Part shown: one piece after another, positions 1 through 64,000 of the stretch
Layout: each line of letters opens with the position of its first letter
Numbering within the stretch: the first letter of the stretch is position 1
Source of the DNA: Vulcanimicrobiota bacterium
GTDB taxonomy: Bacteria > Vulcanimicrobiota > Vulcanimicrobiia > Vulcanimicrobiales > Vulcanimicrobiaceae
Direction of reading: 5' to 3'
Length of the DNA: 64,000 nucleotides
NCBI GenBank assembly: GCA_963752765.1
Contig: CAVVZD010000003.1
Span: 220,040 to 284,039 of the forward strand
The notes under the pieces: model-generated
What the model was told of the DNA's origin: nothing
What the model saw: the letters and a program-made list of their open reading frames with translations, nothing else
Database searches by the model: none
Position numbers and translations under genes: made by a program

Positions 1-587
1 AGGGAAAGGTCCGTCTCTTGCTGTTCGAGCTGTTGGGCCTTGGCACGATATTTTTGCTGGGCTTGCAGCTGAAGTTGCCGCGCGATCGACGACGCGGCCG
101 CGTTGTCCGCGGAAATGACGCTCTGCTGATACGCCATAAAATCTTGATTGGCGGCAGCGGCGGCTTGTTGTGCCTGCTGCGCCGACGTTGCGCTGAGCTG
201 CTGCGCCGCGTACGCACCCGCGCCGCTTACCCCGGCAGCCGCGAGTGCCGCTGAAACCGCTTGCTGCTCGCGCCTGCCGTAATCTTGCTGCTTTTGCGCG
301 AGAATCTTATTCGCGCGAAGCTGTGCGGCTTGCAACTCACGATTCAGTTCTTGCGTCTGCTGCGCTATTTGCGACGCGCTTAAGGGAACGTGAGGCGCCG
401 CAGCCTGCAGATTGATCGCTGCAATGGCATCGTCGAGTTGACCCAGTTGCGAGTACAGAGGGTGGTGTTTAACGACCTCGTCGACGCGCACGTAACCCAT
501 TCCGCGTATTGAAGAGGAGTGTACGTTAATCCCACACCCGCTCGTCAGCCAAGCGAAAAGGAACAGCGCAGCCGCCGGCCATCTCAA
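1..587 (-). CDS. OmpH/Skp-like coiled-coil lipoprotein, 3' end cut by window edge (absent from supplied ORF track)
   Basis: Own minus-strand translation: TTG at 587-585, then RWPAAALFLFAWLTSGC (lipobox LTSG|C). This is followed by Q/A-rich helical sequence (QELNRELQAAQLRANKILAQKQQDY...QQKYRAKAQQLEQQETDLS) that stays open to base 1. The start sits 1 nt beyond the stop (589-591) of the upstream skp-like gene. Confidence 0.5.
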   Translation of the reverse strand, partial: MRWPAAALFLFAWLTSGCGINVHSSSIRGMGYVRVDEVVKHHPLYSQLGQLDDAIAAINLQAAAPHVPLSASQIAQQTQELNRELQAAQLRANKILAQKQQDYGRREQQAVSAALAAAGVSGAGAYAAQQLSATSAQQAQQAAAAANQDFMAYQQSVISADNAAASSIARQLQLQAQQKYRAKAQQLEQQETDLS

Positions 588-588
588 A

Positions 589-1392
589 TTACTTGGTGAG
601 CTCATTTTGGACATCGGCGGTGATGTCCGTTCCTCCATAAATGACGTCGGCGCGATCGATAACGAGGAGAATATTCTTCTTCTTAGCCACGTCGGCGGTA
701 GCCGTTTTCGTCTGGTCTACCAGAGGATTGAGGAGTTGCTGTTGTTTGTCGGTGAGCGCCTTGTTAAACTCTTGATAGATCTGTTGCTTTTCGGCATCGC
801 TCCTGGCTTGCGCGATCTTGGGCGCGTAAATCGCACGCTCCGTCGAGGCGAACTGGTTCATCTGGTCATTGGCGGCCTTGACTTTCGGCAGACCGTCGAG
901 AACGCTCTGATCGACGAAACCGATCTCCGACGGCGGCGGGGAGGCAGCCGGCGGCGAGATGGCCTGACCACTGGAAAAGAGCGTTTCCACGTCACGGGTG
1001 ATGTTTTGTCCGCCGTAGATGACGATCCGCTTGTCCACGACGACCGAGAGATTGCGCGCCGCGCTTACTTGAGCGATTGCAAGCTGGGCGCGCGTAAAGA
1101 GGGGTCCGGCGATTTCGTGCTGCTTGTCGCTGTAGGCTTGCTGAAACTGCATCGAAATGCGCTGCTTGTCGGCGTCGCTCTTCGCGCCGCGAATCGCTGA
1201 ATTAAATTGCGCGTCGAGTGCTTGCTTGTACGCCGCCAACTGACGATTTGCATTGACGAACGGGGTGAGATTTGCCAGTGCCGCCTGATCGACGTATCCG
1301 ACGTCACTGAGGTCGGCCGCGATTGCGGCCGGAGCGACGAGCGACAGTACGAGCGCCGCCGAAAGCCCAAACCGGAAAAATCTTTTTTTCAT
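589..1392 (-). CDS. skp: periplasmic chaperone Skp/OmpH family, internally duplicated (two OmpH-like halves)
   Basis: Signal peptide MKKRFFRFGLSAALVLSLVAPAAIA. Two ~110-aa Q/A/K-rich helical halves each end in the same strand motif (NLSVVVDKRIVIYGGQNITRDV / NILLVIDRADVIYGGTDITADV). Lies directly downstream of bamA. Confidence 0.8.
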   Translation of the reverse strand: MKKRFFRFGLSAALVLSLVAPAAIAADLSDVGYVDQAALANLTPFVNANRQLAAYKQALDAQFNSAIRGAKSDADKQRISMQFQQAYSDKQHEIAGPLFTRAQLAIAQVSAARNLSVVVDKRIVIYGGQNITRDVETLFSSGQAISPPAASPPPSEIGFVDQSVLDGLPKVKAANDQMNQFASTERAIYAPKIAQARSDAEKQQIYQEFNKALTDKQQQLLNPLVDQTKTATADVAKKKNILLVIDRADVIYGGTDITADVQNELTK

Positions 1393-1411
1393 GAACCTCT
1401 TTTAGTTGCTT

Positions 1412-3676
1412 TTAGAAGCTTTGACCGATTCCAAAGCTCGTGTGCGTTCCGTTCGCGCCCCTGGCAAAATCGATGCGGACGGTGTGCAGCCCCAGTTGCG
1501 GTACGTCAAAGCGGATGCCGAACCCCGCGTCTCCGTAGAGCGCCCAATCGCCCGGATACCCGACGATACGGTTCGTATACGGATCGAGCAGCGGATACGC
1601 GCCCCGAATCCGGTAGTCGAGCTCGTCGACAAAAACCGCTAGGGTGATGCGCCGATCGACGGCGAGCGGCTGCCGCAGCTCGACTTGCCCCAGAAACGCG
1701 TTGGTCGCGTAGAAAACTTGATTGTATCCGCGCATTTGCTGGTCGGAGAACGTGTAGAGCGAGCTCGGCGGGATGACGCCGGTCGAATCATACACAGCGC
1801 CGTGAACGCCGAGCGTTGCCGACTTGAGAATGGGAAAGAACTTGGCAATGTTGAGGGTCGTCGACGTAAACGAGAAGTTCGACCCGAAGGCCGGCACCGA
1901 AAACTGCGTCGCAAGACTGCCGTTGATGCCGACACGTGGATTGAAAGGATCGTCGAGCGTGGTCGTCGTTAGCCCTACCGTCGCCGTGTCGAGCTTGTAG
2001 GGAGCTCCGGTGTTGACGTTCGCAACGGAAGAGGCCGAGATGCCGAACGAGCCGCCGTAAGGACTGGTCGACGAGTTGATCGGTGACGGCGTTGGTCCCA
2101 CGAGAATATTGGGTTGATTCCCCTGAAAATAATACGGTGACGGGACGTCTGTGCTGTACCGTATCGTCTGCGCGCCTGCTTGCACCGTCAGAAGCGTGTA
2201 GTCGCTCAAGCGCCGCCCGATCGTCGCCGAACCTCCCGTTGCGCTCGATTCGCTTGTCGCTACGACGTTGCTGATGAGCGACGAGGTCGAGGTTGGATAG
2301 AGCGTTACCGGGATCGGGGCGGCGGTACCCGTCGGCGACGGGATGCTGACGCCGTTTGTCGATACGGCGTAAATCGGATAGTAATACGTCGAGCTATTCG
2401 TAAAGAGCGTGCCGCCCAGGCTGTAGCGGCTCGATTGCGGCGTACTGCCGAGATACGGAACCGATGCCGATATCTGGGCAACCCCCGTACGCGCGCCTTT
2501 TTCGAACTGTATCGAAGCCGAGTTGCCCGTGCCGTGCAGATCGTTGTCCGAAAACCCGAGCGTTCCATAGAGTCCTTGGCCGGTTAAGCCGCCCGAATAT
2601 CCGAAACCCACGGAAGCCTGCGCAGTGCGTTGTTCGGTAACGCGCCAAACAAGGGTAACGTCTTGCGGTTTCTTCGGATCGGGCCCGGGCTTGACGTCGG
2701 GATCGATCTTCGAGAAGAAACCGAGCGCATTGAGCCGCTCGTAATCGCGCTTTATCGCATCGGTGTTGAGCACCATGCCCGGCCGAACGCGCAGCTCTCG
2801 CCGGACGACGTAATCCTTCGTTCGCGAGTTGCCGGTAATCTCGACCACCGCCACGCGCGCGACGTAAATATTGTACTTGACGTCGGCCGTACCGGTTTTC
2901 AAATCGATGGACGAGGGATCGATCCCGCCTTCAAAGTTACCGAGCTCGAGGTGAAACTTGTCCTCGTACAGCTTCTGCAGCGCTTTGGAGTCCGAGTCGC
3001 GCACTTCGTCTGAATACACCGTGCCGGGCTTGAGCGAAAGCGCGGGCAGAATGAGGCTGGGCGGGAGCAACGGGTCGCCGCCGATGAGAATGTGGCGCAC
3101 GACGAGCCCCTCTTGAATGTCGAGCGTCAGCACGCCGGTCTGCGGATTGAGATCGAGGTTCTTGACGTGCGACGGCACCTGGCCGCCGTAACCAATGCGC
3201 TCGTAATAGTTATTGATTTTGAGAACGTCTTCTCGGAACGTGTTCGAGTTGAAGACTTGCCCGACCGAGAGGTCCATCAGCGCCGAGAGGGTATCGCTTG
3301 GAACCTTTGCGTTGCCGCTGAAGACAATCTTCGACAGCACCGGGTTTTCGATCACGCGGTACGTGATGGCGACGCCGCCCGGCCGCGCTCGAACCAGCGG
3401 CGGCGCGATGTCGGCAAAGTAACCCAGCGCGTTAATGCGCGCAAGATCTTCCTGCACGATACGCGGGTCGTAGGGTTCCCCCGGTCGAGCCTGGACGACC
3501 GCCAAGATCGTCTGCATGGGGACGTGAAGGTTTCCGGTCACGTCCACGGACACGATTGTCGGATTCGTGGCCGAGGATGCGGGGGCAACGATGAGGCTGA
3601 CGCACAGGATCAGCGCGAGCAGTGCTCCCGCCCACCTTGTCAGTGCAACGACGCACCGCCGAAGGTTAAAGGTCAT
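1412..3676 (-). CDS. bamA: outer membrane protein assembly factor BamA (Omp85 family)
   Basis: 754 aa with an N-terminal signal/anchor and POTRA-like repeats (IVSVDVTGNLHVP, KIVFSGNAKVPSDTL, VVEITGNSRTKDYVVRREL). The C-terminal beta-barrel region ends ...HTSFGIGQSF (terminal aromatic residue). Confidence 0.9.
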   Translation of the reverse strand: MTFNLRRCVVALTRWAGALLALILCVSLIVAPASSATNPTIVSVDVTGNLHVPMQTILAVVQARPGEPYDPRIVQEDLARINALGYFADIAPPLVRARPGGVAITYRVIENPVLSKIVFSGNAKVPSDTLSALMDLSVGQVFNSNTFREDVLKINNYYERIGYGGQVPSHVKNLDLNPQTGVLTLDIQEGLVVRHILIGGDPLLPPSLILPALSLKPGTVYSDEVRDSDSKALQKLYEDKFHLELGNFEGGIDPSSIDLKTGTADVKYNIYVARVAVVEITGNSRTKDYVVRRELRVRPGMVLNTDAIKRDYERLNALGFFSKIDPDVKPGPDPKKPQDVTLVWRVTEQRTAQASVGFGYSGGLTGQGLYGTLGFSDNDLHGTGNSASIQFEKGARTGVAQISASVPYLGSTPQSSRYSLGGTLFTNSSTYYYPIYAVSTNGVSIPSPTGTAAPIPVTLYPTSTSSLISNVVATSESSATGGSATIGRRLSDYTLLTVQAGAQTIRYSTDVPSPYYFQGNQPNILVGPTPSPINSSTSPYGGSFGISASSVANVNTGAPYKLDTATVGLTTTTLDDPFNPRVGINGSLATQFSVPAFGSNFSFTSTTLNIAKFFPILKSATLGVHGAVYDSTGVIPPSSLYTFSDQQMRGYNQVFYATNAFLGQVELRQPLAVDRRITLAVFVDELDYRIRGAYPLLDPYTNRIVGYPGDWALYGDAGFGIRFDVPQLGLHTVRIDFARGANGTHTSFGIGQSF

Positions 3677-3832
3677 GCGAAAACGTTTTCTTCCTCGAAG
3701 CGACGTAATGAAGGGCCCGGGCGTGTTCGCCTTGCGTTACCCTGGTCCTTGCCGTTCTCCCGGAGACTGAGCTTGACCTTAATCCAATAGCAATGCGACA
3801 AAAGGCTCTCCTTAGGCTCTTCACTGATTTCC

Positions 3833-6800
3833 TCAAAAATAACGCTGCAGTTTGAAGCTGAAGCCGCTGGTGCCGAAGATCGGCTGACCCAGCAATAGGT
3901 CTTGGTTGTAGCCCAAGGCGGTAGAGGTTGGGGTTGCGAGAATCCTCGTCGGGCCGTTTTGATAGAAGAAGCTCAGCGTCGCGGAGGTATATTCGCTGGA
4001 CTGGATCTGAATGCCGAACGATTGCACTTGCGGCAATCCGAAGGTTGTGGCATACACGGCGCTCACGGCTTTCCCGAGCACGCGCGTCGCTTGCACGCCG
4101 ACGTTGCCGTAGTATCCGAGGGTTAAGTTGACGTTCGAGAGTCCGAGCCCTTGCCCTAGGGCACTTTCTACGGGAGCGAGCAAGCCCGCAGTAAACTGTG
4201 CGTTGAGGAGGTTGAAGGCTTCTTGACCGACGGTGATGGTGCCGTTGCGCTGCAAGTCGTAAATGCCGGGCACCGGGTTGAGTGCGCCTAACGGCGTGAT
4301 GCCACCCGGGGATTGTACTTGCAGCGCACTCGCGCTGTTGTACGCGATTCCACCCAAGAACCCGCCGAACGGCGCGAGCATCGCGATCACCTGTTCGCGT
4401 GTGTAACCAGGTGGAATCGTGTTAAACGCGATCTTCAGATTTTCGATCTGACCGTCAACGGTAATCGTTATCTGCGCCGTCCCGTACGGATTGCGTGCGC
4501 GGTCGGGATCGGGATTCACGACACTCGTTGTTCCCACCGCGTGAATCGTCGGCAGCAAACCGCCGGCCGGATCAAACGTGACGCTTGCCTGTTGCACCCG
4601 AAATGCGCGATCGAAATAGGTTAGCGTGCCGCCGCTGGATTCAAAGCCGCCATCCAGCGTTGGAGAGCGCAGCGTCCCGGCGAGATGTGCCGAACCGATG
4701 GCGCCGATGTCGAGGCCGGCGCCGTATCCGCTTCCTCGCACGCGAACGTTCTTGCCCGCCGTGGCGCGCAAATCAAAGGCGAGGGCCAGTGGCGGCACCG
4801 CGTGTCCCGACGCGTTTTGCGCCGCATTGACGAAGGCCGCAAACGGAAGCGTGGCATTGCTCAAGGTTGCCTCGCCGGAGAGCAGAGCCTGTGAGGACGG
4901 CGTTTTGGTCAGCGCAAGATCGGCATCGATGGTTCCGTTACCGTAGGCCGGCAAATCGACCTGAGCACCTTTTGCCAGCATTTTGATGACGAATGAGACG
5001 GCGCGATGACCTCTCCCGAACTGCACGCTCCCCGAGCCGGCGACGCTGCCGGCTCCAAGCTGCGCCGAGACGCGTGAGAACGTCGCGTTGGTTCGGTTGA
5101 AGGCGAGCGTTCCGGCGGCACGCGTAATCGGAATATGCTCCAGATCGCTGACATACGAGCCATTCGAAAGCGAGGCGTGCCCAAGCACGATCGGCTCACC
5201 CGCCGTTCCGGATAATCCAAAATGGCCGTCAATCGCACCGGCTAGTTTGCTGTTGCTGCCGAGCAGCGCGTCGAGAATCCCAGGATCGAGATCGACGACA
5301 TCGACGTCGAAGCTCATCGGCTGCGTCGGCGGACCGACGCGCAGCGGCGAAAGCTCGAGCGGAAGCGATCCGGCGAGCGTCGCCTCTCCACGCGTGAAGC
5401 TTGCGCCGGCGTTGGAGATCACCAATTTGTTTCCGTTCAACCGCACCTCACCGAAGAGCGAGGGAATGCCGATGCCGTACGCCTGAACGTTCGTACCGTC
5501 CAATCCCGCCGCAAAAGTCGGCGCCGATGTCGTGCCTCCGATCGACAATGTCGATTCGAACGAGCCGCTGACGGGCAGGCGCACGCGCGCGACGCGATAC
5601 AGCAGCTCGGGTAAATCCTGCGTTGCCGCCTGCACTTGCAGTTCGACCGGGTCCTTCGGCCGCAATCCGAAGGTCCCGTGCGCGGAGGCCGTTAAGCCGG
5701 ACGTTCGCAACTCGGCGTCGTCGAGTGCAATGCGCCGGCCTATTGAATGAAGATTGAATTTCGCCGTTTGCAATTCCAAAGGCCCCAACGTACCCTCGTC
5801 GACCTGGCCGCTCGCGCGCAATTGCGCGAACGGAAACGCTCCGCGTACGGTGGCTTCGCCTGACGCCCGGCCGGTGACCGGCAGGCTATAAAAACCGAGC
5901 GCCGGCACCCAGAAGGACAGATCCACATGCGCAATGCCGGCTGTCAGATCGTACCGCGAGCGCATCAATGCCGACCTGAAGTTCCCCGCCGCTGCAACGC
6001 CGATCGACCCTCGAGCGTGCAACGTGCCCTCGTTCCCACCGACCAACAGCGATCCGCGCACGACGTTTCGCGCGCTCGACCAAATAGCACGCGTGTTGCC
6101 GATCGGAAAGTTGCGATAGCGAAATGCGGTCAGGTCGATGTCGCCGCTGGTGGTCAGGCGTCCGCGCTGCGCAGCGGCTGCGAGGCGCACGCTTCCCGAA
6201 CCATCTAACGTATCGCCCGTGTCAAAGAAATTGTCGAAATCTTCCAGGCGCGCATGCGCTGCGACGACGCGCACCTCGTTTTCATTCGAGCGCTGGACCG
6301 CGCTAAATCCGGCAGACGTCGTGCCGACGAGCACGTTACCGTTGCCGATGGAAACCCCGGATGTGTCGGCAGAGAGTGCCGCTGCACCATCGACAAACGC
6401 CAGCCCGTTGACGTCGCCTCCGGGAACGCCGAGGGAACCGGTCACGCTGGGCGCGACGCCGCGCCCACTCAAATGCAGCCGAGCGTTAAACGTCCCGTCC
6501 GTCTCGTACGTCGGCAACGCGAGCGCACGCAGCGTGGCCGCAACCGGACCTGCCGGAATGTCGGTGTTCAGCGCATACGACGGCGAACCGGAGCTCAGCG
6601 ATCCGATATCCCCGTTCACGAATCCAAACGAGGGGCCGAGCGAGGCCAGCATGCGATCGAGATGGGCTGCGTCGCCCTCGAGATGAACGTCGCCATCGCC
6701 CGAAATGGCGTACTGCTGCATGCGACCGCGTGCGATGGCAACGCCGCCTTCAAATGTCGGAATTGGCGCTCCGGGCGAGAGATCGCCGCTCGCCCACAGT

Positions 6801-9067
6801 CGTCCGGTATCAAAAGGCAATCCGATGCCGTGCAGCTGCACCGTATCGAGATCCGTCACGGTTAGAGCGAGCGCTTTGGAATTTCTTACGGGCGCTGCAC
6901 TCGAAAACGTTCCAGCCGCTACGACGTCTCCGCCGGCGGCGCGTGCGTGCGCAGAATAGACACGCAAATTGGGTCCTTCGACGGAAAGAGTGATGCTGGC
7001 GCGGTCGATTGGAATGCCGTGCAGCGTCGCGTGCCGCATCGCGAGATCGACGCCTTGCACGATGATGTGATTGCCTTCCACAGCAATCCCGGCGGTGCCG
7101 GCGAGCGCACCGTGTCCCGGGATCGCGCTTCCCAAGAACGGCTGCAACCCTTCAAACGTTCCGCGGTAGCGGCCGCGTGCGACGAACGCTTGCGACGAGA
7201 ACGCGCCGTTGCCGTTGAACGTTCCCCACGGTCCCGAAGCTTGTAACAGATTCATTGCCGCGTTGGAAAGCGTTCCTGCGAAAGCTGCGTTGATGCGGTT
7301 GAACGGCACGCCCGCGATCTCGGTGCGATCGCCCGTAACCAGGCCGGCGAGAACAAGGTTCTTCCCCGCTCCTCCGCCCGCCATTGCTACGCTCACGGCG
7401 CGGCCGTTTACCCTCGGCATCTCGGGAAGATCGATTCCAGGGAAGGCCTTGTACGTCGGTTCGCGCATCCGCAGATTGCCGCCCATCGCCCAGAAGCCGC
7501 TGGTGTTGTGCGGCCGGTCCAAGTAATAACCGCCGTCGAAATCGCCGCGTGCCGTATGGAACCAGAACGGATCGACGCTCGCCGTCCCGTCCGCATTGAG
7601 CTCGAGCAGGGCCGCAACGCGCGACTCACCGCGCGCTGAAGCAGCGGCCCCACGCAAATGAAACAGCAGATCGTCACCGGTCGCGGCCGCGTCGACGAGG
7701 ATCGGCTCGCGTCCCAGCATTTCGTCGAGGTATGGCAAGCGGTCCGCCGAGCCGGTGATGTGCACCGCTAGTTCCGAGTGCACGTGTTTTTTCAACGCCA
7801 TGGTTCCGCGAATGCCAACCTCGGTACCGCCGTAATATGCGTGCAATGGAGCATACGCGAGTAGGTTGTCGCGATAGATGATGCCCGCTTCGAGCGCATC
7901 GAAGGGTAGTTTACGATACACGGTGTGCAGCGCGCGACCTTGGGCGACGATCAGCGGATTCTCGATCGGCCCTTCCACGAGAACCCCCAACGTGATGCGT
8001 CCGGAAATCGGCTGATCGCGGGTAAATGAAAAGGCGTGGCGCAGGTTGCGCAGATCACCGGTGCCGCTAATGCCCAAGCGAAGCTTGGCGCCTCCGGTCA
8101 ACTGGCCGGTCAAATCGTAGATTCCGCCGGTGACGCGCAGGGGAATACCGGCTAGCGTACCGTCGACGCGCCGCAGAAAAAATGCGTTATCGACGAGCTG
8201 CAGATGTCCACGGATGTTTTCGAGGGGTTCGGCAAGCGACGAAAGCGCGAGGCGCCCGTCGTAGACGTCGAGGTTGAGGTTCACATGGTAGTTCGTCGGA
8301 GCATTCGGCGCTACTTCAAGCGAGTAGAGCCGCGCGTCAAAGTTTCTTGCATGACCGGCGAGGATGCGCACGACCGGCGTGTCGGCAAAGTAGTTGGCCA
8401 GCGCACGCAACGGAAATCGCTCGGCTCGCGCACGATGCATCGCGAAACTTCGCTCCGCGTCGATGAGGCCGGCGATCGTAAACGGCTCGTCGACTTGCTG
8501 CGCAAAGACGCCTCGCGCGTGATACTGCGTGCGGTTTGCGCTATCGATCGAAGCGTCGACGTTGAAGTCCCGAATCCTCACCGCTTTGGCGCTCGGATCG
8601 TACGCTTTGGGCTCGCGCAGCTCGAGGGCTGCATCGTGCATGCGCAGCGCAAAACGAATCGGAACGTTGTTGACCGGCCGCGGCACGTGCGCTTGCCAGG
8701 GCCCACCCGATGGAATGATGAAATTGTAACTGCCGTCGGGAAATTTGACGATGGTGAGCTTCGCATTGGTGATATCGATGCCCGTCAGGCCGAATCGATG
8801 CCGGCTTCCGGGAAAGAGATCGCGCAGCGAATAGCGGATATCAACACGGCCGGCGTCGAGCAGCGGCTCTCCGCTATGCGAGACCGCAACCCCGTACAGC
8901 GTCGCTCGATCGATGCCGATGTGCTCATCGGTTAATCGAACGGTATAGCCGCTTGCAAGGCTGGCACCCTCGGCGATCGCAAAGCGCACTACCTCGTGAC
9001 GCTTAGCAGCCACAAGTCCGACCGCGACCGCCATCGCGATAACGCCGAGGAGCCAGCGCTTGCGCAT
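3833..9067 (-). CDS. tamB: TamB/AsmA-like translocation and assembly module protein
   Basis: 1744 aa with an N-terminal membrane anchor (MRKRWLLGVIAMAVAVGLVAA) and a very long G/A/S/T-rich beta-type body. The C-terminal end is DUF490/TamB-like (...FGTSGFSFKLQRYF). Lies immediately upstream of bamA. Confidence 0.75.
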   Translation of the reverse strand: MRKRWLLGVIAMAVAVGLVAAKRHEVVRFAIAEGASLASGYTVRLTDEHIGIDRATLYGVAVSHSGEPLLDAGRVDIRYSLRDLFPGSRHRFGLTGIDITNAKLTIVKFPDGSYNFIIPSGGPWQAHVPRPVNNVPIRFALRMHDAALELREPKAYDPSAKAVRIRDFNVDASIDSANRTQYHARGVFAQQVDEPFTIAGLIDAERSFAMHRARAERFPLRALANYFADTPVVRILAGHARNFDARLYSLEVAPNAPTNYHVNLNLDVYDGRLALSSLAEPLENIRGHLQLVDNAFFLRRVDGTLAGIPLRVTGGIYDLTGQLTGGAKLRLGISGTGDLRNLRHAFSFTRDQPISGRITLGVLVEGPIENPLIVAQGRALHTVYRKLPFDALEAGIIYRDNLLAYAPLHAYYGGTEVGIRGTMALKKHVHSELAVHITGSADRLPYLDEMLGREPILVDAAATGDDLLFHLRGAAASARGESRVAALLELNADGTASVDPFWFHTARGDFDGGYYLDRPHNTSGFWAMGGNLRMREPTYKAFPGIDLPEMPRVNGRAVSVAMAGGGAGKNLVLAGLVTGDRTEIAGVPFNRINAAFAGTLSNAAMNLLQASGPWGTFNGNGAFSSQAFVARGRYRGTFEGLQPFLGSAIPGHGALAGTAGIAVEGNHIIVQGVDLAMRHATLHGIPIDRASITLSVEGPNLRVYSAHARAAGGDVVAAGTFSSAAPVRNSKALALTVTDLDTVQLHGIGLPFDTGRLWASGDLSPGAPIPTFEGGVAIARGRMQQYAISGDGDVHLEGDAAHLDRMLASLGPSFGFVNGDIGSLSSGSPSYALNTDIPAGPVAATLRALALPTYETDGTFNARLHLSGRGVAPSVTGSLGVPGGDVNGLAFVDGAAALSADTSGVSIGNGNVLVGTTSAGFSAVQRSNENEVRVVAAHARLEDFDNFFDTGDTLDGSGSVRLAAAAQRGRLTTSGDIDLTAFRYRNFPIGNTRAIWSSARNVVRGSLLVGGNEGTLHARGSIGVAAAGNFRSALMRSRYDLTAGIAHVDLSFWVPALGFYSLPVTGRASGEATVRGAFPFAQLRASGQVDEGTLGPLELQTAKFNLHSIGRRIALDDAELRTSGLTASAHGTFGLRPKDPVELQVQAATQDLPELLYRVARVRLPVSGSFESTLSIGGTTSAPTFAAGLDGTNVQAYGIGIPSLFGEVRLNGNKLVISNAGASFTRGEATLAGSLPLELSPLRVGPPTQPMSFDVDVVDLDPGILDALLGSNSKLAGAIDGHFGLSGTAGEPIVLGHASLSNGSYVSDLEHIPITRAAGTLAFNRTNATFSRVSAQLGAGSVAGSGSVQFGRGHRAVSFVIKMLAKGAQVDLPAYGNGTIDADLALTKTPSSQALLSGEATLSNATLPFAAFVNAAQNASGHAVPPLALAFDLRATAGKNVRVRGSGYGAGLDIGAIGSAHLAGTLRSPTLDGGFESSGGTLTYFDRAFRVQQASVTFDPAGGLLPTIHAVGTTSVVNPDPDRARNPYGTAQITITVDGQIENLKIAFNTIPPGYTREQVIAMLAPFGGFLGGIAYNSASALQVQSPGGITPLGALNPVPGIYDLQRNGTITVGQEAFNLLNAQFTAGLLAPVESALGQGLGLSNVNLTLGYYGNVGVQATRVLGKAVSAVYATTFGLPQVQSFGIQIQSSEYTSATLSFFYQNGPTRILATPTSTALGYNQDLLLGQPIFGTSGFSFKLQRYF

Positions 9068-9124
9068 TAACGGAGTCGTTGCGGGACCGCGCCGGGCGAA
9101 CCTGCCCTCGGCCTTACGCCCGGG

Positions 9125-11023
9125 TTAGAGATCTAGATTCTTCACGCTTTTCGCGTAGTCGAAGATGTACTGCTTACGGGGTTCCACTTTGTCGCCCATC
9201 AAATCGGTAAAGATCTGCTCGGCTTCGACCGCGTCTTCCACCGTGATCTGCTTGAGGCGCCGGTTACCGACTTCCATCGTCGTTTCCGCCAGTTGCTCCG
9301 CGTCCATCTCACCAAGACCCTTGTATTGCTGAATGGTAAACTCTTTGCCGTCTTCGCCGACGATGGATTTGAGCTCCGACTCGTTAAACGCCCACCATTG
9401 CTTCTTGCCCTTCTTTATGCCGTAGAGCGGTGGCTGCGCGATGAAGACGTGCCCATCTTCAACGAGCTGCTTCATTTGCCGGTAAAAGAACGTCAGCAGC
9501 AGCGTACGGATGTGCGAACCGTCGACGTCGGCGTCGGTCATGATGATGATCTTATGGTAGCGCAGCTTCTGCAAGTTGAACTCGTCGCCGAAGCCCGTCC
9601 CCAGCGCCGTAATCATCGTTCGAATTTCTTCGTTCGCCAGCACCTTGTCGAGGCGCGCCTTTTCGACGTTGATAATCTTACCGCGTAAGGGCAGAATCGC
9701 TTGGGTATTCGGATCGCGGCCACCCTTGGCGGTTCCACCGGCCGAGTCACCCTCGACCAAGAACAGCTCGCTTTCGGATGGATTGGTGTTTTTGCAGTCG
9801 ACAAGCTTGCCGGGAAGGCCCGATCCCTCGAGCGCATTCTTGCGACGTGAAAGATCGCGCGCTTTCTTGGCGGCTTCACGCGCGCGCTGCGCCTGCATGC
9901 ACTTGTCGATAATCGCCCGCGCATACTTGGGGTTTTCCTCGAAGAAGAACTCGAGTCGCTCGTTGACCAAATTGTGGACGATGCTGCGCACCCTGTTGTT
10001 GCCGAGCTTGGTCTTAGTCTGCCCCTCGAACTGCGGGTCTTGCAGTTTCACTGAAACGACCGCGGTGAGCCCTTCCAGGATGTCGTCGGTTGAGAGCGAC
10101 CCTTCCGAGTCTTTGAGCATCCCGCGCTTGCGAGCGTAGGCGTTTACCGCATTGGTCACGGCCGTGCGGAAGCCCAAGAGATGCATGCCGCCTTCGATCG
10201 TATTAATGTTGTTTGCATACGCGAAGATTGTTTCCGCGTATGTGTCCGTATACTGCATGGCCACTTCAACGTCAACGCCGTCTCGCTCGGAATGCGTGGA
10301 GAGAATGGGGTGCAGCGGATCCTTTTTCTCGTTAAGCCATTCAACGAACGAGACGATGCCGCCGTCGAATTTGTAGGTGCGCTCGCGCGGCGCGTCGCCC
10401 CGTTCGTCTCGCAGCGTTATCGAAAGGCCGCGGTTGAGGAAAGCGAGCTCGCGCAACCGCTTCTGCAGAATGTCCCAGTGAAACTCGGTGACTTCGAAGA
10501 TTTGCGTGTCAGGTTTGAACCATTGCAGCGTCCCTGTCTCCTCGGTCCTTCCGATCTTCTTGAGCTTCTCCGTGGTCTTACCGCGCTCGAACCTCATTTC
10601 CCAGAGGCTGCCGTCGCGCTTGACCCGCGTGATCATCCACTCCGAAAGCGCGTTAACTACGGAAATTCCGACGCCGTGTAAGCCTCCGGAAACCTTATAG
10701 CCGCCTTTGCCGAACTTGGCACCGGCGTGCAGCATCGTCATGACGACTTCGACCGCCGGCAGTTTTTCGCCGGCGACGGAGGTATCGACCGGGATGCCGC
10801 GACCATCGTCTTCGACCGCGCACGAACCATCGCGATGTAGCGTCACCACGACGGTGTGCGCGTACCCCGCAAGGGCTTCGTCCACGGCGTTGTCAACCGC
10901 TTCATAAACCAGCTGATGCAATCCCCGTTCGGCCGTGTTCCCGATGTACATCCCCGGCCGTTTGCGCACCGCGTCGAGTCCCTTGAGGACTTCGATATGT
11001 TCGCCCGTGTAGTTACTCGACAT
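9125..11023 (-). CDS. gyrB: DNA gyrase subunit B
   Basis: GHKL ATPase motifs (HQLVYEAVDNAVDEA, DDGRGIP, GLHGVG), Toprim EGDSAGG, and PLRGKIINVE. Confidence 0.97.
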   Translation of the reverse strand: MSSNYTGEHIEVLKGLDAVRKRPGMYIGNTAERGLHQLVYEAVDNAVDEALAGYAHTVVVTLHRDGSCAVEDDGRGIPVDTSVAGEKLPAVEVVMTMLHAGAKFGKGGYKVSGGLHGVGISVVNALSEWMITRVKRDGSLWEMRFERGKTTEKLKKIGRTEETGTLQWFKPDTQIFEVTEFHWDILQKRLRELAFLNRGLSITLRDERGDAPRERTYKFDGGIVSFVEWLNEKKDPLHPILSTHSERDGVDVEVAMQYTDTYAETIFAYANNINTIEGGMHLLGFRTAVTNAVNAYARKRGMLKDSEGSLSTDDILEGLTAVVSVKLQDPQFEGQTKTKLGNNRVRSIVHNLVNERLEFFFEENPKYARAIIDKCMQAQRAREAAKKARDLSRRKNALEGSGLPGKLVDCKNTNPSESELFLVEGDSAGGTAKGGRDPNTQAILPLRGKIINVEKARLDKVLANEEIRTMITALGTGFGDEFNLQKLRYHKIIIMTDADVDGSHIRTLLLTFFYRQMKQLVEDGHVFIAQPPLYGIKKGKKQWWAFNESELKSIVGEDGKEFTIQQYKGLGEMDAEQLAETTMEVGNRRLKQITVEDAVEAEQIFTDLMGDKVEPRKQYIFDYAKSVKNLDL

Positions 11024-11026
11024 TCG

Positions 11027-11869
11027 TTAGTTTCGTTCCGTTCCGTAAATTAAGTCGTGCAGCTCGTCCCCCAGTACGTTTCGAACCGTCGCCGGAGCGA
11101 TAGCTTCGGGCTGCAGCTTGCTGCGCAAAATGACGTACGAGCTCGCAATCGATCGCTCGCGCGCATCCGCCGACAGCCGGTTAGCCGCACCGGCCCGTGA
11201 CAGCATCTGCCACCATTCACTGAGCAAACGTGCGCGGATCGACTCGTACTCCTCTACCGATAAGCCATCGACAAGCGCGGCAGTGCCTGCGTACCCAAGC
11301 CATGGCGCTTCGTACAGCAATCGCGCTGCATCGTCGGCACGTTGCCGTTGCAGCGCGTTTTCACAGACCGTACAGAGCATGCCGGTGCCGGGCGCGACGA
11401 AGGCGCCACACCGGCTACAACCCTTCCACCCGGCGGCACGTTTGGCCCGCCCACTCTCGTCAACGTCGATGCGAAAACGCTCGACCGCCTCGTACACCGA
11501 GGCCGCCGGTGCACGTGCGCCGGCGCGTCCCGTCGGCGCTGCCGGCGGTCGTACGCCCAAGGGGGTTGCCATGCGGCGGCGCAGCTTCCCGACGCGAAAG
11601 CGCAGTTGGCGCAGCTCCAAGCCGGGTAAGCGCGCGCGCACGGCGCGAAGGATTTCCTCAGAGAGCATGCTGAGCTGGTGACTCCACGCGCTGGAGACGG
11701 TCGTTATCGAAAGGGTACCATCGCCAAGATGCGTCGGATGGCTATGCGCGGCGACATCGTCCCCGACGATCTCGCGCCAGCCCGCACCAATGAGAACGAT
11801 CGGAGCTCGTGCGGCCGCACCTGCGGGCGGTCGCCACTGGCCGAGTGCGTTGGCAATGCGCGTTAGCAC
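11027..11869 (-). CDS. DUF721 (DciA-like) protein with zinc-ribbon and C-terminal helical extension
   Basis: The N-terminal ~100 aa (GAGWREIVGDDVAAHSHPTHLGDGTLSITTVSSAWSHQLSMLSEEIL) matches my recollection of DUF721, in the conserved recF-DUF721-gyrB position. It is followed by CSRCGAFVAPGTGMLCTVCE (CxxC...CxxC). Overlaps the recF stop by 7 nt. Confidence 0.7.
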   Translation of the reverse strand: MLTRIANALGQWRPPAGAAARAPIVLIGAGWREIVGDDVAAHSHPTHLGDGTLSITTVSSAWSHQLSMLSEEILRAVRARLPGLELRQLRFRVGKLRRRMATPLGVRPPAAPTGRAGARAPAASVYEAVERFRIDVDESGRAKRAAGWKGCSRCGAFVAPGTGMLCTVCENALQRQRADDAARLLYEAPWLGYAGTAALVDGLSVEEYESIRARLLSEWWQMLSRAGAANRLSADARERSIASSYVILRSKLQPEAIAPATVRNVLGDELHDLIYGTERN

Positions 11870-12978
11870 GCCTGAACCTGTGCGCGTACGCGCGCATCGT
11901 CGACTGCGTAAAGAGCAATGCGTTGCTGTACTCCGTCGGGCGCGTGGGTCGCCGTAACAAATGCTTGCTCGTAATCTCCGACGCTGCGCAAGAACGCCGA
12001 TGAGCGTTGGACGTCCAACTCGGAGAGCACGTCGTCGAGTAAGAGTAGTGGTGCCTGCGCAGCGCGTTCATGCATGACGCTATATTCGGCAACCTTGAGC
12101 GCCAGCACCGCCGTCCGCTGCTGACCTTGCGAGCCGAACGTACCCAAGGGCATGCCGTCGAGAAGCAGGCGTACATCGTCGCGATGTGGCCCAGCTACGG
12201 CCGTCTTCCGCAGGCGCTCGGATTCGGCGACGTGGCGCAGGCGCGCCCAAAACGCTGTCTGTATCGACTCAGGCGCTGGCGTATCGTACGTGACATCTGG
12301 GTCGTACGCGACTTCCAACTGCTCTTGGCCGCCGGCAAAACCACGATGCGCGAGCGCCGCAGCGGCAGCCAGTACCTCTACAAACTGCGCTCGAGCCACA
12401 ACGAGCTGGGTACCCGCCTCCACGAGCGTTCGGTCGTACACCTCGAGCAGATCTTCGTCGATGTGATCGGCCGAGCGCAAGAGCGCGTTTTTTTGCGTGA
12501 GCGCGGTTCGATAGCGGGCGAGGTCGCGATAATAGCGTGGTTCGTCCTGCGCCAGCGCCGTATTGAGAAAAGCACGGCGTAGACTCGGTGGGCCGGTCGT
12601 CAATTGCAAATCGGATGGTACGAACGTCACAACCCGCAGCTTTCCAAGAAAAGAGGCATAGCGCACGTCGCGTCCGTTGACCGCATACGACTTGCGCGTC
12701 GTGCGTCCGGTCTTGCCAACACTGCAGGCCAGGCTTAGCTCTCCACCAGCAACGGCGGCTTCGCCGCGGACGACGGCGCGATCGAAGCCGGTTCGAACGA
12801 CATCGCCGTCTCGGCTGGTTCGAAAAGACTTCCCCGTTCCGAGCATTGCGATTGCCTCAAGCAAGTTGCTCTTGCCCTGAGCGTTAGCGCCGACGAAGAG
12901 GTTGAGCCCGGGCGCTAGGTCGAGATCCAGCGCCGCGTAGTTGCGGAAGTTCGATAGCGCGACGCGTGTGAGAAGCAA
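11863..12978 (-). CDS. recF: DNA replication and repair protein RecF
   Basis: Walker A GANAQGKSNLLEAI and Walker B-like LLLDDVLSELD. Canonical dnaN-recF order. Confidence 0.95.
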   Translation of the reverse strand: MLLTRVALSNFRNYAALDLDLAPGLNLFVGANAQGKSNLLEAIAMLGTGKSFRTSRDGDVVRTGFDRAVVRGEAAVAGGELSLACSVGKTGRTTRKSYAVNGRDVRYASFLGKLRVVTFVPSDLQLTTGPPSLRRAFLNTALAQDEPRYYRDLARYRTALTQKNALLRSADHIDEDLLEVYDRTLVEAGTQLVVARAQFVEVLAAAAALAHRGFAGGQEQLEVAYDPDVTYDTPAPESIQTAFWARLRHVAESERLRKTAVAGPHRDDVRLLLDGMPLGTFGSQGQQRTAVLALKVAEYSVMHERAAQAPLLLLDDVLSELDVQRSSAFLRSVGDYEQAFVTATHAPDGVQQRIALYAVDDARVRAQVQAC

Positions 12979-14094
12979 CTACTGTCTTAGCGGCATCAGT
13001 ACGTACAGTTGTTGCCCTGAATCGAGCGGTTCGGACGGCCGAATGGCGGCCGGAGAGAGCGGACCGAGGAATTCGACAACCGTCTTGTCACTCTTAACGT
13101 GATTGAGGATCTCAACGAGATACCGCGCATTAAATGCGATGGTGAGATCTTCGCCGCTCTGCTCGATTTCCAACTCCTCGTACGCATTGCCGGAAATATC
13201 GGAGCTCGCCGTCACGATCAGCGTTTGATTCGCGATTGCGAGCTTTACCATACTGGCTCGATCGCCGGCAACGAGCTCGGCACGCCGCAGGCTCCCTATG
13301 AACGAAGCGGTGTTTACGGTTATGGAGCGATCGAACTTCGCGGGTATCACCTGCTGGTAGTTAGGATACTGTCCGTCGACGAGCCGCACGGTTATCGATA
13401 CGTTTCCTGCCGTCATTTGCAGCTGATTGCTTTGCGCGCCGAGCGCGTTGACCGCGATGCGGTCGCTGCTGCCGAGATTACGCGCAACTTCGGCTAGTGC
13501 ACGAGAAGGAACGATATACTTCTCGCTACCACCAATCGGCTCGTCCAGGGTCGTCGAGAAGCGCGCTAAACGGTAGCCATCGGTCGCGACCATCGTGAGT
13601 TTCGCTTCCTCGATTTCCAAGAGCGTGCCCATGAGGACCGCTCCCCGCGCTTCCTCGCTCGAGGCTGCAAAGATCGTTGCGTCGATGCCGTCCCGAAACC
13701 GTTTTGCCGCGATACCAAAGTGCGATCCACGCGTGGCTGCGGGAAGCGGTGGGTACTCCTCTGCAGGCAGCGCATGGAAATCGTAGTTACTGCGCTCGCA
13801 CTTAACGCTTGCCCGAGTGGGGGTGCCGGTCAGTTCGAGCAGTCCGCTCGGCAGGTTGCCAAGGTAACTCGAAAAGAGCTTAGCCGGAACCGTCACGGAG
13901 CCGCCCTCAGCGACTTCAGCCGGAAACGCATGCTCGAACGTGAGCTCCAGATCGGTGGCACGTACCGCGATCTTGCCGTCGTCCGCCTGCAACAAGACGT
14001 TCGAGAGTATTGGTACGGTCGTGTGCTGGTTGACGACTTTGCTCGCGGCACCGACGGCCGACGCGATGTCTTTGGTATTACAGTTGAACTTCAT
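12979..14094 (-). CDS. dnaN: DNA polymerase III beta sliding clamp
   Basis: 371 aa with the length and pattern of a three-domain beta clamp (MKFNCNTKDIASAV...LYVLMPLRQ). Canonical position between dnaA and recF. Confidence 0.95.
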   Translation of the reverse strand: MKFNCNTKDIASAVGAASKVVNQHTTVPILSNVLLQADDGKIAVRATDLELTFEHAFPAEVAEGGSVTVPAKLFSSYLGNLPSGLLELTGTPTRASVKCERSNYDFHALPAEEYPPLPAATRGSHFGIAAKRFRDGIDATIFAASSEEARGAVLMGTLLEIEEAKLTMVATDGYRLARFSTTLDEPIGGSEKYIVPSRALAEVARNLGSSDRIAVNALGAQSNQLQMTAGNVSITVRLVDGQYPNYQQVIPAKFDRSITVNTASFIGSLRRAELVAGDRASMVKLAIANQTLIVTASSDISGNAYEELEIEQSGEDLTIAFNARYLVEILNHVKSDKTVVEFLGPLSPAAIRPSEPLDSGQQLYVLMPLRQ

Positions 14095-14332
14095 TTTCCA
14101 CCGTTGTCCAGCCCGGGCGTTTCAGCAATAAAGATATATAGAGAGTCGTAACAGTAGTAGGGCGGTGCATTCTGCGGACAAGTGCCGTTTTGCTTGTGTC
14201 CATCGCGTTTTAGCTCAGGTATAACGTGTGGACTCTTAGCCGGGCACCATCCACTTCCCCACAGCGCTAAAGCCGGAGCAGAGTTATCCCTGAGGAGCGG
14301 GCCTACCTGTGCGTAAGAGTGTGGACGGCGCG
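14095..14332. promoter_or_regulatory. dnaA-dnaN intergenic region with degenerate DnaA-box-like sites and an AT-rich tract (possible second oriC module and/or dnaN promoter)
   Basis: TCCAC-core sites: TGCGGACAA 14173-14181 (rc TTGTCCGCA, 2 mismatches), TGTGGACTC 14227-14235, TGTGGACGG 14320-14328, TTATCCCTG 14284-14292, TTGTCCAGC 14104-14112. AT-rich AATAAAGATATATAGAGAG at 14127-14145. Confidence 0.35.
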
Positions 14333-15691
14333 CTACGGGGTCTGGCACATTGCGATGAGCTGACGAATCTTGTTCCGATAAGCCTCGTCGCGCTGCATTT
14401 GATCCTTGATCTTATCGCGTGCGTACATCACCGTCGTGTGGTCCTTCTTGCCGAAATCCCGCGCGATCTGCGGCAAAGAGTATTGGGTGAGCTCGGTCGC
14501 AATATACATTGCGATTTGGCGCGGGGCAGCCAGTCGCTGATCGCGTCGTCCGTTGTCCATCTCTTTGACGGTCAAACCGTGGGCGCCGGCGACGGTGTCC
14601 TTAATCTTACCGATGGTAATACGCTGGAGCGGAACTTGGGCCACGGCGCTCTTGAGAACTTCCGCTGCGAGGTCGATCGTAATCGGCGCTTTCGTCAGCG
14701 ACGCGTACGCAACGACTCGTATGAGGGCACCTTCCAATTCGCGAATGTTTGAAGGAATGACTTTCGCTATGAACGAGGTGACCTCGTCGGGCACGGGGAT
14801 TTTCTCGCTCTCCGCTTTCTTACGCAAGATGGCTTCACGCGTTTCAAGATCGGGTGCTTGAATATCGGTAAGTAATCCCCATTCGAACCGCGAGCGCAAA
14901 CGCGATTCAAGCGTTTGAATTTCCTTCGGCGGCCGGTCTGATGAAATGATGAGCTGGCGTCCCGATTCGTGTAACGCATTGAACGTATGAAAGAATTCCT
15001 CTTGCGTAGTTTCTTTGCCGGCCAGAAACTGAATGTCGTCGATCAGCAGTACGTCCACTTGCCGGTACCGATTGCGGAACTCGGGCGTGCGGTTGTTTTG
15101 TAGTGCGATGATGAACTCATTCGTGAACTTTTCGCACGTAACGTAAACAACGTTGGCGCTAACGTTATCGAGCAACACACGGTGTCCGATCGCGTGCATC
15201 AAGTGCGTTTTGCCGAGCCCTACCCCGCCGTAGAGGAAGAGCGGATTATAGGCCCGCGCTGGGGCACTTGCCACGGCCTGCGCCGCGGCATGCGCAAAAC
15301 GATTGGAATTGCCGACCACAAACTCTTCGAACGTATAGCGAATGTTGAGATTGGCCGTGCGCAGCTCTTCGGGAGGGCGCGCGACCGCCGCGACACCGGG
15401 AAGGGGCGCCGGCAGCTCCCCCGGTTCCACGACCGAGAGACGCAACTCGAGCGACGCTCCAAAAGCGTCGCGTAAAACGTCGATAATTTGGCTTTGCAGC
15501 TTGCTCCCCACCCAGTGCTGCGCAAATTTGCTATGCACCGACAGATGCAACTCGTTGCCTTGATAGGAAACGAAGCGCATCGGTTTGATCCACATCTCGA
15601 AGACCGGTTTCGAAAAGCTTCGCTCGAGCGTTTCAAGGGCCGAGCGCCATAGCTCGTTCGAAGTGTCGGGTGAGCCAATCGCAAGCGCCAT
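14333..15691 (-). CDS. dnaA: chromosomal replication initiator DnaA
   Basis: AAA+ Walker A GGVGLGKTHLMHA, Walker B LLIDDIQFL, and C-terminal DNA-binding signature (HTTVMYARDKI). The start is placed at ATG 15691 (MALAIGSPD...). The 17 codons further upstream in the ORF track are an R-rich extension. Confidence 0.95.
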   Translation of the reverse strand: MALAIGSPDTSNELWRSALETLERSFSKPVFEMWIKPMRFVSYQGNELHLSVHSKFAQHWVGSKLQSQIIDVLRDAFGASLELRLSVVEPGELPAPLPGVAAVARPPEELRTANLNIRYTFEEFVVGNSNRFAHAAAQAVASAPARAYNPLFLYGGVGLGKTHLMHAIGHRVLLDNVSANVVYVTCEKFTNEFIIALQNNRTPEFRNRYRQVDVLLIDDIQFLAGKETTQEEFFHTFNALHESGRQLIISSDRPPKEIQTLESRLRSRFEWGLLTDIQAPDLETREAILRKKAESEKIPVPDEVTSFIAKVIPSNIRELEGALIRVVAYASLTKAPITIDLAAEVLKSAVAQVPLQRITIGKIKDTVAGAHGLTVKEMDNGRRDQRLAAPRQIAMYIATELTQYSLPQIARDFGKKDHTTVMYARDKIKDQMQRDEAYRNKIRQLIAMCQTP

Positions 15692-15742
15692 GCTCTGCGT
15701 CCCTCGTGTGAGATAGCGGGTCCGCCGCCCGCAAGGGCGCAA

Positions 15743-16029
15743 TCTGTTGGCTTAATCAAAGCTCGGTCCTGCGGAAGCTATGCACGACTTTATGCACTTA
15801 TCCACAGGAGCAAATCGGCGGTTTTATCGGGATTTTTCGAAATTATGAACCGAAAAAAACCGAGGCTTGACAAGCGCAATTCCGACGCCCCCACAAGCCT
15901 TTCTGAGCAATTACTGAGTCGTTTCCGGCGAGCTTCTCCACAGGCTTGTCCACACATGTGGAGAGAAGCCGCGAAGGCCTGCTTACGCCGGCGTATAAGT
16001 CTTCGTTGCTGCGCCTGTTTGAAGGTGGG
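15743..16029. other. oriC: candidate oriC (DnaA-box cluster plus AT-rich putative unwinding tract) upstream of dnaA
   Basis: Boxes: TTATCCACA 15798-15806 (perfect), TTCTCCACA 15934-15942 (1 mismatch), TTGTCCACA 15946-15954 (1 mismatch), inverted TGTGGAGAG 15957-15965 (rc CTCTCCACA). AT-rich GTTTTATCGGGATTTTTCGAAATTATGAACCGAAAAAAACCG at 15821-15862. Divergent gene orientation on both sides. Confidence 0.55.
15798..15806 (+). promoter_or_regulatory. perfect consensus DnaA box TTATCCACA
   Basis: Exact 9-mer read directly from the sequence, about 107 nt upstream of the dnaA start codon. Confidence 0.7.
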
Positions 16030-16854
16030 ATGAGTTGCTGTATTGCGGCGATCGCCTCTGGCGGTAGCCATATTATCCTGGTAGCCGACAAAGCGGTCGG
16101 TTCCTCGGTAGGCCAAGGCGAGCTTAATGGAGTTCTGAAGCTCGACCAGGTTCATGATGACTGGTGGTCCCTTTTTTCGGGGGATCCCTCCCTTGCAGGC
16201 GACCTTTTTGCGCGCCTCAAGCGCGCGTTACCGAGCGGGCCGCTGTCGGCCGAAAACGTCGATTCCTATCTGTCGGCGACGATGTTCGAAAAATGGGTCT
16301 GCGATACCGAGCGGCGCTTCTTGCTCCCGGAAGGCTACGATACCGAAAGCTTTCAATCTGAAGCACCGCGCAGAATGCGCCCCGGCATTTACGAGCGCGT
16401 GCGAACCTTACGCCTGGCATACGAGCTGGATGCATCGATTCTGCTTGCCGGATTTGATGGTGAAGGGCAGGCGCACATTCTCAGCTGCACAGGATTTGAC
16501 GACGAACTGCATACCAAACACGTTCCGGCCAATCACGATCTCGCCGGTTATTTTGGAATCGGTGCCGGCGCATCGGGCGCGCTTTGGATGATGAACTACA
16601 AGAACGTCGGCCCCTATATGTCGTACGTCGACGTCGCATACTACGCGGTCGAGGGAAAGTATTACGGGGAGCGTGGGCATCGTGACGGTGAGTTGACCGA
16701 TCTCACCGTTCTGCGCCACAAGAAGAAACCGCAATCCGTCAACGCGCATTGGCTCGGCAAAACATTCATTCCGGTGTGCGAGAAGTTACGGCCGCGAAAG
16801 CTCAAAAACAAGAACCGCAAGCGGCTCGACAAGTTCAAGTTCTCGAAGAATTAA
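16030..16854 (+). CDS. hypothetical protein, proteasome-beta/HslV-fold-like (Ntn-hydrolase-like) with MSCC N-terminus and basic C-terminal tail
   Basis: ATG 16030 is preceded by GAAGGTGGG. The longer ORF-track start (15946) lies inside the DnaA boxes. By-eye motif matches to the proteasome beta fold: [27 protein letters not shown]...[42 protein letters not shown]. Not HMM-verified. Confidence 0.5.
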
Positions 16855-16897
16855 GGCCTTGCCAACCCGGCAGCGGGCCTGGTATACTCACCCGGCT

Positions 16898-17176
16898 ATG
16901 TTCCTGTTCGATCTTCAATTGTTTGCGTCCAAGAAGGGCGCCGGCTCGACGCGAAACGGGCGCGACTCGAATGCCCAGCGCCTCGGCGTCAAACACTTCG
17001 GCGGCGAGCGCGTGGTTGCGGGGCACATCATCGTGCGCCAGCGAGGAACGCGGTTCCATCCCGGCCGTAACGTGGGGATCGGGAAGGATCACACTCTTTT
17101 TGCCCTCGTCGACGGAACGGTCGAGTTCGTTCTCCGCCGTAACCGCAAGCACGTGGACGTCAGGCCCGCTGCCTAA
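16898..17176 (+). CDS. rpmA: 50S ribosomal protein L27 with 9-residue N-terminal propeptide
   Basis: MFLFDLQLF|[23 protein letters not shown]... The core matches L27. The N-terminus matches the cleavable Firmicute-type extension (compare MLxLxLQFFASKKG). Confidence 0.95.
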
Positions 17177-17199
17177 TCGACCGGGTGTAAAGCTGCAGG

Positions 17200-17218
17200 A
17201 GGGGGCGTAAGGCCCCCT
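17200..17218 (+). terminator. GC-rich hairpin between rpmA and obg (possible terminator or attenuator)
   Basis: AGGGGGC (17200-17206), loop GTAAG, GCCCCCT (17212-17218), followed by TTCGATTT. It lies 24 nt after the rpmA stop and 20 nt before the obg GTG. The T-tract is interrupted. Confidence 0.4.
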
Positions 17219-17237
17219 TTCGATTTGGGCGAACGGC

Positions 17238-18503
17238 GTGCAGTTTATCGATGAAGCAACGATCACCGTTGCCGCAGGAAACGGAGGCGATGGAATGGTC
17301 GCCTGGCGCCGTGAGAAATTTATTCCGAAGGGTGGTCCCGCCGGCGGGGACGGAGGACATGGCGGCAGCGTTTACGTCGAGGCGATGCCGGAGCTCTCAA
17401 CGCTCGTTGAGTTTCGCTTCAAACGCCGCTTTGCTGCCCCCTCCGGCAAACCGGGTGGTCCTTCGAACAAATCCGGACGCAGCGGCGACGATCTCACCGT
17501 CACCGTCCCGGTGGGGACGCTGGTGTACCGCGCGCTCGAAGGAAGAGCCGAAACATTCTTGGCCGATCTCGCACAGCCCGGTGCGCGCGCATTGGTCGCA
17601 AAAGGCGGCCGCGGCGGGTTGGGCAACCAACACTTCGCCACCAGCGTTCGGCAGGCGCCACGCTTTGCCGAAAATGGTGAGGCCGGAGAGCAATGCACGC
17701 TGCGGCTCGAACTCCGGCTGCTCGCCGATTGCGGCATTATCGGCGTGCCCAACGCCGGCAAATCGACGCTGCTCTCCGTCGTGTCGGCAGCGCGGCCCAA
17801 AATCGCGGATTATCCGTTTACGACCACTGAACCGCAGCTCGGTGTGGTGCGCGTTTCTGACGACGAGTCGTTTGTGATGGTCGACGTGCCGGGTTTGATC
17901 GAAGGCGCCCACGCCGGCGCCGGCTTGGGCGATTTGTTCCTCAAACACGTCGAGCGGACGCGCGCGCTCATCCATCTGCTCGATGGATCCAAGCCGCTCG
18001 ATGCGATCTTGCACGACAAGGAAACCATCGAGAGCGAGCTACGTGCATGGAACGAGCATTTGCTCGAAAAACCAACCCTGCTCGTGTTGAACAAGCTCGA
18101 CGTGCCCGAGGCGCGAGAACGTTTGGAACAGTTGCGAGAGCGCTTCGGCGAAATACGCGGCATCAGCGCGGCCACGCAGGATGGTGTGCACGAGCTCGTT
18201 TACTCCGCGTGGCAAACAATTGCTCGCGCACCCGCGCCACAGATCGTCTCGCAGCAAGCGGCGAGAATCGAGCTCGTCCCACACGACTTTTTTAGGATCG
18301 AGCGAGCGCGCGACGGAGCCTTCGAAATCTTCGGCGAGCAGATCGAGCGGCTCGCCGCGATGACGGACTTCGATTCCGACGAGGCTCTCGCGCGCTTCGA
18401 GCGCGCGCTCCATCGGATGGGCGTCGAGAAAAAATTGCGCGACTTAGGGGCCGTCGAAGGGGATACGGTGCGCATCGGGCAGTACGAGTTTACGTATTCA
18501 TGA
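17238..18503 (+). CDS. obg: GTPase Obg/CgtA
   Basis: Obg-fold N-terminus (FIDEATITVAAGNGGDG), G1 GVPNAGKST, G3 DVPGLIEGA, G4 NKLD. GTG start. Confidence 0.95.
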   Translation: MQFIDEATITVAAGNGGDGMVAWRREKFIPKGGPAGGDGGHGGSVYVEAMPELSTLVEFRFKRRFAAPSGKPGGPSNKSGRSGDDLTVTVPVGTLVYRALEGRAETFLADLAQPGARALVAKGGRGGLGNQHFATSVRQAPRFAENGEAGEQCTLRLELRLLADCGIIGVPNAGKSTLLSVVSAARPKIADYPFTTTEPQLGVVRVSDDESFVMVDVPGLIEGAHAGAGLGDLFLKHVERTRALIHLLDGSKPLDAILHDKETIESELRAWNEHLLEKPTLLVLNKLDVPEARERLEQLRERFGEIRGISAATQDGVHELVYSAWQTIARAPAPQIVSQQAARIELVPHDFFRIERARDGAFEIFGEQIERLAAMTDFDSDEALARFERALHRMGVEKKLRDLGAVEGDTVRIGQYEFTYS

Positions 18504-18522
18504 GTGCAGCAGTTCGGATTGT

Positions 18523-19134
18523 ATGAGGCTCGGAATTTTTGGCGGGACGTTTGACCCGATCCACAACGCGCATCTGTTTGTGGCAGAATCGGCTCGCATC
18601 CTCGAAGGACTTGACCGAATACTATTCCTTCCCGCGGGCAATCAGCATTACCGGGAAAAGCCGGAGACGGCGCCGGAACATCGCTGCTCGATGATTCTCG
18701 GAGCGATTGCGAGCAATCCGGCCTTTGGGCTCGACGATACGGACTTGCGCGCCGATGCCACGGGCTATACTGCCGATTTGCTTCTTCGTTTGCAGGGGAG
18801 TTATCCCGACGCTCGCTTCACCTTCATCATTGGAGCGGATTCGCTGGTCAACTCGACCTGGGTACGCTTTGACGAAGTTCTCGAAGCGCTCGAGAAGCTC
18901 TGCATTGCACCACGACCGGGCGTCCGCACCGATGCGCTGCAGCGGGTGATCGCCGCAGTTCCCAACACCCTGCGCGAGCGCATCAGCACGCTGAACTTGC
19001 CCGAAGTTCCTAACTCCGGCACGCTCGTTCGAACGCTCCTCTCGCAAGGACGCAGCGTGCGGTATCTCGTTCCGGAACCGGTTTGGCAGTATATCGTCGC
19101 GCACGAACTGTACGGCATCAATGGGGCGACGTAG
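18523..19134 (+). CDS. nadD: nicotinate-nucleotide adenylyltransferase
   Basis: GIFGGTFDPIHNAH nucleotidyltransferase motif. 203 aa, in the usual position downstream of obg. Confidence 0.92.
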   Translation: MRLGIFGGTFDPIHNAHLFVAESARILEGLDRILFLPAGNQHYREKPETAPEHRCSMILGAIASNPAFGLDDTDLRADATGYTADLLLRLQGSYPDARFTFIIGADSLVNSTWVRFDEVLEALEKLCIAPRPGVRTDALQRVIAAVPNTLRERISTLNLPEVPNSGTLVRTLLSQGRSVRYLVPEPVWQYIVAHELYGINGAT

Positions 19135-19525
19135 CCCGGCGGTTTTTGTTGCGCTGCTCGCCGGCTGCGCGGCGCAAACCTCAGCCAACGATGCTGCCGT
19201 CTGCGATGCCTTCCAGAATGCCCGATCGCATGTTGAAGTCGTTGCGGACGGCACGGTGACCCGAGTGCTCGGTATTGCGCCGGGTGTCGTCAGCCCGCAC
19301 GAAGGGTTCTTGATGCGCTTAAACAGCGGCTGCGCTACGATCGTGCGTGTTGAGGTCAATACGGATCTGGCCGGAACATTTCCAGTTGCACGCGGTGCCC
19401 GCGTCACGGTCAAAGGCGAGTACGAATACTATCCGCTCGGCGGCGTGATTCATTGGACTCACCACGACCCGCGCGGGCGTCACGAAGCCGGTTTCATCGA
19501 AATCGGCGGCAAGACGTACGAATAG
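19121..19525 (+). CDS. DUF3465-like lipoprotein
   Basis: Lipobox ALLAGC. The C-terminal GEYEYYPLGGVIHWTHHDPRGRHEAGFIEIGGKTYE matches my recollection of the DUF3465 signature (GEYEWN.KGGVIHWTHHDP). Confidence 0.65.
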   Translation: MGRRSPAVFVALLAGCAAQTSANDAAVCDAFQNARSHVEVVADGTVTRVLGIAPGVVSPHEGFLMRLNSGCATIVRVEVNTDLAGTFPVARGARVTVKGEYEYYPLGGVIHWTHHDPRGRHEAGFIEIGGKTYE

Positions 19526-19551
19526 CGAGCGGGTGAGATACCCCGAGCCCC

Positions 19552-20661
19552 TCAGGCCAATTGTTTGCGGTAGCGCAGCACGCTCACCGTGAGCAAGATC
19601 GCCGTGAAGAGGAACAGCGCGAGAAAGTTCGGCCAAAGGTCGTCGATGCCGCTACCTTTGACGAGCGCTCCGCGCGCGATCACGGCCCAGTTCGCAACGG
19701 GATTGGGGACCGTAAGTGGCTGCAGCCATTTCGGCATCGCTTCGACGGGCGTGAATGCCCCGGATAAGACCGCAAGCGGCGGATTGAGAAAAAACACCGC
19801 CAACTGCGCCTGAAGCGCGTTTTTTGCCAGCGTTGCTACGAACATGCCCAACGCGATCCCAGAAAGCACGCACAGCGCGCCACCGCAGACGACGAGCCCG
19901 ACGCTTCCGTGAACCGGGACGCCGAAGACGAGGCGAATCGCCGCGATCGAAGCGGTTCCCATCGTGCCGAGCAAGAGGAAGAGCGGGATGATTTTTGCGA
20001 CGATGATTTCGGACGTCGCGGCGGGCGACATCAGCAGCTGGTCGATCGTGCCGGCCGACCGCTCCTTGATCATCATCGTCGAGCAGATCATCGAGCCGTT
20101 GAGAATCATGAGCATTCCCAGCACGCCGCAGACCATGAACCAGGATCCGACGAGTCCGGGATTGTTGAGAAATGCGGGCATCAATTGAACCGGCCGGCCC
20201 GCTCCAAGGGAGTGAAATCGCTCGAGATTGTCGACCTGAATGACCTCCGAAGCGTACCCTTGCGCGATCTCGGCGGTGTTCGCGTTGGTGGCGTTGAGCA
20301 AGAACTGAACCCGCGCGACTCGGCCGCGGTACGGATCGCGCACGTAACCGTAGGGAATGACCACGCCGGCGTCGAGGGTGCCGACCTGGATCGCGCGTCC
20401 CAGCGATGCGGCTGACGGATAGTAACCCGCCAGTTTGAACGCCCGGCTCTCGGTGAGCGCGGAAACGAGCTCGCGGCTTTCGGGGGTTCGCGATTCGTCG
20501 AGCACTCCGAGGGGCAAATCGGTCACATTCGCACTGAGGACGAATCCGAAGACGCACAGCTGGATGAGCGGTGCCAAAATGGCGACGAAGGCGATGCGCC
20601 TGTCGTGGCGCATCTGTTGGAGCTCCTTGAAGAGCAGCGCGCGGAAGCGAGAGCCAAACAT
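19552..20661 (-). CDS. ABC-2 type transporter permease (YbhS/YbhR-like)
   Basis: 369 aa: N-terminal TM helix, a large first loop, then five C-terminal TM helices. Paralogous to the next gene. Confidence 0.85.
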   Translation of the reverse strand: MFGSRFRALLFKELQQMRHDRRIAFVAILAPLIQLCVFGFVLSANVTDLPLGVLDESRTPESRELVSALTESRAFKLAGYYPSAASLGRAIQVGTLDAGVVIPYGYVRDPYRGRVARVQFLLNATNANTAEIAQGYASEVIQVDNLERFHSLGAGRPVQLMPAFLNNPGLVGSWFMVCGVLGMLMILNGSMICSTMMIKERSAGTIDQLLMSPAATSEIIVAKIIPLFLLLGTMGTASIAAIRLVFGVPVHGSVGLVVCGGALCVLSGIALGMFVATLAKNALQAQLAVFFLNPPLAVLSGAFTPVEAMPKWLQPLTVPNPVANWAVIARGALVKGSGIDDLWPNFLALFLFTAILLTVSVLRYRKQLA

Positions 20662-20678
20662 TAGTATAGTAGCTGCAT

Positions 20679-21782
20679 CTAGTATTTAAGCTGCATGTTG
20701 CGCGTGCTTCGCCAAGCGTTGCCATAGAACGCCGCGCCTATCGCCGCGATGGCCAGCGCCTTGTACCAAGTCGCCGGCCAGCCCGCGCCTTGCAAGAACG
20801 CGTCGCGGGCGATTTCGATATAGTACCGGCCCCACACAAAGTTGGAGATCCAGCGCAGTTGAATTGGAATGTTCTCGATCGGAAAGAGCAGGCCCGACAT
20901 GATGAACACGAGCAGGAATCCGCCGAGCGCGACGATCGAGATCGCGCCGAGCTGATTGGGAATCGCAACGCCGACCATCACCCCGAAAGCCGCCACGCAA
21001 AACGCGTACAGCACCGATCCAACCAAAAAGGACGTCGGATCGACGACGAACCTAACGCCGAAATACGTAAAGAGCAGGGTGCTCAAGATCAACGCTTCAC
21101 CGGCAAAGATCACCATGATGGCGAAGATCTTGCCCAGCAAGTACTCGTGCGCCGAGATGTTCGACACGTAGATCTGGAGGATCGTCTTCTCTTCGCCTTC
21201 GCGCGCTACCGACAGCGCTGCGAGCAGCGTCGGGAAGAGCGTGAGCACGAGCACGAAGATTCCGGGACCGTAAAACTTTTTTGAATCAAGGCCCGGGTTG
21301 AACCAAAGCCGGATGGCCGCTTGGATACCGTGCGGCTGCCGTAACGCAAGCTGGGCGTTAAACGCGTCCACGACGGATAGCGCATATCCGGTGACGAGCT
21401 TGGCCGTGTTTGCGTCCGTACCGTCGACGAGCAGCTGTACGTCGGCGGACTGCTGCAGCGCGAGTTCTCGCCCAAAGTGCTCGGGAATGATCAAGACGCC
21501 GCGCACCTTGCTTCCCGCCAACGCGCGCACGGGGTTCCGTTGCACCGGCCACGACACGACACGAAACGTCAAAGAAGCACGAAAGGCGTCGATCAAGCGA
21601 ATCGAGGCTTGCGAACCGTCGAGATTTTGCACGACCAGCGGCATGTCGTCGACCGTCAGCGAGATTGCCGTGCCCATCAGCAGCAACAAGAACGCCGGCA
21701 GCACGAGCGCAAGCGTCAGCGCCAACCGGTCGCGAATGAGTTGTGTCAGCTCCTTGCGCACCTGAGCGAAGATGCGGCGCAC
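20679..21782 (-). CDS. ABC-2 type transporter permease (YbhS/YbhR-like)
   Basis: 367 aa with the same architecture. Abuts the ATPase gene stop (21783). Confidence 0.85.
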   Translation of the reverse strand: MRRIFAQVRKELTQLIRDRLALTLALVLPAFLLLLMGTAISLTVDDMPLVVQNLDGSQASIRLIDAFRASLTFRVVSWPVQRNPVRALAGSKVRGVLIIPEHFGRELALQQSADVQLLVDGTDANTAKLVTGYALSVVDAFNAQLALRQPHGIQAAIRLWFNPGLDSKKFYGPGIFVLVLTLFPTLLAALSVAREGEEKTILQIYVSNISAHEYLLGKIFAIMVIFAGEALILSTLLFTYFGVRFVVDPTSFLVGSVLYAFCVAAFGVMVGVAIPNQLGAISIVALGGFLLVFIMSGLLFPIENIPIQLRWISNFVWGRYYIEIARDAFLQGAGWPATWYKALAIAAIGAAFYGNAWRSTRNMQLKY

Positions 21783-23699
21783 TTATGCGGCGTCTCCGAA
21801 GCGCTCCACGGCGCCGATGAAGACGTCTTCGAGCGAGAACTGCGCTTGCCGTGCGTCGATCACTCGAACGCCGCCGTTTTGTAGTTGCTCGCGGATGCTA
21901 CGTATCGCGCGTTCGACGTCGCCGTCGACGACCACGTGGAGGCGGTCACCGAACAGCGAGACGCGCCAGCGGCCCCGATCGCGCTGCAGCATTGTCGCGG
22001 CCTTGTGCACGTCGTCGACGCGGATTTCCAGCAGCGAACCCTGCTGGCGCGATTTCACCTCCGTAGGCGTGCCTTGCGCGATCAGCCTGCCGGCCGCCAT
22101 GAATCCGAGCCGGCTACACTGCTCGGCTTCTTCGAGATAATGCGTCGTGACGAGCACGGCGGTTCCGGCTTCGGCCAGCCGATCGATCACGTTCCAGAAG
22201 CTTCGGCGTGCGATCGGATCCACGCCCGACGTCGGTTCGTCCAAGAACAACACCGCGGGCTCATGCATGATGGCGGACCCAAAAGCGACGCGTTGCTTCC
22301 AACCGCCGGGCAAGCTGCCGATGATCGCGTGCTCCTTGTCCGCGAGCCCGGCGAACTCGAGGACCCAGGCAATTTTTTCGGCACGTTCGGTCTTAGGCAC
22401 GCCGTAGACCCCGGCGAAGAACTCGAGGTTCTCCAGGACGGATAGATCGTCGTAGAGAGAAAACTTCTGCGACATATAGCCGACGCGGCTGCGCACGTCG
22501 GCGGATCGAATGCTTCCGCTGGCGCCGGCCAGGATCGTGGCCCCCGACGTCGGCGCAAGCAATCCACAAAGCATGCGGATCGTCGTCGTCTTTCCGGCAC
22601 CGTTGGCCCCGAGTAACCCGTAGACTTCGCCGAAGCGAACCTCAAGGCTCAAGTCGTTGACTGCCGTAAAGGTTCCAAACCGTTTGGTGAGCGATGCCGC
22701 GCCGATCGCGACTCCGGTCAAGTTCGTGACGGCACTTCGCCGCATCGGAAACGATCCGACGGCCGGCGGGGGACTCGAAGCCCGGATCGACGTGACGAAA
22801 ACGTTTTCGAGCGTCGGTTCGTCCGAACGAACCTCCTTTAGCGCAATGCGCTCGTACGTCAGAACGTCGATGACGTCGCTTTGAACGCGTTCGACTTGGC
22901 TGTCGTTTGCCAAGACGTCGAGATGGTCGCCGAAACGCTGAACGTCGACGACGTCCGGGCACGATTCGAGCGCCCTGGTGGCGTGGCCCAACTGGAGCAC
23001 GTCGTCCAAGTACACCACCAAACGTTTGACTTGCAAGTCGTTTCGCAAGGCCGCAGGCGTATTCAACTCTTTGATTTCGCCCAGATGCATGAGCGCGACG
23101 CGATTGCAGCGTTCGGCCTCGTCGAGATACGGCGTGGCGACCAGAACCGTAAGACCTTCGGTGGCTAAATGTGCAAGCGAATCCCAAAACTCACGCCGAG
23201 ACACCGGATCGACGCCGGTCGTGGGTTCGTCCAGTAACAAGACCTGCGGTTCGGGAACGAGCGCGCAAACCAAAGCGAGCTTCTTCTGCATGCCGCCGCT
23301 GAGCTGCCCCGCAAGCCTGTTCTCAAACGGTGCCATGCCGAACAGCTCGAGGTAGCGCCGGCCGCGAGCGACGATCGCTTCGGGCGGTGCCAATCGAAGA
23401 TCGCCGACGTACCGAATGTTCTCCATCACGGTCAGATCCTGATAGAGTGTGAACCCCTGCGTCAAATAGCCGGTTTTTAGGCGCGCGTCGCGTGCCGATT
23501 GCCCGAACACCTCGGCGCTTCCCGAGGTTGGGCTCATTACGCCAGCCAGAATTTCAAACGTCGTCGTTTTTCCAGCCCCGTCGGGGCCGATGACGCCGAA
23601 AATCTCACCCTTTGCGACGTCGAAGGTGATTCCGCGTACCGCTTCCAGCTCGCCGTAGCGCTTGCGCAGGTCGCGAATTGCAATCGCTACTTCGGCCAC
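21783..23699 (-). CDS. ABC transporter ATP-binding protein with two fused NBDs (YbhF-like)
   Basis: Two full motif sets: GPDGAGKTT / LSGGMQKKL / LLLDEPT and GANGAGKTT / LPGGWKQRV / LFLDEPT. Confidence 0.9.
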   Translation of the reverse strand: MAEVAIAIRDLRKRYGELEAVRGITFDVAKGEIFGVIGPDGAGKTTTFEILAGVMSPTSGSAEVFGQSARDARLKTGYLTQGFTLYQDLTVMENIRYVGDLRLAPPEAIVARGRRYLELFGMAPFENRLAGQLSGGMQKKLALVCALVPEPQVLLLDEPTTGVDPVSRREFWDSLAHLATEGLTVLVATPYLDEAERCNRVALMHLGEIKELNTPAALRNDLQVKRLVVYLDDVLQLGHATRALESCPDVVDVQRFGDHLDVLANDSQVERVQSDVIDVLTYERIALKEVRSDEPTLENVFVTSIRASSPPPAVGSFPMRRSAVTNLTGVAIGAASLTKRFGTFTAVNDLSLEVRFGEVYGLLGANGAGKTTTIRMLCGLLAPTSGATILAGASGSIRSADVRSRVGYMSQKFSLYDDLSVLENLEFFAGVYGVPKTERAEKIAWVLEFAGLADKEHAIIGSLPGGWKQRVAFGSAIMHEPAVLFLDEPTSGVDPIARRSFWNVIDRLAEAGTAVLVTTHYLEEAEQCSRLGFMAAGRLIAQGTPTEVKSRQQGSLLEIRVDDVHKAATMLQRDRGRWRVSLFGDRLHVVVDGDVERAIRSIREQLQNGGVRVIDARQAQFSLEDVFIGAVERFGDAA

Positions 23700-24814
23700 G
23701 TTCCACCGACGAGAATTTGACCGTCGGCGGGCATGCCCGGCTTAGCGTACCCGAAGCCGCTGCGAAGGCCGAGCTTGACGCCGAAAACCTGCTGCACGCG
23801 GTCGCTTTGAAAATACGTGTTTTCCGGTGTGAACATCGCTTCGGGGTCGATGCGCATAACGTACGCGTCGATCGGATGCGTTGGATCGGAGTCGAGGAAG
23901 ACGCGCGCCGACTGACCGAGTTTCACTCGCCCGATCTGGCCCTCCGGAATGAATCCGCGCAGATAAACCTTGTCCAAGTTGAGAAGCGTGACGACCGGCG
24001 TGCCGGCGGCGAGCACTTCGCCCGGCTCTGCGGTGCGAACGAGCACCGTTCCCGCAAAAGGCGCGCGGATCGTTAAGTCGCGCAGATTGGCACGCGCTTG
24101 GTCGAGCTCGGCGAGCGCGGCAGCAACGGAAGAGCTTTGCTGCGAAATTTGCGCTCCAACCGCCGCCGCCTGCTGCTCGCGGATCGGTGCGTTGGCGTAG
24201 CCCGACGTAGCGGAAGTGAGCTGGCCTTGCGCGGCTTGAGCGCGCTTCTGTGCGGCCTTGAGGGCGCTTTCCGCCTGTTGTGCGTCGGAAACGGCACTGT
24301 TACGCTGTAGCTCGGCGATATCGCCGGTCGCGTACAGGCTCTGGCTGATCCTCTCGTTGTACGCGGCGAGCCGGTAGGAGGCCTCGGCTTGCGAAACTTG
24401 CGCCCGGGCCGCAGCCACTTGTGACTGCGCAGCGCTGACGTCGCCCGCGGTGCCAACGTTCGCTTGTCCCGTTGCCAACTGCGCTTGGCGCAACTGCGCC
24501 TGCAACACGGGGACCTGCCGCTCGGCGGCGGTCACGCGAGCTGTTGTGTCGGCGACGGCAGCGCGCGCTTGCGCGTCGTCGAGGGTCGCGATGACCTCGC
24601 CAGCCGCCACCATGTCGCCTTCACGCACGCGAATCGACACGAGCCGTCCCGCCATTTTCGAAGCGACGGCTGAGTCATCACCTTCGATGCGGCCGCTCAG
24701 ATCGATCACGTTATCCGGCGAACGCGAGCAGCTCATGAGGATCAGCATTGCGAGAACTCCTCCGGCGCGCGCGGAGCGAAGAAGGCGTTGATCCATCCGA
24801 AGACGCACCCGCAC
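23687..24814 (-). CDS. HlyD-family periplasmic adaptor (YbhG-like)
   Basis: N-terminal anchor/lipobox-like LILMSC, a long A/Q-rich coiled-coil hairpin, and a beta-rich C-terminus. Overlaps the ATPase start by 13 nt. The true start may be ATG 24796. Confidence 0.85.
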   Translation of the reverse strand: MRVRLRMDQRLLRSARAGGVLAMLILMSCSRSPDNVIDLSGRIEGDDSAVASKMAGRLVSIRVREGDMVAAGEVIATLDDAQARAAVADTTARVTAAERQVPVLQAQLRQAQLATGQANVGTAGDVSAAQSQVAAARAQVSQAEASYRLAAYNERISQSLYATGDIAELQRNSAVSDAQQAESALKAAQKRAQAAQGQLTSATSGYANAPIREQQAAAVGAQISQQSSSVAAALAELDQARANLRDLTIRAPFAGTVLVRTAEPGEVLAAGTPVVTLLNLDKVYLRGFIPEGQIGRVKLGQSARVFLDSDPTHPIDAYVMRIDPEAMFTPENTYFQSDRVQQVFGVKLGLRSGFGYAKPGMPADGQILVGGTWPK

Positions 24815-24825
24815 CTGTTACTGCA

Positions 24826-25446
24826 ATGAGCGAACGTGGTCCCCTCACGAGAATTGTCTTGGCAAGCGGCTCGCCCCGGCGTTTTGAGTTGTTGCGTTCG
24901 CTCGGACTGAGCGTCGAGACAATTGCAAGCGACTATCAGGAACCGCCGATGCGGCAGGTGCGGCCGCCGGAATTAGCCAGCCTCCATGCGCATGAAAAAC
25001 TGGCCGCGGTACGGGACGCAACGCACGGCGACCTGCCGGTGGTGGCTGCCGACACGGTCGTTGATCTGGATGGAACCGCGTTCGGAAAGCCGCGCGACCC
25101 GCAGGAAGCGACTGAAATGCTGCGCTGCCTATCGGGGCGAGAACATCGCGTGCATACGGCATTTGCCCTCGCATTGCCCGCTCGGGATTCTTGGATCGAA
25201 GAGCGCTCGACCTCACGGGTGCGCTTCTATCGGTTGATGGAAACGGAGATCGCCGAGTACGTAGCCACCGGCGATCCCCTCGACAAGGCGGGAGCCTACG
25301 GCATTCAAGGATGGGCTGCAGGCATGGTCGAGTCGATCGACGGCGACTTTTATACCGTCATGGGCTTTCCGCTCGGCCGTTTCATCCGAGCGCTGCGGCG
25401 GTCGGGATTCTCACTGCCGATGGCGAAAAGGACGCTAGCTTCATAG
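24826..25446 (+). CDS. maf: Maf-like nucleoside triphosphate pyrophosphatase
   Basis: RIVLASGSPRR, ADTVV and KAGAYGIQG motifs. The start is placed at ATG 24826 (MSERGPL...). Confidence 0.9.
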   Translation: MSERGPLTRIVLASGSPRRFELLRSLGLSVETIASDYQEPPMRQVRPPELASLHAHEKLAAVRDATHGDLPVVAADTVVDLDGTAFGKPRDPQEATEMLRCLSGREHRVHTAFALALPARDSWIEERSTSRVRFYRLMETEIAEYVATGDPLDKAGAYGIQGWAAGMVESIDGDFYTVMGFPLGRFIRALRRSGFSLPMAKRTLAS

Positions 25447-25464
25447 GTTCAAAGGGGCGGATCC

Positions 25465-26268
25465 ATTTTCACGTACCGGGACGAACGTAAACTCTTCGCG
25501 CTGATCACCATCATTATCGTGACGGCGCTCGTTGCGCTCATGCAGATCGACGCCGAGCGTACCGGCTCGCAAAGTCCGATTGGGGCGGTAGCGACGTCGG
25601 TGTTCGACGTCGGCCAAACGGTGATCGCGAGAACGTTCGACATGGCCCGCTCGGCCGGCATCGGGGTTGTTGCTCTGCCCAGCCTCGCGCGACAGAACGC
25701 TGCGCTGGCGGCGCAGAACCGCCAGCTGATTGAGGACAACGCGCGATTGCACGAACTCGCGGCGGCCTACGCTGCCGAAACGGCGATTCGACCGAACGTC
25801 AATCTTTTTAACGGAATTGAAGCGCGCGTCGTCGGCTTCCCACCCGAAAACGAAACACAAGCCGTAACGATTGATAAAGGATCGTTTGCGGGCGTTCGGC
25901 GAGACGACGGCGTTGTTGATAGCAACGGCGTCGTGGGTCACGTCGCGTCGGTTGGTCCGCTCACCAGCACCGTGACCTTGGTCACGGATTACACGAGCCG
26001 CATCCCGGCGGTCGTGCGGAGCGGTCGCTGGTGGGGAATCGCACGCGGCAATCTCACCAGCGTGCGTATGGAGTACATTCCCGAGGACGCGCCGCTGCGA
26101 GCCGGCGACGTCGTCGTTACCGGCGAAGGCCGCGCGTTTCACGCGGGCGTGCCGCTGGGGATCGTGGAGTCCGTCGAACGCGGCGATACGACGTTGTACC
26201 AAACTGCCGTCGTAAAACCGTCGGCTGCCTTGGGTGCGCTCGACCGCGTTGTTGTCATACCGCAGTAA
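25465..26268 (+). CDS. mreC: rod shape-determining protein MreC (start assigned to ATT 25465; first canonical start GTG 25519 would truncate the TM helix)
   Basis: Coiled-coil NAALAAQNRQLIEDNARLHEL and beta-barrel domains (GVRRDDGVVDSNGVVGHV, GDVVVTGEG). The upstream in-frame codons encode IFTYRDERKLFALITIIIVTALVAL (basic stretch plus TM). AAAGGGG lies 7 nt before the ATT. Confidence 0.8.
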   Translation: MFTYRDERKLFALITIIIVTALVALMQIDAERTGSQSPIGAVATSVFDVGQTVIARTFDMARSAGIGVVALPSLARQNAALAAQNRQLIEDNARLHELAAAYAAETAIRPNVNLFNGIEARVVGFPPENETQAVTIDKGSFAGVRRDDGVVDSNGVVGHVASVGPLTSTVTLVTDYTSRIPAVVRSGRWWGIARGNLTSVRMEYIPEDAPLRAGDVVVTGEGRAFHAGVPLGIVESVERGDTTLYQTAVVKPSAALGALDRVVVIPQ

Positions 26269-26785
26269 GGGCTCAAAACGCCGCCTCGCGCCGCACGCGC
26301 GTACGCAATGGCAGACCGTGGTGCTCCTGTGCGCGCTCGCCGTTCTCGCGCAAGCGACGCTCGTTCATTACATTGCGATTCGAGGAACGGTACCAAGCCC
26401 GGTCTTGGTTGTGGTCGTTTGGTATGCGATCCGCGTCGACGCTCGGCGGGCGGCGCTGTACGGTCTCTTCGCGGGGCTCTGCGAAGACGCGCTGTCCGGT
26501 ACGACGGGCGCCGCGTGGACCGTCTCGACGTCGCTAACCGCAGCCTTTACCAGCGTCCTTTCGCGTGATTTTTTCGCCGATTCCATCCCGCTGGCGGCGA
26601 CGATGACGGTCGCGGCAACGCTGATGCGGGCGCTCTTGTTCTGGACCGTGATGTCTTTTGAGGGCTACCCTGCCGGCTTAGCCGCACTGCATTTCCATCA
26701 AGCGCTCTGGCAAGCGGCGTTCAACGTCGTTCTCATGATCGTAGCGCTCGTCGTATTGCGACGGCTGGAACCGCAACGCGCGTGA
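26234..26785 (+). CDS. mreD: rod shape-determining protein MreD
   Basis: Polytopic hydrophobic protein downstream of mreC (VLLCALAVLAQATLVHYIAIRGTVPSPVLVVVVWYAI...). The real start may be GTG 26318 or 26321 rather than TTG 26234, which overlaps mreC by 35 nt. Confidence 0.7.
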   Translation: MRSTALLSYRSKGSKRRLAPHARTQWQTVVLLCALAVLAQATLVHYIAIRGTVPSPVLVVVVWYAIRVDARRAALYGLFAGLCEDALSGTTGAAWTVSTSLTAAFTSVLSRDFFADSIPLAATMTVAATLMRALLFWTVMSFEGYPAGLAALHFHQALWQAAFNVVLMIVALVVLRRLEPQRA

Positions 26786-28638
26786 ACCTTCCAGGTGGCC
26801 GCCCCCCGCGAAAGAGGCCGTGGGAATCTCCGGTTTGGCGCGTGGTTGCGTTTGTCGCATTCGTCGTTTTCGCGCTCAGCGTACTGGTGGCGCAATTGCT
26901 GCAAGTGCAGGTCGTGCACGGCCTGCAATACCGAGCTCAGGCACTTGCCAATCAGATTCGGCTGATTCCCGTCGCCGCTCCGCGCGGCATCGTGTACGAT
27001 CGGCACGGCGTAGAGCTCGTGCGCAGCCGCCCCTCCTTCGTCGTCGGCTTGATACCGTCGCAAGTTACCGACATCGATGCTGAACTTAGCACCCTGTCAT
27101 CGGCGTTGGAAATCGATGTCGACACGCTGCGCTACCGCCTTCTCCATCATCATGGCGTGAACTATCGAGGCTTCGACGAGGTCGTTACCTATGAACCCTA
27201 CGGTCCCGTGCTGCTTGCCGAAGATGTTCCGGTCGCCAAGGTCGCGCGGCTCTCCGAGGTGCTCGACGACTTGCCGGGCGTCGACTTGGAAGTTCAAGCC
27301 ATTCGGGATTATCCGCACGGCTTACTCGGCTCGCACCTCTTTGGGTATGTCGGACAGATTACTGAAAGCGAATACCAGCGGTTGCGGCGAGAGGGATATA
27401 ATCCCAACGACGTTCTCGGCAAGGACGGGCTCGAATACAGCTACGATTCGTACTTACGCGGCGTGCCCGGGGGCCAACGGGTAGTCGTCGATGCGACCGG
27501 ATCGGTCGTGTCGACGATTTCGGCACAAGCTCCGGCATCGGGCGACACGCTCATGACGAACATCGACTGGCGTTTGCAGCGCATCGCGGAAGAGGCGCTC
27601 TCCAGTGGAATCGCGAGTTGGGGACATGGTCGCAAACTGTCGGGCGCAGTCGTTGCCGAAGACCCGTGGACGGGTGCGATTCTCGCGCTGGTGAGTTATC
27701 CGAATTTCAATCCCAACGACTTCGCGGCGGATAACTACAAGCGCGTCGCCTTCGATTTAACCGATCCGACGCAGCCGCTCTTTAATCGCGCGATTGCGGC
27801 CGCGACGCCGACGGGATCGACGTTTAAGATGGTCACCGGATCGGCAGCGCTCACGGAAGGCGTCGTGAAGGTTGACCAAGTCGTCTACGATACGGGCGGC
27901 TGGAATTGCGGCGGCTACTACGCACGGGATATTGCGGCCGGCGGTTTGGGCGACACGACGTTCGTGCCGGCGCTGGCAGCCTCCAGTGACGGATACTTTT
28001 TCCGACTCTCTTGGTGGCTTGGAAACGAGCGTTTGCGAAAGTATGCGCTGGCGTTTGGGCTGAATGCCAAAAGCGGCATCGATTTACCGGGTGAAAACGA
28101 GGGGAACTGGCCGACCAATGCTTGGGAGATGCGAACGTTCGGCGTTCCGATGGAACCGAGTGAAGCCTGTTTTCTGGGCATCGGACAAGGTGCGATGCAA
28201 GCCACACCGTTGCAGATGGTCAACATCGCGTCCGCCGTAATTAACGGCGGTACGCTTTACCGGCCGCAGGTCGCGCGCGAAATTCTGCGGCCCAACGGAA
28301 CGGTCGTGCGCACCTACCGGTCCGAAGCGCTTCGTCATGTGCCGGTGACCGCTGCCGCCTTGCAAGCGGTGCGCGAGGGGATGGCCAAAGTGACCGACCC
28401 GGGCGGCACCGCGTACGGCCTTGCCATTACCGGGCTGCCGTTTTCCGGCAAAACCGGCACGGCCGAAACCGCCGGCGGTAACGGGCCGAACACCACGTGG
28501 TTCATCGCCTGGGCGCCCAGCAATCATCCGGTCTTTGCCATGTCGGTCTTCGTCGACCGTAGCGGAGGCTACGGTGCCGAGGTTGCGGCGCCGATTGCGC
28601 GAGAAATTCTCGTGAAGTACTTCAACAAGAAACCATAA
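26782..28638 (+). CDS. mrdA: penicillin-binding protein 2 (elongasome transpeptidase)
   Basis: N-terminal TM helix and transpeptidase motifs GSTFK, SSD and KTGTAE. Follows mreCD. Confidence 0.9.
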   Translation: MNLPGGRPPRKRPWESPVWRVVAFVAFVVFALSVLVAQLLQVQVVHGLQYRAQALANQIRLIPVAAPRGIVYDRHGVELVRSRPSFVVGLIPSQVTDIDAELSTLSSALEIDVDTLRYRLLHHHGVNYRGFDEVVTYEPYGPVLLAEDVPVAKVARLSEVLDDLPGVDLEVQAIRDYPHGLLGSHLFGYVGQITESEYQRLRREGYNPNDVLGKDGLEYSYDSYLRGVPGGQRVVVDATGSVVSTISAQAPASGDTLMTNIDWRLQRIAEEALSSGIASWGHGRKLSGAVVAEDPWTGAILALVSYPNFNPNDFAADNYKRVAFDLTDPTQPLFNRAIAAATPTGSTFKMVTGSAALTEGVVKVDQVVYDTGGWNCGGYYARDIAAGGLGDTTFVPALAASSDGYFFRLSWWLGNERLRKYALAFGLNAKSGIDLPGENEGNWPTNAWEMRTFGVPMEPSEACFLGIGQGAMQATPLQMVNIASAVINGGTLYRPQVAREILRPNGTVVRTYRSEALRHVPVTAAALQAVREGMAKVTDPGGTAYGLAITGLPFSGKTGTAETAGGNGPNTTWFIAWAPSNHPVFAMSVFVDRSGGYGAEVAAPIAREILVKYFNKKP

Positions 28639-28656
28639 GACACGGCTTCTCTTGCG

Positions 28657-29037
28657 CTACGGTTCGGGAGCAAGGACGGCCAAAGCGCGAGAAATTCGAT
28701 CGGTGCGCTCGCCCGGGTGCCGTGCAAAGTACGCGTCAACGACCGGAACGAATCCGCGACCGACTAATGCGCGCGCGGCCGCCAGCGTGACCGTCTCCGA
28801 TGGGTCGTCCAATGCGAGCTGCAGCAATTTCGCCGAACCGTCGTCTTCCAAGGCAGCCATTGCAAAGACCATGTCGCATCGTGCGGGCTCTGGAAGCGCC
28901 GCAAAATCCGACACCGTCGTATCGTTCGCTCTTCCGCCGGCTCGCACTGAACTCCGTCGCCGTCGCAGAACCGCGTAGAGCACCATTGCGAGGCCGATCG
29001 CGACGACGATCGACAACGCAATTATCCCGGGAGACAT
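28657..29037 (-). CDS. hypothetical single-pass membrane protein with HEAT-like helical repeat
   Basis: N-terminal TM IIALSIVVAIGLAMVLYAVL followed by RRRR, then LLQLALDDPSETVTLAAARALVGRG. The start is 8 nt after the stop of the 1080-aa gene. Confidence 0.5.
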   Translation of the reverse strand: MSPGIIALSIVVAIGLAMVLYAVLRRRRSSVRAGGRANDTTVSDFAALPEPARCDMVFAMAALEDDGSAKLLQLALDDPSETVTLAAARALVGRGFVPVVDAYFARHPGERTDRISRALAVLAPEP

Positions 29038-29045
29038 AAGCGTCC

Positions 29046-32000
29046 TTAGGATACTCCGGCATGTAACGACGTGCGGACGGCGTCGAGTGCCTCATCGAGG
29101 GCCTCGTCGCTCTTGCGCTGCAGCGCGTCGATAAACTCGCTCGATTCCAGCGACGCGAACTCGTCGAGCCGGTCCGAAAGCAACGAACGATACTGACGAA
29201 GCGGCGCGGTTGCATTGGGCAGCAAGCGCGCGAGCGCAGACCACGGAAGCGCACTTGCAAGTTCTGCCTCCTCCAGCCGATCAGAAAGATCGCGCAGCTC
29301 GGTGGAATCAAACGTGCCCCGAAAGATTAGCGATGCATCGGGCGCATCCGGCGGCGCGCCGTGCGCCGCAGCGGCATCTCGCAGCACGCGCTCGATCGCG
29401 GCGCGCACCGAGGGCGTTTCGATGTGCCCCGGTGCGATCACGTAGTTGGGCAGCCGCAGCTTAATGAAAAGCCGATCGAACTCATCACGCAAGAGTTCTT
29501 TGAGCGCCGGGAGCGCAGAACCGTGTGTGTCGCCGACTGCATCCGGAAGGAACGCCCGAAGGGCAAAGAGGTGCGTTACCAATCCGCCAAATCGCGCCTC
29601 TTCGAGTAAGAGGAAGACGCGACCTAAGCGCTGTGCGCTCAAGGCGAGCAACGTTCCGGTGCGGTTTGCAACGAGCGTTCCTTCGATGACTCCGGATTGC
29701 GCTTGCGCGCCAGTCCCCTCGCTGTCCCCCAACGCCGCGACGGCGTACGGCGTGAGCGGTCGGGCGCTTCCGTTGCCTTCGCCGACGGGAGTCGCCGGCG
29801 GGAGCTGCATGAAACGCTCCTCTCCGATTGCGCGTTGAGCGCCAAACGCCGGCCCAACCATTCCGTCGAGACCAAACGGCAACCCGACGATCGCATTGGC
29901 AAAGACCGGGGTTGCCCGCACCTTCAGCTCGTTTGAGACGGTCTCGTCGTTGCGCTCGCCGTCATAGCGAATCGAGGCGACCCGCACGATGGCCTCGCCG
30001 GCCGGCAGCCCATTATGCACCACGTCGTTCCAGCGAATCGCGACTTCAACTCCGGGATCGACGTCGTTGAGCACGATGCCTCGCGCGCTGGCAAACGGCG
30101 CTTCGGCGCCAATGTCTCGTACCGGCACGTCGTTAACGGTCGTCGAATTCGGCACGTAGATGAGGCTGTCGGGTTGCGCGATGGTGATGACCACGCGCCG
30201 GGCCGGGCCGTCGCCGCCATTGCGCAAGTGCAAGACCCAAGCGACGCTCTCGCCGACGTCGACCGAGTCAGCCGGTTCGCTGTGAAATGTGCCGACGGAG
30301 AAGTCCGGCTCCGCAGTGGTGGCGATCACCAGCCGCGCGAGCGGAACGGGAAGCATTGCATCGGCGGTAAGGACGGCGTCAACCGTCAAGGGAAACTCCT
30401 TGGCCAAGCTGCGCAACAAACGCAATCCGAGCCGCGCCCGTGCGCGCCCACCCGGCAGAATCTCACCAAAGACGAGCGAGGATCGCTCGCGGATCGCTCC
30501 ATCGACCGTTTCAAGACGTGCTTCGGGCGAGACGTACAATCGCAAGCGAACGTTGTGAGCGGCGTCGGTGCCGGTATTGACGAGCACGGCGTCGACTTCG
30601 GCAAGCTGATTTGGACGCAGGACCGCATCGTCGGCGAGTTCCAAGCGCGAGGTTTGCGCATCGAAGGCGGGATGCGAGTCGATGCACCACGTTGCTTCAC
30701 CCAACGGCGTTTCGCCCAACTCCCGGGTGTGAACGCTGGCACCGATGCGAACGTCGCTACGATCGGCGTACGGCGTGCGTACGCGCGCACGAACGCTCAG
30801 CCGTCGTGCGGCATACGCATCGAGCGTTCCCAAATCGACGGTGTCGTCGTCGAACGTTAGCCGCGAGTTCTTCTCGAAGGCGCGCACCTCAGAGAGCGCG
30901 GGATCGACGCGCAGGTGCAACACAACATCGGATGCGCAGGCGGTACCGTCGTTTGCAAGCTCGAGAAGCGTTTCTACCTCGCTGCCCGGTTTCACCGTTT
31001 CGTTCCCAACGCGCGCGATGGTGTTGCGGCGTGCGGGGAGTGCCGGTTCGGAGCGAATGGTAAGGCTGCGCTCGAGTCGCCGTGAGGCGCCGTCGGCCGC
31101 CGGCTCCCAAGACAAGACGGCCGCAGCCGTTAACGTTACTCCATCGGCCAGCGGCGAGATGACGACGGCTTCGCTGCGCAGCTCAACGCGTTCGCCCGCG
31201 TCGATGCGGCCGAGATCGAAAACCAGCGGCTCCTTTCGGCGATCGCGCAGCGGGCGCCCATCGATGCTCGACGAGCCGCGAGCGAGGGTAAGGGCTTCGG
31301 GCAGCTCGATGGTCGCCGTGCTACTGTGCGTGGCCGCGGTGCCCGCGTTGAACGCGACAATCGCCAGCGTTACGCGTTGCCCGGGCCGAACGTCGTGCGC
31401 GGGATCGATGGTAAACGTCGTCCGATCGCCGCTGAAATCTGGCGCTGCTCGCACGACCAGTGCCGCCGGCTCGAGCTCGAATGCCGGCGTTTCTTGCGAG
31501 GCGATCTGCGCGCGCGCGATAATCTGCGTGCCGTTCGGCAGCGGGGCATCGATGCGAATCTTGTACAGCACGATCGCCGACGCGCTGGCCGCAAGCGACG
31601 GTGCCACAATCGGCGCATAGATGCGGTCGAATGGAACCGGCAAATCGCGTTCGATTTCGCGTCCGTTGATACGTGCGGAACCCGGGACGTATGCGGCGTG
31701 CTCGGGTATCGGCGCAACGACGACGACGTCATGCGCGCTCGACTCGCCGGCGTTGTGGATGCGAATGCTCACCTGCGCTTCGCTTCCCGGGGCCGGATCT
31801 TGCCGCGCTTCGATGGCGGCGCGCGTCAACGCGTTTTGCAGTTGCGGGCGGCTGCGAACGATCAGCCGCACGACGTTCGACCCCACCGGCGGCAATTCAA
31901 AGGAGGCAACGGCGGCCTGTAGCTCGATGGTCGTGCCGTTTTCAATTGCTCCGGCGACACTGTAGGCGATTTCGATGCGGCGTTCTTCCCCCGGAGCCAC

Positions 32001-32288
32001 GTCGCCGATGTGCGCGCCACCTCGCGAGAGCATCGGACAGTTCCCTAGCTCATCGTCGAGCAGCGTTCCGTCGAGCTCCCCGGTAGCGACGAGGTAGACG
32101 AGGCCGTCGGGGAGATTAAAACGAACGCGCACGCCGGTAGCGACCGCGCCGCCTTGGTTACGAAATGTAAACTGTGCGCGCACCGTCATCCCAGGTTCCA
32201 ACTCGCGGTCAGGCGAAACGACGAGCGTTCTAAGGCCCTCTGGCAACGTAGGCGCTCCGGGTGTAAAAATTTCCGACAGCGTGCGCAT
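29046..32288 (-). CDS. large repeat protein (about six DUF11/CARDB-like ~120-aa repeats plus ~230-aa helical C-terminal domain), no signal peptide
   Basis: Recurring pattern: PG-x-hydrophobic alternation-N-x-G-x-x-x-A-x-x-V-x-hydrophobic-x-LP. Examples: EPGMTVRAQFTFRNQGGAVATGVRVRFNLPDGL, APGSEAQVSIRIHNAGESSAHDVVVVAPIPEHA, VGESVAWVLHLRNGGDGPARRVVITIAQPDSL. The N-terminus MRTLSEIFTPGAPTLPEG is not hydrophobic. Confidence 0.65.
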   Translation of the reverse strand: MRTLSEIFTPGAPTLPEGLRTLVVSPDRELEPGMTVRAQFTFRNQGGAVATGVRVRFNLPDGLVYLVATGELDGTLLDDELGNCPMLSRGGAHIGDVAPGEERRIEIAYSVAGAIENGTTIELQAAVASFELPPVGSNVVRLIVRSRPQLQNALTRAAIEARQDPAPGSEAQVSIRIHNAGESSAHDVVVVAPIPEHAAYVPGSARINGREIERDLPVPFDRIYAPIVAPSLAASASAIVLYKIRIDAPLPNGTQIIARAQIASQETPAFELEPAALVVRAAPDFSGDRTTFTIDPAHDVRPGQRVTLAIVAFNAGTAATHSSTATIELPEALTLARGSSSIDGRPLRDRRKEPLVFDLGRIDAGERVELRSEAVVISPLADGVTLTAAAVLSWEPAADGASRRLERSLTIRSEPALPARRNTIARVGNETVKPGSEVETLLELANDGTACASDVVLHLRVDPALSEVRAFEKNSRLTFDDDTVDLGTLDAYAARRLSVRARVRTPYADRSDVRIGASVHTRELGETPLGEATWCIDSHPAFDAQTSRLELADDAVLRPNQLAEVDAVLVNTGTDAAHNVRLRLYVSPEARLETVDGAIRERSSLVFGEILPGGRARARLGLRLLRSLAKEFPLTVDAVLTADAMLPVPLARLVIATTAEPDFSVGTFHSEPADSVDVGESVAWVLHLRNGGDGPARRVVITIAQPDSLIYVPNSTTVNDVPVRDIGAEAPFASARGIVLNDVDPGVEVAIRWNDVVHNGLPAGEAIVRVASIRYDGERNDETVSNELKVRATPVFANAIVGLPFGLDGMVGPAFGAQRAIGEERFMQLPPATPVGEGNGSARPLTPYAVAALGDSEGTGAQAQSGVIEGTLVANRTGTLLALSAQRLGRVFLLLEEARFGGLVTHLFALRAFLPDAVGDTHGSALPALKELLRDEFDRLFIKLRLPNYVIAPGHIETPSVRAAIERVLRDAAAAHGAPPDAPDASLIFRGTFDSTELRDLSDRLEEAELASALPWSALARLLPNATAPLRQYRSLLSDRLDEFASLESSEFIDALQRKSDEALDEALDAVRTSLHAGVS

Positions 32289-32323
32289 GACGCGGTGGAC
32301 CTTCGCCGCTAGAAAGGATTACC

Positions 32324-33520
32324 ATGCTCGCAGTTCACGAAGATCGTATCGCTGCCGCGGTCGCGCGACTGGGTTCGGAAAACGCGTTTGAAGTGCTCGC
32401 TCGCGCGCGCGCACTGCAAGCGCAGGGCCGTCGCGTCGTGCACATGGAAATCGGCGAACCGGACTTCGATACGCCCGACCACATCAAGAAGGCGGCGGTC
32501 GACGCGCTCTACGACGGGCAAACGCACTACACGCCGTCGGCCGGTACCGCCGAGCTGCGCGCGACGATTGCCGAGTATGCGAGCCGTTTACGTCGAATTG
32601 CTCCGGCGTATTCCGCCGAGAACGTCGTCGTTTCTCCCGGAGCGAAGCCGGTTATTTGGAACGTATTGTGCTCGTTGCTGAACCCCGGCGATGATTTCGT
32701 GTACTTCGATCCGGCGTATCCGGCGTATCCGTCGTGCGCGAGCTATCTGCAAGCCACGATCCATGCGATTCCGTTATTGGAGTCCCGCAACTGGCGAATG
32801 GATCTCGACGAGTTGGAACGGCGCGTCTCAAACAAGACGAAAGCGATCGTCATTAACTCGCCCCACAATCCTACCGGGGGTGTCTTGACCAAAGGCGATC
32901 TCGAGCGCATCGCCGAGCTCGCGCAGCGTCACGATTTCATTGTCATCGCCGACGAAATCTATAGCCGGAATTTCTACCTTGATACGCCCTACGTGTCAAT
33001 CGCCGCACTTGACGGGATGCGCGATCGTACGATCGTCGTCGACGGTTTCTCGAAAGCCTACGCGATGACGGGCTGGCGCCTCGGCTATGCGCTGATGCCG
33101 GAGCGGTTGGCGAAAACCGTGACGCTATTCAATAACAACACGTTTAGCTGCGTGGCAACGTTCGTGCAGATGGCCGGAATCGCGGCCCTCACCGGCGACG
33201 ACGCGCCGGTAAGACGAATGAACGAAATCTTCCGTCAGCGCCGCGACCGTTTGGTCGCCGGCCTTAATGACATTGCGGGCGTCTCGTGCACGCTGCCCGA
33301 GGGCGCCTTTTACGCATTTCCAAACGTGATGCCAATCACGCACGACGATCGGGCGCTCGCGCGCTTTCTGCTCGATGAAGGCGGCGTCGCCTGCGGGGGC
33401 GGCTCGTCCTTCGGCGCGGCCGGAAAAGGCTATTTGCGCTTCTCCTATGCCGCGTCGTTGGAGGACATCGATTGGGCGCTCGAATCGATCGCGAAGACGA
33501 TTCCGCGCTTCAAAGGCTAG
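32324..33520 (+). CDS. pyridoxal-phosphate-dependent aminotransferase, class I (aspartate aminotransferase-like)
   Basis: SKAYAMTGWRLGY (PLP-Lys motif) and NSPHNPTG. 398 aa. Confidence 0.9.
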   Translation: MLAVHEDRIAAAVARLGSENAFEVLARARALQAQGRRVVHMEIGEPDFDTPDHIKKAAVDALYDGQTHYTPSAGTAELRATIAEYASRLRRIAPAYSAENVVVSPGAKPVIWNVLCSLLNPGDDFVYFDPAYPAYPSCASYLQATIHAIPLLESRNWRMDLDELERRVSNKTKAIVINSPHNPTGGVLTKGDLERIAELAQRHDFIVIADEIYSRNFYLDTPYVSIAALDGMRDRTIVVDGFSKAYAMTGWRLGYALMPERLAKTVTLFNNNTFSCVATFVQMAGIAALTGDDAPVRRMNEIFRQRRDRLVAGLNDIAGVSCTLPEGAFYAFPNVMPITHDDRALARFLLDEGGVACGGGSSFGAAGKGYLRFSYAASLEDIDWALESIAKTIPRFKG

Positions 33521-34021
33521 TTATTTTAGAACGGTGATCGGTGCAGCCTGTTTACCTGCGCTCGAGCACGCGCTACACGTAAATGTAATTGTTTGCATGT
33601 AATTGCCCGGCTTGATCGTTTTCGAAGCCTTTATGGTTTCTTTTGTCGGGTTGCCGGGATCGGGCTTAAAGGAACCCTTGAGGCCTTTGTTGTTGGTCTT
33701 CGTCTTCCAGTGAACCGTGCCGCAGGAAACGGGAACGTTTCCTTTCTTGCAGGTGAGCTTAATGGAGAGGGTGCCCTTACCGCCCTGTTTCACGCAAATG
33801 AGCGGAAACTGCGGCTTCTTACAAGCGTTTTTCGCGAAGATGGTGAGCGCATCGTCACCGCGTTCGATTGAAACGGACAAGGGCGTGGAAACGCCGGTCA
33901 TTGCCGACTCCGGAGACTGCTGCAAGACCATCGGCAAAGAACGAAAGCCGCTCGAGCAACCTGTGATGGCAATGGAAGCGGCTGCGGCGAGCGCATAACG
34001 AGAAAACGACCGGAACTGCAT
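33521..34021 (-). CDS. Cys-rich, Lys-rich lipoprotein, paralog A (unknown family)
   Basis: The start is set at MQFRSF...SIAITGC (lipobox). The mature part aligns with the 34804-35292 product, including conserved Cys positions and the identical C-terminus PITVLK. Confidence 0.7.
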   Translation of the reverse strand: MQFRSFSRYALAAAASIAITGCSSGFRSLPMVLQQSPESAMTGVSTPLSVSIERGDDALTIFAKNACKKPQFPLICVKQGGKGTLSIKLTCKKGNVPVSCGTVHWKTKTNNKGLKGSFKPDPGNPTKETIKASKTIKPGNYMQTITFTCSACSSAGKQAAPITVLK

Positions 34022-34047
34022 ACGTACTCCTTTGGGAATTAACGGGT

Positions 34048-34596
34048 CTATGGGCCGACGTTTAGGCCGATGTACTTGACGATGCAACTAGCGGCGCAAG
34101 ATTTGATCTCCTGCCTGTAGAGGTACTTGCTGGTTTCTTGCAGCCCGGAACCCGGCGTGATCGTGTCGAGCTCCCACGTCCCTTTGCACCCAATTTTTTT
34201 CGTGCACTTGTAGGGGCCAGTCCACTTCGCGGTCATTTGCTTGATAGCCCGGCAGGCCTTACCCTTGGCCAAGCAAACGGGGCCGCTCCATTTGACTGTG
34301 CCCGCATTGCTCTTTCCACACGGGTCTGCCTTCGGGCCGTAGCACCAGCCGAGTTCGAGGCCGTTTGCCTTAGAAACCGTGTGGCAGCCGCCGGCAAAGC
34401 GCTTCGGACACGTTGCGTTCGGTTGCGCGCTTGGGTTCGCAACGCGCATGTCCCAGGCACTCTGGTGGCCGACGGAAGCGGACTCGCTGAAGCCGGGCGC
34501 GTTTGGCATCGTTGGTCCGGTTTTCGCAGCGCAAGCCGACAGGACAAGTGCCGACGTCAGCGCCAACGCGAACCACCGGCTAAGACGAAGTATCAT
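34048..34596 (-). CDS. Cys-rich lipoprotein, divergent member B (12 Cys in the mature protein)
   Basis: The start is set at MILRLSRWFALALTSALVLSAC (lipobox). It shares short motifs with A and C (GTVKWSGP vs GTVHWKTK/GKVTWSAT; PGSGLQETSK vs PGNPTKETIK). Confidence 0.6.
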   Translation of the reverse strand: MILRLSRWFALALTSALVLSACAAKTGPTMPNAPGFSESASVGHQSAWDMRVANPSAQPNATCPKRFAGGCHTVSKANGLELGWCYGPKADPCGKSNAGTVKWSGPVCLAKGKACRAIKQMTAKWTGPYKCTKKIGCKGTWELDTITPGSGLQETSKYLYRQEIKSCAASCIVKYIGLNVGP

Positions 34597-34803
34597 GTGA
34601 GAATCTCCTTGTTGAAAGTAGCTATAGCCGTCAACAGTCAAACTGGAGCAACCCAATACACGGCTTGCTTGCCCCGGTTGTCGTCGACTTCGGTCCGGAC
34701 TCCCAAATTACGAACTTAGCTTTTGCAAAGCCTCCGTCCCCGGTTCAATTCGGAGAGCGGAGGTGTACGGCAGCGTCCGAACGGTGCGAATCGCGTCGCG
34801 GCG

Positions 34804-35292
34804 TTACTTCAAGACCGTAATCGGCCACATGCTATGGTCTTTGCACTTCGAAAAGCCGGTGCACGTCCACGAAATCCTCTGGAAGTAATTGCCCGGCTTC
34901 ACTCGTCTCGATGCGGTTACCGTTTCCGTTGACGGATTTCCGGGATTAGGCGAAAACGACGCGCGCAAGCCGCGGCGGCTGATTGTCGCCGACCACGTCA
35001 CCTTGCCGCAATGGATCGTCTTCTTGCCGCGATGGCAGGTCAAGCGCAGACCAAGAGAATTCTCATCGCCCCGTTTGACGCAAAGAAGCGGAAAGGCCGG
35101 GTTCTTGCACTTGCCTTTCGCAAAGACCGTCAGCGCTGCCGCGCCGCTCGTGGCCGGCACAACCGAAGCCGAATAGCTTGGGGCCGCTTGCGGGACCGGC
35201 GGTATGCTGTTGCTCGAGCAGGCCACGAGGAGGCCGGAAACACCTGCAATCGCGAGATACCGCCGAAAGCCAGAAGTAAAAGTAAACCGCAT
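34804..35292 (-). CDS. Cys-rich lipoprotein, paralog C (Arg-rich version of A)
   Basis: Lipobox LLVAC. LTVFAKGKCKNPAFPLLCVKRGD...LRLTCHRGKKTIHCGKVTWS...KPGNYFQRISWTC...PITVLK parallels paralog A. Confidence 0.7.
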   Translation of the reverse strand: MRFTFTSGFRRYLAIAGVSGLLVACSSNSIPPVPQAAPSYSASVVPATSGAAALTVFAKGKCKNPAFPLLCVKRGDENSLGLRLTCHRGKKTIHCGKVTWSATISRRGLRASFSPNPGNPSTETVTASRRVKPGNYFQRISWTCTGFSKCKDHSMWPITVLK

Positions 35293-35298
35293 CGGCAG

Positions 35299-35487
35299 CT
35301 ACGACTCGGGCTGTTGCCTTTCGGCCTCATGGTTCGGCGCTTGCTGCAGCCGCTCCAGCGCTTGTTCGAATTGCGTCCGATCCTCGGGCGTGAGGTCGGT
35401 GCGTTCGAGGGCTCGGCGGATTCCAGCTCCCGTCGCGAGGTTCACCAGATATTCGTTGTCGATCGTGCGTTTTGGACTCAACGGCAT
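35299..35487 (-). CDS. small acidic/charged protein carrying one copy of a ~30-aa helical motif
   Basis: 62 aa. GIRRALERTDLTPEDRTQFEQALERLQQ is nearly identical to the second repeat of the upstream 97-aa protein. Both end in PES. 6 nt upstream of lipoprotein C. Confidence 0.55.
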   Translation of the reverse strand: MPLSPKRTIDNEYLVNLATGAGIRRALERTDLTPEDRTQFEQALERLQQAPNHEAERQQPES

Positions 35488-35499
35488 GCTTGAAGACTC

Positions 35500-35793
35500 C
35501 TACGACTCAGGTGGCTGTTGCAGACGCTGGAGCGCTTGCTCGAATTGGCGGCGGTCTTCGGGGGACAAATCGGTGCGCGCAAGCGCCCGCCGAATGCCGT
35601 CTTCGGTGTCTTCCGCGACGAGCCGATCCTCTCGTTCCTTCACCTGTTCCAGCGTCTGCCCGAGTTGTTGGCGATCCTGCGGCTTGAGGTTCTTCCGGTC
35701 GAGCTCGTTGCGAATGGCGTCCTCCGCTTTTTCCTCGTTCTCGAGATCCGCGGTCCGATCGTCGTCGCTCGGTCCCTTCGAAGATAACGTCAT
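35500..35793 (-). CDS. small charged protein carrying two copies of the same ~30-aa motif
   Basis: 97 aa with AIRNELDRKNLKPQDRQQLGQTLEQV and GIRRALARTDLSPEDRRQFEQALQRLQQ. Its ATG overlaps the trpS TGA (ATGA at 35790-35793). Confidence 0.6.
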   Translation of the reverse strand: MTLSSKGPSDDDRTADLENEEKAEDAIRNELDRKNLKPQDRQQLGQTLEQVKEREDRLVAEDTEDGIRRALARTDLSPEDRRQFEQALQRLQQPPES

Positions 35794-36785
35794 GTCAGCC
35801 TCATTGCGTGTTTCACGTCGGTGAGAACGGCCGCTGCGACCTCACGCGCCCGCGCCGTACCCTCTTCGATGATGCGCTCGATCTGGGATGGATCGTTACG
35901 ATAAGCCGCGTACCGGCGGCGCACGGGTCGAAGATACTCGTTGAGTTGCTCGGCAAAGTCTCCCTTGTCCTGTACGCACCCCAATGCACCCGAGCGGCAG
36001 CCGGCAGCCACTGCGTCCAAGCGCAACGGGTTGACGAACCTCCAGAGCGCGAAGAGCGGACAAATTTCCGGGCGGCCCGGGTCGCCGCGCCGGATCTTCT
36101 GGGGGTCGGTTACCATCGAGCGCACTTTCTGCGCCGTCGTTTCTTCGTCGTCGCTAATGAGGATGGCGTTGTCGTAGGATTTGCTCATCTTGCGCCCGTC
36201 AGTGCCGGGAACGTCCGGAAACTCCGAAAGGATCGCTTGCGGTTCCATCAGGATTTGACGGCCCTCGCCGTAGAGGTGGTTGAAACGGCGTACGACCTCG
36301 CGACCGAACTCGAGATGGGCTTGCTGATCGCGGCCGACCGGAACGAACTCGCCGCGCACGATTGCAACGTCACAGAGTTGCAGCAACGGATACCCCAAAA
36401 AGCCATATGTTGCAATCTCTTGTCCTAGCGCTTCGATTTGGCCCTTGTAACTGGGAACCCGTTCGAGCCACGACAGCGGCGTGATCATCGAGAGGATCAC
36501 CTGCAGTTCGGAAATTTCCGGGACGCCCGACTGTAAGTAGATCGTCGCTTTCGTGGGGTCGACGCCGGCTGCTAACCATACCGCCACCATTTCGTTGCGT
36601 GCATCGCGAATCGTCGCCGGGTCGTCGAACTCGGTGGTGTATGCATGCAAGTCGGCGATCTCGAAATAGGCGTCGGCGGTGTCGCAGTAGTTTGCCCAAA
36701 GCGTCAGCACGCCGACGAGATGACCGAGATGTAAATCGCCGGTCGGGCGCATGCCCGACATGACGCGTGGTCGCGGCGTACTCAA
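35790..36785 (-). CDS. trpS: tryptophan--tRNA ligase
   Basis: Class I HIGH-type motif (PTGDLHLGH) and KMSKS (GRKMSKSYDN). 331 aa. Confidence 0.95.
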   Translation of the reverse strand: MSTPRPRVMSGMRPTGDLHLGHLVGVLTLWANYCDTADAYFEIADLHAYTTEFDDPATIRDARNEMVAVWLAAGVDPTKATIYLQSGVPEISELQVILSMITPLSWLERVPSYKGQIEALGQEIATYGFLGYPLLQLCDVAIVRGEFVPVGRDQQAHLEFGREVVRRFNHLYGEGRQILMEPQAILSEFPDVPGTDGRKMSKSYDNAILISDDEETTAQKVRSMVTDPQKIRRGDPGRPEICPLFALWRFVNPLRLDAVAAGCRSGALGCVQDKGDFAEQLNEYLRPVRRRYAAYRNDPSQIERIIEEGTARAREVAAAVLTDVKHAMRLT

Positions 36786-37513
36786 TGGCGTGCAATCTCC
36801 GCGCGGACATATGCTCGCGCAACGCCAACCGCTTGGCGCAGCGGGGTGCCTACTGCCAGCTCGCAGGCGAGCGCCATCGCCAACGTGCAGCCGGTGCCGT
36901 GCATCTCTCCCGCGATCCGCGGTTCCTCGAAAAGCTCGACGCCTTGCGCGGTTGCAAGCGCATCGACGGGATCGCCGTCGAGATGGCCGCCTTTGAGCAG
37001 CACGGCTTGCGGCCCGCGAAGCTGCAACGCCTGCGCTGCCTGTTCGAGCGCATCGCGGCCGATCGGATGCGTTCCCAACAAGAATGCCGCTTCGTCGAGA
37101 TTCGGCGTGAGCACAACGTTGGGCAGCGTGGCAAGCTCGTCGCGAACCGCGTATCGCGCTGCTTCATCGCCGAGCGGGCCACCGCGGCTTGCTGCAAAGA
37201 CCGGATCGACGACGGTTGGAACCGACGGTCGCGCGCGAACGTACGCCGCCGCGGCGCGTACGTTTGAAAGCGTTGCCAGCGCGCCGATGCGAATGGCGCC
37301 GGCCGACTCCCAGGGAAGCGCCGCGAGTTGTGCTTGCACGACGTCGGTCGGAATCGGATGCAGTGCGACGACGCCGCGCGCATCTTGCGCGCTGACGGCA
37401 GCGACCGCGGTAAAGACGCGCACGCCGCGATCGGTGCCGACCACGAGATCGCGCCCGGTCCCCGCCACGTTCCACGGATGCGTCGTTCCAATCGAGATGA
37501 CGATGGAAATCAT
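36782..37513 (-). CDS. thiD: hydroxymethylpyrimidine/phosphomethylpyrimidine kinase (ThiD-like)
   Basis: VVDPVFAASRGGPL, LTPNLDEAAFL, LLKGGH and HGTGCTLAMALA motifs. 4-nt overlaps with both neighbours. Confidence 0.8.
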   Translation of the reverse strand: MISIVISIGTTHPWNVAGTGRDLVVGTDRGVRVFTAVAAVSAQDARGVVALHPIPTDVVQAQLAALPWESAGAIRIGALATLSNVRAAAAYVRARPSVPTVVDPVFAASRGGPLGDEAARYAVRDELATLPNVVLTPNLDEAAFLLGTHPIGRDALEQAAQALQLRGPQAVLLKGGHLDGDPVDALATAQGVELFEEPRIAGEMHGTGCTLAMALACELAVGTPLRQAVGVARAYVRAEIARH

Positions 37514-38145
37514 CTCCAGGCCGTCACCAGTGCGCGCGCCGCGGCCGCCGGGTCGTCGGCATCGCCGATCGCCGAAATCACCGCGGCCATCGCAACCCCA
37601 CTCTCTCGGACCACGCCGATGTTTTCCGCACGAATCCCGCCGATGGCGGCAACCGGAAGCGGGGTGGCGGACGCGACGCGCTTGAGGCCGTCGATCCCGA
37701 TCGGGGCACCCGCATCGTCTTTTGAGCTCGTTGCAAAGACCGAGCCGACGCCGAGGTAATCTGCACCGGCCGCATCGGCCGCACGGGCCTCGGCCGCGGT
37801 TGCGCAGGAGAGCCCGATCAAGCGATCGCCGATAGCCGCGCGCACGCGCGGCAGGTCGTCGTAGCCGGCATCCTCCGGTCCGAGGTGCACGCCGTCACAG
37901 TCAAATGCCGCCGCCGCTTCGACGTCGTCATTCATCACGAGCAAAGCCTCGTACTCATGCGTAATCCTGCGCAATTCGTTCAGCCTGCCCGCATGCAGAT
38001 TGCGCTTGGCACGGCATTGTACGATGCGGACGCCAGCCTCCAGCGCAGCGCGCGCGAGCGATAACGCCGTCGGTGCGTCGTTGACGATGAGGTAAATCCC
38101 GTGCAGACGAATTGCGCGGGCGGCACGCGTTAACGACGCTGCCAA
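37510..38145 (-). CDS. thiE: thiamine-phosphate synthase
   Basis: LHGIYLIVND...VRIVQCRAK...GADYLGVGSVFATSSK...AIGGI. The start is assigned to in-frame TTG 38145, because the longer ORF-track N-terminus is R/C-rich and runs into parB. Confidence 0.8.
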   Translation of the reverse strand: MAASLTRAARAIRLHGIYLIVNDAPTALSLARAALEAGVRIVQCRAKRNLHAGRLNELRRITHEYEALLVMNDDVEAAAAFDCDGVHLGPEDAGYDDLPRVRAAIGDRLIGLSCATAAEARAADAAGADYLGVGSVFATSSKDDAGAPIGIDGLKRVASATPLPVAAIGGIRAENIGVVRESGVAMAAVISAIGDADDPAAAARALVTAWR

Positions 38146-38299
38146 ATCAGCACGTTGGCGGCAACGTAGCACGCGTACACAACAGCGACGCCCCCAGCGA
38201 TCCAGGCGTGGTGGTGTGCGACCGCCAGCGGTACCAGCAAGCCGAAGCAAACGACGCCCGCCATGAGCACAGTTGCGGCACGGGTGAGCGACAGCGCGC

Positions 38300-39172
38300 T
38301 CACGTTCTCTCCTCTTCACCCAGCAACAAGTCGCCGAGCCTCATCAGCTCCTCGTCGTTGTTGAAGCGGAACTCGATCCGTCCGCCCCGGCCGCCGCGCA
38401 CGAGTGCGACGTGGGTACCGAAACGCTGGCGCAACCGGGATTCGAAGTCGTGTTCGTCGGCTGAAAGCATGCGCAGTTTCGGCGCGGTTTTTTCAGCTTG
38501 AACCGTCGTGACCGCGCCCGCCAGGCGCTCCAGCACGCGAACGGTCAACCCCTCGTTGACGGCGCGCTGCGCTAGCCGCAAGCGATCGTGCTCGCGTGCC
38601 GCGAGCAAGGCCTTTCCGTGTCCCGCGGAGAGGCGGCCATCGACGAGCATTGCTTTCACCGCGTCCGGCAAGCCTAACAGGCGCAACGTGTTCGCAACCG
38701 TCGGCCGGCTTTTCGCAAGACGCGCCGAGAGCTCATCTTGCGTAAATCCAAACTCGTCGATGAGATGTTGAAAACCGGCCGCTTCTTCGATCGGATTGAG
38801 GTTTTCGCGCTGTAAGTTTTCGATGATCGCCACTTCGAGCGTTTCGCGATCGTCGCTGCCGCGCACGATTGCCGGAATCGTGTGCTTGCGCAGCAGCGCG
38901 CACGCGCGCCAGCGCCGCTCGCCGGCGATGAGCTCGTACCCCTCGCCGCGGCGACGGACGATAATCGGCACGAGCACGCCGTACGCGGCGATCGAGTTCT
39001 TCAGTTCCTCAAGCGTTGCGGCATCGAAGCGCTTGCGCGGCTGAAACGGATTTGGCGTAATGCGATCGATCGGAATCTCGTACAGCGTCTCTTGGGCGGC
39101 CGACGTTGGCACAGCCGTGTCGCCGAGGAGCGCGCCGAGGCCGCGGCCCAACCCGCGTTTGGGTGCGCTCAT
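38300..39172 (-). CDS. parB: chromosome partitioning protein ParB/Spo0J
   Basis: ParB-box GERRWRA, NPFQPR, and an HTH region. 4-nt overlap with parA. Confidence 0.93.
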   Translation of the reverse strand: MSAPKRGLGRGLGALLGDTAVPTSAAQETLYEIPIDRITPNPFQPRKRFDAATLEELKNSIAAYGVLVPIIVRRRGEGYELIAGERRWRACALLRKHTIPAIVRGSDDRETLEVAIIENLQRENLNPIEEAAGFQHLIDEFGFTQDELSARLAKSRPTVANTLRLLGLPDAVKAMLVDGRLSAGHGKALLAAREHDRLRLAQRAVNEGLTVRVLERLAGAVTTVQAEKTAPKLRMLSADEHDFESRLRQRFGTHVALVRGGRGGRIEFRFNNDEELMRLGDLLLGEEERT

Positions 39173-39942
39173 ACGCGAACCTCTTCGCGCTCGAGCATCT
39201 CGCGGGCCAGGGCAAGATAGGCTTGCGCGCCGCGGCTCTTTGGATCGAAGAGGATGACCGGTTTGCCGAACGAGGGCGCTTCGGAGAGCCGCACGTTGCG
39301 CGGAATTTGCGTCTTGAACATCTGCTCGCGAAAAAACTTTTCGAGTTCGCCGAGAACGTCCATCGCGAGGCGCGTTCGTCCGTCGAACATCGTCACGAGC
39401 ACGCCGGTGACGCGCAGCGGCGGATTGAGCGCTTCGCGAATGCGCTGCACGACCGCGGTCAGCTGTGAGAGGCCTTCGAGCGCGTAGTACTCAGCTTGCA
39501 CCGGAATGATGCACTCGTCGGCGGCGCTGAGCGCATTAATCGTCAACAGCCCCAACGACGGCGGGCAGTCGATAAAGATAAAATCGTACTGGCTTCTCAC
39601 CGGCGCCAGCGCGCGGCGCAACCGCGTTTCCCGCGAGAGCGCGGAGACGAGCTCGATCTCCGCACCGGCGAGATTGATTGTCGCCGGAACAAGCGCTAGG
39701 CCGTCCACGCCGGTCGGAACGACGGTTTCTTCGATTGGCGTTTGGCCGAGCAACACGTCGTAGACGTCGCGATCGAGCTCGGCTTTGGCGATGCCAAAAC
39801 CCGTCGTCGCATTGCCTTGCGGGTCGGCATCGACGACAAGCACGCGTCTGCCCGAAATCGCAAGGGCTGCGCCAAGATTGACGGCGGTCGTGCTCTTACC
39901 GACGCCGCCTTTTTGATTGACGAGTGCGATCGTACGCGCCAG
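39169..39942 (-). CDS. parA: chromosome partitioning ATPase ParA/Soj (start assigned to CTG 39942)
   Basis: The deviant Walker A, TIALVNQKGGVGKSTTAVNLG, is encoded upstream of the first canonical start (GTG 39843). No ATG/GTG/TTG lies between the in-frame TGA (39964-39966) and 39843. GGGAGA (39949-39954) sits 6 nt before the CTG. Confidence 0.85.
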   Translation of the reverse strand: MARTIALVNQKGGVGKSTTAVNLGAALAISGRRVLVVDADPQGNATTGFGIAKAELDRDVYDVLLGQTPIEETVVPTGVDGLALVPATINLAGAEIELVSALSRETRLRRALAPVRSQYDFIFIDCPPSLGLLTINALSAADECIIPVQAEYYALEGLSQLTAVVQRIREALNPPLRVTGVLVTMFDGRTRLAMDVLGELEKFFREQMFKTQIPRNVRLSEAPSFGKPVILFDPKSRGAQAYLALAREMLEREEVRV

Positions 39943-39963
39943 GACTATTCTCCCAAATCGAAT

Positions 39964-41358
39964 TCACGCACTCGCGTCACGCGTTTGCGCGTCGAGATAC
40001 CGGCTGAGAAGTCGGAGAAGCGAAGTGCGCTCGTTACGCTCGGGTTGGTCCGTAACCTGCTCGAATAACCAGCGCAACGCAGCGCCAACGCGTTCGTCGC
40101 CGCGAAATCCGGACGGGGCTTCACCCCGGCGTACGAGTTCCGTGATGACGTCCTCGCCGTTCACGCAGAGGTCGGCAAGCGAGAACGGCGGCTTGCGAGC
40201 AATCTCTTCGCGTACGCGTTGCGCAAAACGCTCGTTTTTGTCCCCGCGACGGGGCAAGCCTGACCCAACAACGTCCGCTTCGCGTAAAGCGAACAAGTGT
40301 TCGATATTATTTAAGCCAATCCTCCGCACGAAACGACGGACCGTGGCGTCTTTCATCTTCGGATCGGAAACGAACATATGCTGGCGCACCAAGTGCGTGG
40401 TCGCCTCGACAACCTCGTTCGGAAAACGAAAGCGCTCGAGCATACCCTGCGTCATTTCGGCGCCTACAATCTCGTGGCGGTAGAAGTGGCCGCCTGCCTT
40501 TGTCCGTGGCTTGCCGACGTCGTGGAACAAGGCAGCCAAGCGATCGACGAGGGTCGGCGGAGCAGCGTCGAGCGTGTGGAGGCTATGCTGCCAAACATCG
40601 TAGGCATGCCACTCGTTCTGGTCAACGCCGACGCCTTCGAGTAGCTCCGGCCAGAGGTAGGGCAGGACGCCGGTTTGGTGGAGGAGCTCCAGCCCAATTG
40701 ACGGCCGGCGCGCTTTAAGAAAGAGCTTCGAAAGCTCCTCGTAGACCCGCTCGGCGGCCACCGTGGGCAAGAGTGGAGATGCGGCTTGCATCGCCGACCG
40801 CGTGTCATCGGAAAGCGAGTACTCGAACCGCGCGGCGAACTGCGCGGCCCGCAACATTCGTAACGGGTCTTCCTCGAATGCCAGCGGCGTCAGGATGTCG
40901 ATTCGGCGGGCCTCGATGTCGGCCACCCCGCCGTGCGGGTCGACAAGGTTGCCGGAGGGCAGCGCGCGGGCGAGCATATTCATCCGGAAATCGCGCCGGG
41001 CCAAGTCCTCGTCAAGCGGGATCCCGGGGCCGCTTTGCACCTCGAAGTCCCGATGGCCGACTCCCACGGAGCGCTCTCGCCGGGGCAGTGCGACGTCCAC
41101 CGTCGTGGCTTCGATGGTCAGCTTTAGGACGGCGAAAGCAGCGCCGACGATGTCGACGTGGCCCAGCGGTCGAAGTCGCTCCTGCAGATTCTCGATCGGG
41201 ACGCCGGTGACGACGTAGTCGAAGTCCTTATTCTGAAAGCCGATCCCTTCGACGACCGAGCGCACCTCGTCGCGGACCCGGCCACCCACGGCAAAAAGCG
41301 AACCAGCCGGCAACGCGGAAGCCAGCTTTTCGTCGAGAGCCAATCGACGGTACACCAC
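39964..41358 (-). CDS. cca: CCA-adding enzyme / poly(A) polymerase-family tRNA nucleotidyltransferase with HD domain
   Basis: GGRVRDE head motif, FDYVV (DxD region), and HD domain (LFHDVGKP). GTG start. Confidence 0.85.
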   Translation of the reverse strand: MVYRRLALDEKLASALPAGSLFAVGGRVRDEVRSVVEGIGFQNKDFDYVVTGVPIENLQERLRPLGHVDIVGAAFAVLKLTIEATTVDVALPRRERSVGVGHRDFEVQSGPGIPLDEDLARRDFRMNMLARALPSGNLVDPHGGVADIEARRIDILTPLAFEEDPLRMLRAAQFAARFEYSLSDDTRSAMQAASPLLPTVAAERVYEELSKLFLKARRPSIGLELLHQTGVLPYLWPELLEGVGVDQNEWHAYDVWQHSLHTLDAAPPTLVDRLAALFHDVGKPRTKAGGHFYRHEIVGAEMTQGMLERFRFPNEVVEATTHLVRQHMFVSDPKMKDATVRRFVRRIGLNNIEHLFALREADVVGSGLPRRGDKNERFAQRVREEIARKPPFSLADLCVNGEDVITELVRRGEAPSGFRGDERVGAALRWLFEQVTDQPERNERTSLLRLLSRYLDAQTRDASA

Positions 41359-41475
41359 GGTTCATACTACCGTCTTGCTTAAAAAGGGTCGAGCCTGACC
41401 GGAACTCTTGTTCCCCGTGAAACCGCGGAGGGCAATTCACGAACACACGTTCGTCGAACCGAGCTCACGCGGCGC

Positions 41476-41652
41476 TTATATGCTGGTTGCGGCGGTGCTG
41501 AGCGTATTGCTTGCAGCCTGGCCGATAAATACGACCGCCAGGATGCAAACGAGTGCGATGAGTGCGATCAAGAGCCCGTATTCGATGAGCGTAACCCCGT
41601 CCTGTTTCGGAAGCGGAGACTTGGCAAATAAGGCTTTTAACGTCTGAATCAT
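41476..41652 (-). CDS. flp: Flp/Fap family type IVb pilin (58 aa; below the ORF-track cutoff)
   Basis: Own translation: MIQTLKALFAKSPLPKQDG|VTLIEYGLLIALIALVCILAVVFIGQAASNTLSTAATSI. This is the diagnostic G/xxxxEY prepilin motif plus a hydrophobic helix. ATG 41652, TAA 41476-41478. Confidence 0.75.
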   Translation of the reverse strand: MIQTLKALFAKSPLPKQDGVTLIEYGLLIALIALVCILAVVFIGQAASNTLSTAATSI

Positions 41653-41813
41653 GTTAATGCGTGCCTCGAATAGCGAGAACGGACCGTCAGCAATGCAGAC
41701 GGTGGCGATATCGGTGGTGACAGAGTATACTCCCTTGGAAGCGCCCTAGCATTATCAATTGTTCAATTGTTCAATCGAGCGCCATGCACCAACGCGCCGG
41801 AACATAGGCGCTC

Positions 41814-42521
41814 TTAGCCGCAGAGCGGGCGTTTCTCGGGGATGCCGGTACGCCGCGGAAAGCGCAGCGGCGTTGGCCCAATCTTTCGAACGAGCACGAT
41901 CCTGCGGTCGCTCCCCATTCGCTGCTCGGCTTCGACGCGACCGCCGAGCATGACCGCCGCATCGTCGAGCGCGCTGCGCTCGGACGCTTCCATCGCTCCC
42001 CGTTGCAAGATTGCGACGCCGCCAACTGCCAAAAATGGCAGGAGCAACTCCGCGACCGTGGAGGCGGCGGCAACGCCGCGTGCAGTCCCGCTCGCAAAGC
42101 GCTCGCGCAATCGCTCCTCGCGACCAGCGATTTCGGCCCGTTGCGCGATGACCTCACCGCGCACGTCGAACGCCTCGAAAACGTGCTCGAGGAAGTGCGC
42201 TTTCTTGCGCGTCGCCTCGACGAGCGTCACCGAGACACCGGTTGCAAGTGCCACTGGGATCGCCGGCAGCCCAGCGCCGGAACCAACGTCGACGAGTGGT
42301 TCGCGGACGAACGGAACGACCGTGAGACTATCGACGAGATGCGGTACGAGTTCGTCGGGGTCTTTCGCACCGGTGAGATTGAAGCGCCGGTTCGTTTCGA
42401 GAATCAGGGTGCCGTATCGGGAGAGTGGAGCAATGAGCCGCGCCTCGACGCCGGCCGCCTCAAGGAGAAGCTGAAGCTGGTTTTTGTGGTCGTCGCCTCG
42501 CGTCGACTCATGGCGAGACAC
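41814..42521 (-). CDS. rsmG: 16S rRNA (guanine527-N7)-methyltransferase RsmG (GidB)
   Basis: SAM-binding motif VDVGSGAGLPAIPVA. Lies downstream of mnmG. Confidence 0.9.
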   Translation of the reverse strand: MSRHESTRGDDHKNQLQLLLEAAGVEARLIAPLSRYGTLILETNRRFNLTGAKDPDELVPHLVDSLTVVPFVREPLVDVGSGAGLPAIPVALATGVSVTLVEATRKKAHFLEHVFEAFDVRGEVIAQRAEIAGREERLRERFASGTARGVAAASTVAELLLPFLAVGGVAILQRGAMEASERSALDDAAVMLGGRVEAEQRMGSDRRIVLVRKIGPTPLRFPRRTGIPEKRPLCG

Positions 42522-42590
42522 TGTTGCAAGTTCCTTCGCGCCTGCGCGAAGCGCAGCCCTGAGCGAGGAGCGACGCGACGAGTCGAAGGG

Positions 42591-44480
42591 TCAGGGTGAC
42601 ACCGTCGCCTGGGCGCGGTGGACGAACAAACCGACGATTGCAACGTCGGCGGGCGTCACGCCCGGGATGCGGCTCGCGGCGCCGAGCGTGCGCGGCCGCT
42701 GGCGGTCGAGTTTCTCGCGCGCTTCGCGCGACAGCGCCGCGATCGAGTCGTAATCGAAGCGGTCGGGAATGGCGACCCGCTCCGACTTTGCCGCCTTTTC
42801 GATGGCCAGCTCTTGCCGGCGCACGTAACCCGCCGATTTTATCTCGATGCACACGCGCTCACCAATTTCGTCGTCGAGTTTCGGCACGAAATGCTTGGCG
42901 ACGTCCACGAACTGCAGTTTCGGACGGCGTAACGCATCGGCGAGCGTGCTGCCCGCATCGAATCGTTCATCGCCGATCGCGTCGGTTGTTAGGCGCGAGC
43001 GTTGCGCGCGCGCAATCGACGAGCGAAGCGCCGTGCGCCGCTCCTCGAATGCTTGCCACGCGTTGTCGCCGACGAGGCCAACCTCTCTGCCGATCGGCGT
43101 CAGCCGAAGATCGGCGTTGTCGTGGCGCAGCACGACGCGATGTTCCGCACGTGACGACAGCATCCGATACGGTTCGTCTACGCCTTTCGTCACGAGATCG
43201 TCGACGAGCACGCCGATGTAGGCATCGCTGCGGGCCAATCGCAACGGCTCTTTTCCTAACGCCGAACGCGCTGCATTCGCGCCCGCAATGAGCCCTTGTG
43301 CGGCTGCCTCTTCGTACCCAGACGTGCCGTTGAGCTGCCCGCAGTGGTAAAGACCCGCAATCCGTCGCGTTTCGAGCGTATCGTACAGTTCTGTCGGCGG
43401 GACCATATCGTATTCGACGGCGTAGCCGGCACGCAGCATGACGCACGATTCTAATCCCGGCAGCGTATGCAGCATTTGGAGTTGGATTTCCGCCGGCAGC
43501 GACGTCGAAAAACCGCCGACATAGACGGTCGGCTCCTCCCAGCCTTCGGGCTCGATGAAAATCTGATGGCTCGGGTTGTGCGCAAATTTGATGACCTTGT
43601 CTTCGATCGAAGGACAATACCGCGGCCCGATGCCGCGAATGAGGTCAAGGCCGTAGAGCGGCGAGTGCTGCAAGTTGTTGCGCACCAGCGCATGCGTGCG
43701 GTCGTTGGTGTCGGTGACGTAACAGGGAAGCTGCGGACCGGCGAAGCGGCGTTCGCTCGTGTATGAAAAGAGTAACGGCGACAAGCTTGGGGGCTGCACG
43801 AGCATCGCATCGTAATCGATGCTGCGCTTGTCGATGCGCGGGGGCGTTCCGGTTTTGAGGCGTTTCGTGGGAAAGCCGAGACGGCGCAACGTGTGAGAAA
43901 GACCGATCGCCGGCGCCTCACCAAAGCGCCCTTCATCGGCAACGATGCTCCCGCGAAACGTCTTGCCGCCGAGGAACGTCCCGGTCGCCAGCACGACGCG
44001 AGCGGCCGAACAGCGCTCGCCGCCGGCGCAGATGACGCCGCGTACCGACCCGTGCTCGACGACGAGGTCCTCGACGATACCCTGAACGATCGCGAGATTC
44101 GGCTGTACGCGCAGTTCCGCAAGCGCATGACGGGCGTACGCCGGCTTGTCCATTTGCTGGCGCAGCGCACGAACCGCGGGGCCCTTGCTTTCGTTCAGGA
44201 ACCGCGCGTGCAGGCTCGACCGGTCGGCGATCCGGCCCATGGCGCCGCCTAAGGCGTCGACCTCGCGAACCAGCTGCCCCTTGGCGCTGCCGCCAATCGA
44301 CGGATTGCAGGGCAGCGTGCAGATCTTCTCTGGATCGCCGGTCACGAGGAGGGTCGGCACCCCGAGTCGCGCGGACGCTAGAGCGGCTTCAACGCCGGCG
44401 TGTCCTCCGCCGACGATGATGACGGCTGCATCGTCGCTCGGTTTTGCGCTCGGGGTATGCGGCCCTCGCTTGTTTTTCAG
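42591..44480 (-). CDS. mnmG: tRNA uridine 5-carboxymethylaminomethyl modification enzyme MnmG (GidA); 5' end uncertain (CTG 44480 or ATT 44486)
   Basis: The FAD motif [24 protein letters not shown] is encoded at about 44360-44435, upstream of the first canonical start (GTG 44360). The in-frame stop is at 44514-44516. The rest is typical GidA ([15 protein letters not shown]). Confidence 0.9.
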
Positions 44481-44551
44481 GTTAATCGCTCGGGCCGCAT
44501 ACCCACCCGCTCCTCAACCGCATGGGTTAGTTACCCATTCGCTTCCTGGGC

Positions 44552-45109
44552 TTATGGTGCGGCGGGGAGGGTGCCGGTGTGGTGGTCGCGGAGGCGGAGT
44601 GAGAGTGCGATCATGGTGATGCCGAAGATGATTGCGTAGACGCCGATGAGCCAGATGACCGTTAGGGCGCCGAGCAATGGGCGCCAAATCATCAAGATGC
44701 TAAAGAGTATCGAGGCGATGCCGCCGATGATGAGCCAGAATTCGCCGGCAATCGCTTTTCGAAGTTCGATGGCCGCTACGATTTCGAGAATGCCGGTGAT
44801 GAATGCCCAAGCTGCGATGGTGATGTACAGCGCAAAGAGCGTGATCGCTACGTCGTAGAACGTGATCGCGGCGATCAATAGGCCGACGATGCCTTCGATG
44901 ATGAACGGCCACGAGCGCTGGTGCGCTTGCGCAGCCCGGATGGCTGCGACGATTGCGAAGATACCGTCGACGAAAGCGTATGCGCCGAACAGAATTCCGA
45001 TCGCGAGGATCGTTGCGCCCGGCCACATAAACGCCAGAACGCCGAAGATGATGGCGGCGATGCCACGAATGAGCAGCGCCCACCAGTTGCGCGCAAGAAC
45101 GGTAACCAC
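44552..45109 (-). CDS. HdeD/DUF308-family membrane protein
   Basis: WWALLIRGIAAIIFGVLAFMWPGATILAIGILFGAYAFVDGIFAIV repeats. The start is trimmed to GTG 45109 to avoid an 80-nt overlap with the upstream ORF. Confidence 0.75.
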   Translation of the reverse strand: MVTVLARNWWALLIRGIAAIIFGVLAFMWPGATILAIGILFGAYAFVDGIFAIVAAIRAAQAHQRSWPFIIEGIVGLLIAAITFYDVAITLFALYITIAAWAFITGILEIVAAIELRKAIAGEFWLIIGGIASILFSILMIWRPLLGALTVIWLIGVYAIIFGITMIALSLRLRDHHTGTLPAAP

Positions 45110-45113
45110 GGCG

Positions 45114-45485
45114 CTACGGTCCGAATACTCGGCCGTTGGCGAGAACGACGCGCCGAACCGCACAGCGATTCGGTGTCGGTCCAGACCAAGCATAGCCGAC
45201 GAGATCGTTGGTAAGGTTGTGATTGATCGTCGCTCCCTGGGAGAACGTCCCGCGGTCGACGAGCGCGTAATGGTGGCTGCGGTATCCGATGGTAAAATCT
45301 ACCTCGGTTGCGGGAGATGCGTGCGTGTTTACGTACACGACGTTAACGCCATTGGTCGCACCGTTACCGCCTTGATTGACCACACAACTTTCGATCGTGA
45401 TTCCAAACTTCGAAACGATGCTGGCCTGCGCGGTACTCGTGAGCACAACCAAAGCAGCAAGGAAGACGAGAGGCGACCGTTTCAT
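45114..45485 (-). CDS. small secreted hypothetical protein
   Basis: Signal peptide MKRSPLVFLAALVVLTSTAQA, then a beta-rich mature part. 14 nt downstream of mnmE. Confidence 0.55.
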   Translation of the reverse strand: MKRSPLVFLAALVVLTSTAQASIVSKFGITIESCVVNQGGNGATNGVNVVYVNTHASPATEVDFTIGYRSHHYALVDRGTFSQGATINHNLTNDLVGYAWSGPTPNRCAVRRVVLANGRVFGP

Positions 45486-45499
45486 GGCAGATCCTTTCG

Positions 45500-46861
45500 T
45501 TACTTACCAATGCAGAAGCGGGAAAAAACTCCGTCGAGGACTTCTTCGGCGGCAGTCTGCTCGCTTACATGCCCAAGCGCGGAAAAAGCTCGGACGACTT
45601 CGCCAGCGCACAGGTCGATCGGCTCGCTTGCTGCCAGGGTCGCGAGCGCATGCTCGAGTGCATCGATCGCTTCGTTGACGGCGGCGAACTCCCAAAGCGA
45701 CGCGATGTGGGGTCGTTCTAAATCGGGAATCTCGCTCTCCCAGCCGACGCGCGCGATAGCGCTGCGCAGCGCCTCAAGACTCGCCGGGTTGCGCGTGCTT
45801 CCGACGATCGTTTCCCGTGGCTCGCCGGCGTTCTCCAAGGCGAACTGCCGCGCTCCGGGATCGCCAAGATCGGCTTTGTTGAAGAAGACCACGCGCCGAT
45901 GCTCCTGAGTCTGCCCGAGAATCGCTGTCGCTTCAGCGCCTAGCGGCTGCGAGCCGTCGATCACGACGAGGGCGATGCGGGCCGTAGCCAGCGCGTGCTG
46001 CGTACGCTCGATGCCGGCGGCTTCGAGGCGGTCTGCATGAGCACGAATGCCGGCCGTATCGACCAATCGCACCCCGACGCCGCCGATAAGGACCAGCTCC
46101 TCAATTGTGTCGCGCGTCGTGCCCGGAAGCTCTGAAACGATCGCCCGTTCTTCGCCGAGCAGCGCATTGAGTAGCGACGACTTTCCGGCATTTGGAGGGC
46201 CGACAATCGCGACGTTCACGCCTTCGCGCAGCAATCGCCCGCGCTCACCGTCGCGCCGCAAAACCTTGAGCTTATCGAGAACCTCATCGAGGGTCCGGCT
46301 AAACTCGCCCCGTTCGGGATCGGGCACTTCCTCCGGAAAGTCGATCGCCCCCGACAACTCCTCAAGCCGCGCGGTCAGCGCTGCGCGCAGAGCCCGAACC
46401 TCCTCGGCTAGGCCGCTACCGAGATTGGCAAGGGCGGCGCGCGCCGCCGAGCGCGTCTCGGCATCGATGACGTCGGCAACTGCAGATGCAGCGTGCAGAT
46501 CCATTTTGCCGTTGAGAAAGGCGCGTCGCGTGAACTCACCCGGCGTCGCGTAGCGCGCGCCGCAGGCGAGCACGGCTCGCACCGCTTCGCGGGCGACGAT
46601 GGGTGAACCATGGAGATGGAGTTCGAGAAGATCTTCACCGGTATAGCTCGCCGGAGCCGAAAAAAAAATCGCTAGACCACGGTCGAGCATCTCGCCGCGC
46701 TCGTCCGCGATCGTTGCGGCCGTTGCAACGCGAGGCTCCAGCGCACCAGGCGTGCGCACGAGACGCGCCGCGATCGTGGTCGCGCCGGGGCCGCTGACCC
46801 GCACGATCGCAATCGCGCCTTTCCCGGCCGGCGTTGCAATTGCGACAATCGTATCGTTCAC
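45500..46861 (-). CDS. mnmE: tRNA modification GTPase MnmE (TrmE)
   Basis: TIVAIATPAGKGAIAIVRVSG N-terminus, G-domain motifs GPPNAGKSSLLNAL and DTAGIR, and the C-terminal FCIGK. Confidence 0.95.
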   Translation of the reverse strand: MNDTIVAIATPAGKGAIAIVRVSGPGATTIAARLVRTPGALEPRVATAATIADERGEMLDRGLAIFFSAPASYTGEDLLELHLHGSPIVAREAVRAVLACGARYATPGEFTRRAFLNGKMDLHAASAVADVIDAETRSAARAALANLGSGLAEEVRALRAALTARLEELSGAIDFPEEVPDPERGEFSRTLDEVLDKLKVLRRDGERGRLLREGVNVAIVGPPNAGKSSLLNALLGEERAIVSELPGTTRDTIEELVLIGGVGVRLVDTAGIRAHADRLEAAGIERTQHALATARIALVVIDGSQPLGAEATAILGQTQEHRRVVFFNKADLGDPGARQFALENAGEPRETIVGSTRNPASLEALRSAIARVGWESEIPDLERPHIASLWEFAAVNEAIDALEHALATLAASEPIDLCAGEVVRAFSALGHVSEQTAAEEVLDGVFSRFCIGK

Positions 46862-46883
46862 GGGTCTCCCGCTGAGCTTGCGC

Positions 46884-47522
46884 TCAGCGGGGAAAAATCA
46901 CAACGCGGCGTTCGGGTTCTTCACCCTCGGACTCTGTGCGCACCAGTTCGGATTCAGCCAAGGCAAGGTGAACGATTTTGCGTTCGGACGGAAGCATCGG
47001 CTCGAGCTTTTGCGGCGCGCGCTCGCGCACGCAACGCTCCAAGATCGAAAGTGCAAGCGCCTTGAGCGCATCGGCGCGGCGCGCGCGATAACCTTCTGCG
47101 TCAATGGTGAAATAATGGCGGTTATTGCGCACGCCCGCATTAAGAATGTTGTTGAAGATGAGGTTGAGCGCCTCGAGCGTGTTCCCGTGTCGACCGATGA
47201 TGCTGCCGAGATCGGGGCCGCTTACCTCGAGATATTCGCCTTCGGTTCGCGGAATATAGGCGATGTCGACCTGACGGCCAATGCCCATGCGCTCCAAAAT
47301 TTCGCGTAGCAAGTCGACTGCCGGTTGCGCTTCCTCGGGGACTTCGTGCCGTGTTCCTGAAGGAGCTCCGCGCCCGGGCCCTCTCGCAGGCCGGCGGGTT
47401 TGCGTTGCGTCGCGCCGACGGCCGCCCCCGTCTCGTCCGCCGTTCGTCTTACCGGGGATCGCGCGATCGCGAATGTTTGCGGGTTGTTCTTCGAACTCAA
47501 AGTCGTCTTCGTAGAGCATCAA
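46884..47522 (-). CDS. jag: Jag/KhpB-like RNA-binding protein (KH + R3H)
   Basis: KH-like IIGRHGNTLEAL and R3H-like PSERKIVHLAL. Canonical position after yidC. The N-terminal part is low-complexity and basic. Confidence 0.85.
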   Translation of the reverse strand: MMLYEDDFEFEEQPANIRDRAIPGKTNGGRDGGGRRRDATQTRRPARGPGRGAPSGTRHEVPEEAQPAVDLLREILERMGIGRQVDIAYIPRTEGEYLEVSGPDLGSIIGRHGNTLEALNLIFNNILNAGVRNNRHYFTIDAEGYRARRADALKALALSILERCVRERAPQKLEPMLPSERKIVHLALAESELVRTESEGEEPERRVVIFPR

Positions 47523-48391
47523 GCGCCTTTCTTATTTTTCTTCTTTGATCGCCGCGAGCGCCCGCTTTTAGCGCCGTTATTGCTTGGCGCAGTCACCGAC
47601 GCGCCGCTCGCGGAGCGAGACGGCGTTGCCGAAAGGTCGTCCGTTATGACGTGTTCGCTGTCGATAAGGGCCAGCGGCTGATGGTAGCGTCGCAGCAAGT
47701 AAAACTGCTGTGCCATCGTGAAAATATTGTAGGCAAACCAGTAGAGCACCATGGCCGACGGCCACTGATAACGCCAACTCAAGAACCCAAGCATCAACGG
47801 TGAAACGACGGCCATCATTCGCTGCGTTTGCGCTTGCTGCGGATCCGTTGCCGGCATGCTGACGTAGCGAACGCTCAAATACATTGAGAATGCGTAGAGC
47901 ACGACAAGCAATAAGTCCGAATGAGCCAGACTCTGTGCGAAGATCGGTTTCCCAAAAAGAACGATTTTCGCCGCTGCCGCAGCGAACGAGCCGCCCACCC
48001 ACAGCCAGGATTGCTGCTCGAAACTCGGCCGGTGATTAAGCACGACGTAGTAGACGCTAATAATGATCGGGTACTGTACGAGCATCGGCCAGCATCCCGC
48101 GAGCGGATTGACCTTATACTGGCGATAGAGCGCCATCGTTTCTTGTTGGAGTTTTTGTTGATCGTCCTTGTAGCGCGCCTGGAGCTTCTTGATCTCCGGT
48201 GCGACCTTTTGCATGTTCAAAAGGCCCTTGAACTGCAATGTGTTGAGCGGCCAGAACACCAGTCGGATCACCGCCGCCAAAACGACGAGGCTCCAGCCGT
48301 AATTTTTGATTGGGACGTCGATTGCAGTGAGCATCGCCCACAGGAAGTTGACGAACGGATCGAGCCACGACGTGGCAATGAGGGCGTGCAC
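47519..48391 (-). CDS. yidC: membrane protein insertase YidC (short form, no large periplasmic domain)
   Basis: NYGWSLVVLAAVIRLVFWPL...KVNPLAGCWPMLVQYPI. The start is set at GTG 48391, 1 nt after the yidD stop. Basic C-terminal tail. Confidence 0.9.
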   Translation of the reverse strand: MHALIATSWLDPFVNFLWAMLTAIDVPIKNYGWSLVVLAAVIRLVFWPLNTLQFKGLLNMQKVAPEIKKLQARYKDDQQKLQQETMALYRQYKVNPLAGCWPMLVQYPIIISVYYVVLNHRPSFEQQSWLWVGGSFAAAAAKIVLFGKPIFAQSLAHSDLLLVVLYAFSMYLSVRYVSMPATDPQQAQTQRMMAVVSPLMLGFLSWRYQWPSAMVLYWFAYNIFTMAQQFYLLRRYHQPLALIDSEHVITDDLSATPSRSASGASVTAPSNNGAKSGRSRRSKKKNKKGA

Positions 48392-48392
48392 G

Positions 48393-48638
48393 TTAACGCT
48401 CCCGGTGGTGCAGCGAGCGCGTCGCAGCTGGTACGAACTCGACCCCGCCGCGATGCCACGGATTGCAGCGCGCAAAGCGCCGCAGCGCAAGCCACGTTCC
48501 GGAAAGCGCGCCGTGCTCCAGGATGGCGTTGCGCGCGTATGCCGAGCACGACGGATAGAAGCGGCAGGCGGGGGGGAGCAGCGGAGAAAGCAATAGCTGG
48601 TAGCCGCGAATCAGCCCGGCAAGAATGACGCGCATCAC
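48393..48638 (-). CDS. yidD: membrane protein insertion efficiency factor YidD
   Basis: LIRGYQLLLSPLLPPACRFYPSCSAYA...RCNPWHRGG signature. Confidence 0.9.
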   Translation of the reverse strand: MMRVILAGLIRGYQLLLSPLLPPACRFYPSCSAYARNAILEHGALSGTWLALRRFARCNPWHRGGVEFVPAATRSLHHRER

Positions 48639-48961
48639 CGCTCCAGCGCCGAGAGGAGATCCGAGCGAAGCGCTGCAAACGTCGCGCCCGCGGCGACTGG
48701 GCGCGCTACGATGAGCAAGCGCATTGGGCTGCGTTTGGCGAGCGCGTCGTTGACGATGGCTTTCAAGCGTCGCCGTAGCTGGTTGCGCTGCACGGCTTTT
48801 CCAATCGCCTTGCTGACGGCGATCCCCACGAGCGACGTCGACGCCGCCGGCACATCGCCGTCGTAATAGAGCGTCAGAGCGGGCGTCGAGATGCGGCGGC
48901 CGCGCCGGCGCAGACCGATGAAGTCCGCTTGCCGGCGAAGGCTGGTAAAGCGGCGCATCAC
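48635..48961 (-). CDS. rnpA: ribonuclease P protein component
   Basis: 108-aa basic protein ([17 protein letters not shown]) between rpmH and yidD. Confidence 0.9.
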
Positions 48962-49092
48962 ACCGAGAGGCGATGGCGCCCCTTCTTGCGTCGGCGCGCG
49001 AGCACGCGGCGACCGTTCTTCGTCGACATGCGCTCGAGAAATCCGTGCACGCGCTTGCGTCGGCGGTTGTGCGGTTGGTACGTCCGCTTCAT
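48958..49092 (-). CDS. rpmH: 50S ribosomal protein L34
   Basis: [44 protein letters not shown] (44 aa) at the C-terminal end of the 137-aa ORF-track entry. ATG at 49092. Confidence 0.95.
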
Positions 49093-49249
49093 CGAACCAG
49101 GTTTCCTTATAAGGCGGGTGCGCCTACCTTCTGGGGCCGGCGCAGTAAAAGAGCCGCATAGGGCGGCAACAGCCCCTAAATATAACCATTGAGGTTCGGG
49201 GGCGTCAAGGACGGCCGGGGTCCTCAGGGGCAGGGCGAATGCTGCCCCG

Positions 49250-50644
49250 GTGCGTTCTGGTCGACGTGCGACGCTCGCCGTCGCGTTTTTTGCGGCTCTG
49301 CTGACGGCCTGCGTCGGCGTTGGCGTAACGGCGACGACCCAAACGCAAACCTGGCTGGTGGTGAGCGACATTCATCTCGATCCCTACAACGATTCGCCCG
49401 ATCCAAGCTGGCCCGGAAAAGACACCAACCTCTCACTTTTTCGGTCCGCGCTTGCAGAGATGAAAAAAGAGGTTCCGGATCCTTCGGTGGTCCTGCTCCC
49501 AGGCGATTTCTTGATGCATAACTTTCCCGCGGTGGTCCGGCGCCGGGATCCCAACACTGCGCCCACGACCGCGGCTCTGCGAATCATGAACCTGCTCGCG
49601 ACCACGTTTGGTAAAAGCTACCCGCACGCGCGTTTTGCGATTGCGCTGGGGAATAACGACGCACCATGCGGTGACTACCGCAGCGACGAAGGCGATGCAT
49701 ATCTCGCCGCGGTTGGGCGCGCGTGGGCGCCGCTGATCGATCGCGGCACGACTGCGCCCGACTTCGAGCGTTCGTTCGCGCGCGGCGGGTATTACACGGT
49801 CACGTTGCCGGTGCGCGGATTGCGCCTCGTCGTGCTCAACACGGTTCTCTTCTCGGGCGAATATCGAGGTAGCTGTACGTCTTCGCCCGCCGGCGGCCCC
49901 AAAGCCGAGCTTCGCTGGATGGATGCGACGCTGCGCGCGACGCCAAGCGGTGTACGTAACGTCGTGATGATGCATGTTCCGCCCGGCTACGATCCGGTCT
50001 CTACCGAAATGACGAGAGGCTTTGTTCCATGGTCGTTCTTAAAGGGCAACGACAACGCGGCGCTTATCGCCGCGCTGGAAGCAGCGAACGATCGAGTGGC
50101 TTACGCAGTTGCAGGACACCTGCATCGCTTCGATTTTCGCGTGCTCGGCACGGTGCCGTTGATCGTCTTTGGATCGATCTCGCCGGTCTATCGCGGAAGC
50201 CCGTCGTTTTATGGCGTCCACGTCGCCGCCGATGGATCGCTGCGCGACATTGACGTGTACGCCTACGACGAATGGGGCTCGCAGTGGAACGCACGCCGTA
50301 GCTTTGACCGAACCTGGGGAGTCGATCGCATCGACGTTGGGTCGTTGCAAGCGATCCACGATCGGCTCGGCAGCGACGCGGCGGCGCGGCGCACGTGGGA
50401 CATTGCGTCGAACGGATGGCCGTCGAATCCAGCGCTGATGTGGCCGATTTGGAACGCGCGGTGGCGGGTGCCGTGGTGCGCTCAGACGGTGACGGAGTCG
50501 GGCTTCTCGCAATGCGCAGGCATCGAGCGGCGAGTGGTCGCCGGTCGGATCCTGCTCGTTGGTGCGGCCGGTGCGGCCCTTGCGCTCTGCGCGATCGTGA
50601 TCTGGCTGCTGCGCCGCGCCATGCGACACGCTAGCGTTCGCTGA
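49250..50644 (+). CDS. calcineurin-like metallophosphoesterase (acid-sphingomyelinase-like phosphodiesterase type) with lipobox and C-terminal TM
   Basis: Motifs SDIHLD, LPGDF, GNND, MMHVPPG, AGHLH. N-terminal [10 protein letters not shown]-terminal [21 protein letters not shown]. Confidence 0.8.
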
Positions 50645-51626
50645 CGGCCGGTTCCAGGAACGCCAAGGTCTTCGCGTCGGCATCGAGCACCGCGCGCACC
50701 CCGATCGGTAGCACCCACTGTGCGGGAATGTGCCCGACGGGCGCTCCCGAGAGCGCGGGCTGACCGGCTGCGCGTAGTCGTTCTTCAATGACGGCGAAGG
50801 CCGAGGGAGTGGGCTGGTCGCCTTCGCATTTCGTACATTGACCGACGAGAAAGCCGCGCGCATTGCTCAAATCACCGGCCAGGCTCAGCTGGGTAAGCAT
50901 GCGGTCGATGCGATACGGAGACTCCTCCGTTTCTTCAAAAAACAACAGCGCATTACGGGCCGGCACCGCGTACGGCGTTCCAACGAGCGATGCAATCAAC
51001 GACAAATTACCGCCTGCGAGCCGGCCCTCGGCGCGTCCGCCCGCAATGCGCGTACCGTTTTCAATCTGCAACGCGCCCGACGGCCGAACGCGCATCAGCA
51101 TCGTCTCGACGTACCGTCGCGCCGCGCCGCTCCAGGACGATCCATGCGCGCCCAGCGGTCCGTGGAAGGTAACGATACCGCTGCGCACTGCAACGGCGTT
51201 GAGAATCGCGGTCAGGTCCGAATATCCCATGACGATCTTTGGATTGCGCGCGAGTGCAGCGTAGTCGAGCGACGGTAGAATGCGCATCGTTCCATATCCG
51301 CCGCGAATCGCGATGATAGCGCGTATGTCCGAATCAGTCGCCATGCGATTGAAATCTGCAGCTCGCTCCTCGTCGCTGCCGGCCAGATAACCCGTCGCTG
51401 CACGAACGAAGCGTCCCAACACCGGCTCTAAGCCGATTGCCCTGACGTGTTCGATCGCAAGCGCGATGTCGCCATCTTCCGGCGGCGAAGCGGGGGCAAT
51501 CAAGCCGACGCGATCGCCGGCCACCAGCCGCGGCGGTCGTTGCAGCGCTGGCGGAAATGCCGCAATTGACGCATTCGTCGCCACGGCAGCGCCGGCCAAA
51601 CTCGCGAGAAAATAACCACGGTTCAT
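50631..51626 (-). CDS. ldcA: LD-carboxypeptidase (peptidase S66) with N-terminal signal-like segment
   Basis: IVMGYSDLTAILNAV (Ser nucleophile motif) and GDRVGLIAPAS. The start is set at ATG 51626 (MNRGYFLASLAGAAVA); ATG 51638 is an alternative. The upstream 110 codons of the ORF track are P/R-rich. Confidence 0.85.
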   Translation of the reverse strand: MNRGYFLASLAGAAVATNASIAAFPPALQRPPRLVAGDRVGLIAPASPPEDGDIALAIEHVRAIGLEPVLGRFVRAATGYLAGSDEERAADFNRMATDSDIRAIIAIRGGYGTMRILPSLDYAALARNPKIVMGYSDLTAILNAVAVRSGIVTFHGPLGAHGSSWSGAARRYVETMLMRVRPSGALQIENGTRIAGGRAEGRLAGGNLSLIASLVGTPYAVPARNALLFFEETEESPYRIDRMLTQLSLAGDLSNARGFLVGQCTKCEGDQPTPSAFAVIEERLRAAGQPALSGAPVGHIPAQWVLPIGVRAVLDADAKTLAFLEPAVSER

Positions 51627-51735
51627 CGGCGGCCACATGTTAGGCGGATGTCGGCGTTGCCCTGGCCCCGCTTTGAGGAGATGCTTCGGCGGCGCTGGAG
51701 GGTCCATTGGTGGACCGCCGTAACTTGGTGAAGTT

Positions 51736-53004
51736 TTGAGTGCTACAGGTGCTCCGCGGGAAACACGCAAACGCGTCGTCGTCACCGGCCTGGGAGCTGT
51801 CACGCCGACGGGAAATACCCGCGAAGAGTTCTGGCGTCGCACCGTTGCCGGAGAGTCGGGGATCGGGCCGATTACAGCGTTCGATGCGACCGACTTTACC
51901 ACCCGAATCGCCGGCGAAGTCAAGGACTTCAAACCCGAGGAGTTGATCGGGCGCAAGGAGGCCAGACGCCTCGACCGTTTCTCTCAGTTCGCGATCGTTG
52001 CCGCGAGAGAGGCAATTGAGGATGCCAGGCTCCCCGACGATCCGGAGTTCAAGCAGCAAACGGGGGCCGTCGTCGGCACCGGAATTGGCGGCATCATCAC
52101 GTTTTGGCTCAACTCCGAAAAAGCCAATGAAAACGGCACGTGGTCGAAGGTGACGCCGTTCTTCATTCCTATGCTGATGTGTAATGCGGCGCCGGCGCAT
52201 ATTTCGATGTCGTACGGATTTCAAGGGCCGGTTTTTGCCGCGGGAAGTGCGTGCGCCAGTGCAAACGATGCAATTTGCACGGCATATAACTACATTGCAT
52301 ACGGTCAGGCGATTGCGATGATTACCGGCGGCAGCGAAGCAACGGTTTCGCCGCTGGCGATCGGCGGCTTCTGTTCGATGAAGGCCATGTCGACGAGAAA
52401 CGACGATCCCGCCCATGCGAGCCGGCCGTTCGATAAGCTACGCGACGGGTTCGTGCTGGGCGAAGGGGCCGGCATCCTCGTGCTCGAGGAGTACGAACGT
52501 GCCAAGGCCCGGGGGGCGCGCGTGTACTGCGAGATTCTCGGCTACGGACAGTCGGCCGATGCCTATGACTTGGTCGCTCCCGATCCGGACGGCAACGGCG
52601 TCCGGCTCGCTTTCGAACGCGCCTTCGCCAGCGCTGGGATCTCGCCGGCCGACGTCGATTACATCAACGCCCACGGCACGTCGACGCCGATCGGCGATCC
52701 GGCCGAGTCGCGCGCGATCGAGAAGGCATTCGGCGACCGCGCCTATCGCATCGGCGTGAGCTCGACGAAGTCGATGCACGGGCACGCGCTCGGAGCGGCC
52801 GGAGGCATAGAGGGCGTCGCAACCGCGATGGCGGTGTACCACGACCTCATGCCGCCAACCATCAACTACGAATATCCGGATCCGGAATGCACGCTTGACT
52901 ACGTTCCGAACATTGCGCGGCGCGCACCGATTCGCGTGGCCTTCTCGAATTCATTCGGTTTCGGAGGACACAACAGCGTCATCGTCTTTGCAAAGGTGCG
53001 CTAA
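51736..53004 (+). CDS. fabF: beta-ketoacyl-ACP synthase II
   Basis: Active-site Cys in AGSACASAND and His motifs INAHGTSTP and KSMHGHALGAAG. Ends GFGGHNSVIVFAK. Confidence 0.93.
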   Translation: MSATGAPRETRKRVVVTGLGAVTPTGNTREEFWRRTVAGESGIGPITAFDATDFTTRIAGEVKDFKPEELIGRKEARRLDRFSQFAIVAAREAIEDARLPDDPEFKQQTGAVVGTGIGGIITFWLNSEKANENGTWSKVTPFFIPMLMCNAAPAHISMSYGFQGPVFAAGSACASANDAICTAYNYIAYGQAIAMITGGSEATVSPLAIGGFCSMKAMSTRNDDPAHASRPFDKLRDGFVLGEGAGILVLEEYERAKARGARVYCEILGYGQSADAYDLVAPDPDGNGVRLAFERAFASAGISPADVDYINAHGTSTPIGDPAESRAIEKAFGDRAYRIGVSSTKSMHGHALGAAGGIEGVATAMAVYHDLMPPTINYEYPDPECTLDYVPNIARRAPIRVAFSNSFGFGGHNSVIVFAKVR

Positions 53005-53040
53005 CTGGCCGGCGAGCAGTACCGCCGGCGTTTACGCGCT

Positions 53041-53709
53041 TTGCTTCGCCTTGCGAGCGTGCGCGCCGCGCGCGACCTCTCCCTCGTAGAGCAGGCGTTT
53101 GTCCACGAAAGCTTTGCTCGAGAGCGCGGCGGAGCGTCCAATGAGCGCATGGAGTTTTTCGGTGACTCCGTTCTGGGCTTCATCACCACGCACTGGCTGT
53201 TCGAGCAGTACGCAGGCGAGCCGGAAGGTATGCTGACGTTGCGCAAAGCCACCATCGTCAGCGATGCTGCACTGGCCTCGAGCGCACGGCAGCTCGGATT
53301 TTCCGAGCTGATACGACTGGGGACGGGGATGCGAGCCGCGGGCGGTGCGCAGAACGCCTCGGTCCTCGCTGACGCGTTCGAAGCGTTCGTGGCCGCGCTC
53401 TGCGTCGGCTACGGCCTGGAAAAAGCGCGTCGCTTCGTCATCACCGAGCACATCGAACGGCTCGATCACGAATCGGCGGCATTGCTCGATGCCAAAACGC
53501 GGTTGCAGCACTACACACAAGCGCATTTTGCCGCCACGCCCGTCTATCGCGACACGAGCCGAGGGACGCCGCAGCGTCCCGCCTTCGCCTCGCGCGTCAC
53601 CATAAAAGGTAAAACGTTGGGAACGGGAACCGGCTCATCGAAGAAGGCAGCGCAACAGGCTGCCGCTCAAGCCGCCCTCACGAAATTACAGGCCTCGCAA
53701 CGCACGTGA
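53041..53709 (+). CDS. rnc: ribonuclease III
   Basis: Signature NERMEFFGDSVLG and a C-terminal dsRBD (GSSKKAAQQAAAQAAL). Confidence 0.9.
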   Translation: MLRLASVRAARDLSLVEQAFVHESFARERGGASNERMEFFGDSVLGFITTHWLFEQYAGEPEGMLTLRKATIVSDAALASSARQLGFSELIRLGTGMRAAGGAQNASVLADAFEAFVAALCVGYGLEKARRFVITEHIERLDHESAALLDAKTRLQHYTQAHFAATPVYRDTSRGTPQRPAFASRVTIKGKTLGTGTGSSKKAAQQAAAQAALTKLQASQRT

Positions 53710-56700
53710 AACTCATCAAAATCAAGTCTTTCGGCTTCAAAACCTTCGCCGAGCCGACAACGCTGGAATTCGGTCCCGGCATCACGGCGGTCGTCGGACC
53801 CAACGGTTCGGGCAAATCAAATCTGGTCGACGCGTTTCGCTGGGTGCTCGGCGAGACGTCGAGCAAGAGCCTGCGCGGCGGCAAACTCGAAGACGTCATC
53901 TTCGCCGGTAACGACAAACGCAAGCCGTTGGGGATGGCCGAAGTTGCGATTCTGTTTGATAACAGCGACCGAAAGCTGCCGATTGAATTTAGCGAAGTGG
54001 AAATCACCCGGCGCGCGTACCGTGCCGGCGAGAGCGAGTACTTCATCAATCGCAGCCAGGTTCGGCTGCGCGACGTGCACGAGCTCCTCATGGGTACGGG
54101 CCTCGGCCCCGATTCGTACGCAATCGTGTCGCAAGGGCAGATCGACGCGATCCTCACGAGCAAGCCCACCGAAAGGCGCGCGCTGTTTGAGGAGACCGCC
54201 GGAATCAGCAAATTCTTGGCGCGCAAGAACGAGTCGTTGCGCCGTCTCGAACAAACCGAGCAGAATGCTATTCGCATTAGCGATCTCATCGCAGAGCTGG
54301 AGCGGCGAATCCCTGAACTCGAGACGCAAGTGCGCCGCGCGAAACGCTATCGCAAGGTCAGTTCGCGCGTTCGCGACCTTGAAATATTGGGCTACATTCG
54401 CGCCAGCACTTCCCGTCGGGCCGAGCGCGAAACGCTTCGCGCGTCGCTCGAGCGCAACGAGGAGCAGCGCAGCATCGCGGCGGCGAAAGCGGCTTCGCTG
54501 GGCGCGGCGCTAAGCGAGCTCCGAACGCTCGCCTATCGCCACGACCTGCAACTCGAAGAGCTACGCTCGAAGGCGCAGACCGAGCGTGCGGAGCTGGCCC
54601 GCATCGAAGCCGATTATGCGGCAGTGCTCGCGCGGCGCGAGGCGCTGGAGCGGCAGTCGACACAGACATCCGAAGATGCGGCTCGCGCCCAACAAGAACG
54701 CGAGTCGCTCAGCGAAACGATTGACGCGCTCGACGAGCGGCTGCAGCCGCTGATGCTCGAAGTCGATCGCGCACGCGAGAGCGAGCTCGGCGCGCAAACC
54801 GAGCTGGCAAAAGCGCGCGCGCAGCTGGACGCGATCTTCACTGCTCTTCGGGAAGCAGAAGCCGGGGCAGCTGAGGTTGCCGCACAAAAGGCCGAACGGC
54901 GCGTGATTGCGGAGAATTTGCGACTCGAAGCTGAACGACTCGACGGCGAAGCGCGTGTCGCGCGCGAACACGCTTCGAAAGCAGAGATCGCTGCGGGAGG
55001 GGCTTCGCATCGTCACGGCGAGCGTGAACGCGAGCTCGCGGCGTTGGAAGAGCGTTTGCTCGATGCGCGCGGCCGTTTGGAAGACGCCGAGCGTGAAGCG
55101 ACGATCGCTGCGGAGGATTTGGCAGCGGCCGTCACCGCGCATCGAGATCATACGGCGGAGGTTAAAGGCGCCGAATCGCGTTTGCATACCATCGAAGAGC
55201 TGGAGAACTCGCTGGAGGGACACGTTCCCGGAACGCGCGCGGTGGTAGAAGCGTGGCAACGCGGCGACCTCGGCGGCATTGAAGGCATCGTTTCGAATCT
55301 GATTGAGACAGACGAACGCTATGCGCGCGCCATGGACGTCGCCTTCGGTGCCCGCCTCTCCAATGTCGTGACGAGTACGTCGGAAGCTGCAGAGCGCGCG
55401 ATCGAATTTTTGAACCGCCGGGAAGCGGGGCGCGCGACATTCTTGCCGCTGGACACGCTGGCGAGCCGTGAAGGCCGCCAACTTCCGGCCGAGCTGAAGG
55501 GCGCGACGGGCATCATCGGCTACGCGCACACCCTAGTTCGAGCCAAGCCGCAGTATCGCGGCATCGTGAACTTCCTCGTTGGAAACGTTTTGATCGTGGA
55601 TACGTTGCAAACCGGCATCGCTCTCGTGCGGTCACGCGGCTTCCGCGACACCGTCGTGACGCTAACCGGCGAGCAAATTACCGGAGGCGGCGCGATCACC
55701 GGCGGGCGGTTCCATCGGGAGCGTTCGATTCTTTCGCGGCGCGCCCAGGCACAGATGCTGCGCGAGGCGTTGACCGGCATGCACGTCAAGCTCTCCGAAG
55801 CGGAACGTAACGTACAGCGGGCGCAAACGCGCGCCGACAATGCAATTGCGGCTCGCGAAGCGGCACGGGAAGCACTTGCCAAGGTCGAGCTTCAAATGGC
55901 ACAGACGCGAGCCGAAATGGCGGCGCTGTCGTTGGACTCACAGCGTATGCGAGCGGAGCTCGAGGCAGCCAAAGCGCGGGTGGCCGATCTGGACGAAAAA
56001 GCTCGTCGAGCGCGCGAGCTGGAACGCGACTACGAACGCGACGAACCGGCGTCGACGCAACGCGATGCTATGCGGGTGCGCCTCGAAGCAGACCTCGCGC
56101 GCGCTCGTGAAGACATCGCTGCGTCGGAAGCGGCGCAGATGAAGGCTAGCGCGCGCGCAGCGGACTTGCGCGAGCGAGTTGCGGCGATGACGGCCGAGCG
56201 CGATGCGGCGCGAGCTCGTCTGGGCATGCTCGATCAGAATAGCGAGCGTGCACAAGCGGCACGCGAACGAATGCTCGCCGAAATCGCAACGTTAGCCGAG
56301 CAGACTCGATCCACGCATGCCCGTGTCGAAGGTTTGCGGCGCGGCATTAGTGACGTGGACGCAGCTCTCGACGCGGCTCGGCGCGAGCGAGACGCGCTTG
56401 GCGATCGTCAGCTCCACTGCGAATCGGACGTTCGATTGGCCGAAAACGAAGAACGGGAAACCGCCGCGAGCGGCGAGCGCGTTCGCATGAGACTGGCCGA
56501 AATCGAAGCGGAGCTCGGAATGCTCGTAACGCAGTTCGCGCAAAATCCGGCCTCGGATCCTGAATGCCGCGACGTCGAGGCTCGTTATGAGAGCGAAGAC
56601 GATGCCGTGGTGAACGAGCTTCCGCGTTTACGTGAGGAACTCGCGCGTTTGGCGGCCAACGTCAATCTCAACGCAGAAGCAGAACGCGACGACGTTGCCG

Positions 56701-57272
56701 AGCGCGAGGGTTTCTTACGCGCCCAGCTTGACGATCTTGCAAGAGCTCGAGAAACGCTGCTGGAATCGATCGGCGAGATCGAGCGGCAAACGCAGGCACA
56801 GTTTAACGAGACCTTTGAGAAAGTTTCGTCGGCCTTTTCCGATACGTACGCACGCCTCTTCGCCGGCGGTCAGGCAAAAATGTGGCAAACGGATCCCGGG
56901 AATCTTTCCGAAACGGGCATCGAGATCGCCGTACAGCCGCCGGGAAAGAAACAGATGCCGCTGCCCGCGTTATCTGGCGGCGAACGTGCCATGACCGCTG
57001 CGGCACTTATTTTTGCCTTGATGTCGGTTCGGCCGTCGCCTTTCTATCTGCTCGACGAGGTTGACGCCGCGCTCGACGACGCCAATGTCGAACGTTTCTC
57101 GGAGATGGTCCAAAGTTTCGCATCCGGCTCGCAGATGATCATCGTGACGCACAACAAGAAGACCATGGAGATGGCCGATCGGATCTATGGCGTCACCATG
57201 GCCGAGGCCGGCGTTAGTTCGGTCGTTTCGGCTGAACTCGCCAAGCGGGAGCCGGAGCTCGCGCTTGCCTGA
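53706..57272 (+). CDS. smc: chromosome segregation protein SMC
   Basis: Walker A GPNGSGKSN, long coiled coils, a hinge (GIEGIVSNLIETDERYARAMDVAFG), signature LSGGERAMTA, and Walker B FYLLDEVDAALD. Confidence 0.95.
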   Translation: MKLIKIKSFGFKTFAEPTTLEFGPGITAVVGPNGSGKSNLVDAFRWVLGETSSKSLRGGKLEDVIFAGNDKRKPLGMAEVAILFDNSDRKLPIEFSEVEITRRAYRAGESEYFINRSQVRLRDVHELLMGTGLGPDSYAIVSQGQIDAILTSKPTERRALFEETAGISKFLARKNESLRRLEQTEQNAIRISDLIAELERRIPELETQVRRAKRYRKVSSRVRDLEILGYIRASTSRRAERETLRASLERNEEQRSIAAAKAASLGAALSELRTLAYRHDLQLEELRSKAQTERAELARIEADYAAVLARREALERQSTQTSEDAARAQQERESLSETIDALDERLQPLMLEVDRARESELGAQTELAKARAQLDAIFTALREAEAGAAEVAAQKAERRVIAENLRLEAERLDGEARVAREHASKAEIAAGGASHRHGERERELAALEERLLDARGRLEDAEREATIAAEDLAAAVTAHRDHTAEVKGAESRLHTIEELENSLEGHVPGTRAVVEAWQRGDLGGIEGIVSNLIETDERYARAMDVAFGARLSNVVTSTSEAAERAIEFLNRREAGRATFLPLDTLASREGRQLPAELKGATGIIGYAHTLVRAKPQYRGIVNFLVGNVLIVDTLQTGIALVRSRGFRDTVVTLTGEQITGGGAITGGRFHRERSILSRRAQAQMLREALTGMHVKLSEAERNVQRAQTRADNAIAAREAAREALAKVELQMAQTRAEMAALSLDSQRMRAELEAAKARVADLDEKARRARELERDYERDEPASTQRDAMRVRLEADLARAREDIAASEAAQMKASARAADLRERVAAMTAERDAARARLGMLDQNSERAQAARERMLAEIATLAEQTRSTHARVEGLRRGISDVDAALDAARRERDALGDRQLHCESDVRLAENEERETAASGERVRMRLAEIEAELGMLVTQFAQNPASDPECRDVEARYESEDDAVVNELPRLREELARLAANVNLNAEAERDDVAEREGFLRAQLDDLARARETLLESIGEIERQTQAQFNETFEKVSSAFSDTYARLFAGGQAKMWQTDPGNLSETGIEIAVQPPGKKQMPLPALSGGERAMTAAALIFALMSVRPSPFYLLDEVDAALDDANVERFSEMVQSFASGSQMIIVTHNKKTMEMADRIYGVTMAEAGVSSVVSAELAKREPELALA

Positions 57273-58827
57273 AGCTGCGCTCTTTTCGCTTTCGGATAAG
57301 AGCGGAGCGGATGAGTTAGCGCGGGCGTTGCATCAGCGAGGCACACTGATCTACGCCACCGGCGGCACGAAAACGTTTTTGGAAGAGCGCGGCATACCGG
57401 CGCGCGACGTCGGAGATCTCACAGGTTTTCCCCCACTCTTCGGCGGGAGGGTGAAAACGCTCCATCCCAAGGTCTTTGGATCGATACTCTACGATCGCGA
57501 AGACGCCGAACATCGAGCGGAAGCGACAAAGCACGACATTCCTTCGATCGCGGCAGTCGCGGTCAATTTGTATCCCTTTGAAGCGACCGTCGCGCGCGAG
57601 GGCACGTCGCTCGAGGAAGCCATCGAGCAGATCGACATCGGCGGGGTCGCACTCGTCCGTGCCGCCGCGAAGAATTTTGCACACGTCGCCGTCCTTACGC
57701 ACCCGTCGCAGTACGTGGAGTACGTTGCTGCACTGGAAAACGGCAAATCGAATCTGGCCTTGCGTCGTAAGTTTGCGATCGCGGCCTTTGAGCGCACCGC
57801 CGAATACGACGCAGCGATTGCCCATTATCTCGCCACGGCGGGCGAGGTATTGCCGAGCGAGCTGCCGGGTGCGCTCGCGCTGACGCTACCACTGGTCAAG
57901 CGGCTGAGATATGGCACCAATCCTCAGGAACGAGCGGCATTCTATCTGGAACGTCCCGATCGTCTACCGGAACAGCTGCACGGAAAATCGTTGAGCTACA
58001 ACAATCTGCTCGATTTGGACGCGACGCTGCGTCTTCTTTCGCGCGCCCCCTTGGGGGCGGAGTTCGGCAGCGAGCGCGAGCGGTTCGTGCGCGCTGCGGT
58101 GGTCAAGCACACGGTGCCGTGCGGCGTCGCCCAGCGGTCAAGCGTTGCGGTCGCCGTGCGAGACGCTCTCGACGCCGACGCCATTTCTGCCTACGGTGGG
58201 ATCGTTGCTACGGACGCCCCGATCGATCGCGATGCGGCGCAGCATTTGGTTCAATTTTTCTTGGAGATCGTAGCGGCTCCGGATTTCGATTCCGATGCGC
58301 TCGAAATTCTCAAGAAAAGAAAGAACCTTCGCGTCATGCGTTTTCGCCGTGCGCTGCCCGACGAGCTTGCTCGCGAGCTGCGGCTGCGCAGTGCGCTCGG
58401 GGGCGTGCTGGCCGAGGACGATGACCCTGCGGCGCCGGCCGAGCAGTGGCGCGTCGTGAGCCGGCGTCGTCCAACCCCCCAGCAATGGCACGACCTCGCG
58501 TTCGCTTGGGACGTCGTGCGCCACGTCAAGAGCAACGGGATCGTAATCGTTAAAGGTGGCACGACGCGCGGCATTTGCGCGGGGCAAACCAATCGCGTCA
58601 GCGCGGTCGAGATCGCAGCCCATCGCGCGGGGGAAGGGGCGCGTGAAGCGGCGTGTGCCAGCGATGGTTATTTCCCGTTCGCTGATGGTCTCGAGGCGGC
58701 TGCAGCAGGCGGATGCAGCGCGATTATCGCGCCGGGCGGCTCGATTCGTGACGAGGAGGTCATTGCCGCCGCCGACCGTCTTGGCGTCACGCTCGTTTTT
58801 TCCACGTACCGCTACTTCTTGCATTAG
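57265..58827 (+). CDS. purH: bifunctional IMP cyclohydrolase / AICAR transformylase
   Basis: MGS-like N-terminus (ALFSLSDKSG...IYATGGT) and an AICARFT domain ending YRYFLH. The start is assigned to TTG 57265, overlapping the smc stop. Confidence 0.92.
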   Translation: MPEAALFSLSDKSGADELARALHQRGTLIYATGGTKTFLEERGIPARDVGDLTGFPPLFGGRVKTLHPKVFGSILYDREDAEHRAEATKHDIPSIAAVAVNLYPFEATVAREGTSLEEAIEQIDIGGVALVRAAAKNFAHVAVLTHPSQYVEYVAALENGKSNLALRRKFAIAAFERTAEYDAAIAHYLATAGEVLPSELPGALALTLPLVKRLRYGTNPQERAAFYLERPDRLPEQLHGKSLSYNNLLDLDATLRLLSRAPLGAEFGSERERFVRAAVVKHTVPCGVAQRSSVAVAVRDALDADAISAYGGIVATDAPIDRDAAQHLVQFFLEIVAAPDFDSDALEILKKRKNLRVMRFRRALPDELARELRLRSALGGVLAEDDDPAAPAEQWRVVSRRRPTPQQWHDLAFAWDVVRHVKSNGIVIVKGGTTRGICAGQTNRVSAVEIAAHRAGEGAREAACASDGYFPFADGLEAAAAGGCSAIIAPGGSIRDEEVIAAADRLGVTLVFSTYRYFLH

Positions 58828-59537
58828 GCGTCAAGCGGCGGTTGTTCGGTCGCGAGGATGACGCGATAGCCGATCGTTCCGCCCGCAATGTCGACGAGCG
58901 AGTGCAATGCGATCGGCCAAAGAAGCGATCCGGTTGACACATAGATGAGGCTGAAGACCAGTCCGGCAAGAGCAGTTTTTGTGATCCCCCGCCTTCCTTG
59001 ATAGGCATGACCGGCCCCAAAGAGCACCGCCCCGCCGACTACCGCTCCCGCAAGCGTCAAAAACGTCGATGCCACCGCGAGGAAGTAACCGCGATAGAGA
59101 AGCTCTTCGCAGATCCCGGCGGTCAACGAGAGTGCAAGAAACAAACGATACTCGGCGCGGGTTCGTGGCAGCACCGCAAGCGTGCGGCCGAAGCTCGCGT
59201 GCAGCTGTGAGAGCCGCTCCGGCGGCGTGCGCTTTGCACTGCGCAGCTGATACGCGATAAATGCGAGCGCGAGCGCGCATAGCGCAGCGCCTGCGACCGA
59301 CCGCGCGTCGAGCGGCATGACGAGTCCTAGGCGAACGAAGGGCCGTCCCAATCGCCACCACAAGAACAGCATCGTCAACGCGACCAGCCACCACGAGAGT
59401 ATGGTACGACCGTACGCGCGGCTGCGGCTGCCCATGGCACCGCGAGCGATGCGAAGGCCGGCGTAATAGGAATACGCCGGAGCCACTCCCACGAGCGCGA
59501 CGAGCAGGATAGTATCCGCGAGCGCAAGATGAAGCAT
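58824..59537 (-). CDS. CPBP-family intramembrane glutamic endopeptidase (CAAX protease-like)
   Basis: CEELLYRGY and FGAGHAY motifs, a distal H...D, and multiple TM helices. The start is set at ATG 59537. Confidence 0.8.
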   Translation of the reverse strand: MLHLALADTILLVALVGVAPAYSYYAGLRIARGAMGSRSRAYGRTILSWWLVALTMLFLWWRLGRPFVRLGLVMPLDARSVAGAALCALALAFIAYQLRSAKRTPPERLSQLHASFGRTLAVLPRTRAEYRLFLALSLTAGICEELLYRGYFLAVASTFLTLAGAVVGGAVLFGAGHAYQGRRGITKTALAGLVFSLIYVSTGSLLWPIALHSLVDIAGGTIGYRVILATEQPPLDA

Positions 59538-59579
59538 CAAAGGTTGCTCAACGCAGTTCTCCTGGAGGATTGGCCGAAC

Positions 59580-59987
59580 ATGCCGCGCTTTTTGCACACC
59601 TCGGTCTTCGTCAACGACATGAGTGAATCGATCGCCTTTTACACGGAAAAACTTGGATTGAAACTACTGGGCGGACCGCATCACTATCCCGGGAATGCCG
59701 ATATGGCGTTTGTCGGCAACGATTGGAACGCGTACATCGAGCTCGTGTACGATTTGGAAGAACATCCGTCGTATGAGATCGGGAATCGCTACGAGCATCT
59801 CGCCGTCGAAGTCGAGGGAGACCTGCGCGCGTATGTCGAGGGACTCAAGGCCAAAGGCGTGAAGGTCGTTAAGGACGTGAAAAAGTCACCCGGTGGAAAC
59901 CGCGCAATCGCCTTCGTCGAGGATCCCAACGGTATTCCCGTCGAGCTGTTGGAGCCGCAACGCAGCGATAGGCCAAGCAAGCCTTAG
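59580..59987 (+). CDS. VOC-family protein (glyoxalase I-like)
   Basis: FLHTSVFVNDMSESIAFYTEKLGLK...YEHLAVEV...GIPVELLE. The start is set at ATG 59580. Confidence 0.8.
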   Translation: MPRFLHTSVFVNDMSESIAFYTEKLGLKLLGGPHHYPGNADMAFVGNDWNAYIELVYDLEEHPSYEIGNRYEHLAVEVEGDLRAYVEGLKAKGVKVVKDVKKSPGGNRAIAFVEDPNGIPVELLEPQRSDRPSKP

Positions 59988-61117
59988 CGATAGACGAAGG
60001 GATCGCTCGGAGCTTCGATTCGAGCGATCGTTTGAGGCAAAAGACAGAGTTGACCGTTGCGATCGATGACGACGCCGTTCGCGCGTACCCATGTGTCTGC
60101 GTTAAACGGTAACGGGGCAGCCAGTCGAATCACGACGGGCGCTGCGTCGGCGCGACAGCACGTAATAGCATAGCGAACCAGAGCGTCATGGCCGCTATCG
60201 CGCGCAAGCTTGCCGGTAAAGGTTAGGCGTTCGCCGGGAAAGAGATCGGCTACGGTTGTTTCGGTTGCGCGATAGCTCGGCGGAAACCCGCTTGCGAGCG
60301 CGGCAAGCAGCACGATTGCCGGCGCAAAGAAGCGCGCACGTTCGCGACGGTAACGCAGACCGAGAATCCCCGCAAGCACCGCGCAGAAGCTGAGGACAAC
60401 GCTGAATTTCGGATGAACCAGCGTGTCTCCGTGGCGTAGGGCGACGATTGCAAGCGAAAGAGCAAGCAGTGCGTACGAAATCGCATCGTTTTCACGCCGC
60501 TGATGCGCGCAACGGATGCCGAACGTGCGAATGTCGGCGATCCCCGCGACGCAGAGATACGCCGCGGCGGAAACTGGTGCGCGAGCGTGCAGCGCGCTTG
60601 CCACGGCAATGGCTCCAATGCCGCATGGAGCAGCAGCACCGAGAAGCAAACCGGCGAGCAGCTCTCCGACCACGGTGAAATGAGCGAAGTCAACGCGCGC
60701 CAGCAGCTGCGTTACGGCGCCGGCGAGAAGTGCGGATGGCAAGAGCGTTTCGAGCGCACCGAGCAAAGGCGGCCGCGCTTGCGCCACGGAGTTCCGTGCT
60801 CCACGTGCTCTGTACAACACGATGCCAAGCGCCATTGCGGCGCCCAAGCGCGCCATGGCGACGAGCGGACCAAAGACGAACCAAGCGGCGGCGGTCGCGG
60901 GCAACGATCGAGCCGATGGTCCCGTCCCGCACCCGCAGCCGAGAAGAGCAACCCAATCGCAGCGAGCGTTGAACATCTCGCCGACCCAAAGGCTTGCGAT
61001 CAGAAATGGCGTCGATTCGAGCAGCACGCCGGCGGCGGCCGCAACAACCCCGTCGATCGCGATGCCGCACGTCGCGGCGCCGATAACGAGCGCCAATGCG
61101 TAAAGCGCGGGCCGCAC
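59984..61117 (-). CDS. fused membrane protein: reduced UPF0718-type permease module plus TIGR03943/DUF1980-like C-terminal module
   Basis: N-terminal polytopic part with LLGCGCGTGP and AAPCGIG. The C-terminal part has VRYAITCCRADAAPVVIRL, the CC-x-A-D motif I associate with DUF1980. Confidence 0.6.
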   Translation of the reverse strand: MRPALYALALVIGAATCGIAIDGVVAAAAGVLLESTPFLIASLWVGEMFNARCDWVALLGCGCGTGPSARSLPATAAAWFVFGPLVAMARLGAAMALGIVLYRARGARNSVAQARPPLLGALETLLPSALLAGAVTQLLARVDFAHFTVVGELLAGLLLGAAAPCGIGAIAVASALHARAPVSAAAYLCVAGIADIRTFGIRCAHQRRENDAISYALLALSLAIVALRHGDTLVHPKFSVVLSFCAVLAGILGLRYRRERARFFAPAIVLLAALASGFPPSYRATETTVADLFPGERLTFTGKLARDSGHDALVRYAITCCRADAAPVVIRLAAPLPFNADTWVRANGVVIDRNGQLCLLPQTIARIEAPSDPFVYR

Positions 61118-61147
61118 AAAGCACGATCACGCGCCCCCGACGAAAGA

Positions 61148-63169
61148 TCAAGGCGTCGCGGGCGCGCGTGCAGACTCCCCCCTGCGGCTCGACGCTGGGC
61201 TCGCTTCTAACAACAGCGCGAACGCGTACAACGCTGCGACGACGAAGAGCAGACTTCGATAGCCGATGACCAGTGAGGCATACTCCATGACGCCGCCGGC
61301 CATCGCGCCGAGAAGATTCGCGCCGAAGGCGACGGTCGACGCAGAAACGTCGCGGAAGCGCTGGGCGAAGATGAGATTCGCGAGAAACACCGGGCCGAAC
61401 GCCAGACTGACGGCGCCGGCCAGTCGCCAAGGGAAAGCGAGCGCAAGCAACGTCTCGGGCGCGACCGCCCAAGCCAAAGCGATGGTCGCAAACAATGCGA
61501 CGTACAGCACGTTACGCTGCGGCAGCCGATAGCGGCACGCCACCTCAACCGCCGCAAGGACGGCCAGCAGGATGCCAAAGAAAACGAGCGCGTTGACGAA
61601 CCACGTCGCCCCAAAGAGCAGCGCGAACTGCACGACATTCTTGGTTTCCAACAATAAAAAGGCGGCGCCCATAAAGAACAGGTCGAGGTATCGGCGCATC
61701 TGCGCCAGCGGGCCGGCGGTCAAGCGAACGAGCACAAGCGACACGACCAGGATCAAGCCGAGGGTGACGAGGTACAGCGGCGGAATCGAGGGGTTTCGCA
61801 GGTACGGAAACGGGCGATCGTCGCCTACCGGCGGGGGAACGCTTTGTGCGCTTGGGTGCCAGAGCGTCGCGCACGCGATGTTCCTGGGCTCGACCGCGAC
61901 GGTGAGCACCGCCGCGGTTCCGCCTCCGGGAATCGTGTCGACGCACGGCGGATGGCCGTACACAAGGGTCAGCGTATTGGCAAAGCGATCGAGGAGCCAA
62001 TTTTCGCGATAGTAGTTGTACATCGAGAAGACGCCGTCGCTTCGTAAGTGCGCGCGAGCCTCGCGCATCGCGTCGGTCGTAAAAAGATAGCTCTCCAATC
62101 GAAGCGACGCTTGCCCCGAGACAACGGTTAGTGAGTCGGGCAGTGCGAACAGGATCAGATCGTATTGATCTCGGCTGCGCTGCAAGAAGGCGCGGCCATC
62201 ATCGATATGCACGGAGACGCGTGGGTCTTGATACGGTCGATCCGGGTTGAGGCGGCGCCCGATCTGATAGATGCGCGGGTCGATTTCGACGGCGTCCACG
62301 TGTCGCGCGCCCGCCCTCAGCGCCATGGCGGCGTCGATGCCGTTACCGGCGCCGATGATGAGAACGTCGTCGAACGGGTTGGAGCGGATGCGTTCGTATG
62401 GGATTTCGTAGAACAACCCTTTTGCGTCGGTTAGCGGTACGATGATTTGATGAAGAACCCCGTTGACCTCGACGGCGATCCAGTTCGGCTGGCGCTGCTC
62501 GCGGAACACACCGATCTTGTAGTACGGCGACCAGCTAAAATGCGGATCGAGCGATTCTTTCCCCAGCATAGCGACGAGCGCGATACATGCCGCAACGGTC
62601 AGCAGTCGCCACGGTCGCGCGCAGAGTGCTAAGAACGCCGCGCAGACGACCAAGCCCCAAACGATCGGAGGCGACCCAAGAAACGAAAGGAGCGTGAAGG
62701 CCGCGATGCCGGCAAGGCTGCCTAAGATGTCAAGCCGGTAGGCCTGCAGCGGCTCGAAGCGCACGAACGTACGTGCTACGCCTTGTGCGATGCACGCCAT
62801 CACCATGGCAACGGCAACGAAGATTGCAGGCAACGCGACCCAGATCGGCAGCCCGCTCGTCCGTCCTGGTGAAAAATAGATGAGCTGGCTTCCCGAGCGG
62901 TCGATCGTTATGGGAAAGACGAGCACGAGTCCGACGAGAAGCGCGAGCAGTACGGCGGTCCATTCGAACGCATCGAAGCGAGCTTTAGCGCGTAAGAAGC
63001 CGATCCCGATGCCGAGAAAGCTTCCCATCAGGACGAAGTTAGAAAAATACGACAGGTAGATGACGTTCGAGCCGAGCCAGCGGATCAAGACCAGCTCGGC
63101 GAAAAGCATCAGAAAACTCAAGGCGACAAGACGCCTCTGGTCGGAACGCATTCTAGGCAAGTACGGCAA
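61148..63169 (-). CDS. membrane-embedded spermidine synthase-like (polyamine aminopropyltransferase family) protein
   Basis: Multiple TM helices flank a methyltransferase-fold core (VLIIGAGNGIDAAMAL...VDAVEIDPRI...VHIDDGRAFL...YDLILFALPDS). Confidence 0.8.
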   Translation of the reverse strand: MPYLPRMRSDQRRLVALSFLMLFAELVLIRWLGSNVIYLSYFSNFVLMGSFLGIGIGFLRAKARFDAFEWTAVLLALLVGLVLVFPITIDRSGSQLIYFSPGRTSGLPIWVALPAIFVAVAMVMACIAQGVARTFVRFEPLQAYRLDILGSLAGIAAFTLLSFLGSPPIVWGLVVCAAFLALCARPWRLLTVAACIALVAMLGKESLDPHFSWSPYYKIGVFREQRQPNWIAVEVNGVLHQIIVPLTDAKGLFYEIPYERIRSNPFDDVLIIGAGNGIDAAMALRAGARHVDAVEIDPRIYQIGRRLNPDRPYQDPRVSVHIDDGRAFLQRSRDQYDLILFALPDSLTVVSGQASLRLESYLFTTDAMREARAHLRSDGVFSMYNYYRENWLLDRFANTLTLVYGHPPCVDTIPGGGTAAVLTVAVEPRNIACATLWHPSAQSVPPPVGDDRPFPYLRNPSIPPLYLVTLGLILVVSLVLVRLTAGPLAQMRRYLDLFFMGAAFLLLETKNVVQFALLFGATWFVNALVFFGILLAVLAAVEVACRYRLPQRNVLYVALFATIALAWAVAPETLLALAFPWRLAGAVSLAFGPVFLANLIFAQRFRDVSASTVAFGANLLGAMAGGVMEYASLVIGYRSLLFVVAALYAFALLLEASPASSRRGESARAPATP

Positions 63170-63205
63170 GAATAACGGCGCCCCTTGCGAAGCAGGTCGA
63201 GCCTA

Positions 63206-64000
63206 TGTCAAAGTTCGGTGCGCCTCGCGGCACGCAAGATGTCATTCCGCCCGATTCGGCGCGCTGGACGGCGCTCGAGGCACGCATTCACGCGCTGGCG
63301 CAACGATTCGGCTATGGTGAAATCCGCACGCCGATCTTCGAATCCACCGATCTTTTCGTGCGTACCGTTGGAGAGACAACCGACATCGTCGAAAAAGAGA
63401 TGTACACGTTCACCGATCGCGGCGAGCGCAGCCTGACGTTACGCCCCGAATGGACGGCGCCCGTCGTGCGCGCAGCCCTCGAACAACATCTCTTTTCGCA
63501 GGGCCCGTTGCGCTTGTATTACATCGGACCGATTTTTCGCTACGAGCGTCCACAAAAGGGGCGCTATCGACAATCGCATCAGTTCGGCGTCGAGTGCTTC
63601 GGATTTACCGGAGCCGAGGCCGACGTGGAGGTCATATCGCTGGCTTGGGAGCTGGTGCGCGACTACGGAATAACCGATGCGCAGCTGAACCTGAACTCGA
63701 TCGGCGACGAAGCCTGCCGTCCGCGTTACCGTCAGGCGCTGCTGGCGCACTTCCGCGCGCACCTCGCGGCGCTCAGTGAGGACTCACGCAGACGCTTGGA
63801 GCGCAACCCTTTGCGGCTGCTCGATAGCAAAGATCCGGCCGACGCCGCCTTTATCGAGACGGCGCCGACCTTTGAATCCGTCTTGTGCGAACCATGTCGC
63901 GAGCACTTTGAAACGGTCAAAACCTACCTGCGACTTGTCGAGATACCATTTACGATCAATCCGCGCATCGTTCGCGGTCTCGACTATTACAATCGCACCG
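63206..64000 (+). CDS. hisS: histidine--tRNA ligase, 5' part (runs off window; absent from ORF track)
   Basis: Own translation from ATG 63206: MSKFGAPRGTQDVIPPDSARW...GYGEIRTPIFESTDLFVRTVGETTDIVEKEMYTFTDRGERSLTLRPEWTAPVVR. These are class II HisS motifs. Open to base 64000. Confidence 0.9.

Follow-up and report, generated by a model that had tools for sequence, protein, structure and literature searches.

A probable stand-alone proteasome-beta-type Ntn-hydrolase homolog encoded between dnaA and rpmA in a Vulcanimicrobiota bacterium

Proteasome homologs beyond HslV, Anbu, BPH and the 20S proteasomes are almost entirely uncharacterised. HslV is a bacterial homolog of the proteasome beta subunit, with Thr1 exposed after removal of Met and no propeptide in many species, and Anbu, likewise bacterial, is a proteasome homolog that stands alone, is about 250 aa long and is extended by a helix at its C terminus. 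Connectase is an archaeal protein ligase (PMC7980362) and is defined by the loss of helices H1 and H2 together with a two-helix insertion between strands S3 and S4 (PMC8665760). A survey by Fuchs et al. (2021) further delineated the families PHI as well as PMI-3 and PMI-4, of which PMI-4 is the largest and is present in phages too. The subject of the present analysis, a 274-aa protein which we label X, is encoded at positions 16030–16854 of the plus strand (stop codon included) of a window of 64,000 nt from a Vulcanimicrobiota bacterium, where its neighbours are dnaA, rpmA, obg and nadD. We put at roughly three in four the probability that X belongs, as a protein acting on its own, to the proteasome-beta superfamily (T1, Ntn-hydrolase) with an intact catalytic set, accessory and mobilome-derived, and outside the HslUV, Anbu and 20S systems.

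The reading frame of X extends from an ATG at 16030 to a stop codon at 16852–16854, its product begins with MSCC, and the purine-rich GAAGGTGGG lies immediately 5′ of the start codon. A longer, TTG-initiated frame from 15946 is not supported, because 82 of 127 relatives begin exactly at the corresponding M-T/S. X is 70 % identical to its syntenic ortholog in the related locus L001, versus 81–94 % for the flanking genes, and the dN/dS of this pair is 0.14. The ORF is real and under purifying selection, as its frame, family homology, predicted structure and dN/dS attest. An earlier, sequence-only reading of this DNA had described X as richer in A/T-ending codons than its neighbours. This was not borne out: the GC3 of X (0.662) is at the level of dnaA (0.677), recF (0.669) and nadD (0.676), and below that of rpmA and obg only among the neighbours compared, so that there is no distinctive bias and a recent transfer argued from codon usage or GC is rejected. 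The strongly basic tail described in that reading is present, with 11 Lys or Arg among the final 21 residues (16789–16851, plus strand); it starts at a conserved P-R motif, of which Pro255 is kept in 102 of 121 sequences, and is conserved in the clade.

With X alone as the query, no match was obtained in Pfam, NCBIfam, PHROGs, PADLOC or the sequences of the PDB, and only profiles of the family gave matches. Pfam PF00227 matches eight of 11 close relatives of X, at best with 26 bits against a gathering cut-off of 22.4 bits, and these relatives have no other Pfam match. A profile built from 73 family sequences (A2) matched the Methanocaldococcus (M.) jannaschii proteasome beta subunit (PDB 3h4p) with an E value of 3e-12, in an alignment that places the MT-, D and K of the family on Thr1, Asp17 and Lys33 of proteasome beta; TIGR03634 matches 47 of the 73 members. 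An initial AF2 run with 11 sequences (pLDDT 70.5, one of five models good) was redone with 121 sequences and gave a model with a pLDDT of 91.6 and a pTM of 0.89. The best 50 Foldseek matches of this model in the PDB are all 20S proteasome subunits (E about 5e-10, target-normalised TM-scores mostly about 0.55–0.70), and a fold search of BFVD returned only weak matches, which were other HslV or proteasome-like proteins of phages. These data support the assignment of X as a proteasome-beta-type Ntn-hydrolase homolog. The sequence-only reading had arrived at a proteasome-beta/HslV fold from four motif matches made by eye, and had named the lack of any significant fold or HMM match as one result that would count against it; significant matches were found with both the family profile and the model, and all four motif matches recur in the HMM alignment and the structure prediction.

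The active-site residues can be traced through the same alignments. The codons for Ser2-Cys3-Cys4 occupy 16033–16041 (plus strand, as for all codons given here), and conservation and alignment make Ser2 the predicted N-terminal nucleophile, since all 121 sequences have either Thr (111) or Ser (10) at this position, which aligns with Thr1 of the M. jannaschii subunit. The nucleophile had earlier been left as either Ser or Cys; the first of these stands, with Thr in its place in most relatives, and the second does not, Cys4 (mature position 3) being instead an invariant signature found in 121 of 121 sequences. An invariant Cys two residues past the nucleophile is a family-specific feature of the active-site strand. 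The Asp and Lys partners are retained, as had been proposed, and Asp20 (16087–16089; equivalent to Asp17 and aligned with the D of the proteasome A-T-D-K) and Lys37 (16138–16140; aligned with Lys33) are each present in 120 of the 121 sequences. Gly51 (16180–16182), which lies in F-S-G and aligns with the proteasome A-G, is the equivalent of the oxyanion-hole residue Gly47; this position is Gly in 102 and Ala in 15 of 121 sequences. The set of residues that defines the superfamily, namely the equivalents of the N-terminal Thr/Ser, Asp17, Lys33 and Gly47, is thus complete in X.

Two positions depart from the consensus. The G-S-G motif is represented by G178-A179-G180 (16561–16569), in which both Gly residues are found in 121 of 121 sequences and the middle position is Ser in 87, Thr in 15 and Ala in six; X, with G-A-G, therefore has no equivalent of Ser129, a supporting but not strictly defining feature of the superfamily. 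Asp219 replaces the Val of an otherwise conserved G-V-G motif and is unique among the 121 sequences, and the three nearest relatives of X are likewise degenerate at these two sites. Because of Ala179 and Asp219, the predicted activity of X may be reduced or altered. The same substitutions, together with the fact that most of the top structural matches among the best 50 in the PDB are non-catalytic alpha subunits, would fit a catalytically dead pseudo-enzyme or scaffold comparable to the alpha subunits of the proteasome and retained for a binding role, which the basic tail, for instance, might serve. We consider such a loss of function unlikely, as Ser/Thr2, Asp20, Lys37 and Gly51 are all kept and show little or no variation in the 121 sequences, no N-terminal extension covers the nucleophile, and the dN/dS is low (0.14).

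Of the described systems, the archaeal 20S beta subunit (PF00227, TIGR03634) is the best profile match, and it shares with the family of X the alpha-beta-beta-alpha Ntn fold, the four equivalents listed above and the G-S-G motif. X differs from it in having neither an alpha partner nor a propeptide, in its insertion of about 35 residues, its Cys at mature position 3 and its basic tail, and in the mobilome-linked genomic setting of its family. The bacterial 20S proteasome (prcAB with pup/mpa) has paired subunits and a beta propeptide, whereas X is a single ORF that starts with M-S and has no such neighbours. The HslV subunit is compact, at about 175 aa, has no insertions and requires HslU; X, at 274 aa, has an insertion and a tail, and hslU is not found nearby. 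HslV was also a weak match of the 73-member profile in the PDB (4hnz, E 3.6e-5). Anbu shares its operon with genes for ATP-grasp, alpha-E and transglutaminase proteins, which the X locus does not have, and Anbu chains are absent from the 60 best PDB sequence matches of the family and the 50 best fold matches of X. The earlier statement that hslU, the Anbu operon and pup/mpa/prcA genes are not adjacent holds for the ORFs of the window and for the Pfam-annotated syntenic locus L001, and the 64 kb contain no second proteasome-like ORF. X might nevertheless serve as the proteolytic core of a canonical ATP-dependent degradation machine of the HslUV, Anbu or 20S type, with its partner genes elsewhere in the genome; it has the fold and the catalytic residues for this, and the inspection covered 64 kb of the genome only. 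This is very unlikely in view of the Pfam-annotated contexts, in which no AAA+ unfoldase, ATP-grasp, alpha-E or transglutaminase protein or alpha subunit is encoded next to X or its homologs, and of the metagenome-scan loci, in which ten neighbours were scanned and none is such a partner. The patchy, mobile-element-linked distribution, the weak matches of HslV models to only two to three of the 73 members and the position of the helical insertion at the pore-loop site all argue in the same direction.

This insertion, at about residues 102–131 (16333–16422, plus strand), adds two helices after the core helix H2 and is evident both in the AF2 model, as helices 105–115 and 118–130, and in the profile, as about 35 extra positions between two aligned blocks relative to proteasome beta. 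In the model H1 (53–66) and H2 (74–101) are kept and the S3–S4 hairpin is tight (38–42/45–51). Connectase and X are alike in that both are probably outside ring machines and bear accessory helices near the active site; PMC7980362 and PMC8665760 describe connectase as a monomeric proteasome homolog with accessory helices that acts as a ligase. By analogy X, which has accessory helices and no ring partners, and the rest of its family could be sequence-specific transpeptidases or ligases rather than hydrolases. We regard this as quite unlikely, since connectase is without H1/H2 and has its insertion between S3 and S4, whereas X retains both helices, has no insertion at S3/S4 and inserts after H2, and since connectase is missing both from the 60 best PDB sequence matches and from the 50 best matches by fold.

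There is also a likeness to PHI as well as PMI-3 and PMI-4, which, like X, are stand-alone, have a conserved catalytic triad and no AAA+ partner, and are distributed over prokaryotes and phages. Their long insertion after H1/H2 is also a feature of X, and an insertion at this site could hinder the formation of closed heptameric rings (Fuchs et al., 2021). Cluster look-ups for 20 members of the family of X returned metagenomic entries only, and HDY66466.1, OGZ26396.1 and WP_012956871.1, the representatives published for the three families, were not among them. By description, X probably corresponds to one of the uncharacterised families in the catalogue of Fuchs et al. (2021). It is a previously unstudied relative of the proteasome catalytic subunit and not a new kind of system.

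The gene occupies the gap between dnaA and rpmA. Its placement next to oriC in the sequence-only reading is plausible, given that four of the seven DnaA-box-like sites of the 64-kb window (TTATCCACA with at most one mismatch) cluster at 15586–15954, in the dnaA–X intergenic region, which may be a dnaA promoter or oriC-like. X lies within a variable cassette (15966–16876) the flanks of which align with relatives: by blastn, positions 33–596 of locus L017 correspond to 15408–15965 of the window and 868–1166 to 16877–17175, and the 271 bp between them carry a 79-aa ORF instead of X. Relatives have the same dnaA/rpmA-obg-nadD synteny without X, or have an IS1-like transposon there, with a VapD/Cas2-like passenger. 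The dnaA–rpmA gap is a variable hot spot in the lineage of X. A 90-aa HTH ORF that precedes X in L001 is unrelated to the IS1-like transposase.

As had been noted, X ends 43 nt before the ATG of rpmA at 16898. The rpmA gene (16898–17176, plus strand) encodes an L27 with a Firmicute-type N-terminal extension of nine residues (MFLFDLQLF/ASKKG), and is a neighbour for which no functional tie to X is implied. In Firmicutes the protease Prp is encoded just upstream of rpmA. It would thus be conceivable that X removes the L27 extension in place of Prp, as the extension has a Prp-type cleavage motif, the window yielded neither a Prp-like nor an L21 motif and the relative locus L002 adjoins infC-rpmI-rplT. 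Prp (PF04327) is a small Cys-His protease of the DUF464 family, whereas X has a proteasome fold. On grounds of distribution we judge a replacement of Prp by X to be extremely improbable: at least 120 L27 proteins, out of 7,911 L27 matches, are 79–91 % identical over 98–100 % coverage including the extension, against about 12 orthologs of X in the same protein database, the few source-named L27 proteins among those listed coming mostly from this phylum. Close relatives, moreover, have the same rpmA locus without X, and the homolog in L005 and those in about 35 other contexts have no rpmA nearby. rpmA also has a promoter-like site of its own (16859–16888, plus strand; TTGCCA-18-TATACT with TG, a consensus match only) in the spacer between the two genes.

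The family of X comprises 1,527 representatives at 50 % identity (E ≤ 1e-3) and is almost entirely metagenomic. A further search with profile A4, limited by its word prefilter, added just two proteins to those of the first search, P0153, which was already known, and P0291, with no named or NCBI-accessioned member; a scan of genome contigs, with a search pattern that was too narrow, gave one locus. No match was found by tblastn for X in GenBank phages and PLSDB plasmids, for P0133 in GenBank phages or for P0078 and P0024 in PLSDB plasmids. In 11 of 39 non-redundant contexts, and also in the P0146 contig, the homolog has a whole or fragmentary transposase of the IS1-like or IS1595 kind within 400 bp, and these transposases exceed the Pfam cut-offs. 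The homolog is convergent with, and a few bp from or overlapping, transposases of two unrelated IS1-superfamily clades, and in L020, L007, L011 and L012-14 the pair is bracketed by inverted repeats; intact elements are those at 6998–9100 of L020 and 9654–12425 of L007. In this respect the relatives of X resemble the 'transporter' IS elements within the IS1595/IS1 superfamily, which carry passenger genes (Siguier et al., 2009, cited by PMC3129680), although the X copy has neither a transposase nor terminal inverted repeats. Fuchs et al. (2021) reported no informative genomic context for the PHI/PMI families, whereas the family of X shows this passenger arrangement recurrently, and citing-paper and keyword searches found, among the papers covered, none that combines IS1595 with a proteasome or characterises these families. 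In a sister element whose inverted repeats and transposase are the same, a VapD/Cas2-like gene takes the place of the X homolog, which suggests that the cargo is interchangeable.

About two-thirds of the contexts, the X locus included, have no transposase; the window also lacks a small basic partner protein, any GGTAGTGRSTCAGTTT-type repeat with up to three mismatches and inverted repeats flanking X. Elsewhere homologs lie on a P22-like phage contig or beside genes for ResIII, HNH, phage Dam-like, CAP12/Pycsar TIR and DUF3800 proteins, so that the neighbourhood survey proposed earlier yielded recurrent transposon, phage and restriction/TIR/DUF3800 settings. The transposon linkage of its relatives and its own presence/absence variation lead us to infer that X is an accessory gene derived from the mobilome, and it is an orphan because its family is mobilome-associated and not because a partner is missing. 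The close packing with two unrelated clades of transposases inside inverted repeats could also mean that the family is a transposition accessory factor, whose target for processing or degradation is the IS1/IS1595 transposase or some regulator of the host, and that X is a relic left after loss of the transposase. This we find distinctly unlikely, in that the sister element has the same repeats and transposase with a different passenger, and most contexts, that of X among them, have no transposase, yet X is under purifying selection.

We return to X as a stand-alone, accessory proteasome-beta homolog. The data show its homology and fold, the conservation of its residues, purifying selection, its variable presence and the transposon linkage of its relatives; loss of the initiator Met, catalysis, the substrate, the state of oligomerisation and the role in the cell are inferred, and the mechanism may be pictured as follows. 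Ser and Thr are permissive second residues for methionine aminopeptidase, so this enzyme would be expected to remove Met1 of X. The exposed Ser2 would then act as the N-terminal nucleophile, activated by Lys37, Asp20 and its own alpha-amine, with Gly51 supplying the oxyanion hole, and X would break, or perhaps transfer, a peptide bond of a particular substrate. The predicted protein consists of the alpha-beta-beta-alpha core, the insertion that follows H2, with two helices in about 35 residues, and a C-terminal helix with the Lys/Arg-rich tail; the insertion and the C-terminal helix and tail are likely to be partner- or substrate-binding elements.

It is interesting to speculate on the role of such a protein. 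One tentative explanation, which we hold to be doubtful, is that the family is a mobile-element-borne Ntn protease or transpeptidase active in conflicts between element, host and phage, and that, directed by the tail and insertion, it might cleave one particular target, be it of the host, of a phage or the transposase. Were this true, no proteasome homolog before it would have had a role of the mobilome or defence type or been described as a regular cargo of IS1/IS1595 transposons. X itself is a clean and tractable example of these proteins, being a single gene with an intact triad, no propeptide and a high-confidence model, and the context of its family, as cargo of two IS1-superfamily transposon clades and near restriction, TIR, DUF3800 and phage genes, provides a concrete lead.

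The gene for X, the 274-residue proteasome-beta-like protein, runs on the forward strand from an ATG at 16030 to a stop codon at 16852–16854, just as the sequence-only reading had it. A longer frame from a TTG at 15946 is formally possible, but we prefer the ATG because GAAGGTGGG lies directly 5' of it and because 82 of 127 full-length relatives start exactly at Met-Thr/Ser. Upstream, on the opposite strand, are dnaA (14333–15742), dnaN and recF; downstream are rpmA (16898–17176), whose ATG at 16898 follows the X stop codon after the 43 nt originally reported, and then obg and nadD. The mechanically called dnaA ORF (14333–15742, minus strand) begins at a TTG and encodes 469 aa, 17 residues beyond the 452-aa DnaA of relatives; the true start is probably an internal ATG (MALAIGSPD...). 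Allowing at most one mismatch, the DnaA box TTATCCACA occurs at seven sites in the 64-kb window, four of them at 15586–15954, so that it is reasonable to describe X as adjacent to oriC or to the promoter of dnaA. The strongly basic tail was likewise borne out (11 Lys/Arg among the C-terminal 21 residues). The supposed preference for A/T-ending codons, however, does not hold: GC3 is 0.662 in X, against 0.677 in dnaA, 0.669 in recF and 0.676 in nadD, with higher values in rpmA and obg only.

The homology of X is visible through its relatives and family profiles, not through single-sequence searches; the sequence alone matched nothing in Pfam, NCBIfam, PHROGs, PADLOC or the PDB sequences. A search of 5.8 billion proteins returned only 12 relatives (50–70% identity, 274–278 aa), one labelled Candidatus Eremiobacteraeota and two with a precomputed PF00227 match, and 8 of 11 clade members scanned singly matched PF00227 (best 26 bits; cut-off 22.4 bits). 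When 1.84 billion representatives were searched exhaustively with a profile, 1,527 proteins reached E≤1e-3 and 436 reached E≤1e-10; family members are typically of 270–320 aa with the N-terminus M-T-[VCT]-C-[IV]-A-A. Of 73 members, 47 matched the NCBIfam model for archaeal proteasome beta, TIGR03634, and a profile of these 73 sequences aligned with 3h4p, the proteasome beta subunit of Methanocaldococcus jannaschii (E 3e-12). In this alignment the Met-Thr of the family coincides with that of the proteasome, and Asp20 and Lys37 coincide with Asp17 and Lys33, respectively. The AlphaFold2 model of X, built from a 121-sequence alignment (pLDDT 91.6, pTM 0.89), retrieved 20S proteasome subunits as all of its top 50 Foldseek matches in the PDB (E about 5e-10, target-normalized TM-scores mostly about 0.55–0.70). 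Together these results support the proposed proteasome-beta fold. What distinguishes the model from proteasome beta is a pair of additional helices after H2 (residues 105–130; about 35 extra profile positions) and a C-terminal helix preceding the basic tail. N-terminal extensions are called in about one-third of family ORFs (e.g. proteins P0078, P0087, P0100 and P0142), many with a conserved R-P-[AS]-D-W-G-x-G right before M/V-T-V-C, and the Thr-preceding codon is GTG or TTG in 20 of 121 members; the extensions may be genuine propeptide or upstream start miscalls.

Either Ser or Cys had been suggested as the nucleophile. Across 121 family members position 2 is Thr (111) or Ser (10) throughout, which upholds the former and not the latter, and the predicted nucleophile of X is therefore Ser2. 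Methionine aminopeptidase, by its established specificity, removes Met before such a residue and would expose Ser2. Cys4, invariant in the alignment, is a signature of the family. The expected Asp and Lys partners are kept (Asp20 and Lys37, each in 120/121), as are Gly178 and Gly180 (invariant), Lys210 (118/121), Glu214 (114/121) and Gly51 (102/121, with Ala in 15). X nevertheless has Ala179 at the equivalent of Ser129, where 102 of 121 members have Ser or Thr, and Asp219 within an otherwise conserved G-V-G, a substitution unique among the 121; its three nearest relatives are likewise degenerate at G-V-G. It is because of Ala179 and Asp219 that we retain the reading of X as a pseudo-enzyme, improbable as we judge it. 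Despite both residues, the dN/dS of 0.14 against the syntenic ortholog on contig L001 indicates purifying selection. The best-supported reading is that X is a stand-alone Ser1/Thr1 Ntn peptidase, predicted to be a hydrolase and possibly a transpeptidase, in which the helical insertion and basic tail may confer target specificity.

Nothing supports membership of X in HslUV, Anbu, BPH, 20S/Pup or connectase. Compared with connectase, the model has H1 and H2 but no S3/S4 insertion. No partner genes adjoin X, and the 64-kb window holds no second proteasome-like ORF. Twenty-two further, uncharacterized families of proteasome homologs have been described, the largest of which, PMI-4, also occurs in phages; according to the authors, their genomic contexts were not informative (Fuchs, Alva & Lupas, 2021; PMC8665760). 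X fits the description of these families and is most likely a member of one of them; the X-family members looked up are all metagenomic and without accession numbers. Judged by title and abstract, no paper citing that study characterizes these families, and a literature search yielded none combining 'IS1595' and 'proteasome'. The sequence-only observation is thus confirmed and its interpretation supported, X being a new uncharacterized protein within the known proteasome-like Ntn hydrolases and not categorically new.

The neighbouring rpmA encodes an L27 with a Firmicute-type nine-residue N-terminal extension (16898–16924), MFLFDLQLF↓ASKKG, the cleavage motif of the L27 protease Prp. Neither rplU nor prp precedes rpmA, and the 64-kb window yielded no motif of Prp or L21. 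The extension speaks for X as a substitute for Prp in cleaving the N-terminus of L27, yet we consider this unlikely: at least 120 listed L27 proteins, those with a named source belonging mainly to this phylum, align across the extension at 79–91% identity whereas orthologs of X are rare, the rpmA locus is unchanged in relatives lacking X, and rpmA has a promoter-like site of its own.

The locus of X is a variable hot spot, and X itself is an accessory gene. On the JGI contig L001 dnaA, X, rpmA, obg and nadD follow one another as in the window, with 70% identity for X and 81–94% for the flanking genes. Two other close relatives, found via an 88%-identical L27, show the identical gene order but lack X: in place of window positions 15966–16876 there are 271 bp containing a 79-aa ORF (L017, 597–867). 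In Candidatus Tumulicola (Vulcanimicrobiota = Eremiobacterota) the gap is filled by an IS1-like transposon (L018, 1495–4458) with 20-nt inverted repeats GGTAGTGACTCAGTTTAAAA and a Cas2/VapD-like passenger. Between dnaA with its DnaA boxes and rpmA, close relatives thus show at least three alternative fillings: X, the hydrophobic 79-aa ORF, and an IS1-like transposon with other cargo. The transposon of L018 is also seen in L019; its passenger has 129 aa, matches PF09827 at 23.8 bits, exactly the cut-off, and is convergent with the transposase, the same architecture as in elements carrying proteasome homologs. L001 also has, 5' of its X ortholog, about 350 bp that are not in the window, with a 90-aa GerE/sigma70-r4-like HTH ORF (3038–3310, minus strand); kinship of this ORF to IS1-like transposases was rejected, the two being unrelated. 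Two other Eremiobacterota-type contigs carry X homologs elsewhere, L002 beside DUF3800 near infC-rpmI-rplT and L005 in an unrelated context.

Viral, metagenome and assembly look-ups gave 39 non-redundant family contexts (90% identity). In 11 of these (10 of the 31 whose downstream sequence extends for 1 kb or more) an IS1-like or IS1595-family DDE transposase gene or fragment lies within 400 bp of the homolog, nearly always in convergent orientation and adjoining or overlapping its 3' end; one further contig, known from gene calls without DNA, has the same arrangement. BLAST shows no relationship between the two transposase clades, both of which exceed Pfam cut-offs (DDE_Tnp_IS1, 26.5–33.5 bits against 24.1; Zn_ribbon_IS1595 plus DDE_Tnp_IS1595). 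Homolog and transposase lie jointly within terminal inverted repeats in L020 (6998–7017 and 9081–9100, perfect, 20 nt), L007 (9654–9679 and 12400–12425), L011 (1790–1807 and 4645–4662) and L012–14 (GGTAGTGRSTCAGTTT motif at either end). These IS elements carry passenger genes, as members of the IS1595 family are known to do (Siguier et al., 2009, as cited in PMC3129680). A very basic protein of 87–106 aa with the motif AVALGRKGG...A.KAA.ARW and no Pfam match recurs with IS1-like elements (L007, 12094–12357, minus; L011, 4321–4641, minus; L012, 13187–13459, minus; L018, 4689–4955, plus, beyond the right inverted repeat; L044, about 1162–1392, minus). L016 has two tandem divergent homolog copies (9815–10810 and 10934–11938), with a single left inverted repeat (9752–9767) ahead and a transposase fragment after. 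Other contexts include a P22-like phage contig and a helicase/excisionase-type element, with ResIII restriction, HNH, phage Dam-like methylase and CAP12/Pycsar TIR effector genes as neighbours. DUF3800, directly 5' of the homolog in two independent loci (L002, 1527–2237; L047, 4098–4922), could be a second recurrent partner. The sister element with VapD/Cas2-like cargo in the same frame makes it less likely that the family serves as an accessory factor of transposition. The window copy has no transposase, small basic partner ORF or matching inverted repeats. We hypothesize that the X gene was acquired as mobilome cargo, and for the family as a whole the IS1/IS1595 passenger arrangement is a new contextual lead.

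Follow-up and report, generated by a model that had tools for sequence, protein, structure and literature searches.

Small helical-hairpin proteins encoded downstream of trpS in a Baltobacteraceae lineage: an apparently undescribed family with proposed recurrent unit doubling

Two short open reading frames (ORFs) lie directly downstream of trpS, the gene for tryptophanyl-tRNA synthetase (TrpRS), in a 64,000-nt stretch of genomic DNA from a Vulcanimicrobiota bacterium (contig CAVVZD010000003.1; "the window" denotes this whole stretch). Both encode a repeated motif reminiscent of the Spy/CpxP chaperones, and both are packed between the synthetase gene and a group of lipoprotein genes. The locus therefore raises the question of whether the two ORFs are genuine genes and, if so, whether their products are relatives of these chaperones, accessories of TrpRS, partners of the lipoproteins or members of a family of their own.

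Gene organization downstream of trpS

All genes of interest were located on the minus strand. The trpS gene (35790–36785; 331 aa; PF00579 match, E 6.6e-60) was followed by an ORF of 97 aa with two repeat units (35500–35793), an ORF of 62 aa with one unit (35299–35487), and three genes for Cys-rich lipoproteins, beyond which lay a convergent aminotransferase gene. The predicted small proteins were acidic (pI 4.6 and 5.0, respectively), and the 97-aa ORF had eleven orthologues of 96–102 aa. The adjacent lipoprotein gene, termed C (34804–35292; 162 aa, lipobox LVAC), preceded the ORFs of its paralogues B (34048–34656) and A (33521–34087), which together occupied 33521–34656.

A preliminary description of this DNA had regarded the small genes as translationally coupled to trpS, and the junctions agreed with that reading. 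The ATG of the 97-aa gene (35793–35791) shared the tetranucleotide ATGA with the TGA of trpS (35792–35790), and a GAGG Shine-Dalgarno (SD) sequence (35799–35802, minus strand), embedded in the trpS codons ...AMRLT, was present 5 nt 5' of this ATG; the pattern, aatGAGGctgacATG, was identical in the window and in the relatives L011, L009 and L012. The SD sequence of the 62-aa gene, AGGAG (35497–35501, minus strand), overlapped the TAG stop of the 97-aa gene and read tAGGAGtcttcaagcATG in the window and tAGGAGccttccgggATG in L011. The spacings measured 12 nt between the two small genes (35488–35499) and 6 nt between the 62-aa gene and lipoprotein gene C (35293–35298), both as originally described. 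The same was true of the shared C-terminal PES, seen in both translations, and of the absence of a signal peptide: the N-termini, MTLSSKGPSDDDR and MPLSPKRTIDNE, exhibited no hydrophobic stretch, and the GRAVY values of the 97-aa and 62-aa proteins were -1.5 and -1.1, respectively.

Stop/start overlaps were also found further upstream. At 36782–36785, thiD and trpS overlapped by 4 nt, as trpS and the 97-aa gene do, and a similar overlap joined thiE and thiD in a relative; the region 35299–39966 thus appeared as one long translationally coupled gene string downstream of parAB.

Coding signals and selection on the small genes

The closest relative, L011, a 3-kb metagenome contig, exhibited the same gene order: trpS, genes of 97 and 63 aa, and three lipoprotein genes. 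Analysis of substitutions revealed an omega of 0.22 for the 97-aa gene in comparison with L011 and 0.21 in comparison with L012, and an omega of 0.17 for the 62-aa gene in comparison with its 63-aa orthologue in L011. Apart from the pair with L011, three pairs gave 0.17–0.21; the corresponding value for trpS was 0.06. Reading frame and amino-acid sequence were maintained although synonymous sites were saturated, and the GC content at the three codon positions (0.74/0.38/0.72) was like that of trpS. On this substitution and composition pattern, the 97-aa and 62-aa ORFs are genuine genes under purifying selection. The preliminary description had made its case depend on conservation of the frames in relatives, and the frames proved to be conserved, with omega of 0.17–0.22 at saturated synonymous divergence.

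Long open frames are common in high-GC genomes, and a 206-aa shadow ORF indeed ran along the opposite strand, so that the two ORFs might be regarded as spurious, non-coding frames. However, omega was close to 0.2 in four independent pairs, with the protein kept at saturated synonymous divergence, the codon-position GC was that of an established gene, the SD sequences were present and kept in relatives, and 68 clusters of homologues were recovered. The substitution pattern effectively refutes a spurious origin, to which we assign a negligible probability.

Repeat unit and its duplications

Three copies of a unit of ~30 aa, [DE]GIRRxLxRxDL[ST]PEDRxQFEQALxRL, were identified, two in the 97-aa protein (DAIRNELDRKNLKPQDRQQLGQTLEQV, DGIRRALARTDLSPEDRRQFEQALQRL) and one in the 62-aa protein (AGIRRALERTDLTPEDRTQFEQALERL). 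In the 97-aa protein, repeat 1 (aa 23–53; 35635–35727, minus strand; AEDAIRNELDRKNLKPQDRQQLGQTLEQVKE), recognized by register and identities, was a degenerate copy that varied among orthologues, whereas repeat 2 (aa 63–93; 35515–35607, minus strand; TEDGIRRALARTDLSPEDRRQFEQALQRLQQ) formed a conserved core that was almost invariant in 12 orthologues. The unit of the 62-aa protein (aa 19–49; 35341–35433, minus strand; TGAGIRRALERTDLTPEDRTQFEQALERLQQ), placed by comparison in codon register, had 25 of 31 amino acids in common with repeat 2. BLASTP aligned repeat 2 and the 62-aa unit at 70% identity over 40 aa (E 9e-17); the 62-aa protein also aligned with the N-terminal part and repeat 1 of the 97-aa protein, at 34% over 53 aa (E 1e-6). 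The likeness of the repeats is therefore far beyond chance, and the three copies originally described, two in the longer protein and one in the shorter, were confirmed.

At the DNA level, the likeness was much weaker. In codon register, repeat 2 and the 62-aa unit were identical at 64 of 93 nt (69%) but at just 10 of 31 third positions, and a DNA repeat search found nothing longer than 12-nt seeds between the copies. The reported homology between 35299–35420 and 35500–35620 thus holds only in part, being plain in the proteins but weak in the DNA. The duplication must accordingly be old, with selection at the protein level keeping the copies alike.

The 62-aa protein shared the N-terminal M-x-L-S-x-K with the 97-aa protein and its gene shared the last 12 nt with the 97-aa gene, while its hairpin was nearest to repeat 2; the 62-aa gene would thus fit a duplicate of the whole gene from which one unit was lost by recombination between repeats. 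From the forms recovered, we infer at least three independent doublings of the unit, namely inside the gene (the 100-aa form), as the tandem 97-aa and 62-aa genes of the window and L011, and as a tandem of 64-aa and 57-aa genes. The last pair, with a TAATG overlap, was present at L064 2491–2858, L065 3807–4174 and L066 1488–1855; it followed an AlkZ-like gene, faced an aldose epimerase gene in convergent orientation and was far from any trpS.

Distribution and architecture of the family

When 5.8 billion proteins were searched with a profile, the 68 clusters were recovered, all labelled hypothetical, and those with a named source came from Candidatus Eremiobacteraeota or Baltobacteraceae metagenome-assembled genomes. 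From 1.84 billion representatives, an exhaustive HMM search retrieved 42. In genome scans, 11 of 201 species genomes from Baltobacteraceae (6 of 78 genera) and 10 of 301 from the phylum as a whole were positive; the strong matches of the latter scan all lay within Baltobacteraceae, with none in other families of the phylum. The window proteins matched the family profile at E 1e-15 to 8e-33, and both fitted the family core [DE]GI[RK][RK]xLxRxDL[ST]PEDRxx[FYL]ExALxxL and the size range of 45–105 aa.

Two architectures were observed. Single-hairpin proteins were ~65 aa long and often began with MFFRKR; double forms were ~100 aa long and began with MTPFPERP, with an almost invariant repeat 2 and a degenerate repeat 1. 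Conservation was strongest at the turn of the unit. Searches of Pfam, NCBIfam and PHROGs returned only sub-threshold and inconsistent helical matches (HBS1_N, Arg_decarbox_C, UCR_14kD, zf-HC2), which we judged to be compositional, and a search of PDB sequences with two family profiles returned nothing relevant. As far as sequence comparison can define it, this is an undescribed small-protein family limited to a few lineages of Baltobacteraceae (Eremiobacterota).

Predicted structure and small helical look-alikes

AlphaFold2 (AF2) models were built with the family alignments and were of moderate confidence. The 62-aa protein was predicted as a hairpin of helices 8–27 and 34–49 (core pLDDT 82–87, mean 72.9), and the 97-aa protein as three helices, 10–32, 38–73 and 78–92 (mean pLDDT 73.5, pTM 0.44). 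The pTM of the models was 0.44–0.45, and the L-x-P motifs were located at turns. Foldseek comparison of both models with the PDB gave nothing at E ≤ 0.001. SrfA (PDB 7xnj) was present in both match lists and topped that of the 62-aa model, at E 0.7–5, which is not significant; a match to 3d36_B concerned the kinase chain of the KinB-Sda entry rather than Sda.

The predicted fold nevertheless invites comparison with the histidine-kinase inhibitor Sda and with SrfA, which are likewise cytoplasmic antiparallel two-helix hairpins of 45–70 aa. The small proteins differ from them in having neither sequence similarity nor a common genomic context, and Sda itself was unmatched. By analogy, we expect that they work like hairpin regulators of this type. 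A similar L-S-P-E-E-R helix start is found in the N-terminal helix of zf-HC2 and FecR-type anti-sigma proteins, and sub-threshold Pfam matches to zf-HC2 (4 of 27 members) and DUF4880 (3 of 27) fell far under the curated cut-offs; the small proteins, however, lack both a Cys/His zinc site and a transmembrane segment.

Two readings of the conserved turn itself were discarded. An EF-hand-like calcium loop at D-L-T-P-E-D-R has the wrong spacing and no Gly, and a proline-directed phosphosite at T-P is contradicted by the replacement of Thr with Ser, Asp or Leu in homologues.

Comparison with LTXXQ proteins

The L-[ST]-P-E-D-R-x-Q core had been taken in the preliminary description as a hint of the LTXXQ family (PF07813: Spy, CpxP, ZraP), with DUF3106-type families named beside it. 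A likeness to LTXXQ proteins is apparent: both are all-helical, a hydrophobic residue followed by Ser/Thr-Pro-Glu-x-Arg/Lys-x-Gln-Phe/Leu begins a helix at a turn, and the two-repeat form contains two motifs ~40 residues apart. The small proteins differ in being much smaller, in having a single hairpin as the basic unit and in lacking a signal peptide. No Pfam match to LTXXQ, Metal_resist or DUF3106 was obtained at E up to 10 for the window proteins or 39 members (27 + 12), and a six-frame scan of the genome with PF07813 (curated cut-off 24.3 bits) matched C1:200629 and C6:6842 but nothing at the locus (C3:255.3–255.8 kb). Neither suggested family was thus borne out.

The first of these matches (G000:C1:200629–200715; L030) belonged to a true lipoprotein of the LTXXQ type, whose open frame of 254 aa carries the lipobox LSAC and a tandem of two LNL[TS]xQQR...VLTPQQR domains. 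A second contig has an identical copy (G000:C6:6842–6928; L033), which may be a real duplication or an assembly duplicate. True LTXXQ proteins of this lineage carry signal or lipobox sequences.

More sensitive comparisons revealed a limited resemblance. Neither Spy nor CpxP was reached at E up to 10 when PDB sequences were searched with the family profiles (hmmsearch), whereas a 6-sequence LTXXQ profile of the lineage, as positive control, found Spy at 1e-7 and CpxP at 4e-4; Spy and CpxP were also absent from the 50 Foldseek matches listed for the two models. The literal L-T-x-x-Q pair did not occur, the corresponding positions being L-K-P-Q-D and L-S-P-E-D in the 97-aa protein and L-T-P-E-D in the 62-aa protein, with Asp at position 5; across the family the conserved unit reads E-D-R where LTXXQ has Gln. 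Alignment of the double-repeat family with 6 Baltobacteraceae LTXXQ domains by hhalign was colinear over 60 columns (probability 40%, score 25.6, compared with a mean of 9.9 and a maximum of 22 in 200 column shuffles and with 14.8 for reversed controls). Against a 38-sequence, phylum-wide LTXXQ profile, only 17 columns were aligned, around vLTPeQRxxF, with a probability of 27% for the two-repeat and 21% for the single-repeat family.

Position next to trpS

Where the small gene was located 3' of trpS, the two overlapped by 1 nt (TGATG) or 4 nt (ATGA), or abutted (L007). The window's genus contributed four further species with such adjacency, which was also seen in genus g7, the double-repeat clade and the P0056 lineage, and all cases were situated in a conserved string, parA-parB-thiE-thiD-trpS. 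In G005, G139, G120, G124 and the L064–66 lineage, the gene was located elsewhere, among unrelated neighbours. Since adjacency is limited to certain clades and TrpRS is present in relatives without the gene, the trpS link is best read as positional; it probably stems from the gene's place in the operon and not from a part in tRNA charging. The analysis gave no support to a functional connection with TrpRS or with the lipoproteins.

Several observations at this junction stand apart from that question. In genus g7 (L019, 994–1710), the small-protein frame could be read back through 239 open codons across the 3' half of trpS, and one public gene call (P0087) joins trpS and the small protein out of frame; this open stretch was not conserved in other lineages. 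A -1 programmed frameshift that would fuse TrpRS and the small protein was rejected, as the upstream open stretch shrinks to 16 codons in the window and to none in L007. Further along the string, the window contained a 57-aa ORF at 38130–38303 (minus strand), and the P0056-carrying relative had a 61-aa gene in the same parB/thiE slot, which suggests that this micro-ORF is conserved.

Neighbouring lipoprotein genes

A lipoprotein homologue was located 3' of every double-repeat gene examined (window, L009, L010, L011, L012 and L013), whereas no such neighbour was present at the single-repeat loci examined, either next to trpS (L002, L003, L005, L006, L007 and L019) or elsewhere. The check on co-occurrence with Cys-rich lipoproteins proposed earlier therefore gave a split result, positive for all double-repeat loci examined and for no single-repeat locus examined. 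The proposed co-translation with lipoprotein C was likewise tenable only in part: it is plausible in the window and its closest relative, but in other double-repeat relatives (L009, L012) a 76-nt gap and a separate SD sequence preceded the lipoprotein gene.

Inspection of the lipoprotein genes indicated that the probable starts are ATG 34596 (MILRLS...) for B and ATG 34021 (MQFRSF...) for A, and not the upstream TTGs; GGAGA is present upstream of ATG 34596 in the window, and the L011 orthologues are called at matching starts with GAGGAG and AGGAG. A weak terminator-like hairpin over the start of lipoprotein gene C (35300–35285, minus strand; 6 pairs and a T-rich tail) was dismissed, since such sites were no commoner than in shuffled sequence (6 found, 8 expected).

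Alternative relationships and functions

A first alternative would derive the family very remotely from the LTXXQ fold, as a cytoplasmic offshoot without the original signal peptide that serves as a small ATP-independent cytosolic chaperone or stress adaptor; several resemblances speak for it. In the structure of CpxP, the LTXXQ motifs are located at turns, as both family motifs are predicted to be; L-[ST]-P-E-x-R-x-Q-F corresponds to the second LTXXQ motif, and the colinear hhalign score exceeded the shuffle maximum. This colinearity, however, probably arose by later internal duplication rather than from a two-motif LTXXQ ancestor, since the single-hairpin form is widespread and is probably ancestral. 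The defining Gln is an Asp in the conserved unit, the alignment with the larger LTXXQ profile shrank to 17 columns, and Pfam, PF07813 and PDB searches gave no link to the family, although the PF07813 scan and the control LTXXQ profile recovered true LTXXQ proteins. In addition, a cultured member of Baltobacteraceae is diderm, with an outer membrane (PMC9758169), so that a periplasmic protein would need a signal peptide, which the small proteins do not have. On these sequence comparisons we conclude that the resemblance to Spy/CpxP is a real but generic helix-capping motif without family membership, as the same motif recurs in unrelated proteins that the profile recovered, such as a NACHT-like repeat protein, and in sub-threshold anti-sigma matches. 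A very remote relationship to LTXXQ is improbable, and the cytosolic offshoot equally so.

The second alternative treats the hairpin as an accessory subunit of TrpRS. WHEP is a helix-turn-helix domain appended to eukaryotic TrpRS, and this analogy serves as a lead only: the WHEP-TRS domain of eukaryotic TrpRS and other synthetases is likewise a helix-turn-helix of ~50 aa tied to a tryptophanyl-tRNA synthetase gene, and a helical hairpin supplied in trans might similarly bind the synthetase or its tRNA, with its ratio to TrpRS fixed by coupling. The stop/start overlap and the SD sequence inside trpS are kept in genera g1 and g7, the double-repeat clade and the P0056 lineage, and adjacency was maintained despite saturated synonymous sites. 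However, all genes of parA-parB-thiE-thiD-trpS overlap, so that overlap is a local rule, and about 190 of the 201 family genomes contain TrpRS without the gene. At least five lineages (G005, G139, G120, G124 and L064–66) have the gene elsewhere. In contrast to WHEP-TRS, the small proteins are encoded by a separate gene and are missing in most relatives with the same TrpRS; Pfam scans gave no WHEP-TRS match, and no genuine fusion was found among the 42 representatives or in the genome scans. None occurred among the 1.84 billion representatives searched, the P0087 case being an out-of-frame call. By analogy with WHEP, such a subunit can be imagined, but we consider it unlikely. The lipoproteins offer yet another partner, in an envelope-related role such as a cytoplasmic escort or a regulator of their production. 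That a lipoprotein homologue follows every double-repeat gene examined, at a gap of just 6 nt in the window, would fit such a role, but the co-occurrence is limited to one clade and confounded by descent, and the lipoprotein genes of L009 and L012 have their own SD sequence behind the 76-nt gap. We regard this role as slightly less probable still than the two preceding ones.

A proposed hairpin family with recurrent doubling

The explanation that we favour, and consider fairly probable, is that the small proteins form an undescribed Baltobacteraceae hairpin family, coupled to trpS in this lineage, whose hairpins pair to bind a partner. Each unit would fold as an amphipathic helix (GIRRxLxR), a tight turn (DL[ST]PEDR) and a second amphipathic helix (xQFEQALxRL) in antiparallel orientation, with the Ser/Thr/Asp of the turn capping the second helix. 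Acidic and without signal peptide, the proteins would be cytoplasmic, and in the window's lineage they would be synthesized by translational coupling to trpS. The ancestor may have been a gene of ~65 aa encoding one hairpin, in which internal duplication gave rise to the two-hairpin gene of ~100 aa; in the sub-lineage of the window, a tandem copy would then have lost one hairpin to become the 62-aa gene.

Recurrent doubling suggests that the working form has at least two hairpins. Together with a single narrow hydrophobic stripe per helix and the conserved charged turn, it points to a helical bundle in which hairpins would pair, whether inside one chain, in a homo-oligomer or across the 97-aa and 62-aa proteins, presenting the invariant charged tip (R-x-D-L-T-P-E-D-R...E) to a putative partner, as a small binding or regulatory module. 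Bundle and tip-to-partner contact are a hypothesis; the conserved charged residues could instead be purely structural, forming salt bridges at the turn. It is improbable that the unit is a minimal cytoplasmic relative or analogue of the client-binding helix pair of Spy/CpxP, or a WHEP-like module of TrpRS, with its copy number tuned by duplication.

The family adds a group of small proteins under selection to a phylum with only a single cultured species; Pfam, NCBIfam and the PDB have neither a name nor a model for it. Its repeated independent doubling, within the gene and in tandem, provides an example of small helical proteins changing their stoichiometry and hints at a multi-hairpin bundle as the working form. 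The narrow distribution limits its wider impact unless the partner is found. For annotation, the recurrence of L-[ST]-P-E-x-R helix caps in unrelated helical proteins, among them LTXXQ proteins, anti-sigma domains and HEAT-like repeats, warns against taking them for family signatures. One further protein, P0090 (1146 aa), is NACHT-like and contains ~17 tandem 37-aa repeats, QLLRRTDLTPEQTAEVAQALY, which have only the helix-cap motif in common with the family.
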